Assembly: GCF_000315625.1 (NCBI RefSeq)
Contig: NW_005434653.1
Location: 785,343-849,342, forward strand
DNA: 64,000 nt
Source: Guillardia theta CCMP2712
Lineage: Eukaryota; Protista; Cryptophyta
Direction: 5' to 3'
The translations under genes were made by a program, and so were the position numbers. Below, piece by piece: positions 1-64,000 of this stretch. The notes under the pieces were generated by a model. The model searched no databases, had not been told where the DNA came from, and saw only the letters and a list, made by a program, of their open reading frames with translations. How positions within the stretch are numbered: position 1 is the stretch's first letter; the number at the start of each line of letters is the position of its first letter.

Positions 1-612
1 GCCCTCTACAAGGTCGACTTCATCGGGAACGACATCCCCGTCAACGGCACCATCGGGAAGTTGTCGATCTCCATGTCTGACTGCGCGACCTTATGTAACG
101 CCACCTCGGAGTGTCGGGGCTTCACCTACCAGAAGAGAGCGAGCACCGAGCTGAGCTCCTGCTTCGTCAAGTCGATGATGGTGGGTGTTGGTACCGACAC
201 CAGCGCCTTCGTCAACGCCGACCCCTACTCGTACATCAGGAGGTCCGTTGCCGCCGACGTGTCCGGCTACCCGAAGCACGAAGTAGGATACGATTATCCC
301 GGGAATGACATTCAGTCATCCATCGCAGTCAAGGATGCAGCCGCTTGTGGACAGGAATGCAACAAAGCCACAAACTGTGCGGGGTTCGTCTACTACCCCA
401 TCCCCTTCTCGGGGCAGATCTACAATCAGCAAGCAACGGTGGGGGCAGGTACATGCGCGATCAAGACGGCGATGAAGGGGAAGTACCAGTTTCCAGCAGG
501 ATCAGAGATCCAAGCCTATCACAAGTCAGCGGCTCCCTCCACTCAGTCTCTCTCTCTCGCCCTCAGCTTCTTGACTATCTTGTTCCACCTGTCGCTCAGG
601 TCCAGCCCGTGA
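1..612 (+). CDS. PAN/apple-domain secreted protein, copy 1 (5' end outside window)
   Basis: Near-identical to 3516-4127 (offset 3515); two DF/YxGNDI...C-x3-C-x5-C-x-GFxY...C-x2-K modules. Confidence 0.8.
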   Translation, partial: ALYKVDFIGNDIPVNGTIGKLSISMSDCATLCNATSECRGFTYQKRASTELSSCFVKSMMVGVGTDTSAFVNADPYSYIRRSVAADVSGYPKHEVGYDYPGNDIQSSIAVKDAAACGQECNKATNCAGFVYYPIPFSGQIYNQQATVGAGTCAIKTAMKGKYQFPAGSEIQAYHKSAAPSTQSLSLALSFLTILFHLSLRSSP

Positions 613-1863
613 TGCGAACAGAATGGCGGGTCAAGAATGAGCACGTCCNNNNNNNNNNNNNNNNNNNNNNNNNNNNNNNNNNNNNNNNNNNNNNNNNNNN
701 NNNNNNNNNNNNNNNNNNNNNNNNNNNNNNNNNNNNNNNNNNNNNNNNCAACGAGAGTCTCAGTAAGATGGATCATATCCTAGCAAGAATGAACATCCTA
801 GTAAGTGTTTCATCTAGAAATCAATGACCTCTCAGATTCATGACCCTCCCCGCCATGTTCTGCTGCCGCTGCAGATCTCCAGCCATTCCTCCGCTTCTGA
901 TTGGAATCAGACGGGGATCTGATTTCGATACATTCCTTCTCGTTCGTCAGACATTCGGGGGGATCTATTATTTGATCGTCGGTTTATAGATGATCACGCC
1001 CATAACTTCCTTGTGTTCTCATCACAACAATTGCACACGCCTTGATCACATTGAAGCACTGTTTGAAGGTCAAATCCAAGGAATTGCAAGAGAGTTTCTC
1101 TCTTCACCTGATCTCGTTTGGCATGTCATGGCACATATGACATTGCTGTCATCATCATTTGCATACATGTCAAGATTCAAGTGCTCTTGATCGCACGACA
1201 AGACTACTTGGGCCCGGTCCAGCTGAAGGGTCATTGCACTCCAGGTGAGGCTCAGCTACACACTCATGAAGCGTGTAAGCCTTCAAGACTGTTCATCTTC
1301 CACGTTCGTCCCGGCATCATAGCTACGGTCAAGCTGGCACTCAGACAGGGGGCGGCACCGTGACTCGCCAAGCTCAGATTGACCCTCATACCGCACTGCA
1401 AGGTATTGAGTGCTCGCCCGGCGGTGTTCCGTCATGATGACACGTCTGCAACCTGCGCCGTCGGACGTTCACCGTGCCGTCTCACTGGCACGGTGCCATC
1501 GCCGAGTAGCCGATGGCGCTGACTTGAAACCAGCTTGAAACTCTCTCAGGCCCGCGGTACTGTATGAGCGATGTGTCAAAGTTGACAAGGTGATGGATAG
1601 AATGGCCAAGCCCAACGTTCCTCACCCTTGGTAAGGCGAGCGGGGCCGAGAAGGAGACGAAGAGCAGCAGCGTTGAGAGAGACAGGGGAGGAGAGGAGTG
1701 AGTCTAGGAGGGAGGGAGGAGCGAGGAGGAGCAGCAAAGAAAAGCATGCGGGCTGAGCAACAAGCTACAGGTGATGACAGGCATCTGAACAAATCGTAAA
1801 GGCTGAGAAAGAGGAGAAGGAGGAGGAGGAGGAGGAGGAGTACTTTGTGTACCCACCTTTGCA

Positions 1864-2722
1864 ATGGCGAGCCCATTACAAGCAAAGCTTCTGCAGGATG
1901 AGCACGCGGATGGTACGGGGCATGCTGTTGTGGATGTATGATACCAAAGATCAGCTTGAAAGAGCAATTGTATTCTCCTGCTCACCTTCANNNNNNNNNN
2001 NNNNNNNNNNNNNNNNNNNNNNNNNNNNNNNNNNNNNNNNNNNNNNNNNNNNNNNNNNNNNNNNNNNNNNNNNNNNNNNNNNNNNNNNNNCTCAAGAAAG
2101 GGGTACCGTGTGCGGGAGAGGCAGGCAGCTCTGAGATCACGTCGTTAGAATGGGTATATGAGGTGTCGTCCTTGGCGTCTTCGTCTCTGAAAGATTCTTT
2201 AAGATCTCGCGGCGCTTGTGTGGGGCTGGTCATCCACGAGGTCAGCGACAGCCCTGCTGATGTCCACCTGACTTTGACGGCAGAACCCGCCGGAAGAGAG
2301 GCACTTCGACTTCACCATCCCCTTCAAGTATCTTCTCAACGCAGCTGAATCGACCAAGACCTCTACCCCTTGTGGAACTCCGAGGTGAAGGGTGCCAGAA
2401 AAAGGCAGGAGTTGACCTGCACCTGCAGAGCAAGTGACAAGGTCAGGCAGGACGCTTCCTTGGGTCAGATCCTCCTGCTCGCGAGTCCGCCTGACCCGTG
2501 TGCAGGTGAAGGTGAGGGCGTCAACAGCCCAGCAGGCACGATCGATTCGTTCCCGAGAGTCAGCAGGAGGGGCTCGGAGGAGGAGGCACAGAGCGAGAGG
2601 GAGCAGAACCTTGTGAGCAGACCCGACGAAAGCATGCTGTCCTGCTCCTCTAGCCCTTCGAGTCCAGCTGAGAGGAGGGAGAAGCGGGAAGGAATAAAGT
2701 CCAGCATGAACGCTGTGCTCGG
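1864..2722 (+). pseudogene. Internally deleted copy of the NYN-domain gene
   Basis: MASPLQAKLLQD joins almost directly to MVRGMLLWMYD, so the VFWDLE exon is missing; homology to the intact copy stops at ~2722. Confidence 0.65.
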
Positions 2723-3422
2723 AAGTAAATGGCACCAGTCAATGCTGATCCAGCACAACGCCGCTCACGGGATGAGCGGCCACGCATGATCTTCGTGATG
2801 TTTGAACCTGTTATGCTGATGCCAGGTACAGTCAACGCAACCTTGCCTTACTTTGAAGTTGGTGGAAACATTCTTTTTATGTGCTTGTACGCGCTACAAA
2901 GATTTCGTTTAAAATAACTTTTCATCAAATTTCCGTTGGCCAAGAGAGTCCCGAAGAAGCTCGAGTTACTGCCAGGTCACGGTCAACCGACGCGTTCGCT
3001 GCTGAGGTGAGGTCACGTCACCTCGCGGAGCTACTGGTAGTAAACTTCGTAAAGTCGCAGCTGCGGTACAATCTCGTTCGGAGCAGATACCGACGACCTC
3101 TCGGCCCCTCAGGGAACAAATGGCTGACATTTCATTTTGAAAATTCTTTTGCTCTTGCTTGGATGGATGGAACTTGAGCCCAATAGTATGTAAGTCGCAT
3201 ATGCAATGATGCGCTCAGAGGGACGATTGGCTGACATTTACTTTGCAAAACCCTGGTGTTTCCTTGCTTACATGGATTTAATTCGCCTTCGTAGAACGTA
3301 AGTGTCATATCATATGATGCACTCAGCGCATAATAGTTCATGACCAGATACTGAGACGTTTTAACAACCGGGGGGTTCGTTGATTTCTAGCTCCTCGTGC
3401 GGCAAGGCGTATTATCGCGTCC

Positions 3423-4127
3423 ATGTCCAGGTCAAGCTCGACGCCTCTGCTGCTCCTGTGCCTGGCTGGGCTTCAGTTCGCCCTCGCCTACGATGTCTTC
3501 GACGGCTACTACCCTGCCCTCTACAAGGTCGACTTCATCGGGAACGACATCCCCGTCAACGGCACCATCGGGAAGTTGTCGATCTCCATGTCTGACTGCG
3601 CGACCTTGTGTAACGCCACCTCGGAGTGTCGGGGCTTCACCTACCAGAAGAGGGCGAGCACCGAGCTGAGCACCTGCTTCGTCAAGTCGATGATGGTGGG
3701 TGTTGGTACCGACACCAGCGCCGTCGTCAATGCCGACCCCTACTCGTACATCAGGAGGTCCGTTGCCGCCGACGTGTCCGGCTACCCGAAGCACGAAGTA
3801 GGATACGATTATCCCGGGAATGACATTCAGTCATCCATCGCAGTCAAGGATGCAGCCGCTTGTGGACAGGAATGCAACAAAGCCACAAACTGTGCGGGGT
3901 TCGTCTACTACCCCATCCCCTTCTCGGGGCAGATCTACAATCAGCAAGCAACGGTGGGGGCAGGTACATGCGCGATCAAGACGGCGATGAAGGGGAAGTA
4001 CCAGTTTCCAGCAGGATCAGAGATCCAAGCCTATCACAAGTCAGCGGCTCCCTCCACTCAGTCTCTCTCTCTCGCCCTCAGCTTCTTGACTATCTTGTTC
4101 CACCTGTCGCTCAGGTCCAGCCCGTGA
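3423..4127 (+). CDS. Secreted/GPI-like protein with two PAN/apple (PAN_4-type) domains
   Basis: Signal peptide LLLLCLAGLQFALA; YKVDFIGNDI..DCATLCNATSECRGFTY..CFVKS and GYDYPGNDI..ACGQECNKATNCAGFVY..CAIKT; hydrophobic C-terminal tail. Confidence 0.85.
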   Translation: MSRSSSTPLLLLCLAGLQFALAYDVFDGYYPALYKVDFIGNDIPVNGTIGKLSISMSDCATLCNATSECRGFTYQKRASTELSTCFVKSMMVGVGTDTSAVVNADPYSYIRRSVAADVSGYPKHEVGYDYPGNDIQSSIAVKDAAACGQECNKATNCAGFVYYPIPFSGQIYNQQATVGAGTCAIKTAMKGKYQFPAGSEIQAYHKSAAPSTQSLSLALSFLTILFHLSLRSSP

Positions 4128-4162
4128 TGCGAACAGAATGGCGGGTCAAGAATGAGCACGTC

Positions 4163-4300
4163 CTAGTAAGATGGATCATATCCTAATATCAACGAGAGTC
4201 TCAGTAAGATGGATCATATCCTAATATCAACGAGAGTCTCAGTAAGATGGATCATATCCTAATATCAACGAGAGTCCTAGTAAGATGGATCATATCCTAG
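4163..4300. repeat. 38-bp tandem repeat (~3.5 copies)
   Basis: Unit AGTAAGATGGATCATATCCTAATATCAACGAGAGTCTC. Confidence 0.9.
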
Positions 4301-5422
4301 CAAGAATGAACATCCTAGTAAGTGTTTCATCTAGAAATCAATGACCTCTCAAATTCATGACCCTCCCCGCCATGTTCTGCTGCCGCTGCAGATCACCAGC
4401 CATTCCTCCGCTTCTGATTGGAATCAGACGGGGATCTGATTTCGATACATTCCTTCTCGTTCGTCAGACGTTCGGGGGGATCTATTATTTGATCGTCGTT
4501 TTATAGATGATTACGCCCATAACTTCCTTGTGTTCTCATCACAACAATTGCACACGCCTTGATCACATTGAAGCACTGTTTGAAGGTCAAATCCAAGGAA
4601 TTGCAAGAGAGTTTCTCTCTTCACCTGATCTCGTTTGGCATGTCATGGCACATATGACATTGCTGTCATCATCATTTGCATACATGTCAAGATTCAAGTG
4701 CTCTTGATCGCACGACAAGACTACTTGGGCCCGGTCCAGCTGAAGCCTGTCATTGCACCGTCTCCGGGGCCCGGGTCCAGGTCAGGCTCAGCCTCGTACT
4801 GGCACTGCAAGGTACTACGGTATTGCCAGAAGTGCTCGGCCGGCGGTGTGCCTGCGTCACTGTCATGATGACACCCGGTCGTGACGGTTTACCGGGCCCG
4901 GGGTCATAATTGGATCCAGCGGCTCAGCCTGGCAGGCTCGTCACGGCCGGCCCGGCAGTGATTGCCAGCCTGGCATCTTACAGTACCATCGAGTAGCTGA
5001 TCGGACCTTGCGGCCAAGGCAAGTTGGATGTGCCTGCAAACTCACTGCGAGTCGGCTGAGCGTCCGATCGGCCCTGAGTTCCTGATCGGCATCCCGGAGC
5101 CTCGGAGTCCGGGCCCGAGTCGCCGAGTCACTTCCCCACTGGCCTGCTCGTCAAAGTTGACAAGGTGATGGATAGAATGGCCAAGCCCAACGTTCCTCTC
5201 CCTTGGTAAGGCGAGCGGGGCAGACGAAGGAGACGAGGTGAGAGAGACAGGGGAGGAGAGGAGTGAGTCTAGGAGGGAGGGAGGAGCGAGGAGGAGCAGC
5301 AAAGAAAAGCATGCGGGCTGAGCAACAAGCTGCAGGTGATGACAGGCATCTGTACAAAGCGTAAAGGCTGAGGAGGAGGAGGGGGAGGAGGAGGAGGAGT
5401 AATTTGTGTGACCTCCTCTGCC

Positions 5423-7494
5423 ATGGCGAGCCCATTGCAAGCAAAGCTTCTGCAGGACAAGAAGGGGCGATCTTTGTTCTGGTCTGACCTGCAACATGCG
5501 GAGAATGGGAGGAGGCCAACCACTGCTGCATCTGCTCCTCGTCCCTCCTCGTCCTTCTACCCGTTGATCGACAAGGTCGAGGCGGCCGAAGCAAGGGTAT
5601 CCATGAGCATCGGGCGTTTATCGGGTCTTGCTAAGCTTGTTTGTTAGCCAAACACGGCGAACCCGGAGTTGAAGTCGAGAGCACACACGCATGTACAAGA
5701 GCACGCGGAGGGTCCTTCTTGGGACGAGCATGACGAGAGGGTCAATGTCGGCGTTGGCTGTGCAGTCTTCTGGGATCTTGAAAGTTTCCCCATCCCCTCG
5801 AAGCAGAGGAATCTCGACTTTGCTGATGCGCTAGCAGACGTCGTGAGCAAGAAGCGGTTCGGGTCAACCGTTGAAGTCAGTCAAATCTCCGTCTACATCG
5901 ACGAGCAGAAGTCCAGCGGGGCTCCAGCAAGGCTGTTGAGCTCGAGGGTCAAGAGTACTCCGAGTCGTGCGGAAGGCTCGCAGAAAGTAGCTTGACAGCG
6001 AATTTGGTCAAAAGTTCTGACATGCTGGACAAGGTTCCCTCCGCTGGAGGAGCGACGAGGGACGGAGGGGGCAGGCTAAGGGCGCGACCCTCCTTTGCTC
6101 CCGTGAAAAAGTTTCCTGAGAGGATGACCCTCGACGACAGGGGGGCGGGCGACCGAAGGTGCAACGTGCTGAGAATGTTGTTCTTGTGACTTTGTCATGA
6201 ACAGAATGCGGATGGTACGGGACATGCTGTTGTGGATGTATGATACCAAAGATCAGCTTGAAAGAGCAACGGTATTCTCCTGCTCACCTTCATTCATTTT
6301 CCCCCTCCACCACCATCTCCTCCTCTTCCTCCTCCTTCTCTTCCTTTGCTCTACATCTTCCTCGTCCTCTTCGTTATTTTCTCATGGTCCATGTAGGCTG
6401 TGGTGTTCACGACCGATGTCGGCGTCATCCGTTGCATAGCAGACATGAGGTGTCGTCCTTGGCGTCTTCGTCTCTGAAAGATTCTTTAAGATCTCGCGGC
6501 GCTTGTGTGGGGCTGGTCATCCACGACGTCAGCGACAGCCCTGCTGGTGTCCACCTGACTTTGACGGCAGAACCCGCCGGAAGAGAGGCACTTCGACTTC
6601 ACCATCTCCTTCAAGTATCTTCTCAACGCAGCTGAATCGACCAAGACCTCTACCCCTTGTGGAACTCCGAGGTGAAGGGTGCCAGGAGGAGGCAGGAGTT
6701 GACCTGCACCTGCAGAGCAAGTGACAAGGTCAGGCAGGACGCTTCCTTGGGTCAGATCCTCCTGCTCGCGAGTCCGCCTGACCCGTGTGCAGGTGAAGGT
6801 GAGGGCGTCAACAGCCCAGCAGGCACGATCGATTCGTTCCCGAGAGTCAGCAGGAGGGGCTCGGAGGAGGAGGCACAGAGCGAGAGGGAGCAGAACCTTG
6901 CGAGCAGACCCGACGAAAGCATGCTGTCCTGCTCCTCTAGCCCTTCGAGTCCAGCTGAGAGGAGGGAGAAGCGGGAAGGAATAAAGTCCAGCATGAACGC
7001 TGTGCTCGGACAGAATCTGGGAGATGCCGCTATCATTCTCTGTTCCTGGTCCAAGTCGAGCAGCTTCAGTGTCGGGGAGCCTGTCTGTGTGAAACGAAGC
7101 GATGGGAGGTCTTCTAAACTCCTCCTTCTCCTCCTCCTTCCTCCCTCCTTCTCTACTTCATGCCATTCTCACCTGTTTCTTCCTTGACCTCAAATACTCC
7201 CCCTTACTACTCTCACTACCCGATAGGTACACTCTCGGCCTAACGCTCGGCTTCGGGTCAGAGGAGCACTACAGCTCGGTACATGGCACGGTGAAGACTC
7301 CAGCTGACCTCCAGCTGATCTGATGAGTTTGGCAGAGCCTGCAGCAGGGAGAAGTTGAGGTCCTGGTGGACTATGATGGAGGGGGGCACAAGATCACCAG
7401 AATCAACAAGATCGAGAGGGTCGGGAAGTTTCCGATGAAAGCCATGGCAAAGTTTAAGCTAGACGCCAACATCGACGACCTGAAGCGCTTCTAA
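5423..7494 (+). CDS. NYN (PIN-like) domain protein, multi-exon, possible C-terminal Tudor/SH3-like barrel
   Basis: CAVFWDLESFPIPS resembles the NYN VFWDxENC motif; later exons MVRDMLLW.., AVVFTTD.., RGACVGLVIH; last exons FSVGEPVCVKRSDG..VEVLVDYDG. Confidence 0.6.
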
Positions 7495-7603
7495 GGTGAA
7501 CAACTCAACGCTAGTCTCGTCGTCTCCCTCCTATCCCTTCCCTTGAGCGCAAGTCTGCCATGGACGTCACACGAGGACTCGGCGGACAGCAGCGAAACCT
7601 CCG

Positions 7604-8045
7604 TCACTTCATGGAAGAGATCATCTCAAAGATCTGGAGGATCCGTTTCGAATCCTCCACGTGCAGGTTCCTGGGGTGCGATCAGGGCTGAGGAAGGCGC
7701 GTGTCGAACTCACTCGATGAGCTTCCCTCGCACAACGGCAACGTTGCTCTTCTTTTCGAGCTGCTCGCAAGTCCATCACTGCTGGGAGGGAGCTGGGCAG
7801 GGAGGGAGCTCACCGCCTCGTTGTAGGCAGCGATGATCTCCTGCGCTAGTTTGACGTCATCGGCGGAGGGAGAGAAAACTTCATTGGCCGGTCCAATCTG
7901 CACGATAAGGAAGGTGACTGGTGAATCACAGATCATTGAGAACTAGGAGCGATCTACCTGAGTTGGGTGAATCAGGGTCTTGCCATCGAACCCCATCTGC
8001 TTCGCTGCGCTGTGGAAGAGATCATGAAGACGATCGAGAGGAGGA

Positions 8046-8088
<43 letters not shown>

Positions 8089-9145
8089 TGGAGGAAAAGG
8101 AGGAGAGAGATGCTGTCAGAAGGGCCTTATGTCATGAATGAAAGTACGTGCAATGCTGCAGAAACTCCTCCTTGTTTTCAATGTCCAGGTGCACCTGCTC
8201 CCTTGTCAACAAGCTGCCAGTCCACGGCAGGTCTCACCCCATCCAGAGCCACAAGGCCATGGGCTCGAGCGGACAGCAGGACCTGGTCGGCGTCACGGAC
8301 GGCAGGAGAGCCTCTTCCTGCTCACCATCTGCAGCGAAGTCTGCAAGGGGAAGCGAGACGGCACGTGTAGTGCGTGCAGGTCCTGCCACGAGGTCAAGCG
8401 GCATCGGGAGGAGCTGGACTACCTTGGTAAGGTCGGACGTTCCCATCACGACAGCTTGCAGAGGGTTCTCCTTGGATTCTCTCGCTGCGGAAAGACCCTG
8501 AGCTCAATCCCAGGAGAGATTAGGGCAGTACCGAGGGAGCAGATGTCAGAGCTGCGCAGCACCTGGGAGCAGCACATGAGATAGGCAGGCAGCCGTCAAG
8601 GAGAACAAAGGCGCTACCCCCATCGGGCTTTCAATCATGCACCAGATCGGAAGATCTTTGCGCATCTCCTGCGAGATGATCTTCTGCGCTTCGATCACCA
8701 CGTTCCTGTCCTCCACTTTCGGAATGACAACCTGACAACTCTGCGAGTCAGTTGCCAGCTGAGCCTCCTAGCTCGCACCCACCGCATTCGCCTTGCTCTT
8801 GGCGATGGCACGAATGTCGTCCTTGCCCCACACTGTGTCGAGCCCGTTGCATCTGATCGCTACCTCCCTGTGTCCAAACCCTCCACTGTCGATCTCTTTC
8901 ACCACGTTCATCCTCGCATCGACCTTCACGTCGGGCGCTACGGCGTCTTCGAGGTCCATGATCACCACGTCGGCAGGTAGCGTTCTAGCCTTGTTGATGG
9001 CTCGCGTGTTTGATCCTGGAAGGAACAGCACCGATCTTCGGGGACGGAAGGACATGAATCGTTTGCCCCCCGACCTCAGCACTGCATTGAAGCTCCAACC
9101 TATGGGCAGCAACATTTCAACTTCTTTGCTGCATCCTGCTCTCAT
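7604..9145 (-). CDS. citE: HpcH/HpaI aldolase / citrate lyase beta-like (CitE/malyl-CoA lyase family), multi-exon
   Basis: RPRRSVLFLPGSN..ADVVIMDLEDAVAP..AIRCNGLDTVWGKDD; MMGTSDL; QIGPANEVFSPS; GKLIE-NLHV. Confidence 0.9.
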
Positions 9146-9203
9146 TCATCGCACATCCCATGCACCAACAGACTTTCTCTTCTTTTGAAACCACCGTCTG
9201 CAC

Positions 9204-9338
9204 TTTGTACATCTACTGAGCCCTTGTACATCTACTGAGTCCTTGTACATCTACTTAGTCCTTGTACATCTACTTAGTCCTTGTACATCTACTTAGTCCT
9301 TGTACATCTACTTAGTCCTTGTACATCTACTGAGCCCT
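9204..9338. repeat. 19-bp tandem repeat (~7 copies)
   Basis: Unit CCTTGTACATCTACT(T/G)AG(T/C). Confidence 0.9.
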
Positions 9339-9477
9339 TCTTCTCAGATCCAGAGGGATGTTTGTTGAGGTACAAGTTGTAACCATCATGTTCTCAAACA
9401 ACATTCAATCGCCCCATGATACACACTCATGGCATGGGAACATGCTAGCGCATCATTCTTTCCTCTAGCTCCTTGTC

Positions 9478-9550
9478 CTCTCCTCTCCTCTCCTCTCCTC
9501 TCCTCTCCTCTCCTCTCCTCTCCTCTCCTCTCCTCTCCTCTCCTCTCCTC
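9478..9550. repeat. (CTCTC)n-type pyrimidine microsatellite, 5-bp period
   Basis: Direct inspection. Confidence 0.9.
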
Positions 9551-9879
9551 CCTCCCTTTGTCTCACCTCGTACGGCCTGCATTACTTACGCCTGGTCGCC
9601 CGACAAATTGTTTCACTCATCACCCTCATTCCACCTTTGGGCCCTCTTCGTCCAAGGTCCGGTCACGTACCGCCGGGCGGGCCGGGCCCCCGGGCCCCGG
9701 ATGGCGGCACTCACTGCGCCGCCGGCAGCTGCGCCGGCAGTGGGCCCTCGGTTAGGAATGCGGGTGATGAAGACGAAGCTGGGGCCCAGCAGAAAGTGAC
9801 GTAGAATTTCAAAATATTCTCACTCCTCACGTGGCAGATCAGTGACCGTTTGCCAAGTTTCATTATGCGGTAGTCAAAG

Positions 9880-11891
9880 AACTTCCAGTGAACGCGAGTT
9901 CGCCCGGGCCTCAGCAGTAGTTGATGCCGGAGGGAGGAGGCATGAGCGACTCCACCTTGTTCCAGCTGCACTTGTTCATCAGCACTGCCACCTGAAGCGA
10001 TCGAGCTCACCTCTCCCCTTGTATGGTCTTGTTGAAAACGTTGTCCTCGGGAGCGGTCGGAGGGAGATTCGCTACAAAGGAAGAAGAGACCGAGCTCCAC
10101 TGGTGAACGGGAGCAGGTCAGAATGAACTTGAAGGGCCTTAGAGGGATGCTCTCACGTCAGGATACGCCCAGTACGGTCTTTTCGCGTAAGTCCACCTGC
10201 AGCAAGTCAGGTGAGGAACAGCAGGCGAGACGAAACGATCACTTGTAGACAGAAGGAGCGATCTCAGTGCGAGCCTGCAGGTGCTTGTCAGGAAGCCGCA
10301 CACCAACAAAGGGACGATGGGGAAAGACCAGGGCGCCCTCGTGGTAAGCCTCCGGGATTTCTTCCGGGGAGGAGGCAGCGATCTGGACCAAAGACGGGTG
10401 AGGGAGAGCGGGAGAGCCAAGAGATTTCACCAGGAGCAGATGGGCCTTGAGAGAGTGAGGGATCCAATGCGTCTTGCCTTGCAGGTCGAGAAAGACGATG
10501 CTGGTGGAAGGGACAGTAAGCCTTGTCAGCCATCCCGATGACGTTGGAGGGCAAACTTCACCTGGAGTTTGCATCCTGCGTGTACCACTCCTTGTCCCTG
10601 TTCTTCTGTAACATCTTTCAGCTACATGACTTGCAGCGGGACAGTCTTACTTTCATCTCAGTCTCTTGCTTCAGAGCCTCGCTCCTCAGCTGGATGCTGC
10701 TCTTTGACTGCTCCATCCTGCTTGCCGGGGTCAGGTTGACCTCCCGTGCCAGATCAGGAGTGAATAGAGCACCTCTGACATTCTGCAGCGAGACGATAAT
10801 TCTCTGATTCAATCTGCCAAGGAACGCTCATTCGATCAGACAAACCTCGCCAGGCATTACGTCACTGAGCTTCTTGTGCAGATCTTGGCTGTACTCGGCC
10901 GTCAATGGCTCTCGCTGGGATCGATCGATCTTCTCGTCCGGGTGAGGCCCTGACGGAAAGATCCAGTCCGTCACTGAGTGCTGCTTGTTCACTTCGCTCG
11001 GCAAGATGGGAAGGGGCCGGAGTTCGCCATGCTCACTGACGATGTTGCTCTGAGCCAGATTGGCCGATTTGAAACGGCCGAACGCGTCTGAACTCTCCCT
11101 GCCTGCTATGGACAAGAACGCTGCTGATGTTGTGTGCCTGTTTGCTATCTCGCCGTTGGACATGGCCCCGTTGTACTGCGTCCTGCTCACTCCCGCGCTC
11201 TCCCCTTCTCTCGTCGTATCAGTCATTGTCAACAAGTTCCGCACGCGCAAGGCTGACCAGGTCGAGCGATCAAGAGTTGGACTTGATCTCCTGGTGCACT
11301 TCTGATGAGCTGTGCGACCTGCGTTAAGAGAGAAGACTCAGCGAGAGGGAGGTAGGAAGATGGAGTTGTTTAACGCACCTGCTCTACACTGAGGTGTGTG
11401 GTCGGTGCTCCGTTCACTTCATAGATATCGTCCCCTTGACTCACAGTCAGGGAGGAAGGAGGGTAATTGTGGGAAGACAAGAGGAAGACAGGAGGGTGAC
11501 TGTACTAGCGAGAAGTCGCCAGGGTGTGAGAGAAATACTGACCGATCTGTAGGTAGTTGAATGCTGGGCCGTCTCTGTCGATGCCAATGATCCTGTGAGG
11601 AACTCCAGGCATGCGCTGCTCGATCTTGACGCCGATGCCCGACTGCGGTGAGTTTAGAAGCGACGGAAAAGGCGACATAGAAGATATTAATGAACATGTG
11701 AGCAAGATAGAAGATCGCAAAGAAATGAGAAAAGATGGGAAAATGGGAGAGACAGAAGACCAAGTGCAAGATTCGGTGGACAAGGGCGGGAGATGGCGAG
11801 GATTGAGAGAAGACGGGAGTGGGAGCGAGGAGCGATCGTCACTGCATGCCTGCGGCGCTCGGGGGATCCTTAGCATGACGTTGGTCGCCAT
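9880..11891 (-). CDS. PDZ-domain protein, multi-exon (ends approximate)
   Basis: Exon QSGIGVKIEQRMPGVPHRIIGIDRDGPAFNYLQIG is PDZ-like; several downstream coding-like exons. Confidence 0.55.
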
Positions 11892-13216
11892 TGGACCGCT
11901 GCGGCAGAGGGAACAAAATATGACCTGAAGAGACAGAGAGGTGAGGGCAAAGAGGGGAAATGAGGTAGATAAATATTTCTGTCTCTGTGTTTTACATAGT
12001 ACATATCCTGAGGCGAGTCTGATATTCAATTCTATTTGGTGGGGTAAAAAACTTATAGAAAGAGGGGGTAGGGGTGGTTGGTGTAGTAGACACAATTGAG
12101 TGAAAATCCGACATCATGCTGGCTGGATGCGACCGCCGACGGGGGTGTAGTCGACCAGGTGGGAGGAGGCGGAACGGTGGAGGAGGATTGAGATGGTAGT
12201 AAGAGAGGGGGGAAAGGAGACTGGAGATGGTAGGACGAGGGAGTATGGGGTGTGTGGCTACGAGGTCTGCATACGTCCTCCTTGTCGCCTTCTAAAGGCC
12301 CTGTCACTAAGTTCCTCTCCAGTCCTCTCGATTCTCCTCCTAGGAAGTGCATACCTGTTCTTGATTCATGGGGCGTTGGCGCTTGAAGAGCATGGAGAGC
12401 GTGGTAAGGCAGTTCTCCTTGCATGCCATACAATGATTCATAATCTACAGGACAACCATCATCGTACGAACCTGCCGCTCGCAAGGGAGAAGAGCAGCCG
12501 AAAGGGGAGGGTGAGTCGATGATGAGTTTGCATTCTGCTGTTTGATGGAGCGTGAAGTTCAAAGAGCAAGCAAGTGGAAGATCCGGAAGTATCTGGAAGA
12601 CAGAGGGATCAAGATGAAGGACCTGCCTTTGGCGTTCGTTGTCTACGAGTCGCTCTCCCTTCTCTCTTTGTAGGACGCTGTGCTGCATGAGGAGACATTG
12701 AGAGCTGGTGTAGGGTAGCCATGCTGTCATCGACATACCTGTTGCAACCTCTCAAACGGAGTGTGAACTGGCAAGTTCCGAGCTCCTGCTTTACTCTGCC
12801 AAGCTGATTCTATTCTACCAGGGGAGATTCATCTATGGGGATGTTTAAGAGCAGGCAAGTTGTTCTCCTCCTCGTCCCTTCATCCTTTAAGATTGGGATA
12901 CTGGCAGGTTTGAGGACGCCTTGAACGCTGCGGAGAGGAGGCTGGGATGGATGTCCCGCATCCTGCGCCTGGTGAATGTTTCCTCTCCCTCGTAGCGACT
13001 TAGAAACTTCATCAGGACGCTGTGAGGCTCGCAACAGCTTACGCGGAGTGCACCGTCTTGCGGCTGATCTTGAAACCTGTCCTAGTGCCGGCAAAGTTGT
13101 ATCTTACCTTCACAATCTTGCGCAGAAGGGTGAATCGTGAAAGATAGCGTGATACAATGAATTAGATACAAGAATGTTTGAGCGATAGGCAATGCAATAA
13201 CAGAGGCATGATGATG

Positions 13217-14255
13217 TTATTCAAGCTGAAATGCGCTGATGCTCCTTATCGCCAAAGCAAATTCTCCCGGCTGAAACTGTGAGTTGTATCCTCCATCGCT
13301 GGTAACCTTGCTTGTTAGGATCCCGAAGGAACTGATCTCTCCTCTGCTCACTTCCTGCGTTCTATGAGTCAGCCAGCCACCTCAACCAGCACACAATCGA
13401 TCTTACTGGAGCTCCTTCAAGCAGGACACCTCTCATGCTCGGTTTCAGGTCTGACCACAGCACCGCATGCTCATTCCACTCCGACGAAGGCGCGAACTCA
13501 GCCTGATACTTCACGCCAGGGGAGCGAGCATCAGCGCAGACCTAACACACCCTTACACACAGGGAACAGCAACATGAGAGCATGTTACCTGCAGCTTGTA
13601 CAGTCTGCCGTCTCCTTTGCAGTTGATCAGGATCCCATCTGAGTCCGACAGGTCCATGTCTGTCTGAGGGCTCCTAATGGACGAGAAGCCTCCGTTGTTA
13701 CGTGTGCTCAGAACTCCTTTGAAGATGGCACAATCCTCGCCCGGCATTAGACCTCCGGTAGAGCATCCTTGAAGAGATATCAACGAGAAGATGGCAACAC
13801 AACACTTCGCTATCGCAATGACTGCGTCCTCTTTGATCATCAGCATCATCAAAGATACTTGGGATACGTAGATTTGTCCTCCTCGTCATGGTAGCATTCT
13901 TCTTCCGCCACTTGCTCTTACACAAGCTCCTCCTCCTCCTCCTCCTCCTCCTCCTCCTCCTCCTCCTCCTCCTCATCATCATCATCATCATCATCTATTC
14001 ATACTTGTTGATATGCTTCAACAAAAGGAACTCACCGCCCATGACGACGTCGTTGATCGATCGCCAAGAGCCGACGACCACAGGGTCCCGCATGTCGTAC
14101 AAAGTGCGCACTGCTCGAGCTCGGAGAGTCTCGTTCTCTGCTCCCATCTTGAGAGTACGATGAGTCACCAGGAACCCTTCAGCTCCTCCCAGCGCCGCCG
14201 CCGCCGTCGCCACCCCAGTCGCCATCCACCGCCGAACCCATGGCCCTCCCACCAT
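13217..14255 (-). CDS. CIA30-family protein (complex I intermediate-associated protein 30 fold) with putative bipartite presequence
   Basis: WRSINDVVMGG; AIFKGVLSTRNNGGFSSIRS; KGDGRLYKLQ; C-terminal ISSFGILTSK..GEFALAIRSI. Confidence 0.85.
13927..13993. repeat. Intronic (CTC)n(ATC)n compound microsatellite
   Basis: Direct inspection; source of the spurious poly-R/poly-L ORFs. Confidence 0.9.
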
Positions 14256-14776
14256 CGCCTTGTATGTCCTCTGGTCACCCGGCATTCGCGGTTTCAATCC
14301 TAAGCGCGCGAAATGCCAGGAGAGCGCACGTGCGATCCTGGATGTCGGGGGAAGGGACAGGAGGAAGAGAGGGAGAGAGGGAGAGAGAGGGGGAGAGGGA
14401 GAGGAGAGAGGTAGACAAGGGGAGAAGGAAAGGGTGGGGGATGGTTTTGAGAGAAAGAAGTGAAGAACGAAGAACGAGCAAGGAGTCAAAGAGGAGCAGA
14501 AAGAGGGCGAGGAGGGGAGGAGAGAGACGAGGAGGATAGAAAGAAGGAGAAGAGAGAAGAGAAGAGAGCGACCTACATTAGGCAACCATGTGCGGGGTGG
14601 AAGCTCAAGAGACCAATCAAGCCTTTCTTGAAAGTTTCCTTTTCCGACATTGCGCCTGAGCATTTGAGAAGAGGATAATTGCACTCTCCCTCCTTTCAAA
14701 GATATGAGAGCTTGAAAGAAGTGCAATCCTCTCTCTTTCATTGATGATTGAACATATTTTTGCAAGGAACAACATC

Positions 14777-15592
14777 ATGGACATTAAACGAGCCTCGAAA
14801 TCAGGAAGGGAGCTCTGGCTGATCAGAATTCCCGTCGACCTGCCAACAGAAACTCTCAGGTTGTGGTTTCTCTTGCAGGCAGGAGGTGTCTGACCCTACT
14901 TGGAAGTGACCTCAAGATCGAGCTGAGGGAAGCAGGAGGGGATGGGCAGGTGGAGTGCGATGGTAGGAAGTTCTTGGCAAGCGTCTCTCCGGCACAAGAG
15001 ACGGAGGCCGCGCAGGTGCTTGTGCTCGTTTCCCCTCATCAACTCACCTGTGATTCTGGTCAACCAGATCCTGGCGCTCCTCCCCGACCCCAAGGAGAGT
15101 CAACTGGTTGCAGCAAAACCCTTCCGGCGACAGGTGAACCGTCCGGGCTGCCAGCCCTTGTTCCTGGTGCTCTCATCTGAATCACGTCGCCCTCCCTCAG
15201 CTCAACCTCGTTGAACACATCCCCGGCGCAGACGCCCCGTCTGAATGCCCTCCTCTTCCTCCTCCTATCGCACAGCGCGCGAGCCTACCGGGTAAGGTGA
15301 CGCCTTCAGGACATGGATTCAAAGGGCTACCAGACTCGTACGCCTCCGGTGAGCTCTGCTCGGGTACAAGGGGGGACTGAGGAAAAGGCTTCCAGGAGGA
15401 CGTGTCTCTGCCAAGAAGGTGAAGAAAGAGGTCAAATCACCGGAATCCAAGAGGAAGGTTAAGGAGGAGAAAGACGACAAGGTGAGAGAGATCGATCTGG
15501 TTGCTCCCACGTGTCTGAATCTCTTCGCTCGGCAGGATGAACTGCAGAAGAGCCCGGGCAAGAAGAGCAAGAAGAGCAAGAAGAGCGAGTAG
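14777..15592 (+). CDS. RNA polymerase I subunit RPA34/A34.5-like protein, multi-exon
   Basis: N-terminal ELWLIRIPVDL resembles ELWLIQAPADF of CD3EAP; Lys-rich tail KKSKKSKKSE. Confidence 0.5.
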
Positions 15593-16321
15593 AAGCCTTG
15601 AAGTTCTGACAGTGCCGGAAGACACTCGATATACCGTCTCGTCACTGTACTTGTAAAGCTGGAGGACTGAGTTGGTTACTGTCTATTGTCTATTGGCACC
15701 GTGACGTTCACTCCGATGCTCGGATCCCATTGAAAGGCCCGGGCCCGGGCCTTACTACTTTACTTTGAGTGAAGTTTGGACTCATCCGAGGTTGAGTCCG
15801 ATGTCCGATTGACTATAAACCAGGCAACTTGACTATAGAAATACGGTGAAGTTGAAACATGGGAGCGTGCTGATGGACGGATGGGGAACGGCAGTAGGAG
15901 GGAGAGGAGGATGGAAAGAGACATTGCAGCAGTCACAGTGTGTGTAGAGAGGAAGGGGAGGGAGGAGGGGGGAGGGGGAACTGGAAAGAAGGGAGAGGGG
16001 AGGTAGGTTCGTGTGAGGCAAGCGAGAGATTTAATGAAGGTTTAGAACAAGGAAGGAGGAAACAGGAGAACAAAGTTGGTGAGGAAGAAGAAAAAGGGTC
16101 AAGTAAAGGAGAGATACAATACAGAGAAAATAGTGGACGATGAAAGGCAAGGAAATGTACTACAAAAAGGAAAGGGGAATACATCAACGAGATGGCGCGG
16201 GAGATTTAAAGAGGAGCTTGCAGTTTTACCTCATCGTGTGAGGGCAGGCTAGTCTATTGGATTTCTCTGAAGCATTTCTCCAGGTCGGGATGTGTCAAGA
16301 GTTGCATAGCACCGACCTGCC

Positions 16322-16600
16322 ATGGTGAGCACGGAGACATACGACCATGTCATGGAGGTGATTCGACCGTGTCAAATGATGATTGGTTGTGATTTGTTCA
16401 GCAGGTCATGATCCGATGGATCTTGGCTCTCCTGCTCATAGCTGTGACTGTCTCTTGCGGGTGGTGGTTGCTGTGGAAATCTGTTCTGCAGAAGATCCCC
16501 TTCTTCAGGCAGGCTTTGTTCCTGTGGTTTGTGATGCGTGAATGACCTTGACGACAGGGACATGGTCGAGGGTCAACGACCGAAACAGAAAGAATCGTGA
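16322..16600 (+). CDS. ~60-aa single-TM protein, SMIM13-like
   Basis: Exons 16322-16357, 16405-16508 and 16558-16600 give MVSTETYDHVMEVMIRWILALLLIAVTVSCGWWLLWKSVLQKIPFFRDMVEGQRPKQKES; second intron is GC-AG. Confidence 0.6.
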
Positions 16601-17696
16601 CCGTCGCTCTTCACAGTGTTGCTTGCAGTCTTGATTAGAAACCCTTGTGTAAGCCATAGCGATGTCATGAGTACTCTACTGGCTTGGACCTCGCACATTG
16701 AAAGAAGAGAACAGAAATGGAGGTTCACCTCAAATCTTTGTGTAGCTATCTCCTATAAGTTTCACTGGGTTAAATATTTCTACTTCACATTGTGTATCAT
16801 TTGGATGGCGTGTTCTTACGATTGCTGATGTCCAGCATGCTTCTTCATCAACATACGTCTCAAGTTTTGAGATACGTGGAAGGGAGCGCAAGTCGATACA
16901 AATAAGGATAAGAAAATCAATCTACGGATAACCTTTAATATCCTAGTGAGATACGGATATCAAGAGTCTACCGCCTAACTTAGTTCACGTTGAGTCCTCT
17001 GGCGGAGAAGTCAGCAGCCCTGTATAAGAAAGCTCAGCAACGCCAAGAGTTGAGCAGTATGAAGAAAACCTCTCGATGCTGTTGTCGTAGCGAGGGAAGA
17101 TCGCAGCGTGGGACTTGGAATGATCGTGATTGTCATGCTTCTGCAGTCCAGAGTGTAAGTACGCAAACAAGCTCATGACCTGAACAAACTTACGGCAGCG
17201 GGAAGCGAGGGGGCAGGAGCATCCATGGATCCAAAAGCGTGAGAGAGAACTTGAAACATCTGGTTTACGACGAGCATTAGCGGAGCAGAACCATTAACAC
17301 ATGATGGTTATGATACAATGAATATCTGGCAGTGACTTCTCAACTGCTACAGCGTCCTTTGTACTGTCTACGAAGCGTGGTCGGATTGATGAGACTACAA
17401 GAGGACAATGTCACACACATCCAGCCCTGGCATGCTATTCGACTCTCTCCTAGATCTCCTCCCTAGTCTCCTCCCTAGTTCTCCCTGTTCCAACATTATT
17501 CTTTCCTGCCCGCACCGCCTAGCCGGCCGGCGGTACAGTGATGTCTGCTGCAGAAAAACTCAAGGATGAAGGACGGGGTGGTGGTCTGGGGGTATAATTT
17601 CAAGGGGTAGGGAGTGGATATGAAACGACAGGAGTTGTACTCTAGTACCATATGATTTACTCAATTCGTTCCCGATTTAGCCCAATCTGAAAGCGG

Positions 17697-17747
17697 ATGT
17701 GCGCGATGTGCAGCGCGATGTCTGGCGCGATGTGCTGCGCGATGTGC
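17697..17747. repeat. 12-bp imperfect tandem repeat GCGCGATGTGCN
   Basis: About 4 copies. Confidence 0.7.
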
Positions 17748-18024
17748 GTCTTTTGAGCGTTGCGCGGGGATGAGGGCTGAGCAGCCTGGCAGGGAGTGGG
17801 CCGCCCGGCCCGGCCCCGGGCCCGGCAGCGGCGCCTGTCACCGAGTCCGATCACTGAGGCTGGTGACTCGCCGACTCGGAGTCGGGCCAGTCGCCAGCTG
17901 TGACCTAAATTGAATACGGTTTTATGAAAAGATCCAAGTGGACAGAGTCGGTCAGGGTGCCAGATCGGATCAGATTCCGAAGTTCAACGGCCGGAGTTCC
18001 GACTTGAGGCTTCAACTTGCCAAG

Positions 18025-20340
18025 TCAAATTGAGATAGTATGTAACACAAACCGAAGCAGGTCACTCTCTAAGAGTCGGAGAAGGCTGTTCTCTCCCAGG
18101 CGCGGATGCATACTCATCAGCACTGCAACCTCTGACTCCTGCAACGATGACTCCATCACCACATCACATCTTTCTAGGTCTCATCGCTCACCGCTGACAA
18201 TCTCCTCGAAAAGTGCACGAAGGTGTGTCTTGCGTCAGGCCCGCATGAAATCTCATGAAGCCTGTAAATCTGCTCGGGCAGCTCCAACCTGGTACGACAA
18301 ACAAGAAGAGGCATCAGAAAGCCTCGGCAACGTGAACAGGACGAGACCATGTCGGTGTTGCCCAGACCGCGGCAACAGTCCCAGTACTCGGACAAATCCT
18401 GGCTTGCTTCTCGTTGCTGACTGGAGCCCTCGATTCCGACCGGCTTACTGACGAGTCGAGGGTCTTACACACAATGCAGAATGAGATGTTTGAGGATACC
18501 TCCGCTCGTGTACACCAAGCCCAACTGACCACTGCTGTTCCCCCCGAAGGCATTCACTTTTTCCCAGCCAGTGTGCCTGTCATTGATGTAAGTTCCTGCA
18601 ACCCCCCGAAGTTGATTACAATTGTCTTGCAATAACAAAGGTGTAATCGAACCCGCACGCCACAGACAGGCACTTGTAGGAAAGGAAAAATTCAACTTTT
18701 GTTGGAACCTGATATAAGTCAGAGGAACACCACTTGGGATCTTCCTTCAGAACCTTGCAGTCTACTCGTGAGGAGCGTCCAAGTTGTCCTATTCCACCCT
18801 GACCCCAACTATACAGACTTCCGTCATGCGTAACGGCGCAAGCATGCTGAAAGCCACAAGAAATCCGTATTGCTGGGTTGGTATCTGATCAGAGATACCA
18901 TCAAAAATGGCTGCATAGAAGGCAGAATCTTGCACCATTCAGATGGACTTGAATGGGATAACAGTGCGGACTGAAATCAGAGTTCAGCACGAGTACTTTC
19001 ACACACAATCATGTATGACATGTTAGTCCCATTCCCGAGCTGCCCATGGTCATTGAAGCCCTGCGCCGAAGGAGTGAGGGAGACAGATTTGGATGAATGC
19101 ATGGACATCACCCACGAGTAAACCTTCCCTCCTAATGTTATGCAGCTCGTGAATCCAAATCCACCTTTCATTTCATCAGTCAACTCTGACGGGAGGCAAA
19201 CATCATCTGGAACCAGAAACGTCGACAACAACTGCCTCACATTCACCTGTCATCCTGTTGTTAGCAACATCCACCTCGGATTCAGGAAGATCAATTTGGA
19301 ACGGAGCGAATACCACTTTTGATGAACACCTCAGTTGGATCCGATAGCGTTCTTTGAGTTTGAGCAGGCAACCCAGCAAAGATTGTTATCACGTCTTCTG
19401 TCAATCGTGGGCTCTCTGCATGGATGTTGACGTCTTGATTTTGAATGATTTTGCCATAGTTGTCCCAACCCCAAGAAAACAACCTCCCGTGTTCTGTGAT
19501 TGCTAGACTATGGCAACATCCACATGCGACCTGCAAACTCCCCTTCAGCCTCAGGAATGCTTCATGCCTCCCAACCTTTGTAACAACCGTCCATCGCAGA
19601 ATCATCACTTCCGTGGGTACATAGCAGATTCTGAACAAGGGTGGTGTCAAGACAACTAGTCACAGACTTTAGTATCACTGTACGGTTGTTCGCTCGGCAA
19701 TACACCGCACTGCCCGTCGTTGTTTCGACCCCATGCGAAGACGCTACCCCCCTCAATCAAACAAACAGTGTGATACATCCCACTCGCAATCTCCTTGACC
19801 TTGAGGCCCTGATCTCGCAAGGAGGCAGCGAGACGAGTCAGACATCTCAAACCGAACAAGCCATGATGGAGACCTGAAGTCGAGGTATCGGGACGAACTC
19901 TTTGATGGGAAAGCACTGCCCGCACCCAACTCCTAGGTGTCCCCCGAGCGCCTCCCCACAACTGAATGTTTGCATGGTGGACGAATCATGAATGACGCTG
20001 AATCCGTTTCCACAGGAAGAGGCCGTTATGTTCGAATCCGTGTCCTCTGCATGATTTCGAAGTGTTAACCGGGTAAGCCTACCGACAATTGGCTACGTGG
20101 AACAATTTAGACGAAACAGAAATTTCAAGAAACAAACTGCACCTGGCAGTGCCCCAACCCCAACTCCCCTGAGCTATTATCACCACATCCAAACAGAGAC
20201 ATCCTCTGTGGCGGATTTGACGAATTCTGCTCTTCCTGTAGATTTGCAGTGCCAGATTTTCTGAGGTACAAAGTTTACCCTCAGCCCTGCAACGTCCTTC
20301 TATCCCCCACAGCCAGGATTCGGCTTCTTCACATGCTCTT
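18025..20340 (-). CDS. RCC1-repeat protein, multi-exon (start approximate)
   Basis: IASGMYHTVCLIEGGSVFAWGRNNDGQCG; VACGCCHSLAITEHGRLFSWGWDNYG; GFNDHGQLGNG; AFGGNSSGQLG. Confidence 0.85.
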
Positions 20341-20908
20341 CCAGTCAATCTTTGATGGTGTCGCTTCTTGTCAGCCCTCCAGCTCCCCTTCCCTGTCTCA
20401 TTCTCCTCTGCCTCCTCCTCTTGCTTGCACTTGGTTCGCAACCTGCATACCTTTTGCACCCCTTTGCTGACTACCCCTACCAATATCTGACACCCACCCA
20501 CCATATAATACCTACCCCTCCAATTATTACAACTGTTGCTCAAAAGATAGTTGCATTTACCACCCCCCACCCCTTATGAGTATTTCACACCCCAGGTTGT
20601 TGAACCCCCACCCATCGGATTCATAATGCGACCCAAGACGACTTTCAGCCTGGACCTCTATTTGTAACGGTCTGTAACCGAACATTTCAGTGACAAGGGC
20701 TGTCAAAGAACAGTTACGACTGCTTCTGTACCCCCACCCCTACTTCAAGACCCCTACCCCACTTTCCAGGCTTACTCTCAATCATCAAAGGGGGTAACTA
20801 AATACCCCACAAAGACCCCCACCCTGAGCTTGACCGGAATTGGCGTCAACCATGCACTTGGCCGCACTGTGCGGCAAGGAGGGAGAGCGAGAAGAGGGCG
20901 CGAGGAGG

Positions 20909-23900
20909 ATGAACGACAAGGAGGAGGGAAGTGAGATATACGTTTTTACTTGAGAAGATGTCACGAGTTGAAATGCCTCGAATCAACAGCCTCGGCGGAG
21001 AGCTCCGAGGTACTGAGCTGTTTCCATGCAGCAACGACGACCAGAGGGCGCAGTACTTACATCATCATGAGGAATATCTCTCTGCTCATCGTGAGGTCCG
21101 AGAGAAGTTGAATGAAACCCTGTGCCACATCTCAAAACTGTGCCGCGCTGTTGCAAGAGAATGCGAGATTGACCTTGCTATGGACATGCACTTGCAGAAT
21201 GTGCGGGACATGTTTGAGCTCACCTCGCACGAGATACAGTCACTCCATGGCATGCTCCAGGGTGAAAAGAGGAGGACTGCCATCCTTTTCGATGAATATC
21301 AGAAGATGCTGGATACAAACTCCTTCAGTCACGAGGCGAATGAACGATTCACGCGCATGGCACAGGACCGAAGGTCGAATCACATCAAAGTTCGCGAAGA
21401 GCAAGTCAACCCACCTGAGTGTGTTGATGATGAAGGAACCCTCGAGTGTGTTCTCGGTTCTCAGCCCTGGTACACCAACACGAGGGCAGATCAAATATGC
21501 CAGTGCTTGCGGCATATAAAGAGCGAGATCTCGCTGTCGATACATACAGGCAGGTTTTTTCTAGTGCCTCCATGGACTTTGATGGCTGTAAGATGAATGC
21601 TAATGTTGACGAGATCCGTCACGAGCTACTCGAACTTCAGAAAGCCTGCGACGAGTTCTCACAAACGACTTCGGGAAAGAAAACAAACACGTTCGATCTT
21701 GAGCTCCAGTCACTGAAAGCCGAGCTGCTTGCCAAGTCATCTGAATTGGAATGTTGTGCAGGATTGCTGCAAAGTTTGAACTCAACAATTCTGGATTTCT
21801 CTCTCATATTCGATCAGACTTCACAATCGATCAGCGCCTTAGAGAAACATCTCTCTTCTGCAGAAGGAACTTTAAACAGATTTGTCTTGTCGTCCAACGC
21901 CGCCTCTCTAAGGAGTTCATCGGAAATTCATTCTCACAATTCAAGACAACAGTTGGTGTGTTCGAATGTAACGCTGTCTGCCAAGAATCAATCATGCTGC
22001 GAATTGACAGGACACTCGTCATTACCGCAAGAATCAGTTGAGGCTGGTTATGTTTGCAAAGAACTTCAAATTTTGTTTCACGAGATATCATGTTGCCAGT
22101 CTGACTTGGCCTGGTGGAGATCCGATCTGCTCAGCCAAGTTGATCACAGCCAAGTTTCACTCTCCAGCCTTGGCCTCGAGGAAACCCAACAGCTTCAAGG
22201 TGGCGCCGAGCCTTCAAGCTTCCTTCCATCAATGGATGCCCAAGTCAAACAGACTGCAGATGAGGTTGATCGGGATGAAGAGCATGTTGTGAGATCAGGT
22301 CGCTTCTTCGCTCATGATGGGAAGGATTACGTGTCTTGCATCGAGTCTGAGAATCTAGAGCTGAAGGGGTTGATAACATCATTGGTCCAAGTGTCTGAGA
22401 GCAAGATCTTGACATTGACGCGAGAGCTGGAGTCGATCACTGACGAGATTGTGAGGACAGAAGACAAGGTCTCTTGGGTGACTGGACTTGCTGTAGATTC
22501 CATGAGGATGGGAAAAGAGAAGCTGCAGCAAGAAACAGTTCGGAGATTGCTAGAAACAAGTTTGCAAGTAGATGTTCAACACATGCTCATAAGCTCGGAG
22601 TTACATGTTGCAGCTATAGCAGACCACATACCTGTTCTGTTCCATTTGGCATGTGATTCAAGAAAAACATCTGAACAAGCGACATTGTTGTGCTTTGTCA
22701 GAGTTTGGAGGGCGACTCTCTACCAACGACATTCTCAGCGACAAACATCATTGTCGTGGAAGGAAAAGATGACACACTTGAAACAACTTTGCCAGTCGTT
22801 TAGGATACTGAACCGCTACAAAGATAGGAGAACAACTCTCTTGAACAAGATGACATGGCTGCAAAATGCAAAGCACTCAAGAGAGTCAAAGATTCTGTCT
22901 TGGTTTATCTTTGAATTCCTGAAAAAGAATATCAGATTGCACCGACGCAAAAGAATTTTGAAATCCAAGCGACAAAAACTTCAACTCAATGCCACATTGC
23001 AACACTGGATCTTGCAAACACAGAAAACGAAATCAATGAGAAGTCGACATCAGTTAGTGAAAATCCAGCGAACGATTCTCCTGAAGCAAAGAGAATTCAG
23101 ACACTGGTTATCCAACATCCTGATGCGAAGAAAAAAACAACGACAGATCAGTCATATGAAAAAGCGCAAGACGAGCCGCAGATACAGGGAGGCGCTGTGG
23201 GGCTGGCGGGAGGGGCTGGCAGAGAGGCGGCAAGCAGCCGGGGCAGAGGGGAAAGCGACGAGGCGGGGGAGAAGGCGGGCGGTAGAGAGGGCGTGGGGAC
23301 AGTGGAAGGAGGGACGGGAGTGGCGGCAGAGGACGGCGCGAGTGTGCCAGGAGAGGGCAGAGGCAAGGAGGCGGCGAGAGGGGAGGAGGTACCTGCGGGA
23401 GTGGGAGGAGGGAGCACGGGGGCTACGGGAAGGGAGGCGGGCGTGGGCGAGGGCGGCAGAGCAGGCTAGGCGGCGGGCGTGGGCGAGGGCCTTGAGGGGC
23501 TGGCGGGAGGAGGGAGCGGAGCGGCGGCGGAGGGCTCGGGTGACGGGGGCGCGGGCGGAGGGGCAGGCGAGAGCGCTGGTGAGGGAGGCAGTATGGCGGT
23601 GGCAGGAGGCACGGGCGGAGGGGAAGGCGGGTCAGCGGGCAATGGAGGCAGAGCGGCAGGAGGAGCAGGCGCTGACGGGGAAGGCGGTAGCAGGGTGGAG
23701 GAGGGCGGCAGCGACGGGGAGGAGGAGAGCGCGACGGGCGGAGGAGACGACGAGGAGGCGGGGAGAGAGGAGGCGAGCACGGGAGGCGATGGAAGCGTGG
23801 GCAAGCTACCAGGCAGGGGTACGGAGGAGGCGGAGGGCGTCAGAGAAGCTGGAGAAGGCGAGGAGGGAGCGACAAGGGAGGGAGGCGGCAAGGGCTTGGC

Positions 23901-24958
23901 GAGAGGCAGCGGCGGGGGCGAGGAGGATACGGAAGGGAGCCAAGGGTCTTATGGTTTGTTTCCGTATTGTTTTTTCTCGTCGTTGGTTTCATCGCTGGGT
24001 TTATCAGTTTGTTTTTTCATCTCGTTCGGATGCTCTCAGATTATGTCATACACGTTCCCTGCAGTCATCGCTCGTCAGATGTTTTGTCGCATGGAAGGGT
24101 CAGGTGGTGGTGGGGAGATGGAGGCGGCGGTGGCTGCAGGAGACAGTGAGAAGGAGGGTCGGAGGTCAAGTGGTTCGCGTTCACATGGGCGCTTGGCTGT
24201 CTCGTCAGGTAAGGATCCGTGCGTTCCGTTCGATAAGCGGGAGGATGTCGAAGGGAGGAGGCGGGTATCATCTTGTTTCTTTCGTTGCTCTCATGGAATC
24301 ATTCGACGGGTTCGTGCGGGTGTTTTGGTCAGATTGCTCCATGATATACTACAAGGCAGGTACAAGTCTGATCTCGCTCCTCTCTCACTCTGTCTTGCAG
24401 ATCTGCGTCGCTTTCTCCGCTTGGAAGCTTCTTTGCCAGGACCTCATGTTTATCCAGCTCGAGCTCAAGAAGTTCGAGCTCGATCGACTTGAGAGCCTCC
24501 AGGTAGCGATCGCGATCGTGTTCGCATCCAGGCTTGACCATTGCCGCAGGCTCGTACCTTGCTAGGCTGGAGAAAGTTGGTGAAGCTCACGGGACGTTGG
24601 CGTGTCAATCTCAAGCCCGACATCACTGTCGCGCGCTTCGCCGTCAAAGATCCATCAGCGCATGGCAAGCAGCTGGCGATCTGCTGAGAGGAAGAAGGTC
24701 CCTCGGCTTCAGCTAGCAGGCACGAGCACGCCTGCGAGGGACTTGCCCTTCACTTGGTCGATGTCGGTCGAGGAGTCGTCGGTATGCCACCTGAGGCGCG
24801 GGAGAGTCAGCGAGCAGCCGACGAGGCTCGTCACTGACCGTCTCATGCCCTCCTCGATCCCGAGCTCTCGATGCCGCAGCCTCGCCCTCGTCGTCTTGAG
24901 ATCGTCCTGCACCGCCACCAGCTACGCGTGCGTGAGGGCAGGAAGGGAGGCGAGCTAG
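20909..24958 (+). CDS. Large coiled-coil protein with Sfi1-like (centrin-binding) repeats
   Basis: 1039-aa ORF 21446-24565; Trp recurs every 33 aa in the Arg/Ala-rich helix (ALWGW, AWGQW, YLREW, ALRGW). Confidence 0.65.
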
Positions 24959-24999
24959 TCACCAAGTCATTGAGACGAAAGATCTCATCTGCCTGGTCC

Positions 25000-26860
25000 A
25001 TGATGGTAAAGGTCATCTTTCCGATCTGAGACATCACTGATCAGATCTCTGCGCCTCCGCATGTCGGGTTCACTTCATCCACAGCCGAGTTGTCATCCCG
25101 CAGAGAGCTGCGATACTGCAGCCAGCTCGTCACGCGTCGGAGAGTCTAACGTGACCCGACAGCAGTCACCTTGTCAAGCAAGTCCTGTCGCACACGTGAG
25201 AGGAAGCAAGGCTGACGGCCCTCGACTCACTTCAGTCTCCCTCAGCTTCTTCTTCACTTGTACCAGCTCATCCTCCAAAGATTGTCTCGAGAGTCGAAGA
25301 TCCACTTCGGACTTTCTGGCCATCGCAAGCTCAGCGTCAGTCTCGTGACATCGACTCTTGAGATCTGTGAGAGTTTGAATATCCGCATATTGCGACTATT
25401 AAATACAATAAGCGTTAATGACAATGCTCGAATACAAGACACCTTTTTCAGAATTTCAATTTCCAATTCAAGAGCTTTCATCTTTTGCTCTCTTTTGGTT
25501 TCAGACTCTAGTCGATCTGTTTCTCGTTGTGCAATCAGGTCCATCAATTTGGAGATGGTCGCTGGCAAAGGAGTCAAGACATTCTTTTGCTCCTTGTGAC
25601 ATACTTTCTACTGCTGTCTCATCGTCTGCTGCTTTGTAGATTTGCTTCGAGAGATCCACTGGCAATGCAGATCAACATCGCAAGGACATCTAGAAGCAGA
25701 GTCACCAACAGCAGCCATGAGCTGATATTGGTAGAAGATTCGCCCGACGCTAGCAAAGTAAAGGATGGAGAATATGGAAGCTCCATTCGGCTTGATGACT
25801 TCGATCTGAATGCTTGACCCTAGGAAGCAGTCACGAGGCGACTTGATGGATATCGATCACGGCACCTTCTTGTGCCCCCCACAAGAGAGAGCTGCTGCTG
25901 GTTGCCGAGGCTTTCTTCTGAGCACGGCGTCAGTTACTTGTCGGTCTTGGGGGTCTTGTACCCCGTTGATCTTTGCGACGACATCGCCTCGCTGAAAGCT
26001 CTTGGTCTTGAATCTTGATCCACCCCTTAAGTCTCATTCCCTCCTCTTCCTCTCATGACTTACGCAGGGCTGCCGGGAATGATCGCTTCCACTTTGACTC
26101 CACGAGCAGTCTCTACTCCGAGGATCAAACCGACGGTAGTCTGCAGACAAGAGTCTTGGTCATGGCGTCAAGGTTTCCCTTGCCACTCACTGTGCTCTTG
26201 GACGAGCTGTCCACGTTCGACGAGCAGGCATGTGTCCCCGCGGCTTCTCCTGCCGTCTCCTCCTCCGGGAGAACACAACGTACCAGTCCAACAACTCGCA
26301 GCTGCGCGTTTGTGAACTCACAGCGAACCTGACGACATCGAGTCATACGACGAACTCATCCCTAACGTCATCACTGGCTCTTGCGATTGAGTGAGAAAAT
26401 CGACAAGACTTTCACTATCTTCCAACATCTTCGGATCTTGATTTCCAACCAAAGACAAGCTGCCAGACAGTGAGCTCCTCCTATTGTTTGCGTGTAGCAG
26501 ATTAAGTCACATGTCTCCGACTTGTAGAGCAGCAAGCTGTGATGATTGGTTGCTCAGATTGGTTTCAATGATCTTAGATATCTGCTCGAGTTGTCAACAT
26601 TCTCACGTCTCTGACGAAATGCTGAACCTTGACTGTCTTCGATCGGTCGCACGAAGTTTCAATCAGCAAATTGCTCTTGTATGCCATCAAAAGTCAGAAC
26701 CACGCAAAGAGAAACATGTCTGATGCCATCCTAAAGATGTTGCTGACCTCCCTCCTGTTGTCTACCTGCATGTTCTCGTCGAACACGCGCATTTTCACCG
26801 TCACAGCCGTCATTGCGACGGTGTCCGGCGTGTGGCGGTAGCGTACGGTTCTTGCTAGTA
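25000..26860 (-). CDS. Hypothetical multi-exon coiled-coil protein (approximate ends)
   Basis: Coding-like exons such as ISKLMDLIAQRETDRLESETKREQKMKALELEIEILKK separated by short introns. Confidence 0.45.
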
Positions 26861-27396
26861 GGAACATTCAAACGGAAAATAACCGTTTGAAGGGGTACAT
26901 TTCATGCTGATACAAGGGGTAGGGGTGTGACAGCTCTTCGGATGGATGACCTGGTGTACAAGAGGGAAATGGAGGGGTAGGGGTGGTCCACGTCATGCCA
27001 GGGAGGCAGGGCTAAGCTCTTGGCGACCAGGCACGCGTGTCCTGTCATTCTGTCAGAGATTGTGGTCCCTACTCTCCTACTCTCCTCCTCTCCTTCCTCC
27101 TCTTCTTCGCTGCTCCTCTCCTTCTCTCCTTCTCTCCTTCTCTCCTTCCTCCTCTTCTTCTCGGCTCCCGCTCTTCCTCCATATCTCTCGTGCACTAGGA
27201 CACTTTGCAGTCTCAGTCGTCGATCCTGCCTTGATCCTTCCACATCCCCAAGCCCCGAAGAAGAAAACCTTGGTCCAATTGCTTGCAGCAGGGGTACTTT
27301 CAACTACCTCCTGCTGATACAGCTCCTTCCCTCTTCCTGCCTCCGCCTTGCTTAGATTCTTCCTGTTCTTAATACGGTGCACACAACGGATCACAT

Positions 27397-28797
27397 GATG
27401 ACATTGCGTATCGGAGGAGTCGGGATGGCGAGAATCCTAGGCAGCAGTCTTATCCTCTTCACTATGCTGCAAAGCCTTGTCCTCATAGCCCATGCCCGAG
27501 AAGTGGCGGACCTGAACATCCCGCGGGGCTACACAGCGACGGACCCAACGCTGCGCAAGGCGATCACAGCATACAGGCAAGCTAGAGACCTGGACGAGCA
27601 GCTGAAGAAGAGCGAACGCTCTGTGCAGGCGCAGACGCGAGAGCTGAGAGACGAGCTGAAAAGATCGCATCCCACGTCGGCGCAGAGGAACAGCAAGGCA
27701 TACAAGCAGGAGGTCAAGATGGACGAGGACCTGCTCAACGAGGCGGAGCGCGAAACTCGCAAGGACAAGCGGCTAGTGCGCCAGTCAGAGGCAGAGATGC
27801 GTACAGACAAGTCATTCCTGGAGGCAGCCTACTCCAAGGACGTGAAGAGATATGGACCCAGCCGCTCGGACTGCCCCTCCATGAGCTGTCATCAAGCCAA
27901 GATGCTGGGAAGGAGCCCGGCGGCGTGCACGTCCTACTCGGATTGTCCGCGCATCAACTGCTTCGACTATCAGGAGTCTGGCGTCTGCTCTCGGGGGAGG
28001 ATCTGTGCGCGACCGCACAGACAGTCGGAGGGATGTTTCGTGAAGGAGAGAGTGCACCACTGGAGCCGGAAGAAGTGCCCAGGCATGCACTGTCTGCATG
28101 CCAAGAAATGGGGGTACCTTCCTCAGTTCTGCACGGTGACAGTAGACGAGGGTGTCTGTCCTTCCATCCGATGCCACGTGTACAAACAGGAGACGAGCTG
28201 TCAGGGCTCTGTTGATCAGGGATACTCACAGGGGCTAGTGTGCCAACGCCCTCAGGTTTGCTCTTCGGAGGTGTTGCGTCCAGTGAAGTTGTTGAATGCA
28301 GGGGGCAGATACTACTTGTCTCAAGGCAAATGCTGTTGGCAAGTACGTGAGGTCCAGGGATGCGCAAGTGAACACCGCTGGAGTAAGTCCGCTGCACAAC
28401 AGACATTCGGTGACAATGTTGTTGTTGTGGCTGTTGTTGTGGTTGTGGTTGTGGTTGTGGTTGTGGTTGTGGTTGTGGTCGTGGTCGTGGTCGTGGTTGT
28501 GGTTGTTGTTGGAGATGATGATGACAACGAGAGATTTGTGTTGAATGATTTTGTGCTGGACAGAGTATCTCAGAATGGTCCACACCCAAGTACGTGGAGA
28601 ACAGGATGGGAATCCTAATCCTCCTCCTCTTCTTGTCATGCTCAGGTTGCTGCATTCCCGGTTCAGCATTTTGGGCTGACCGTACCGTTGCTCTCCTTGC
28701 AGCTGCTGGAGCGTTCATCCTCTTCCGCAGGAATGCACGCAAGTTAGCCAAGGGGAAACGTCCTCCCCCTGTGCCCTCCTACTTCGGCAGGTTGTGA
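27397..28797 (+). CDS. Type I membrane/secreted protein: coiled coil, two Cys-rich repeats, C-terminal TM
   Basis: Signal-like N-terminus; CPSMSCHQAK..CPRINC / CPGMHCLHAK..CPSIRC; tail TVALLAAAGAFILFRRNARK. Confidence 0.6.
28417..28510. repeat. (GTT/GTG)n microsatellite, probably intronic
   Basis: Direct inspection. Confidence 0.85.
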
Positions 28798-29034
28798 GTC
28801 CTAGATCTTTCACGAATAAACTCAAACGTGTATCATGATGATGCTTTGATTCCTTCTCAACTGGCAGTTGTACACACAACCATCACCTGACTGACAACTG
28901 GTAAAGGCAGCACCGGGACTTCCAGTCTGACTGAAGACTATCGGGGCGGGCTCGGACAGGGGCTCGGGAGGGAAGGGCAGGAGCGAGGGAGTTTGTGGAG
29001 CAGGCAACCGCAAGGGGCAACAAGCGAAAACATG

Positions 29035-29212
29035 GAGATGCGAGGAGAGGAGAACATGGGATGCGAGGAGAGGAGAACATGGGAGAGGAGAGGAGAACAT
29101 GGGAGAGGAGAGGAGATCATGGGAGAGGAGAGGAGATCATGGGAGAGGAGAGGAGATCATGGGAGAGGAGAGGAGATCATGGGAGAGGAGAGGAGATCAT
29201 GGGAGAGGAGAA
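29035..29212. repeat. 20-bp tandem repeat GGGAGAGGAGAGGAGATCAT
   Basis: About 8 copies. Confidence 0.9.
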
Positions 29213-29360
29213 CGTTGGGGAGGAGAGCGGGGGAGAGGAGATACCGAGGCATGCATGTACTTGTTCAGCTTACGAGGGCTTGAGCGTTCATGGTATGGGA
29301 GTTGTTGACTTCATGGCAGGTCCAAGCAAATGGAGGAGGCGCAAGGACTGAAGGCGAGGA

Positions 29361-31935
29361 ATGCGGATAAGTGAGGAGAGACAGTGTTGTTCTGCTTCTA
29401 ACAGTTTGATGGAAGGAACGTCGCTGTTCAGGGAGTCATTCCCGGCAACATCTTCAAAGATCTTGGTATGCTCGCATGCCGCTGATTGGTTTTACTCACT
29501 CGCCTCAGATATGCTGGAGCTTCACTTTCAAGGCTTGGAGGTGTTCCAGAGCGAGTGGACTGTTGATGAAGACATGTACACCATCCCTCCCTCCCTCCCT
29601 CCCTCCCTCCTTCCTGCCCTGACCCTCCCCTTTTCAAGCATTGTGAACCTTGTTCAGGTTTGTTTTGAAGCATTTTGGCATGAAGAAGACAGCAGCGGCG
29701 AAAATAGAAAACCTTTACAATGGTGCTATCCAAGAGATTGCTGACTGTAGACTGCTGATATTCGTGTCAGGGATGATACACAAACTGCAATACACGTTCA
29801 CCAAGGAAGGAGTGTCCGTGGATGACCTGAAGAAACGATTTGAGGACCTGTCGAACCCGCAGCAGGCGAACCGATCGGAGCTGATCAAGATGTTCCTTCA
29901 GACGGAAAGCAGGGCGGAGCGAGAGGCGGTGGGAACCTTGCAAGAGCTGAAGACGCAGGACTCCTTGTCCAATAAGAGTGCGGAGGACAGCTTCTCGTCC
30001 AAGGACGCGACCATTGAGGTGCGGGTGGTAGGAGACCGCCCAGAGCCTCAAATCGTCATGGCAAAGCGAAAGCCTCTCCTTGATCAAAGCGATTTCTTCC
30101 GAACTAGAACCGCCAGCATCGATCTCCCGAACTCTCCAGCAGTTGTCGAGCTAGATGTCAACGACACGAACTTGAAGGCTGTAAAACCATTCCAGGTCTT
30201 ATCCAGCAACATCCTCGAACGAGTTTTCAAGGTCTGCGAAAATCCGCAAATCGTTGAGAAGGCGCAAGTCTTGGAAGATGAATTGAGGGAGCTCAAGGAA
30301 AGGATTGACAACAAATACGACGACAATCTCAAGGGACTGCATAGACGACGAGAAGAGTGGGTGGCGAAGGCGAAGCTGAAGCTAGTGGACGAGAAGGAAA
30401 GTCTCGTGAAGGAGAACGAGATAGAATTTCAAGAGTACATCTCCAACATCAAAAACGCGTTTGACCGAAGGCTGGAAAAAGCCCTCGCTCTGCGAGAACG
30501 GCAGTATCAGAAGCACTTGGACGACATCCAGCTTTTCTTCTCGACCGAGGAAGAGTTGTTGAGAAGCTGGACGCAACGAGTGAAAATCATTGAAGGAGAG
30601 CGCGCGAACAATGAACTGACAGCTTACAAGAATCTGATTGCTGAAATATTTGACAAGGACGTCACGTTGAAGCTCGCTTTAGCAGCGAGCTTGTTCCAGA
30701 TCAGTGCTCTAGAAGACGCTTGCAAGTCTCTGGTGTCAAAGAACTTCATGGATTACATCGACTGCAAAGAGTGGTCTTCTGACTTGATTAAGGAGAAATA
30801 TCATCGTGAGTTGCTCCCAGCTTTGAGCACATGGGAGATTCTGGAACTGCAAAGACTTGAACCACCCCAATCTTGGTTGCACAAAGACTTTCTCAAGAGC
30901 GAAATTGCTCAACGGAGAAAAATCATCCGACAAGAGCTGGAGGAGATGAACAATCGAGAGTTGCATGCTATCACTGAATCAAATCATCCCTTCCCGGACC
31001 TGGTGGAGGCAGCCGTCAGCAAGCGAAATTCTTCTCGGTCGAAGTTTCTGCTCGTCTGTCTCGCACTGACATTCTTTCAGGGGCATGGGCGCTCTGAACG
31101 CGTCCTTGAAGTGCGCGCACATTCGCCTGTCCAACTCCAACTCAACTGTCTCGGTCATTCACCCGCAGAGGTTTGCGCCAGTGCAGGGCATTGTTCATGT
31201 GGTCTGTGGCTCCTGGGGGCGACCCTATTACGAGGTCACCATTGACCACCTTGACGCTGCCTTCGGCTCCACCTGTGCGGTCGGATGGGACTTGAAGAGA
31301 GAGTCCCTTGCCAACTTCCCTATCGCCGGACTGACGTGCGGGGAGGACGGAGTGTCGTACGGGGTGTCAATCCAGAACGACGGGTTCGTGAATGCCAGAG
31401 GAAAGGTTCGTATCAAGCCCATGCCTTGCAACATGCTCATCGCTGCTGCTTGCCAGGCGGAGTTTGTCGGCTTCTCGTTCCATCAGAACTCAGTAGTGGG
31501 GTGTGGCCTCGACCTCGCCAACAGTCGCGCTGTGTTCGTCGTGAATGGAAAGACCATCGACCTGTCGGCTGCTCAGGAGGTTTTAGCTGAGGCGGGCTGT
31601 CTGTTCTCTTGATTGAGTTGAAGCAGGAAGACATGAGACTACAAGCTAACTGCGCTTTCGTTCCTGCTGCCACCATCTTTGCCGCTCGGCTGAATTCACA
31701 GGTGTACCTGCTTGCTTCCATCCCTCGGCCCTGCTCCCTTCCACCCCTCCCTCTCTCCCTCCCTTCCCCCCTCTTTCCCTCCCTCCCACCCCCCTCCACT
31801 CTCTCCATCCTTCCCTCCCTCCCTATCTGCCTTGGTTTTGGCTTCTTTCAGCTCCTGAGCAAATCATCATGCTGCTTCAGTGTCAAGTCACCTTCAACTT
31901 CACTGGACCTTTCAAGTTCGAGCAATTCTTCAAGG
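29361..31935 (+). CDS. Coiled-coil protein with C-terminal SPRY domain (ends approximate)
   Basis: 531-aa coiled-coil ORF followed by YYEVTI..CAVGW..GEDGVSYG..VVGCGLDLANSRAVFVVNGK. Confidence 0.75.
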
Positions 31936-32099
31936 ATGGTCGATGGAGCGCGCTTGCTGACTCGAAGAGCAAGGATGTATAGCATATGTACATTGTTTCT
32001 CTTAGTGTGTAGTGTAAGGTGTACAGTCAATTTATGATACACGTATCTATATTTCTTGATACATACTGACAAGTAAAATCCTTGAACTTAAACAAGACA

Positions 32100-33680
32100 G
32101 ATTTTTGTTGGACTCGATGAGACTTCTTCATCATGATACGACTCGTTCAAATGATCATTCATCAGGCGCCGATGCAGAAGCACCTTCTGCTTGTACTGCA
32201 TCAGGAGATTTTCATGCAAGCTGCTTATGAAGTCAGACTCGTCCTCGAACCGCATCGTCAGCACACCTTCCGTTCACGGACTCGCTTCGACTCTTATCCG
32301 ACGGGAGGTCGTTGGAGGGCGAGTTGAAGTGAACGCCTGCTGCAGGAGTCAAGCTCGCATGCTCGTGCCGAGAGGCGTTACAAGAGGCGTTACCGCTCGC
32401 GATGCTCTCTCCCTTGCCAGGGGATGGAGATTCAGAGATGACACTGGGAGGGTCCTGCCAGCCGAGGGAAGCGAGCGAACAAGCTTCGGAGGACATAGAC
32501 CAGGGGCTCCAGCCCTCTCCGACGCTTGCTCGGACCCTGAAGGAGTAGACAGCCTCCTAGGCGACAGTCAAGGTTCGGTCAGGCCTCTCTCTCCGCCCTC
32601 CTCCTCACCTCACGAACAGGAATGCAGTGAGACGTGTCCCTCAGCGAGTTGCTTACCAACACCCAGTTCCCCCTTCCACCAACTAGTCATCGTCCCAACA
32701 GGAGCGGAGGGAGAACTCACCAGCACGAGGCTCTCGCGTCTTTGAACCGATACTGAAGCTCGTACAGCTGAGCGCTTCTTAGCGGGTTCCACCGGATGCT
32801 GATGCTGCTGTCTTCTCTCAAGAATGTGTGTATCGATGGAGCAGACGAGGCAAGAGACGGTTGGAGGTTCTGAATCTCCCAACCTTTGCTGTCAACGCGA
32901 TCATCGCTGTGCTGTGAGTCTTTCAACTCCGATGAGACTGCGTGAGAGTGTCTTGAGGTTTTAGATGTATCAAGAGAACCATCATGTCTGTTTGATTGCC
33001 CTGACTTTCTATCTGGGCTTCTTCTTGAATCTTGACTTCGATCTCTCGTCGCATTCAGTTGTCTCCTCATTGCGCTGAGCCACCAATAATGAAACACACG
33101 TCTTCGTTGAGATCTCACCATCCTAGCTGACAGGGCCGCTAGTATTTTACTCTGAAAGTCCTTAGGGGAGAAAGTCTGAAAGGAAAGAAGTCAAGAGAAT
33201 CGAGAGGAGAACCGGGTCTTACACTTGCATCAGGTTTGTTCGTCCTCGATTCACGTCTTCGCACCTCCTGCTCACTTTGCCATCCCATCCAAGCAAGCAG
33301 AGCTGTTCTCACCAACATCATCTCTCGATGCCATGTGAACAGGACCAATGTTTTCCTCTTCTTCGTTTGAATACGATAAAATCTCTGCCAAAATGACAGG
33401 CAAATTTTCATGAGTACCTGGCTGCATGGCTCTGAAAAGCACATGCCCAAGTTCCGTTGGTGGCTAACAGCCATCCATGCTCTCCGCATTAGCCTCGAGA
33501 CATGAAGCGTAGCAGAGAATCGATCAAGCATGTTCAGATAAACTTGTGACAAACTTCTGTTTTCTTTTCTTTCCCTCATCTCTACCTACTGAAAGCTCCT
33601 AACAAAAGTCATGGTAAGCAACAACCAACATTGGCGGAAGAAAACAGGAAAGAATACAGCGAGCTACTCAATATAATGGC
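32100..33680 (-). CDS. Hypothetical protein with Sfi1-like Trp helices and an FN3-like domain (ends approximate)
   Basis: LSFWQRF / ALLAWMGW / VFHYWW helices; SSISIRWNPLRSAQLYELQYR is FN3-like. Confidence 0.45.
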
Positions 33681-33926
33681 AACCTTGAATGAGATTGATC
33701 TTCATAGATTGTGAATGCCGTTCTGTCTGTCTTCCCATCACTAGATCCATCTCACACCTCTACATGTTGTCAAGATCCGTGAGGAGTCGAAATCATCGCG
33801 CCCTCTTTCCCTCTCCCCCACTCCCCACCCGCCTCCCCCCCGCCGCTGCCAGGCTTAGAGTTTGAGGGTTTCTTTGAAAGTTCGCTCTCCTCTACTATCC
33901 TGCCTCGGATCCTTTTCTCTTTATAT

Positions 33927-34160
33927 TCTGTTCTCCTGTTCTCCTGTTCTCCTGTTCTCCTGTTCTCCTGTTCTCCTGTTCTCCTGTTCTCCTGTTCTCC
34001 TGTTCTCCTGTTCTCCTGTTCTCCTGCTGCACTCTTCTGTTCTTCTGTTCTTCTGTTCTCCTGTTCTCCTGTTCTCCTGTTCTCCTGCTCGACTCTTCTG
34101 TTCTTCTGTTCTCCTGCTCGACTCTTCTGTTCTTCTGTTCTCCTGCTCTTCTGTTCTTCT
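33927..34160. repeat. 8-bp tandem repeat (TGTTCTCC)n
   Basis: Direct inspection. Confidence 0.9.
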
Positions 34161-34703
34161 TCCGCATGTCCGACTCAAGCTCCTTGCCGGAGGCTGCTCT
34201 GCCGCTGTTCTCCTCGTTCACCCGCCCATTTCGAGTCATGCTCAGCATCGGAGGTCAGGTTACAGTCGGGGAGGGCAACCAGGGGAGGAGGTAGGGGTAG
34301 GTGTTGATCAGTCATTAGGTAGGGTGGGGTACTGGATGATGGGAGGGTGGGTCGTTTCAATGAGAAACATCCGAGGAAGTGAGGCGGGCTCAGAGTTGAT
34401 TCTATGTAGAGGGTTGATGGCGGTCAAAGTGAAGGGGCATCATGGCAAGATGTAGATGAAGCAGTAGCGCAACAAGACGAGCGGAGCCATGATGCAGTCA
34501 GTGATGAACTAGTCCGACAAGAGAAGGCAAGATGGACCATGGAGGACAGGAAGAACCCCACCAGTGCGGTCAGTCGCGAAGACCAAGGATAAAAGATGGA
34601 GCCAGGAGAGAGAGAGTGAGATTGACTGTTGAGCAAATTTTAAGGCACTGCATCTCATAACTTTCATTTGTTACAGTGCTACTTCGGAGATTTGAGTGCC
34701 GGC

Positions 34704-37700
34704 ATGTCTGTTTGGCAACGTTGTCTCCTCATAGGCTTGGCACTTTCTTCACTCATCTCAACGCGAGCGCTTGACATTGCATCCGTGGATATCTCATGGA
34801 GTACCTGCAACTCTGGATTCTATGACCCCGCCTTCCCGCAAGTGTGTCAACAAGATCGATACAATCCTTTACATGTTGCGGTACGCCATGGCTGCGTCTC
34901 AAGCTTGTATGACATGTGTTGATAGGTCACGGTCTCGACCGTATGGTGGAACATGTACCTGAAGGCTAGTCAAGGTCGCACGGAGCTGCAGTCACAGGGG
35001 CCAGGGCGATATCTCCCACAGAACCAATCCTTGTTCCTCCGCAGCATGTTCGACGCGTTCAAGCAGGAGATTGGCTGGAGGCATGTCGACGGGCAGATGG
35101 AGCTGGTGCCCTACGAGTATCTAGGGCAGCAGGAGGGAGAAGGCTACAACTTCCATGTGGACCATGTTCAGCGAGACGCTTCCGGCATTCTACACCATGT
35201 GGCCTCGCACTTCACTTTCTCCTTCATGGCTCCAAGCTCAGGAGACTACGAGCTGGTATTTCAAGGATGCTGTCGCTGGCCTGAGCTTGCAAATATTCCC
35301 AGAGTTCTTTTCCCCCAGCAGGTTCCTTGGCAGGTTCGCGCAAGAGCAATGCTCTCGAGCATGACCCCCGTCCCCGTCATGTCGCCAAGAGCGTCAGTCC
35401 CGATCATTCAGATGCGGTTGAGATCAGGAGGTACCCGAGCCTTCATGTTTCGATCAAAATCCGGTCTTGTTCACGTGCCAATCATTTGCGTACCTTGACG
35501 ACTTAAACCAGGCTCAACTCTTAAATCTGTGCTGAGCGATGCTGACGTCAGCGGAAAATACGTCGAGTTGCCATTGAAGCTGCATATCGATTCCACTATT
35601 ACAATCAGGAAGGCGGGCAGCTATTCTGCATTTGTCCGTGAAGATGGAATGTTCTCTATTCTCTGGCTGGAATCCTCTAGTGATAGATTCTTGCTTCCTT
35701 ACAACGGTACATCCCTCTCCCGCGCTTCCCCTGCCCACTGAATCTCCTCGACAGGTGCTTGGGCGACTGGCGCGTGTTGGGTGGTCGCACGTGGAAATGC
35801 GTCGAATTTCATCGACCGCATGCCGTCATACCAGCAGAACTATCCTCACGTCGAGGGTATCGGTGGCGTCTGGGATTCGAGCTATGGCGACTTGCGGTAC
35901 TTGGGCCCGTCATGGCGGCCAGAAGCAGTTTCCCTTGCGCACAGCGGAGCGATGTGCCACGTGCAATACGACAACGCGTTTCAAGTCGATGCGTACATTC
36001 CCTTCAATAAGTTTGCGGGTGACCTGAGCTTTCATCTGGTGGACGCAAGCTCCTTGGGCTCCTTGTACCCCTACCAGGTCTGCCACCCCTGTCCCTGCTG
36101 GCCCTTTGACTCTCACACTAGCAATTCGCCCAATTCCCGCTGAGCCAAGTGTCCGGGTTGTACCTGGACCCTGCGGTCGGAGTCCTCTATGTCCCTCCCT
36201 CGGCCTTGCAGCTGTGCACAAGCGCGAGCGAACTTGAGCAAGCGAAAGGAGCGTTTCTCTCCTGGCTGCCTCCATGCGCCTTCACCGTCGGGGTAGAAGT
36301 TCGCAGGTGAGGAGAGACTCAGGCTCTTTTGCTCTGACTGGCTCAATTTGTCGGTGCCTCGACAGCTCCATGGGCTCTACTCCTGTTGAGATTTTTGTGG
36401 AGGTTGTACAGGAGGTGAACTATGTTTCACCGCAGCTGGACATGCTGGTCGGATCCAGGTGACAACGATAGCTCTGGAGCAGGTCTGTGACCTGTTGATC
36501 CACTCAGCTCTGCCTGGAACCTCCACTCGAGTCCCTCAAACCCCTACAAGCTCAACTGCCTCGACCAGGTCAGCGTCACGTTCAAAGTAGGAATGCCGCT
36601 GGCCTCCGCTCTCACGGCCTCGTCGCTGCCTGTCAAGATGGATGTGTACCTCACATCATGGAACCCGAGGTGACCTGTCCCTTTCTCTCTCCCTCCTCCC
36701 TCCTTTCTCCTCCCTCCCTCCCTCCCTCCCTCCTCCCTCTTCCTTTTCCGTCTCCTTTTGAAGTTTAAATCTGCTTTACACCACACATGTTTTACCTTTT
36801 GTCCCCAATACCCCGTCTTGTGTCGACCTCTTCTTCCTTTTCTTTGTCGCTGACATTGCTTCTTCAGCTTTGCCATAAACCTGCTTGACCCGACTGTTGT
36901 GCGCAATCAAGACCTTCTGAACGGCAACGGGCAGGCTGTCTTGACGCTCACGCCCATTTGCTCCAAGGTTCTGGACCAGCAGTCTGCCATGCTCTGCGCG
37001 CAGGTTTTTCTGTCGGTCAACAGCACAGCTTGTCAAATTGAAGGAGCGACCGAGGGACGTTGCTTGGCTACTTCTCTTCCTACCTCCTGCCTCTTTCTCA
37101 CAGTCGTCAACGCTACTGCCGTCCTGCACCCTCTTGCTGCTCCGGCGCCTCCTCCACCTCCTCCGCCTCCTCCTCCTGTGCAGAACGCGATCAAGCTGGT
37201 GGATTTCAACCCGGTGGCTCCGGCTCCCTTCGACTACATCCATGTCCTCAACGTTGCCGGGCTAGCGCAGCTGAATCGACGAGTGAAAGAGTCATTCCTC
37301 GTTGCTTTCTCCTCCTCAGCCTGACCTGATTCTAGGGGCTTCGTCTACCTCCAGTTCACACAGGATGTTGACACGCTTGACTTTGGTATCGCCAAGAAGA
37401 AGTTCAACCCGGCCTACTCGTGCCTGTGTGCTGGTGCCCGCGATCTTGTGCTGCAAAGGTGACAAGCTTCTCCGATGCTTCTTGCATCCTCCACAATTAT
37501 CATCCCCCCACACGCCCCTCCTCCCCTCCACCCTTTTCCTTCGTTGCTCGCTCGGGCTTCCCATCGCTGTCCTTACTCACGTTCCCAGGACGCTCATCGA
37601 CAAGTGGAATCAGGATTACAACTCGCTGGATTCCCCGTACAGGTGAGCAGAGGGCGGAGGAGGCGCGAGGAGGCACCGACGCTTGTCCTAGGGGCGTCCA

Positions 37701-37989
37701 TACCAACTTGGGCTACACGGACCTCATGAAGTCGGTGAGCTATCAGGGGACAAACTACCAGTGGAACTGCGTCAAGGTCTTTCCTCCTCCTAATTCTGCT
37801 CCTCCTTTCTATTGCCAGCCCCCTCACCTCCTCGTCCTCTTCCTCCCCTACTTCTCCTGACACGCCCACCAGCCCCTGGAGTACAGCTCGCCGCTGGTGT
37901 GGAACCTGCAGGACGCGAGCCAGAACCAGTACAAGCTGTTTGACTGCGTGCTCTGCTGGAAGGACGCGTCTCAGTCGCTCGGGTGCTGA
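34704..37989 (+). CDS. Large secreted multi-exon protein of unknown function
   Basis: Signal peptide MSVWQRCLLIGLALSSLISTRA; FQGCCRWPELANI motif; poly-Pro linker; ends ..KDASQSLGC*. Confidence 0.6.
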
Positions 37990-38085
37990 TTACACAGGAG
38001 GAGAGCCGCAGGCAAAGGAAAGAAGCGGAGGAACAAAAGGTCGACAAAAGCAGGAGCTTACAGTTGTACATAGTTGATAGATCCG

Positions 38086-40627
38086 TCAAAGATGATGATA
38101 GTCGGAAATCACCTGATTTCGTGTCAAGTTTCCTTTGTCTCTTCTTCTTTGTCCGTTTTCGTCTTACTACTCCCTCCTACTCCCTCCCTCTCTTTTCTCC
38201 AGGTTTTCCATCATCTTCATCTCACTGCCTTCCCCTCAATGTCGAGCTCGTTTTCTCTCTGCCCTCTTCACCTCTTGATCCTCAATCACGTCTTCATCTT
38301 ATGCTTCTCTCCTCGCGCCTCTTCTTGGCTTCACCTGCTCTAGCCCCGCCATCGCCTCGTCCACGTCTTCCTCGCTCGTCCCGTACCTCTCGTACCTGCC
38401 GAGACCTTCAGAGCAAAGCAAGTCGGCAGCTAGCTAGACGTAGCGGTAGGGGTAGCAGAAGCGGTAGGGGTAGGGGTTCGCTCACTGGTGCAGGAACGCT
38501 CGTGCTGTTCGCAGCGCCGCGGTCCGCTCGAGCAGCTTATCCAGCAGCTTGGCCTGGGACCTTCACAATCGTGAGCATGACAGGAGGAGCAGGAGGTCGC
38601 TGACTGGCAGTTTGCGAGGATGCAGCTGCTGCGCTCGAGCCCCTTGAACTGCTGGGGGCTGCCGAGCACCTGTCCAACCTCAGCCTCGGTCGGTGTCCTC
38701 TTCCGCCTCCTCCTCCATTGTTACCTGCAGATTGTCACCCCGTTCACTCCAACCGGCATGAAGACAGTCCTTGAACCGCTTCGTCTCTGCCTCCTGCCTT
38801 TGCAAGAGTCAAGAAAGAGCCCACAGTTGACCCTCCTACCATCCTTCTCCTCGCAGAAGCAACATGGCCGCGATGGCTCTGTTGTACGATCCCGAGGAGG
38901 GCGACATGCTCCAGTCCAGCCCTTCGTCCATGTGCCAGCCCGTTAGCTGCATCTGTGCGATGATGAGCTCGAGCATGGGGGCGAGACGCGGGACCTGCGC
39001 GAGGGGATTGAGGACCGCTTCCCATCGCAGCTACTGCGACGGTCAGCCGCGTCACGACAGCGCCCGTGCGACCTTGGTGAAGGCGAGGGATCGCTTGGGG
39101 ATGTGGGGGAGGCAGCGGAGGGAAAGAAGCTTGTGGAGAGGAGAGGAGCAGAGCGACGAGAGCAACTCCGACATCTTATGCATGCTCAACATTCGGAGGG
39201 CACAAGAAGATTCACCTTGATTGCACGCTCAGGCTCTGTCTTCGCGAGCCTTGAGCGGACAGGAAAAAACAGCGACGCGAGCTGATCTGCCAAGACCTGT
39301 AGAAACATTACAAGAACTTTGTGTAATCCTCATCCCCATGCGATTCCCTCCCAGCCCACGCTACATCCTCGTCGTCGTCGCAAACCAACCTGGTTGAGGT
39401 GACTGAGGGATGGCCGAGGAACTCCGAGGAGCTTCGAGCAGATGTCATGCGCCTCGTCTGCCAAGCAATGAGAGGACGAGGAGGACCAGGACCAGACGAC
39501 CGTTATGCAAGCAGAGGATGCCGTCCGAGGAGTCGAGGAGATGTGACAGTGAGAGAGTCGAGTTGTACGCCTGGACCACCACGTCGCCGCTGCTGTATGG
39601 CCAGACGACTGGGAGGCCCTCAGAGTCATCAGCCGCAAGCCTCGGCTGACCTGCATGCAGTTGGAAGCGAGCTGGGTACTCGTCTCTCAGCAGCTCGGAG
39701 CACAAGGAGCCCAACCCTGATCCAGTCCCACCTAGGATCGATAAGAGCGAAGGCCCATGAGTAGAGGACGTAAAGTTACCAGCCAAGCTCTGCAGGAAGA
39801 AGAAAGAGTCCAGACAGTCGCAGTTTTCAACTTCCTTGCGCACACTCTCTAGCACACATTCTCCCATCGCGTCTCCTGCTTCAATTCACCACCTTTACAG
39901 TTGTCATCATGTCCAAGACCCTGCTGCTTGTAGCCGTACGCCCAGTTGTTTGCCGACCCGCTTGAACCAACTTTGTTCCAAGACTTGACGATCGCTTCAT
40001 CGAGTTCAGGATACAACCAGCTCCTGCCATCCCACAGTACACTCAACTTCCATTCACAAGCAGCTGATAACGAGGTGAAGAAATCATTACTTGCTTCTGG
40101 CAGGAGCAAGCGACGTTTGGCATATCTGTGCGAAGCTGTTGGCGGCATGGAAGGAGAACAAGGTCTTACCTCGGATACAACCCGAGGCTCAGCGTCCACC
40201 AACACAGCTCGACATCTGCTTCTCTTCCTGTCCCTGCTATCCGCACGTTAACTAGGCAGCAGCGAAATCGACGGACCGTCTAGATATCTCCCGGAAGAAG
40301 TTGGGGTGGGAGATCCAGAGGGGATCAGAGCCCTGGGCTTACTGTCAGCTTCTCTCGTCCTCAAGGAGCCTTCACGCACGTGCTCCTCGCTCCCTAAAGC
40401 CGAAAAGAATTGCTCGCCGAGCTGATTGCCGCATTGACCGATCTATCATGCACATATGTCATACCTCGTGACATGTTTCTATCTTACTCATCCTTCATAA
40501 CTGTGTCTGTGCACTTGACCTTCCTGCTTCTGTCTCCTACCTCCAGCTTCTCCTGCATCCTATCTCTCTCTCCTCCTTCTCCCCTTGGCCTTCTCCTTAC
40601 CTGCACTGTGACATGGCTGCCTCCCAT
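38086..40627 (-). CDS. TUBD1: Delta-tubulin, multi-exon
   Basis: MGGSHVTVQ|IGQCGNQLG; AVLVDAEPRVV; NNWAYGY; GGTGSGLGS; VWPYSSGDVVVQAYNSTLSLSHL; C-terminal RAFLHQ|YERYG..EQ|VISDYHHL*. Confidence 0.9.
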
Positions 40628-41817
40628 TCTGTCGGAACCCGGGTGCCTACCACCCACTCACCGAAGTTAAGGTGCGGCGGCGGCCGGGCCGGGCCGGGCA
40701 CACTCCGGGCCGCGCTGTCGGCCTCGGAGTCGGAGTCACGGCGGTCCCATCCGCCGTGACTCGTGAGTCCCGGGCCGGACAATGTGCAGTGCAAATGAGT
40801 CGGCACCCGGTGCATGACTCTGTGACGGTGGCACATCATTGTCGGAGGCCCTGCACCCGCCGCGGGACGGTTGCCACGGTACCGTCATGACTTTACTCAA
40901 CTTTAAGTTACTACTTCGTACCGTAGTACGGTACGGTCCGATCGGATCGGCTTGGGCCCGGCCGCAAGTTCAACGGTCGCCGGATCAGCGGACTGCCGGG
41001 TGACGTCGCAGTATGATGCCAGGCGGAGGCTTTTGAAGTTCATGAGTCACATTGAGCCACTGAGCTCGTGAAAGTTATCAGTCACAGTGGCAAGTTAAAA
41101 AATCAGTTCCGAAGGTTGACATCGAAACTGCCCACGATCGGGTTCGAACTTTGGCGACTAAGCAACAATGGAGATTTGAACTGATCAAAAAGGTTGGGGT
41201 GATATACACCTTGACCAGCCGCCGAGTTAACAGACAGGTAGAAATAGAGTATATATACCCAAAAACAAAATGATGATGGTCACCTTCTGAAGGGCTTCTA
41301 AAAGCTGACGCGTGAGCTGTGACCGCTGAGAAGAATGACGAAGGAGCTGAAGCGGGAGATTAAACCGCACAGGTGCGAGGAAAGAAAGTTGTATCAATTG
41401 TATCAATGCGAACATACGGATAGAGGCAATGTCACAAACAATATAGAGATTCGCAAACATTTCAGAAAAAAATTAGAGGGATCAAAAGAGAGGCCAAAAA
41501 ATTTCCGTTCAAATTTTATACTGATGGACTGCTTTTCAGGTGTAACCCGCATCTAGATGCAGTCTTAGCTGGTTTTTTTGCAGGTGATAGCCTCTGATAT
41601 GTAAAAATCACCTTATTCTGTCCTCATTCTCTTTCATAGGACCGTCACATATTGCGGTGTGCTCCCTTCCTCTGTCTATTTTCTTTTGATCTATCGAACC
41701 TTCAGACCCCAATCAAAGTTTTCTTTCAGTGTTTGCGAACTGAACCCGGCAATGAACCACCAGTACCTCAGACGCCCAAGAAGTAATTGGTTGCGAGAAG
41801 CACATCTTTCTCTCAGA

Positions 41818-42694
41818 ATGCCGTTGTTTTCCTTGACAAATATTCTTGTGCTGTTCATAGTATTGGCGCTTTACAACATTGTCTTCGTTGAGTGCTTCGC
41901 AGTTTCTTGCGTGAATTCACCTTTGTTTGTGAAATGGATTCCACGTCAGAAACGGAATTCAAATAACGCCGGTTCCTCATTGTCTATGTACAACATGCCG
42001 ACTAGATTTTCGTTTCGAAGATGCAGGATTCAAGCTTCGTCTTGGAACATGGAAATCACTCCACAAGCTTCCGAAACTATGTTTGCAACAGTTGGTGGAG
42101 GATGCTTTTGGTGTACAGAGGCTGTTTTCTTACGAGCCAAAGGCGTCATTCGAGTTCGCAGTGGGTATGCTGGAGGGAAAACAAAGAACCCAAGCTATCG
42201 ACAAGTTGTATCAGGCAAGACCGGACACGCAGAGGTTGTGCGAATTGAGTATGATCCCACAATGATATCTCTCAGAGATATATTCGATCTTCACTTGCTT
42301 TCACATGACCCCACCCAGAAGGACAGGCAAGGTGCTGATATAGGCTCACAATATAGATCTATTATCTTTTATGAAACCGAGGAAGAAAGGAATGTTGCAC
42401 TTGAAGCGATTCAGCAGGCACAGAACAAGTTCAATTCGCAAAAACTCTTCGGTATTTTCCCCCGTCGAGCAGAGATAATGACTGAAGTGAAGAAACTTGA
42501 CGAATTCTTCGAAGCAGAAACTTATCATCAAGACTACTACAATAAGAATCCGAACCAACCATACTCTATCATCAATATTGTGCCCAAGCTCCAATCATTC
42601 GAGGTGAGTAAACTTTGTGCCATTCGGAGGCTTTTAAGAAGCATGGCAGGTTCGCCAAGCCCTAGGAAGGCTCGAATCTCGGGATGGAATGTGA
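41818..42694 (+). CDS. msrA: Peptide methionine sulfoxide reductase MsrA with putative bipartite plastid-targeting presequence
   Basis: GGGCFWCTEAVF, SGYAGG, TGHAEVV, HDPTQ..RQGADIGSQYRS, AETYHQDY; likely intron after 42603. Confidence 0.93.
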
Positions 42695-45600
42695 TTTTTC
42701 TCTTTTATCTCATCAGTGCAAGAGCAAGATTTGCAAAAATAATATGAAGTGACGTACAATAGGCCAAATACATTCACAAATTTTTCAACTAGGCGTAGAG
42801 CCCAGGATATCTTACACTGGCCTGTCCGAATGATGCACCATAACCCAAGCCTGTGAGGAGAATCTTCATGCCATAGTTTCATGGTCAATCAGTTCACCTC
42901 TTTGTCCTGCCATCGCACTCAAAGAACAATCAGGATCATCGTGGGAGGATGTTGGATTCAAATTTGGGTCCCAACCCGGAAGAGGATTCTGAAAATTCAG
43001 TTAAAGTGAAGCACAAAGGAATTTAATCCAGGCTCACGCATATTCCATCAGAGTCCGATAACACTTGTGTTTTCTGAACAAGAATTCGTCATTGGAGATG
43101 AAGGTAACCTCGAACAGACAAAACAATGAACTTTCTGCTTTGTTAATGATGCCAACAAGCACAAGCATGGATATTCCTTGAAAGAATTCTTGAGTCTAAG
43201 CCCTGGAACTGTGTTCTCCTTCTGATCGCTAAGAGCGCCTGCTGGCTCACCTGCTGCAGATCTTGCCATTGTCTCAACAGTGCGAACATGACGCCTCTGA
43301 AAGCGAGTTCAACAATTCTTTTTATCAATATCAGTTTGTACCGATAAATTCAATAACTACATTCAATATAGATTCTTGAGTGAACATCTGTACCATATGT
43401 TACAAAATATAGTTTTATTTCTAATTATCAATTTATAATGAATGTTCCCGAAATAAGCTGCCGTACGGCTGACCCTGACTGACGGATCATAATTCCGAAG
43501 CCTACCGGGTCCAGTCAGGGTGATAAATGACCTTCGCACCTAGCGAGGCCATTGCCAGTACCAGTGACGAACGTTATTGAATTATTTTTAACTTAACTTT
43601 GAGTAAACGATTGAATTGACTGGACTCTTGGGGTGCCCGAGGCGAGCTTGTCAGTCCTCCCGAGTCCGAGGCCGCCCGGAGCCCGGCCCGCCGCCGGAAG
43701 GCAGTTTCACATTGAAGTTGAACGCCGCCGGGCCGCTCCGACGAAGTTGCCAGTGCGGATCGTATGCCAGCCGTTTTGTTAGGCTCGGGGCTTGTCACTG
43801 CCTGGGCCGCCCGGCAAAGAACCGGCCCGGCCGCCCCCCCGCGGCCCGCCGCTCAAGCGGCTCTGACCGTGGCCGTCGTGGTCACCGTACTAGAATTGCA
43901 TGAATTTTCAACAGTAACGAAAACAATACCAAGAAAGAAAAAACTCCAGTAAACAATTCAACTAACCAAACGGGAGGATAAGATCAACATCATGATTTCA
44001 ATTGAGCATGTAATCGAGGCTCATAACCGACGGAATACAAGTTTGTTGATCATTTGTTAGACTTGTACTAGTCCAAAGTCACGCAGACATCACATCGACC
44101 TTAGTTGTAACAAGACAGTTTTTGCTCAAGACCGAGTTTAATGCACACAAAACCAGAATTGACTGGCAGTGAGCCTCGAGCACAGTGAGAGATAGCCTCG
44201 GACGGGTGCCCGTGTATGCCGCGCCTAGGATGTGAACTTCGGAAACCCATGCATCCAGACATGAGAGGACCTTAGCAAGACGGCTAGGAAAGCCCCCTCT
44301 TCGAGTCTGAGTCCGAAGCACTGAATACCAGTTCATCATCATCGGATTGCAGTGCCCTTGGCAATGATAGTTTTCGCTCAGGCCGTCATTTCCGACGGCC
44401 CATGTTACATCGTTCAACGGTTACAAGTAAAAGTTCACGCCGGGTTCGGAATCATTGGAGTACCGTAGTGTTGAAGTTCCCAGTAACCTTCTCTCCACAG
44501 CCTGTGACACAGTGGCAATGACACCCGAAGTAGACAGTGATAGCACCGACTGCAAGTTTCTGTAGCAGTGGTAATAGATATCACGAATGGCCGCGCAGGA
44601 AAGATATCAGGATACAGAGAACAAACGGAGGTGATAAGAGATTGGTATAGATGGTCAAGCTTGTTTACTTCAAGCAATCCGATCTCACAGAGACCATACA
44701 CCTCGTTCTCCTTTCCCTGTCCTGCCAATGCGTGCGGCCCTTCTTCCTCTTCCTCGGTCCCTAAAATAGGGACTGCTTGGTCCTAGGAACTACGACTACC
44801 GGTACTCTACGCTTCTTATCTGCGATATGATTCTTCGACCGGTCCGAGGCCTGGTTCCGTACCTTGAGGGTTCCCTAAGAAAGAGTCATAGGCTTGACAT
44901 GACGAGGTCTTCGATTCTCATCCAACGCTCTCTGTGAAGTTGATGTAGCTGCTCCCTTGACCTTGACAGGTCCTGTGTCTCCGTAGGAGCATGCTTGGAG
45001 GTGGTCTCGTGCATTCCTTGTAAGTCCTCCGCTAAGATGATCATGATAGTACTGTCTTCTTTGATCAGACCCCTTGTTCTCCCATGTCCATGACTTCAGG
45101 GGTGATGCTTCCAATCTCCCTTTGAGCGTAGCCATATCCTGCCACCGTGACGGTGTCATCTGCTGTCCTGTCGTGGACTGATATAAGCTGACTCGCTTAT
45201 CTCCTGCTGCCATCCACGATTCCTAAGTTCTTGCTGTCTTCTTCATGATTCTCCTACGTCGTCCTTATTGTAGCTGTTGCTGTCCTCTCCAGGGACGCAT
45301 TCCGAGGCTCTAAGCATCTGTGCACTTGAGCCACGTCGATTACTTGGCATTGTCTGAGGTGAAGCTTCCTCCTATCAGGTGCTTCAACACCCTCCCTTGG
45401 CTCTTGTGTGCCGATGCCAGCATTGTTACTTTGCCGCGCCTCCATTGACGGTGTCAGGCTTGTCAAATTTGACTATGCCTTTTCAAACGACCTGCTGCGG
45501 TTGACTCTTCGCGCGTCGTCGCCGCCGTATTCCCTCCCTTGCCTAGAGTAGGCGGGAGCTGTTGCTTGACAGCAAGTTGGGATCATGCTTGGTCTCTGGT

Positions 45601-47220
45601 CGTCTGCCTTGAAGCTGTATGGTCTTGCTCATCAGACCCGATATTCCTCTTTCCATAAGCGATCAGCCTCTTGACTTGACTTTCGCAGTAGGGCTGTGCA
45701 TGGTACTGAAAGGTTCTCCTCAGCGCCCATCAGCACTGATGTGCCTGGCGACTTGGGACCTCCTTCATTTCTGCAGCATCATTTCATAACTTCGATCGAA
45801 GGTATGTCTTCATCGTCTGCTTCTTCGTCTTGCGAAGGCTTGGCGCTTCAAGCTGCCTTTCATTTCTTCAACTCTACTGTAGAGTTGGTTTGTGTCATCA
45901 TATCGCCATCGTGAGATCGTGGCATGCAATGAGGCTTCAATGGGACGTCTCCCTTCCTCGGTCTTCACAACCTTCAAGCTTTCATCTGCCGTGCTCTAGG
46001 CTTGCCGCTTCAATCATCGCGGTGCTTGACCAGTGGAATCATGAGGTAATTCCTCTCCTCACTGTTGGCCACGTACAGGCTTTGAGGTTGGATTGAAAAC
46101 AGCTCTTGTCACTTTTGACATTCAGAGCGACTTTGATCAGGACTGATCCCTCCATCATCGAGATTTTCTCGCTGTCATGTCACCCCTCAGCTTCTTTGCC
46201 AGCTATCTGGTGGCCTCGTCGTCATCTTGTGCGACTCCTGGCTCTGCTTGGGGGATCCCTGTGACTCGTCCATGTCACATGACATAGGGATGATGCGAGG
46301 CTCGATGATCGGACTTACGGTAGGCCGCTCCGGGCGGCCGCCCACCGCCCGGTCCGGCGCCGGGCCCGGGGTCCGACTGTCCCGGAGTCCGACGGTCACT
46401 CAGTGATCGGACTAGTACGGTACCACTGAGACTCTCTTTTTTACTCAAAGACTGAGACGGTGACGGTTGCAAAGTTGCGACTAGTGACCCTCAATTCATC
46501 GAGCACCGGCGGTACCAACCCGACTGAGTCACTAGGGTCACACTAGGGTAGGGTAGGGTAGGGTCACGTGGGGTGGGTACGGAACTCGGAAGGGTAGCCA
46601 CGGGGTATTGTTGGGTGGGGTACAGGAGCGCCCCTCAGCTATCTCCGGCCACCCACCCCTGTGACATTCCGGAAATGCAATTCAATGATGGGGAATCACT
46701 ATTCCCGGTCCCTCTTTCCACCACCCTACCTGGAACCCAAAATTGAAGAATTGTTGCAGCTAATTTTCCTACAAAGTAATCACTCACCATACAATGCTGT
46801 ATTGTTTTTAAAATAAGATCACCCACCCCACATTACTTTGAACCCCCCTCCCCCGTTTAACATTAACCCGGCGTCGACCACCTACCCACCCATCTCTTGC
46901 GGTTGAATTCCGCCGTCAGTGGAAATGCCGGTGAGCAAGCGAAAGAACATGCCACACTCAACGAGCACTTGACAGACCTTGACCAACCACAACCCTTGAA
47001 TCATACCCCCTTGCTGCTCCTGCTCCTGCTCAGAAGTTTCTTCTGATCCTCCCGCTCATGCTCATCTTCCTCAGTCAACCTTCCTTACCCGAGAAATCAC
47101 AGAGCAGTCAAAACGTTGCGTGTGAGATGCAACAAATGGAGTGCAGGTAGCAGAAGTAGCCGATTTAGGGCACGGGTTGAAACCAGCAAAAAATTGAGCG
47201 CAATGACCAACATATGACAT

Positions 47221-48009
47221 ATGATGCAGGCGCAGAAATCGAAGCATCCTGCTGATTGGGATGTTTGGTGGATCTGCAACATTGCAATAGATGGGTTTGG
47301 GATTGCTCCCTATAGCTCTTGGGAATCGTCAGGAGAGGGACAAAAGCAAATATGCAAGCTGGACGACAAGTGCTGCTGCATCCAGCACACGGGCTTCAAC
47401 GAGCTCGGGGGTCTGAGAGGACCTGATGGGCTATGCCTGAGCAGCGAGTACAAATGTTGTTGCCAGTATAATTCCTGCAAATGCTCCTGCGTGGGATGTC
47501 TGGACGAGAATGGAATCTGTCAAAGGCAGAATCAAGAGTGCTACTTGAAGCTTGATGAGAAGAAGTGTGGAGGACGAGGTGACAGCAAATGCCTTTGTGT
47601 CAAACAGTCGTACGACAATCGACTCGAGGGATTGTGCGACGAGTCGATGAATTTCTACAAGAATGCATGCCGATGCTGCTGTCTCATCGGTGAGGACAGC
47701 GCTAAGGTCACGGACTTGCAGGGTGAGGCGGGCTTCGTCGCAGTCGACTCAAGGGTCCTCTGCCTAATCTCGACTTGCAACATCATCCCCCAGAAGATCT
47801 TCATCGAGTGCTGCGGTGTTCGCTTGTTCGGCCCGTCCAAAGTCAAAGGTGGGGATTTCAGCTCGTCAGCAGCCCCCCCGGTGACTGTGCAGGACGGAGG
47901 TTCAAAGTTTGGAAGCGTGTGCGACGATGGTGAGCTATCATGGTGTGTTGTTTGCAATTGTGACATACTCAAGCAGAGCTGGGAGACTCGACGATCCCGT
48001 GCGCTTTGA
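47221..48009 (+). CDS. Cysteine-rich protein
   Basis: 262-aa ORF with repeated K/RCCC and KCLC motifs. Confidence 0.6.
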   Translation: MMQAQKSKHPADWDVWWICNIAIDGFGIAPYSSWESSGEGQKQICKLDDKCCCIQHTGFNELGGLRGPDGLCLSSEYKCCCQYNSCKCSCVGCLDENGICQRQNQECYLKLDEKKCGGRGDSKCLCVKQSYDNRLEGLCDESMNFYKNACRCCCLIGEDSAKVTDLQGEAGFVAVDSRVLCLISTCNIIPQKIFIECCGVRLFGPSKVKGGDFSSSAAPPVTVQDGGSKFGSVCDDGELSWCVVCNCDILKQSWETRRSRAL

Positions 48010-48719
48010 AGATGTAAGCAGAGTGATTCGAGACCAGACGAAGAAATTCAATGGAGACAGATGAAAAGAAGGATGACATTTGCGATTTTATGAAGAAAAG
48101 ATAAGACTAGAAGTCCTGAAAATAAAGACTGAATGACGATTTTCAGCGTGAACCTCACAATCATCATACCTTTAGATGGTATCTTGCCTTGCAAGGTTGT
48201 TGTTTTGGATATCCTGTATCCTACTCTGTTTGTGACAAAGGCAGGCCTATGTAGCATATCTACAGAAACACAGACTGTGTAGTCTTGTTCTAACACATGC
48301 TTGCTAGAGTCTGTTCAAGTTTGTCTTGCTGTCATTCTTACATACGAAATCATTTGGTTATCGAACACGTTTATCTAGTCTAATCCCCTCTCTCACAGCA
48401 GCTCGTCGAGGTCAAAGTCTGGCGCCATCCATGACAGCGCGTGCAAGTCTCCCCCATCTGCTGCAAACGGTAAATTCAACGTCCTTTCTCTTCCCCCTCA
48501 ACGTTCAACATCCTCTTCATCTTTCTCTTTCCCCTTCGAAACAACCACCACCCCCTCATAACCTCTCCTCCCCTTCTCCGCAACCTCGCCTCTCCCTGAA
48601 CTCATATGATCTCTCGTCATACCCGTCGCTTGCTGATTCCATCCAAGCATCACCGCGTCATCCTTTGAGCATCATTAAGGCAAGCAGAGAGCGAGGTCGA
48701 GAGGGGCAGGAAGAACATA

Positions 48720-51262
48720 ATTTAGAGAAGCAGCAGGAGACCGTCAAGACAGACACCAACTAGTTTCGCAAGAGGGTTGGAAACAGTGGGGAAGTAAGCC
48801 ATTGTTGCATTCTCAGTGCAGGCGAGACAGAAAGTGAGCGAAAGGGAGTAAGAGAGGGAGCGAAATGTTTTGCAGTAACAGAGGTATGAGCACCTGCAAG
48901 GGCTTCCGTTTGCTGTCAGTGAGCAGATCCTCTTGGATTAGGCCAGGATTTCTCCCTGCGTCTCCCTTTCCCTCTGTAAGCGATCGAAGTTGCAGCTGCA
49001 AATTTTCGCAAAGTTGTCTTAAAGAAGCCATCTCGACATTGGTGGCTGAAGTTTTGTTCAACAACTCTTGCCTTTCCTTCATCAACGACCTTGAAGGAGC
49101 AATCAGGATAAGGATGACAAGAAAAAAGCATGAGACCTGCTCAGGGCCTTCAAGGAAGAGTTTTCTTCCTCAAGGGTTTGAATCTGATGTTGAAGACGTT
49201 CTTCATTGGACCTTGTCATACCCAATGAATATTTCACATAGTCCAACACGACTCGTCTTACCCGTCGTTCCTCTCTCCCGCCCTATCAGAGCTGTTGAAC
49301 GAACCTATAGGAAGCTCAGCAAGACTCCAGCTGTGAAAGAGCAAATGTACGAGCATTTGCCGCTCCGACAGACGGTCGTCTGCGAAACATCATCACACGA
49401 AGGCATCACTGCGCTGACAAGACAACCTCGGCTGGTGACTGAGATCGCCGTGACTATGATGCATCTCATCAACCCCGATGGAGTCATCTACACCATGATG
49501 TCATGCTCTTGAAATCGTCTTCTTCGCTTGTCCTCGGATCACTTACACAAGTCTGCAATGTCGATCGCTTCTGCTGGTGACGATGCAGTAGGGCTCCAAC
49601 CTCCCTATCATGAGGTCAACCGACACCTGAGAAGTTGCATCTTACTGCATCGTCATCTAGCCCCACAGTTCCATTCCCGCTAATCAGTGACTGCAATCAA
49701 ACCATCAACCATGCAAGTTTGACGAATACTCCACTCACTTCTCTCTGAGATTCAAGCTTTCGAATCTCGTCGTCAAGTTGCCCCTGCACGACAAAGTAAG
49801 ATGGCGAGGAGCCGCCAAGGTCATCGTACATGCCCATCTGTTGTGTATCTTTGTTCCGCTTTCAGCGATGCGATCTTCTTCTCTAAACTTCTCAGTTTCC
49901 TTGAGACATCCAGTCAGCCCCGCCAATCCCTCGTTGACATTTCACCTGTGCGGCCACTGCATCACCCCATACTTGCGACACAATTTCTTTAGCGCTGTCG
50001 TGCACATGCCATACTTCTTGGCAACCTTTTGAACGATGACTCAGCTTGCTCGAAACCAACGAGCAACAAAGAAAACACGAACAATTCAGCGAGTCAACGA
50101 GATAAAAGAACGAGTACAGGAGAGTTACAGTCAGGAGCGGACGTCAAGACACTAAGGTAATGAGACTGGAGAGGAAAAGCAGTGGAGACCTCATTCAAAG
50201 GCATATTGAAATGCTCTCTCAATTCTTTCTCGGTCAGCACCGGTGCTCTGCGCTTTCGATTACTATCAACAATCGAACACGCATGTCACCTTGCAACGTG
50301 CGGACCAACAGCAGGTGATAATGGTGACATCGTCTTCAGCATGTTCTCTTGCGACCTGATCCCAAAGTCACTGAATGGATGCGGTACGAATGAGATGAAC
50401 TTGACTCGTCGCATCGTTCCAGACTCTTCAAGCGACTCGTGAAGCTCGGAGAGGGAGAATGACCGTTTCATCTTTGCAATCTTGAATTCTGTCCGGTTCT
50501 TGTCGCGGTTCCGATTTCAAGCAAACAATCGAATTGGTTGTCAGCTGATGATTAGTTTCGGCAACTTAAACAAACGTTAATCGATTTGTATCTGTTGTTT
50601 CCTTGATGTTTTGATGCTTCGGCTTCGTCAAGATCGAAGTTCTATGTAATTTCAATCATTTTCTGAGCGACCATGCATTGGGCGATCCATTCTGAGAGAT
50701 AATCTCACTTGTTCCTGGCACAACATGTCAAAAAACTGCTGAGAAAAGTGAAATCTGCAAGATAAAAGGAGCCCTTGTCCTTTGTTTTTGTCCTTTGTTT
50801 TGTCACACCTTTGTTCTAAAGTGAATTCACACAGTCTTTCTCGCAGTATGAGCTGACTATTTTCATGTCCTGGACTGTTTCGATATATTTTTCTTGATTG
50901 TGCTTTGCCATGAAAGCAAAGCGTACGTTTTTTGTTTAGTTTCACTAGCTGAACAAAGGTTTAGGTTGAGATGAACAAAGGTATCCTCCTTTCCACATGA
51001 TCTACGTGAAAATGAGTTCACAACCCTGGACAGCATTGGTTCGATCATTCCTGTTTGTATCGGTTATCATCTATTCGGTTTCAATCAAGACCGAATCTCC
51101 TAACAGTCCTGCGGAACCCTGACTATGCTCTTCCTTGATAGGGAGCATAGTCCTCTCGCACAACTCTTGCTGATCTCCTACTCCATCCATCCTTGTGCTT
51201 TCTTTATCTCCATCCCGGGCACTTGCTCCTGCCAATTCCTCTCCCGAACTTTCCTGCTTCAT
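48720..51262 (-). CDS. RWP-RK domain transcription factor, multi-exon (3' end approximate)
   Basis: LTEKELREHFNMPLNE|VAKKYGMCTTALKKLCRKYGVMQWPH|RKLRSLEKKIASL across two introns (50240-49855). Confidence 0.85.
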
Positions 51263-52483
51263 CTGCCCTTGTTCACCATAATAATTGTGAAGTTTCCGGG
51301 GACGGGAGGTTAGTGTTTGAGTACGATTCAACTACTTGAAATTGCTTTTGTTTTTGTTACAGATTTGTACCATAGTCTGAAACATTTGGATATTTGGATG
51401 TATATTCGCAAATTTTCAATTAAAATATTGAAATTTTTAACCCCTTTGCCACAGTTTGATTGGACCCTTGAATGTTGTGGAGGTCGGCGTCACAGAACAA
51501 CCCCTACCCCAAGAGCCTCTACCCCTATCCGTCGTCTTCAGCCTTCAGGCCATGTTTGAGGGCCGGTACTTGTAGTACCCTACCTCCTCCTTCATCATCG
51601 ACTACCCCACAGAGGGCATATAATCCACTTGTAAAGAAATGTTTGCCAAGCACCGGTAGTTTAGGCCGGGATATGTCAGCCTCTACCGAGTTTGATTTTT
51701 ACCGTCGCTAGGCCTCCCCACCTCCCGGGTTTGCCTCAGGCTACCCGGCCCCCTCTTGGACTCTCACAGGGTACGGTCCTCGACACACACCCCGGCCCGT
51801 AAAGAACTACCCCTACCGTGCCTCCCAATTTGATCGTGGCCTACCCTGCGGCTGCCGAATCCCTTCAAGGCTTCCGAGTGACACTCTGTACGGTAGAGAT
51901 GATCTGTACGGTACGGTACATCGTCACTACACCCCCCGGGCCGTTTGCCAGTTGTCGGACTATCATCCTGACGGCGACTTAACTTTGACGGTAAAGGATC
52001 ATCCGATCAGTAAGCCGGTGGCCCGGGACTCCCGGGAGGGGGGCCGGCCCGGAAGGCCCGGGATCGGACGGGAGTCGGAGGCGGGGCCCGGAGGAGGCCG
52101 CCGCGGGCGGCGCCGCCCGGCGGCCCGGCGGGCTCAGGCTTGCCGCAAGCCTTGGCAGTGCCAAGTTGGGCCCGGGGAGACTGGGCCCGGGGGAGAGCCT
52201 CGGACGCGAGTCAGTGAGGCGAGTAAGGAAGGGGCCCGCCGGGGGGCCCTTCCGAGTCCGAGTCGGCTTGCCACGGTTGATTCATGCGGCCGCAGCCGGA
52301 CTCCGTGACATCCGTGGCGCGCGCGGCAGCCTGACGTTTCTGCAGTGCCGCGCTGAGTGCCGTGCGTGACTCTCACCGGCGGCGTCCGACCGTCAGTGTG
52401 GCCGCCGCGGGGGGCTGCCAGGGGGACTACCGTCACAGTGACTAGCCCCCGCTCACTGAAGACGGGAGTCACGCCTAGTACAC

Positions 52484-52544
52484 GGGTTTAGGGCCCGGTT
52501 TAGGGTTTAGGGACGGTTTAGGGTTTAGGCCCGCCGGGTTTAGG
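52484..52544 (+). repeat. Degenerate interstitial telomeric repeats (TTTAGGG)
   Basis: Six GTTTAGG(G) units with GC interruptions. Confidence 0.85.
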
Positions 52545-54545
52545 AGCCGCGGCCCTTACGGTAAGAGCATGCTGCCCTGCGGCGCGTAGGGAGAGCGCAA
52601 GGGGACTGGAGGAAGCTGCGAAATGATGAGAGCGTTCGCAACCTGCTGTATCGGAGATCATGCCAATACACGCAGGGCGAGCGCTCTGGAGGCCACGTCG
52701 AGGAGGCCGCCAACCTCGTCGAGAGGGTGAAGAGCTTCGCGAAGCGGTATCCTGGTAGCCTAGTAGGACAGCTCATGCTTGCAGAGCTGAGGGTGGATCA
52801 TGGATGCACTCCCGACGCTATCGCTGAAGCCATCCGCTCGACCGATGATGTCGGCAGGCGAGACGCGACCTGTTTGAAGACTCTCTGAGCGAATGGAGCT
52901 CAGAGTCGAGAGCATGGTTTAACAACAGATGGAGGAGGCCAAGAAGCAGAATGTCGAGGCATACATCGGCACTGAACTGACTTGCACCGAGGGGACCTCC
53001 TTCATCTCCAAGAAAAGTTGAAATCGAAGCTTATGGAGCTGGGTCTCATGGTAGACTCAGTCGATGGAGTCGACAAGGCCATCATGTGGAAAGCACCTTA
53101 CAGACCTGAGGCTAGTAGCACGAGCAGACGACATCTCAGTCACCGTCTCCTTCCTTAGGAATGAAGAAGCCATGGCGCTATGGGGCCGAAGGCAGGCCCG
53201 GAGAATACAGCATAGACGGCAGACGGTCGTTCAAGCTTCGAGCCAAGCGAGGACCTTGGGGCACTGCAAGGCCCGGGAGCCGCCGCCGCCGGAGCCTTGC
53301 CGAGCTATCGCAGCTCTTAGCTCTTGGAGGAATGTCGACGGCCGAGATCGCTCAGACTCTCTATCGATTTCAGCTGCAGAGGTACAACCGCTTGCTGGCA
53401 TTCTCGTGCAGGGTCCTGGGCAGCCTCCGAGGTCGCAAGGGGCCGAGCCCGAAGACGTATGTGGCTATTGGGGCAAGCACGGGAGCTCTCGTTCAGAGAG
53501 AGCGAGGCGATGGAGGGGGTGCATCTCACTCTCATCAGCGACGACGCCAAGCTCAGAGAGACGTGAGAGATCATGCGGGGCGCAGCAGCTTTAGAGTCAC
53601 GTGACAGATCAAGTCGAGGTCAAGCATGAGCACTGAGGCCGCTTCTCGAGGAAGGAGATGGAAGCCGCGGCTGTGCGGAGGAGGTAACACAAACCTCAAG
53701 CTGGTCAGCGTCGAGGTCGAGGAAGATTCACGGTGACACGCTGAGCTGGGATGGGAGCCTGATAGCTCTCTTCCTGGCGACTTGGAAGGGGTCCCCACTG
53801 TCAGCTCTCAGGAGGAAGAGGAGAGCGAGGAGCAAGCTCAGGACCCCCAAGGGCATCAGCAAGGCGCTGGATGGCTGGAGCTCAGCGACATCGACAGGAT
53901 CACCATGGAAGCAGCGTCGCCGTCAGGGCCAGTCGATCAACAGGTCTTGGTCGACCTCTCGTCGATGCTCTTGGAGACACTGATCAGAGGAGGAGCTGCT
54001 AGCTGGCAAGCTCGGATCTCCCTGGAGCTAGACAAGAGTGTTGGCAAGCTGGCAACGTGGAGTTCATGACGCTCGGAGCTTGGGCAGCCACGCCGTTGAA
54101 AGAAAAGCTCAGAGCGTACCTCGGGGAGATGCAATGGACACGGGTGCAAGGGAACAAGAAGGTCATGCAGGCAGCGAGGAGGGGCAGCGCCTTGGAGGCT
54201 GAGAGCGATGACATCGAGAGTCGATCTGTAAGCCTCACGGGCAAGGTCGACAAGCAAGACCGACTGCGGCTGACGATGAGAGATGAAGTCGAAATGGAGG
54301 CTGAGGAGGGCGAGGGCGTGGAGGAGGAGGCTGGCACAGGCCTCTCTCGCGCTTGAAGCTCGAGGCAAGTCTTAAAGGTGGACAAGAGGCAGACTCTGCG
54401 GCGGAAATGTGGGCCCCAAGGCCCGGGGGAAGGAGGAAGAAATAAACTTGAAAGCAGGTGGGCACGGGGCAAGCAACGAAGGTAAGCCTCAGGCTTGAAG
54501 GGCAGGTAAGCCGGCCGCGGTGGGCCCGGAGCCTGGGGGAGGGGG
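52545..54545 (+). mobile_element. Telomere-associated element, copy A (degenerate, 3'-truncated)
   Basis: Colinear with 60406-62700; many frameshifts; flanked on both sides by TTTAGGG. Confidence 0.7.
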
Positions 54546-54564
54546 AGCCTTTAGAGTTTGACTG

Positions 54565-54581
54565 AGGGTTTAGGGTTTAGG
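54565..54581 (+). repeat. Short telomeric tract
   Basis: AGGGTTTAGGGTTTAGG. Confidence 0.75.
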
Positions 54582-55480
54582 AGGCGCCGTTATTTTCGGC
54601 AGGCGCCAGGCGCCGTTATTTTCGGCAGCACTGCGGCATGGCTCCTCGCCAGCACGGTGTAGGGGAACTTCGGAAGCCGCCAGGGCGGCCGGCGCCAGTT
54701 GATCGGATCCGAGTGACTCTGTGACTCGGATCATCCGATGCCACCGGATGTTCAAGTTTACGCCGTTGCGTGACGCGCCCGGCATCCGCGGCCCGCCGGG
54801 CCGCCGGCCTAAGGCTGCAGTGCTATGTACGGTAACCTAGTAACTCTGACTCACTGGCCAGTGCCAGCTTCAGTACCGTCTACGTGACAAGAACTTCGGC
54901 TCTCGCTCGGAAGCCCGGCGCAATTTCGGACTGGAAGGAGTGACGCACAGAGTCCCTGGCAGACGAGTTGGAAGGACTCCGAGAAGGTTGAGACATATGG
55001 CACCGCCTCAGCAGGCCCTGAGGCAACGAGTTCGGACTTTCTTCATCCTGATCTGAACTGTCGGCGGTAGGCTACTGTCTGTACCGTACGTTTACCGTTG
55101 AAAACGGTTGTAGTGAAATTCAACGAACTGTCGGTGAAATTTGTACCATGAAAAATACCGTACAGGACACACCTGGTACTCATTTGTACCACGTCTGGAA
55201 AACACTCCGAGTCATGGTTATTTTCAGTGTACTTTCCTGAAGTGTGTCCCTGGTACCAATATTTGTATTGAAAATTTAACCAATATCTTTAAAACTAATA
55301 GTGCTATATGCTGTGCACTCCAACAAGGTCTGTCTGATTTGCTAGAAGGCTGTTGGTATTCGTGCTATAGCGAGGGAGGGAGGGGAGGGACAGGGGGAGG
55401 GACCGAAAGAGGCAGGAAGGGAGGAGGGAGGGGGGCAGAGATATATGAAGAAAGGAAAGGAGATAGGGTGATAGGGAGGG

Positions 55481-56444
55481 AGGGAGTGTGTGTGTGTCGA
55501 GGAAGGAGGCGAGGATTAGCGAGGGAGGGAGGGAGAAAGGGGAGAGCGGAGGGAGGGAGAAAGTGAGGGAGCATCTCTCTCTTTCACTCACTGGCTGTCT
55601 CTTACTCGGTCACTCTCCCTCCTTCTGTCTGTCTGTCTCTCTTCCTCCCCTCACCCCATTTCCTTGCTTGCACCCACCCTCTCCCTCCCTCTTCCTCCTC
55701 TCTCGCTCTTTGCCTGCTGCCAGCCTGCCTGTCAGTGATTCTGTCGGTCCTTCGTCCCTTTCTCTCCCTTGCTCTCCCTTTCTCTCCCTCCCCCCCCCCC
55801 CCCTCCCCCCCTTCCCCTCAAACACACACTCTTTTCCCTTCTTTATCCTTGTCTGATGCCTGCTATCCGTCTCTCACCCATTCGCTGGTTTCTGTCTCAT
55901 GTCTTGCTGTCATGAGCAAGGCAACATGCAGAAGAAGGACTGCCTATTGGATATGGGTATCAGGGTGAACGCGTCAGAACACACAGATCCAAGGGAGAAA
56001 TGAGACAAGTCAAGACTCTGTGTCTTTTTCTTTGTTTGGGTCTGATGTGCATTGTGATTACAGAGGTGAGAAGCATCTGCGTTGTTGTATCCTTGATATG
56101 ACGAGCTTTGATGTGATTGTAGGGAATAGCTGCTACTGTTGGCTGTCAAGGTTTTATTGATGGCAAGAAGAATGTCGTGCGCCAGAGCTCTTGCTTGACA
56201 TTACGAGGAGGAAGTGGTGCACCATGGAACGTGAGCGATGGTGGTTCCCCTGGGGCGAAAGAGCTCAGAGAGAAAAGTATGGGGAATGTGAATGGAATGC
56301 GCATGGAGCTAACTGGCCATGGTTCTCTCGAGGAACAAGACGAGATGTATGCAGACGAGCAGTTGGCTGTTTACAGCTCTCGTGACGCAAGAGACAAGAC
56401 AGAGAGATCGAAAAGACCACGAACTGCAGAAAGAGAGGGGCTAG
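55481..56444 (+). repeat. Left arm of ~950-bp inverted repeat
   Basis: Reverse complement of 58693-59749; same ORF translations on opposite strands. Confidence 0.95.
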
Positions 56445-56754
56445 CTAGAGGGCGATTTATCTTATTACATACATCTTGTTGATTTGGAAAATTCGGTTAT
56501 CTTTGATTCTACAGAAGTTCGATTTTTTTTGAAGTGGAACTAAGTTGCTCGTTGTGAAAGAGGTAATCGTGTACGGCATCTTGTGGAATACAAAGGATGG
56601 ACAACATGAGTGTGTTGTCATTTTTGTGTGCTAGTGGGAGCGAATGAGAGAATAATCTGTACTACCTTATCCTCTTACAATTTAGATCCCTGAGGTAGGT
56701 TAGTTTTCTTGGAGAGAATGCTTCTCTTCACATCCGACTTGTTTGCGACACGGT

Positions 56755-58858
56755 TCAGGTGGATTTCCTCACAGTGTCGGAGACAAGACCTGTAACTTCG
56801 GGCATACTAGCAGAGCTCATTTCAGAAATCTTCCTTTCTCTCAACCATAATGCATCTTCTTTTGATAGGAACATGGTGTACTGAGTGAAGTTGCACAGCT
56901 GCTGAAAATTCTCCTCGCTTGGCTCTTTTCCATCATATGTGAAAACCTGTCCTCGTGTCCAGTTCGGCAGTCCCTTATACGCTGAAGGTAGGACAAACAC
57001 AAAACATATCCTAGAAAACCGGTTCTTGGCTCGCAGAGCTTGCAGGATCTTACATAATGGCCAATACTTGATCGGATGACTATCTGCCCGTGTAATCTGA
57101 AAAATGTAGAGAACTTCGCTTTGTTTTAATGACAACGCATCCAAGAAAGGAAAATTCTTTGACTTGGGCTTGCAATATGCATTCAAATTGATCGCCCACG
57201 TTTCCATCTCGTCTTGCTTTGTCGCAAATTCAATATACGATTGCGATGTTTCCAACTTGAGCTCTTCGCACATGTATCCATTACCATTAGTCGACTGTAG
57301 ACTATGCAACGTGAAGTTTCCTCCTTTCTTCAGCAGCTGATGTGCAACGTATTCAAAAATTTGACCTGCTGCAACCTCAAATGGACTTTCAGCGGCCGAA
57401 AAAGCCTGCTCAACAAGCGAATGCCAATCGTTTATGACAATCCTGTCAAATATCTTCGTTTCAGCCTTCGTTGAACATATGCGAGGGGTTATGGTCTTGA
57501 AGTCAGAATTAGGGATCAGGTGAATTAGTTTCGATGGCATTCCCAAGTCTTGATTTATTGCCACATGCATCCTCTCCTGTAGTGATGACAAAGAACCTGT
57601 TGTCCTGATTATCTGATCAAGTGTATCTGAGGGTTTCATCACGAGATATCTTGGTACGTTTCCCCAATCCTCAATGGTCCGTGCAGCTTCTTGCTCATCA
57701 ATGCGCCCCCTATGCATCTTGATGAAGATTGACATCTCCTCGTCCGACCATACTGGTAGAAAATATCTCTGCGACACACGTTTGTTCAAAAGATCCTTAA
57801 TCGGCTGAACCCTCGGTGATGAAATTATAATTGTTTTTGCGAAATTAGTGATGGCATAGTCTCCTTTCCCATGGTACAAGTCACAGATATACCACCCAGA
57901 GAAATGTGCAAGAAGGACAACAAAAGGTTTGTCATGGAGGATCTCATTCCATTCTCCTCCATCAGAGTACCAATACTGAGGCCCTACCTGGTAGACGATT
58001 TTCTCCTTAGACCGGAGAAGCTCCATGAGTAAGTAGTACGCAAAGCACGACTTTCCTATCCCTGGAGTACCTGTGAGAATAAATGGCTTACAACTCTTTC
58101 GTGGTCCCAGTGTCTTCAACATCTCTGGATCCACCTTGAAATGTTCTGCAATTACCCGCTTCATCTCAAGATAACACTCTCGTATGAAGAGATGGTTTCC
58201 AAAATCCTCATCGCCTCCCAAGAATGTCGAAAGAGGGATAATCTCAAGAGCTGAGAAGGTCTTGCCTGAGCGTGCAATGTTCCAGAGATCGTTCAAGAAA
58301 AGTAGGATTTCGCTACCTATCAGTCCTATCAGTACATGTAATTCATCACAATTCTGCTTCACCTTCAGGTTTGGATAAATGGTCTGCAAGTTTTTCATGA
58401 CGTATATCCCTTTGTTGTTTGATCTCCAATATTTTGAGAAGCTGTATCTCCTTCTCTCGAAGCTGCTGCTTCTCCATCTCTCGAAGCTGCTTCTCCTGAT
58501 ACCAGTATTGCTCATTCATATTTGAGATGTTCCTCTCTATGATGTTCCTATCTGCCACTTCTATCTTGCTATTAACCACATCAATATCCTCCTTTACCCT
58601 TGCAATCTCCGCATTTACCCCTGCAATCTCAATTACCGTCTCATTTACTCTGGTCATCGTTGCATGGAGCTCTGCTCCCAATGAATAGCCCCCTAGCCCC
58701 TCTCTTTCCGCAGTTCGTGGTCTTTTCGATCTCTCTGTCTTGTCTCTTGCGTCACGAGAGCTGTAAACAGCCAACTGCTCGTCTGCATACATCTCGTCTT
58801 GTTCCTCGAGAGAACCATGGCCAGTTAGCTCCATGCGCATTCCATTCACATTCCCCAT
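56755..58858 (-). CDS. Crinkler/RHS-type protein: coiled-coil header + P-loop NTPase + restriction-endonuclease-fold domain
   Basis: EKQLREMEKQQLREKE header; LFIRECY; ILTGTPGIGKS; IISSP; LPVWSDEE; WGNVPR; GQIFE; PKSKNFPFLDAL; IFQIT..SHPIK; the two ORFs are joined in frame by a GT-AG intron 58362-58317. Confidence 0.85.
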
Positions 58859-59749
58859 ACTTTTCTCTCTGAGCTCTTTCGCCCCAGGGGAACCACCATC
58901 GCTCACGTTCCATGGTGCACCACTTCCTCCTCGTAATGTCAAGCAAGAGCTCTGGCGCACGACATTCTTCTTGCCATCAATAAAACCTTGACAGCCAACA
59001 GTAGCAGCTATTCCCTACAATCACATCAAAGCTCGTCATATCAAGGATACAACAACGCAGGTGCTTCTCACCTCTGTAATCACAATGCACATCAGACCCA
59101 AACAAAGAAAAAGACACAGAGTCTTGACTTGTCTCATTTCTCCCTTGGATCTGTGTGTTCTGACGCGTTCACCCTGATACCCATATCCAATAGGCAGTCC
59201 TTCTTCTGCATGTTGCCTTGCTCATGACAGCAAGACATGAGACAGAAACCAGCGAATGGGTGAGAGACGGATAGCAGGCATCAGACAAGGATAAAGAAGG
59301 GAAAAGAGTGTGTGTTGAGGGGAAGGGGGGAGGGNNNNNNNNNNNNNNNNNNNNNNNNNNNNNNNNNNNNNNNNNNNNNNNNNNNNNNNNNNNNNNNNNN
59401 NNNNNNNNNNNNNNNNNNNNNNNNNNNNNNNNNNGAGGGCGAGGGAGAGAAAGGGAGAGCCAGGGGGAGAAAGGGACGAAGGACCGACAGAATCACTGAC
59501 AGGCAGGCTGGCAGCAGGCAAAGAGCGAGAGAGGAGGAAGAGGGAGGGAGAGGGTGGGTGCAAGCAAGGAAATGGGGTGAGGGGAGGAAGAGAGACAGAC
59601 AGACAGAAGGAGGGAGAGTGACCGAGTAAGAGACAGCCAGTGAGTGAAAGAGAGAGATGCTCCCTCACTTTCTCCCTCCCTCCGCTCTCCCCTTTCTCCC
59701 TCCCTCCCTCGCTAAATCCATCGCCCCCTTCCTCGCACACACACTCCCT
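58693..59749 (-). repeat. Right arm of inverted repeat (contains upstream region and 5' codons of the CRN/RHS gene)
   Basis: See left arm; includes a 100-N gap. Confidence 0.95.
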
Positions 59750-60406
59750 TGTCAGAGGCAGCCGGGCCTTGTCAGAGGCAGCCGGGCCTTGTCAGAGGCA
59801 GCCGGGCCTTGTCAGAGGCAGAGCCGGGCCTTGTCAGAGGCAGCCGGGCCTTGTCAGAGGCAGCCGGGCCTTGTCAGAGGCAGCCGGGCCTTGTCAGAGG
59901 CAGCCGGGCCTTGTCAGAGGCAGCCGGGCCTTGTCAGAGGCAGCCGGGCCTTGTCAGAGGCAGCCGGGCCTTGTCAGAGGCAGCCGGGCCTTGTCAGAGG
60001 CAGCCGGGCCTTGTCAGAGGCAGCCGGGCCTTGTCAGAGGCAGCCGGGCCTTGTCAGAGGCACAGCCGGGCCTTGTCAGAGGCAGCCGGGCCTTGTCAGA
60101 GGCAGCCGGGCCTTGTCAGAGGCAGCCGGGCCTTGTCAGAGGCAGCCGGGCCTTGTCAGAGGCAGCCGGGCCTTGTCAGAGGCAGCCGGGCCTTGTCAGA
60201 GGCACAGCCGGGCCTTGTCAGAGGCAGCCGGGCCTTGTCAGAGGCACAGCCGGGCCTTGTCAGAGGCACAGCCGGGCCTTGTCAGAGGCACAGCCGGGCC
60301 TTGTCAGAGGCACAGCCGGGCCTTGTCAGAGGCACAGCCGGGCCTTGTCAGAGGCCGCACAGCCGGCCGCCTTGTCAGAGGCACAGCCGGGCCTTGTCAG
60401 AGGCAC
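59748..60406 (+). repeat. 20-bp (some 22-bp) tandem array TTGTCAGAGGCA(CA)GCCGGGCC, ~32 copies
   Basis: Direct inspection; forms the 5' end of element copy B. Confidence 0.95.
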
Positions 60407-63103
60407 ATGCTGCCCTGCGGCGCGTAGGGAGAGCGGCAAGGGGACCGGTGGAAGCTGCGAGCAAGAGGTTTGTATCGTTCAAACAGCTACCTAAGCATGG
60501 TACTACAGTATGATGAGAGCGTTCGCAACCTGCTGTATCGGAGATCATGCCAATACACGCAGGGTGAGCGCTCTGGAGGCCACGTCGAAGAGGCCGCCGA
60601 CCTCGTCGAGAGAGTGAAGCCTTCACCAAGCGTTATCCGAATAGTCGGACAGCTCATGCTTGCAGAGCTGAGGGGGGATGCACTCCCGACGCTATCGCTG
60701 AAGCCATCCGCTCGACATGTCGGCAGGCGAGACGCGACCTGTTTGAAGACTCTCTGAGTGAATGGAGCTCAGAGTCGAGAGCATGGTTTATTCAACAGAT
60801 GGAGGAGGCCAAGAAGCAGAATGTCGAGACATACATCGGCACCGAAGGCACCGAGGGGACCTCCTTCATCTCCATGACTCTCCTGGGCATCTCCTCGATG
60901 TTTGTTCGACAAGAAGACAAATTGAAAACAAAGCTCATGGAGCTGGGGCTCATGGTAGACTCAGTCGATGGAGGCGACAAGGCCATCATGTGGAAAGCAC
61001 CTTACAGACCTGAGATAGCACGAGCAGACGACATCTCAGTCACCGTCTCCTTCCTTCGGAATGAAGCAGCCATGGAGCTATGGGAAGGCAGGAAAGAATA
61101 CACTATAGACGGCAGAGCGTTTAAAGCAACGGAAGTCAGCATAGCACACGGCTCTCGGAGGAATGTCGACGGCCGAGATCGCTCAGATTTATCGATTTCA
61201 GCTGGTCTCGCAATCTCTTGCAGCCGCAGAGGTACAACCGCTTGCTGGCATGCTCGTGCAGGGTGCTGGGCAGAGAGGTCGCAAGGGGCCGAGCCCGAAG
61301 ACGTATGTCGCTGTTGGGGCAAGTACCGGAACTCTCCAGCAAAAAGAGCTAGAGTGGGTGCTGAGCTCGCCTTCGACGGCAAGTTGCGAGCAGACCTTGG
61401 CCTCGTTCAGAGAGAGCGAGGCGATGGAGGGGGTGCACCTGACCCTCATCAGCGACGACGCCAAGCTCAGAGAGACGTTTGCAGTCGAGCTCACAGCCGA
61501 CACCTTCGTTCCTAGGGGAAAGATCGCTAAGCAAAGGAGGGCACTTCGCGAGAGAGATCATGCGGGGCGCAGCAGCTTCAGAGTGCAGATCAAGTCGAGG
61601 TCAAGCATGAGCACAGGCCGCTTCTCGAGGAAGGAGATGGAAGCACTGTGCGGAGGAGGTAACACATCGATCACGAGAGTCAAGCGAGCCATGTTGGAAT
61701 TAGCAAGAAGGATAGGCGTGACGCCGGTCAGCGTCGAGGTCGAGGAGGATCGTGACACGCTCAGCTGGGATGGGAGCCTGATAGCTCTCTCCCTGGCGAC
61801 CAAGGCAGAGGCTCGACGCTTGATGGACGACATGCACTTCTACTTGGAAGGGATTCTGGAAGTTAAGCTGGAAGCTATGGGTTTTAAGCTTAACCCTCAG
61901 CATGAGGAGGAGAGGAGCCCGAGCAGCGAGGAGCAAGCCCAAGAGTCCCAAGGGCAGCAGCAAGGCGCTGGATGGCTGGAGCTCAGCGACATCGACAGGA
62001 TCACCATGGAAGCAGCGTCGCCGTCAGGGCCAGTCGATCATGGCAACAGGTCTTGGTCGACCTCTCGTCGATGCTCTTGGAGACATCAGAGGAGGAGCTG
62101 CTAGCTGGCAAGCCGATCTCCCTGGAGCTAGACAAGAGTNNNNNNNNNNNNNNNNNNNNNNNNNNNNNNNNNNNNNNNNNNNNNNNNNNNNNNNNNNNNN
62201 NNNNNNNNNNNNNNNNNNNNNNNNNNNNNNNNNNNNNNNNNNNNNNNNNNNNNNNNNNNNNNNNNNNNNNNNNNNNNNNNNNNNNNNNNNNNNNNNNNNN
62301 NNNNNNNNNNNNNNNNNNNNNNNNNNNNNNNNNNNNNNNNNNNNNNNNNNNNNNNNNNNNNNNNNNNNNNNNNNNNNNNNNNNNNNNNNNNCGATCTGTA
62401 AGCCTCTTGTATCTTGCGATCAGTAAATTTGCTGAGCACCATGGGTTGAGCTGCACGGGCAAGGTCGACAAGCAAGACCGACTGCGGCTGATGATGAGGG
62501 AGGAAGTCGACATGGAGGCTGAGGAGGGCGAGGGCGTGGAGGAGGAGGCCGGTGCAGGCCTCTCGCGCGCTTGAGGCTCGAGTCAAGTCTTAGAGGTGGA
62601 CAAGAGGCGGAGCGGAGCTGTGGGCCCCAAGGGGGGAAGGAGGAAGAAATAAAGCAGGTGGTCATGGGGCAAGCAACGAAGGTAAGGGCGGGTAAGCCGG
62701 TCGGGGAGGGGGGAGGGGGGGCGGGTGGAGGAGGCCGGGCGGCGGCCGGCCGGGCCCTAGGGCCCGGTCCGGACCGAGGCCCGGGGGAACTTCGGCTGGG
62801 ACGTGAGTCCCAGGGACCCATCCACAACCCACTTGCCACCGGGCCGAGGAAGCAACACAAGCAAAGCACGGACGACCCAAGGCAAGGCCAGCGGAGGAAA
62901 CTCCACTGGCTGAGGCCGGGGAAGACCACTGAAGTATATCAGAAGAGGGAACAGAGCAGAAGCACGGCTGCCATAAGGGCCAGCCAAGTCGGGCCGAACT
63001 GCCAGGTCACGAGATCCCTGTTAGACTAGAATAGTGCAAGGTGATAACAAGCCATGCAAACTACCTAGCATTCTAATAAACTCAACTACTACTACTACTA
63101 CTA
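59748..63103 (+). mobile_element. Telomere-associated non-LTR-like element, copy B (ORF1-like frame ~60497-62574, frameshifted)
   Basis: 5' array, broken ORF, AATAAA at 63075-63080, (CTA)6 at 63086-63103 running into TTTAGGG repeats. Confidence 0.75.
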
Positions 63104-63140
63104 GGGTTTAGGGTTTAGGGTTTAGGGTTTAGGGTTTAGG
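63102..63140 (+). repeat. Telomeric tract (TTTAGGG)~5
   Basis: Perfect repeats. Confidence 0.95.
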
Positions 63141-63612
63141 ACCGGGCCCGTTGACAGAGGCACCGGGCCCGTTGACAGAGGCACCGGGCCCGGCGTTGAC
63201 AGAGGCACCGGGCCCGTTGACAGAGGCACCGGGCCCGTTGACAGAGGCACCGGGCCCGTTGACAGAGGCACCGGGCCCGTTGACAGAGGCACCCCGGGCC
63301 CGTTGACAGAGGCACCGGGCCCGTTGACAGAGGCACCGGGCCCGTTGACAGAGGCACCCCGGGCCCGTTGACAGAGGCACCGGGCCCGTTGACAGAGGCA
63401 CCGGGCCCGTTGACAGAGGCACCGGGCCCGTTGACAGAGGCACCGGGCCCGTTGACAGAGGCACCGGGCCCGTTGACAGAGGCACCGGGCCCGTTGACAG
63501 AGGCACCGGGCCCGTTGACAGAGGCACCGGGCCCGTTGACAGAGGCAGACCGGGCCCGTTGACAGAGGCACCGGGCCCGTTGACAGAGGCACCGGGCCCG
63601 TTGACAGAGGCA
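63141..63612 (+). repeat. 21-bp tandem array GTTGACAGAGGCACCGGGCCC, ~22 copies
   Basis: Direct inspection; forms the 5' end of element copy C. Confidence 0.95.
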
Positions 63613-64000
63613 TGCTGCTCTGTGGCGCGTAGGGAGAGCGCAAGGGCACCGGAGGAAGCTGCGAGCAAGAGGTTCGTATCGTTCAAACAGCTTTCTAAGC
63701 ATGGTACTACAGTATGATGAGAGCGTTCGCAACCTGCTGTATCGGAGATCATGCCAATACACGCAGGGTGAGCGCTCTGGAGGCCACGTCGAGGAGGCCG
63801 ACCTCGTCGAGAGAGTGAAGAGCTTCACCAAGCGTTATCCGAATAGTCGGACAGCTCATGCTTGCAGAGCTGAGGGGGGATGCACTCCCGACGCTATCGC
63901 AGAAGCCATCCGCTCGACATGTCGGCAGGCGAGACGCGACCTTTTTGAAGACTCTCTGAGCGCATGGAGCCCAGAGTCGAAAGCATGGTTCCCAGCGCCA
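63141..64000 (+). mobile_element. Telomere-associated element, copy C (continues beyond window)
   Basis: Colinear with copy B; frame from ATG 63701 (MVLQYDESVRNLLYRR..PDAIAEAIRSTCRQARRDLFEDSL..) is open to the window end. Confidence 0.75.

Follow-up and report, generated by a model that had tools for sequence, protein, structure and literature searches.

A likely microhomology-mediated inverted duplication at a Crinkler/RHS-like gene near a scaffold end of Guillardia theta

We analysed a stretch of 64,000 nucleotides of Guillardia theta DNA (the window), in which a gene encoding a Crinkler/RHS-like NTPase-nuclease is bracketed by two inverted arms. The locus is situated 4-8 kb from a scaffold end within an array of telomere-associated elements. 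Our data indicate that it is likely to be a fixed local inverted segmental duplication, which was mediated by microhomology at a chromosome end and subsequently underwent breakage and healing. Transcribed as a unit of its own, the left arm gives rise to a spliced and polyadenylated mRNA for a predicted 141-aa leader-only protein, and the promoter and the splice sites of this duplicate still work. Neither a new mobile element nor a new silencing mechanism at this locus is supported.

The inverted arms and the integrity of the assembly

Repeat finding and blastn placed both inverted repeats exactly where the sequence-only reading had put them. The left arm (55481..56444, plus strand) is a reverse-complement match (97-99% identical) to the right arm (58693..59749, minus strand), which constitutes the 5' region of the intact gene. 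In the inner block (55807-56444 vs. 58693-59330), the arms share 99% identity over 638-644 nt and differ by two substitutions only (56076 T/C, 56428 A/G; about 0.3%); for the outer block (55481/55516-55794 vs. 59437-59749), identity amounts to 97-99%. Both arms consist of CT-rich upstream DNA, exon 1, intron 1, and the first 107 codons of exon 2. The spacer between them (56445..58692, minus strand) comprises 2248 nt of single-copy sequence and includes the 3' flank, the 3' UTR, and the larger part of the gene body. The novel junction GGGGCTAG/CTAGAGGGCG is located at 56441..56448, where an 8-bp palindrome (CTAGCTAG) extends across the end of arm identity (56444/56445), and the inverted copy joins 310 nt past the stop codon of the full gene. 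When we searched 56445-56900 for inverted similarity, which would be the remnant of a once-complete second gene, none was found.

The right arm carries an assembly gap (59335..59434) in a poly-C/G tract upstream of the coding sequence. Since 198 nt separate it from the ATG (59137), this gap leaves the reading frame untouched. Its flanks are colinear with the uninterrupted left arm, in which some 12 nt of a C-rich homopolymer (55795-55806) correspond to the gapped interval of 106 nt, and an RNA contig carrying the right-arm alleles meets a CCCCCCCC loose end at the gap. Because of the short counterpart in the left arm and the loose end of the RNA contig, the gap most likely represents a short unread homopolymer.

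A gap in one of two near-identical arms, located in a repeat-rich region close to a scaffold end, is also what might be left behind if the scaffold had been joined wrongly at the gap by collapse or fold-back, and the sequence-only reading had allowed for such a mis-assembly. However, a DNA run from 2021 yielded a single contig of 2342 nt with a flat depth of 78, which starts at 56398, crosses the left junction, covers the entire spacer to 58692, and continues for 47 nt into the right arm. Since this independent contig spans both inner junctions, we rejected an assembly artefact at these junctions, and we regard an artefact as exceedingly improbable. The left junction is also crossed by two further runs (the 2011 run, RNA contigs), there are poly(A)-tailed RNA reads specific to this junction, and the arms carry fixed differences.

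The full-length gene and its predicted protein

The full-length gene is encoded on the minus strand (coding sequence 56755..59137) and its in-frame model involves three exons and 759 aa. Exon 1 (59137-59072) is signal-peptide-like, exon 2 (59014-58363) encodes a low-complexity region and a coiled coil, and exon 3 (58316-56755) encodes a P-loop NTPase and a nuclease-like domain. Intron 1 (59071-59015) and intron 2 (58362-58317) are both spliced in RNA run X3, and the transcriptome protein P0016 equals our model across both splice sites, which confirms the splicing. In the NTPase region, we observed an alternative intron of 124 nt (57863..57986, minus strand; joint 57862-57987, CT..AC) with a spliced depth of 45 vs. 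about 83 for the unspliced form, and the C-terminus of P0016 agrees with this joint. Removal of the alternative intron causes a frameshift, which truncates the protein at 361 aa.

The assignment of the protein to the Crinkler/RHS kind of NTPase-nucleases, originally proposed from the letters of the DNA, gained support from ESM-Atlas features (0.98 for a 'Crinkler family' cluster, 0.94 for RHS, 0.91 for a Crinkler N-domain cluster) and from a fold search, which retrieved Crinkler and RHS clusters with TM values of 0.45-0.51 over 312-334 residues. A Walker A motif (GTPGIGKS) and a Walker B-like (hhhhD) motif (WYICD) are nearly invariant among 17 homologues. Pfam nSTAND3 matches 16 of these homologues (best E 8.5e-7), and Pfam RHSP (PF07999) weakly matches seven (best E 0.013). 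The NTPase matched P-loop and RecA-like folds of the PDB at Z about 7. For the model of the C-terminal nuclease-like domain (pLDDT 78.7), all long PDB alignments involved PD-(D/E)xK nucleases with low Z scores, namely 5.1 over 143 residues for N.BspD6I and 4.0-4.3 for Avs3, McrC, NucS, SwaI, and SdaI. The conserved residues of this domain (E37, D108, Q122-x-T) do not constitute a textbook D/ExK motif. With the whole model, Foldseek against the PDB returned only generic AAA+/STAND matches; with the C-terminal domain, no match reached an E value below 0.07, and a PDB sequence search with the protein gave nothing useful.

Like the CRN effectors of oomycetes and chytrids and the RHS proteins of trypanosomes, the Guillardia protein combines a P-loop NTPase with a restriction-endonuclease-like module, which in Guillardia is a predicted domain. 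Unlike CRN proteins, it does not carry the header/LFLAK N-terminus, and the first 250 aa gave no Pfam Crinkler match (PF20147, LxLFLAK-type) at E<=0.1; a signal-peptide-like exon, a low-complexity region, and a coiled coil are found instead.

Transcription of the truncated copy and of the full gene

The left arm contains a truncated gene copy (56000..56482, plus strand) with exon 1 (56000-56065), an intron (56066-56122), and a shortened exon 2' (56123-56482). The open frame of 141 aa has 129 in common with the full gene; the remaining 12 (ARGRFILLHTSC) are new and precede a TGA stop codon. The intron is spliced in an RNA contig and sense reads reach a depth of 75. Polyadenylation of the truncated transcript takes place at 56488..56491 (plus strand), 9 nt past the stop codon: in raw X24 RNA reads, position 56491 is followed by loose ends made up of 12 non-templated A, and the X3 RNA contig of the truncated transcript likewise ends at 56491. 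These RNA reads bear out the earlier suggestion of a convergent promoter, as the duplicated arm has an active promoter firing towards the gene.

An active promoter aimed at the gene had been taken as a possible means of silencing it by a hairpin or by convergent transcription. According to this explanation, antisense or read-through RNA from the left arm would be converted to small RNAs, which restrain a toxic nuclease gene. The arms, if co-transcribed, could form a stem of 960 bp, and in a 3'-biased RNA library the truncated transcript was far more abundant (depth 75) than the 3' end of the full gene (depth 2.8). However, the left-arm transcript stops at 56491 and the mRNA contig of the gene starts at 56645, so that the two transcripts do not overlap. 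Between these convergent 3' ends, there is an untranscribed gap of about 150 nt (56492..56644), in which the X3 read depth is 0 over 56536-56639 and the X24 depth is 0.3 or less. Moreover, in the roughly 6% of run X24 that was read, neither the gene body nor the left arm had antisense reads (from the plus and the minus strand, respectively). Finally, the full gene is expressed in X3 at a depth of 54-67, which is close to that of the truncated copy (93). These data do not support the silencing proposal, and we consider such a regulator quite improbable.

Alternatively, the truncated copy might be a selected new gene, the secreted or organelle-targeted leader-only product of which acts with or against the full-length protein, for instance as a targeting decoy. 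Gene conversion or selection would then keep its promoter matched to that of the full gene. The copy is spliced and polyadenylated, its abundance equals or exceeds that of the full gene, and it has an intact open frame with a new stop at its end. The arm identity also understates the age of the arrangement. On the other hand, the counterpart of the truncated gene on contig C463 carries an in-frame stop and deletions, as would be expected for a neutral by-product. In addition, the common region is of low complexity and involves no recognisable domain, and the 3' UTR is just 9 nt long. Weighing these data, we consider selection for the truncated product unlikely.

Origin of the arrangement and its chromosome-end setting

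Comparison with related copies indicated the polarity of the rearrangement. Exon 1, intron 1, and exon 2 are also found in the paralogues on C30 and C3, where the gene body follows just as it follows the right arm. Thus, the ancestral gene comprises the right arm and the spacer, and the left junction is derived. The 3' flank of the gene was found at this locus and on C463 only. C463 is a degenerate copy, which has this left junction (83% identical) and the 3' flank in common with the locus at 80-86% identity; an inverted upstream region follows and the gene is deleted. At the junction of C463, there is a single CTAG (TCTAGA) at the corresponding site. A contig of a related strain (L022, 93% identical) breaks off at 56569 and misses the left junction by 125 nt; it is thus uninformative on the repeat in this relative.

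The sequence-only reading had also considered a mobile unit with long terminal inverted repeats, i.e., a DNA transposon in which the CRN-like NTPase-nuclease is either the cargo or the transposase. Inverted arms of 960 bp do flank a gene of this kind, the unit or its remnant is present at a second locus (C463), and descent of the CRN/RHS NTPase-nuclease module from transposons has been proposed. However, the arms are built from the promoter, an exon, an intron, and a partial exon of the gene itself, and of their outer ends, one is a natural flank and the other a breakpoint with the telomeric element array. No target-site duplication was observed (flanks ATAGGGAGGG vs. TTGTCAGAGG), and the genome carries one full arm pair plus the degenerate remnant on C463. 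An inverted-repeat bracket was present at none of 13 paralogue loci when flanks of 1.5 kb (about 4-7 kb for two loci) were inspected. Because of the absent target-site duplication, the single arm pair, and the 13 unbracketed paralogue loci, we rejected a transposon with terminal inverted repeats, to which we assign hardly any probability.

The inverted arms, the single-copy spacer (2248 bp, at single-copy DNA depth), and the CTAG palindrome together form the pattern of a fold-back or template switch. For the local inverted duplication that we favour, the following scenario may be suggested. The 964-bp 5' region of the gene would have been copied in reverse and joined at the palindromic CTAG microhomology beyond the 3' end of the gene. 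Most likely, a replication fork stalled or broke and a template switch (U-turn) then took place from one CTAG site to another at a distance of 2.25 kb. The inverted chromosome would subsequently have been broken in the fragile purine/pyrimidine tract, and fusion to an array of telomere-associated elements would have healed the end. The 4-bp microhomology at the junction could be there by chance. The spacer is contiguous with the distal (right) arm and not with the centromere-proximal one. A classical intrastrand fold-back in the present telomere orientation is ruled out, since the spacer belongs to the distal arm, as judged from the gene and its paralogues. The position of the spacer requires either a U-turn/template-switch variant or a unit that was formed elsewhere and then moved.

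The surroundings of the locus are those of a chromosome end, and the subtelomeric, retroelement-associated setting that is known for such genes in trypanosomes was recovered here as telomere-associated elements and TTTAGGG tracts near the scaffold end. The neighbours of the locus are outward-pointing copies of the telomere-associated element together with TTTAGGG tracts, and all telomere repeats around the locus are directed to the right. On the proximal side, the repetitive flank X (54583..55480, plus strand) begins directly after a TTTAGGG remnant (54567-54582), and genome comparison revealed many partial copies of it at contig ends. On the distal side, a 20-bp tandem array (59747..60405, plus strand; TRF) adjoins the right arm and represents the 5' array of the next copy of the telomere-associated element (60436 to about 63100). 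The right arm had been described as stopping where this array starts, and with the TRF start at 59747 the two overlap by 3 nt. There is no TTTAGGG between the right arm and the 5' array of the element. Contig C193 carries flank X and the first 53 nt of the arm and is broken there, with (TTTAGGG)9 as its cap. A second element copy has a like layout, in which four TTTAGGG units are accompanied by a 21-bp array (63141-63612) and an element starting at 63640. An Rfam scan of 52000-64000 returned no RNA families.

Replication U-turn palindromes at short inverted repeats are known from yeasts. Published fold-back inverted duplications adjoin terminal deletions and have spacers of 766-70,466 bp, inverted microhomologies of 2-8 bp, and a healed distal end (Hermetz et al. 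2014, PMC3907307). The Guillardia locus resembles them in its inverted arms, its spacer of 2248 bp, the short inverted microhomology, and the position at a chromosome end. It differs from them in its small arms (only 0.96 kb), in the contiguity of its spacer with the distal arm, and in a distal end that is capped by an element array and not by bare telomere repeats. Moreover, in this alga the structure is fixed in the germline and has produced an expressed truncated gene. As a likely fixed inverted duplication at a chromosome end, the locus would provide a sequence-level record of such an event in a protist, in which the junction, the putatively healed distal break, and the paralogous by-products C193 and C463 can be followed and which also carries signs of arm-to-arm gene conversion. 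It would further illustrate how a fragment consisting of a promoter and a leader becomes an expressed new transcription unit in one step.

As for gene conversion, the two arms are probably held at about 99% identity by this process; the basis is one diverged copy (C463), which has a like junction and is far more diverged than the two arms are from each other. Primate Y-chromosome palindromes and plastid inverted repeats are kept uniform by arm-to-arm gene conversion. Like these palindromes, the Guillardia arms are about 99% identical, although the paralogous copy with a like junction is about 15% diverged. Unlike them, the Guillardia repeat is of very small scale and involves one gene, and conversion is deduced from sequence comparison. 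A more far-reaching proposal is a maintained two-gene module, in which a toxin-like NTPase-nuclease and a leader-only partner with identical promoters are kept in step by gene conversion, which would resemble a toxin-antidote pair located within a telomeric retroelement array. The short product, or a rare arm hairpin RNA, may then restrain or escort the full-length protein. We give little credence to such a module. If it were true, the break-and-heal cycles represented by C193 and C463 would be the way in which this gene family diversifies in a free-living alga.

Like the CRN and RHS genes, the Guillardia family is multi-copy with many fragments and pseudogenes, and the present member is subtelomeric among retroelements. 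Unlike for CRN and RHS, the host is a free-living alga and many paralogues are located inside scaffolds and not at their ends. Subtelomeric enrichment of the family was not demonstrated. C28 alone among the paralogue loci lies within about 12 kb of a copy of element T, matches to flank X are found a few kb away from the C134 and C14 loci, and several loci clearly belong to scaffold interiors. In the library of papers searched, nothing links Crinklers or RHS to Guillardia or describes Guillardia nuclear subtelomeres. The locus offers a cryptophyte example of Crinkler/RHS-like genes among telomere-associated retroelements, as found for the RHS genes of trypanosomes.

Reality and content of the inverted arms

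A repeat search and blastn reproduced to the base the arms seen in the sequence-only reading, 55481-56444 on the plus strand and 58693-59749 on the minus strand, in inverted orientation. The inner block of the arms (638-644 nt) is 99% identical and involves only two substitutions (56076 T/C, 56428 A/G), and the outer block of CT/GA-rich DNA shows 97-99% identity, with a few indels at its outermost edge. The arms are separated by 2248 nt of spacer. That the right arm stops where a 20-bp array starts was borne out by TRF, which placed this array at 59747-60405.

For the artefact test, contigs and reads of four public sequencing runs were mapped onto 55600-58692. Run X1 showed flat depth over introns and intergenic DNA and no splice joints, and thus it behaves as DNA. 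A single X1 contig (record 7, 2342 nt, depth 78.2) begins inside the left arm at 56398, passes through the left junction and the entire spacer to 58692 and continues for 47 nt into the right arm. Its joint of 56444 to 58692 was scored as opposite strands, and the identical joint is present in runs X2 and X3. The left junction was independently crossed by contigs of X2 (record 10, 56398-57013) and X3 (record 14, 56398-56491). The X1 depth was 108-132 over the arms vs. 78 over the spacer, which is near two copies. An assembly artefact is ruled out by the X1 contig over both inner junctions and the X2 and X3 contigs over the left junction, and the inverted repeat is a real, clearly delimited feature. 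The reference arms differ at 56076 (T on the left, C on the right), and X1 and X2 show only C. Either the arms were collapsed during contig building, or the T of the reference reflects an error or a difference between culture lines, in which case the arms are even more alike.

The minus-strand reading frame of 586 aa at 56755-58515 is the last of three exons in a gene, which consists on this strand of exon 1 (59137-59072), intron 1 (59071-59015), exon 2 (59014-58363), intron 2 (58362-58317), and exon 3 (58316-56755). The spliced coding sequence is in frame and its product has 759 amino acids. The Guillardia transcriptome protein P0016 is identical over both splice sites, and contigs of X3 have both introns removed. 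An N run (59335-59434) in the CT-rich upstream region of the right arm is irrelevant to the reading frame, since the start codon (59137) lies 198 nt downstream of it. Both gap flanks align with the uninterrupted left arm in the same order and orientation, and the left-arm counterpart of the gap is a C-rich homopolymer tract of about 12 nt (55795-55806). An RNA contig that carries the alleles of the right arm (C at 55765, G at 55770) terminates at the gap with the loose end CCCCCCCC. Most likely, the gap is a short unread homopolymer.

Each arm contains CT-rich upstream DNA, exon 1, intron 1, and codons 1-107 of exon 2. Paralogues on two other contigs (C30, C3) match the gene from exon 1 through exon 2, intron 1 included, at about 73% identity and continue into the gene body as the right arm does. 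Thus, the right arm together with the spacer represents the ancestral gene and the left junction (56444/56445) is derived. At this junction, GGGGCTAG is joined to CTAGAGGGCG, and an 8-bp palindrome (CTAGCTAG) is located at 56441-56448. The sequence-only reading had considered a mobile unit with long terminal inverted repeats (TIR). Full-length arm DNA is present at only two places in the genome, the left and right arms themselves, and no target-site duplication was found at the arm flanks. When we searched for arm pairing around 13 paralogue loci with flanks of at least 1.5 kb, none was bracketed by inverted repeats. On these grounds, a TIR element was rejected and the locus is not a new mobile element.

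Transcription of the truncated copy and of the full gene

In the RNA run X3, intron 56066-56122 is spliced (record 13), but the contigs do not separate the two arms at this spot. The X3 contig that extends from 56398 through the junction and stops at 56491 (record 14, depth 93) is left-arm specific. Raw RNA reads of run X24 in sense orientation reached a depth of up to 75 at 56328-56431 and of 28.8 at 56432-56535, and three of them carry about 12 non-templated A after 56491. The left-arm transcript encodes 141 amino acids, 129 shared residues followed by ARGRFILLHTSC, with its stop codon at 56480-56482. The gene fragment in the left arm works, and the rearrangement scar made an expressed truncated gene.

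The full gene is also expressed (X3 depth 54-67 vs. 93 for the truncated copy). Its mRNA ends near 56645, where X3 record 15 begins and in which bin X24 minus-strand reads start. In the roughly 6% of X24 that was read, a 3'-biased library, plus-strand reads were absent from the gene body and minus-strand reads from the left arm. The separate 3' ends (56491, ~56645), the X3 depth of 0 between them (56536-56639), and the lack of opposite-strand X24 reads indicate that the two units converge without overlap. A silencing device, which had been suggested as one possible role of the arms, is not supported: the transcripts are non-overlapping, this X24 portion involves no antisense reads and the gene is expressed.

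Chromosome-end setting and possible origin

The window end is the exact end of its contig (C21), and thus the locus lies 4-8 kb from the scaffold end. Head-to-tail copies of a telomere-associated repeat, element T (~2-2.7 kb), are located at 52549 to ~54570, 60436 to ~63100, and 63640 onward, with TTTAGGG tracts ahead of them at 52487-52545 and 63107-63134 and a remnant at 54567-54582. The T copies are preceded by 20/21-bp arrays and/or TTTAGGG repeats (52487-54582, 59747-63134, 63141-64000). In the genome search (87.1 Mb, 669 contigs), T copies close to contig starts were minus-strand and those close to contig ends plus-strand, and the copies therefore point outward.

Two other contigs carry related structures. 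C193 (L021, C193:1-3300) has, at 93-99% identity, a T copy and the repetitive fragment beside the left arm (flank X, 54583-55480), and in addition the arm's first 53 nt, followed by (TTTAGGG)9, a 19-bp array, and a further T copy. It is a paralogous chromosome end, which clearly broke in the same purine/pyrimidine tract and was healed by de novo telomere addition. C463 (6.3 kb) carries at 80-86% identity the last part of intron 1, an exon 2 that has decayed and contains an in-frame stop, the same left junction (TCTAGA), and the 3' flank to 56687, which is directly followed by the right-arm upstream region (~59295-59717) oriented as in the right arm. In C463, the same inverted-repeat unit has lost its gene body. 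The junction common to C463 and the locus has diverged by about 15%, whereas the arms differ by about 0.3%, and this discrepancy suggests that the arms were likely homogenised by gene conversion or re-copied. The degenerate copy (L018, C463:2045-2941) lacks the gene body and the right-arm exons. Its deletion endpoints (window 56688 and ~59295) lie about 40 nt inside both ends of the gene's transcribed region, and the left breakpoint is marked by a 15-nt tandem duplication (gaactttgattgtag).

Published fold-back inverted duplications have spacers of 766-70,466 bp, inverted microhomology of 2-8 bp, and telomere healing (PMC3907307). Similarly, at our locus a single-copy spacer of a few kb separates the inverted arms, the novel junction shows inverted microhomology, and the distal arm lies at a chromosome end and probably terminates in a healed break. 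However, in classical fold-back the spacer belongs to the proximal arm, whereas here it belongs to the distal arm, with all telomere tracts pointing right. A template switch would accommodate all parts. During synthesis of X and the arm, a nascent strand would stall at CTAG in exon 2, re-anneal on the same-sense strand to a CTAG located past the 3' end of the gene and copy back across gene and arm. The resulting dicentric chromosome would then break in the fragile tract and its end would be joined to a telomeric element array. Alternatively, the unit may have formed at another chromosome end and been brought here by subtelomeric exchange. The more interesting aspects are the likely gene conversion and a fold-back-like structure that has become fixed and has by-products at other chromosome ends.

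The encoded protein and its paralogues

Also of interest is the Crinkler/RHS-like family itself, which bears a putative signal peptide and is partly embedded in telomeric element arrays. The N-terminus of the 759-aa protein (MRQVKTLCLFLCLGLMCIVITE) is signal-peptide-like, by inspection only, and is followed by a low-complexity region, a coiled coil, a P-loop NTPase (GTPGIGKS, WYICD), and a C-terminal domain. Pfam yielded only nSTAND3 and RHSP matches, both sub-threshold. ESM-Atlas features grouped the protein with Crinkler and RHS clusters (0.91-0.98), and its AlphaFold model gave TM values of 0.45-0.51 against these clusters. When the C-terminal domain was folded alone (pLDDT 78.7), its long PDB alignments were all with PD-(D/E)xK nucleases, but at Z of only 4-5. 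A Crinkler header was not found in the protein. Thus, of the CRN/RHS-type NTPase-nuclease read from the sequence, the Crinkler/RHS-type C-terminal module holds, but the protein is not a canonical CRN.

An alternative 124-nt intron within the NTPase domain (57863-57986, minus strand) is used in about one-third of the transcripts in X3 and in P0016, an MMETSP protein. Its removal shifts the frame and the protein ends at 361 amino acids, ahead of Walker B. Such splicing may be unproductive and may keep a harmful protein in check.

The 759-aa protein has at least 45 matches in the genome and many of them are fragments. Its paralogues bear GUITHDRAFT names, which belong to Guillardia theta CCMP2712. 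The signal-peptide-like exon 1 (56000-56065 / 59072-59137; L019 5960-6030; L020) is common to a paralogue subgroup (window gene, C30, C3), and in a cryptophyte such an exon could direct targeting to the secretory route or to periplastidal/plastid compartments. Three paralogues (C176:21010-25662, C11:1091745-1096406, C14:14243-18895) are 98-99% identical across the whole 4.2-4.6 kb compared, flanks included, which indicates that the gene lies inside a larger, recently copied unit.
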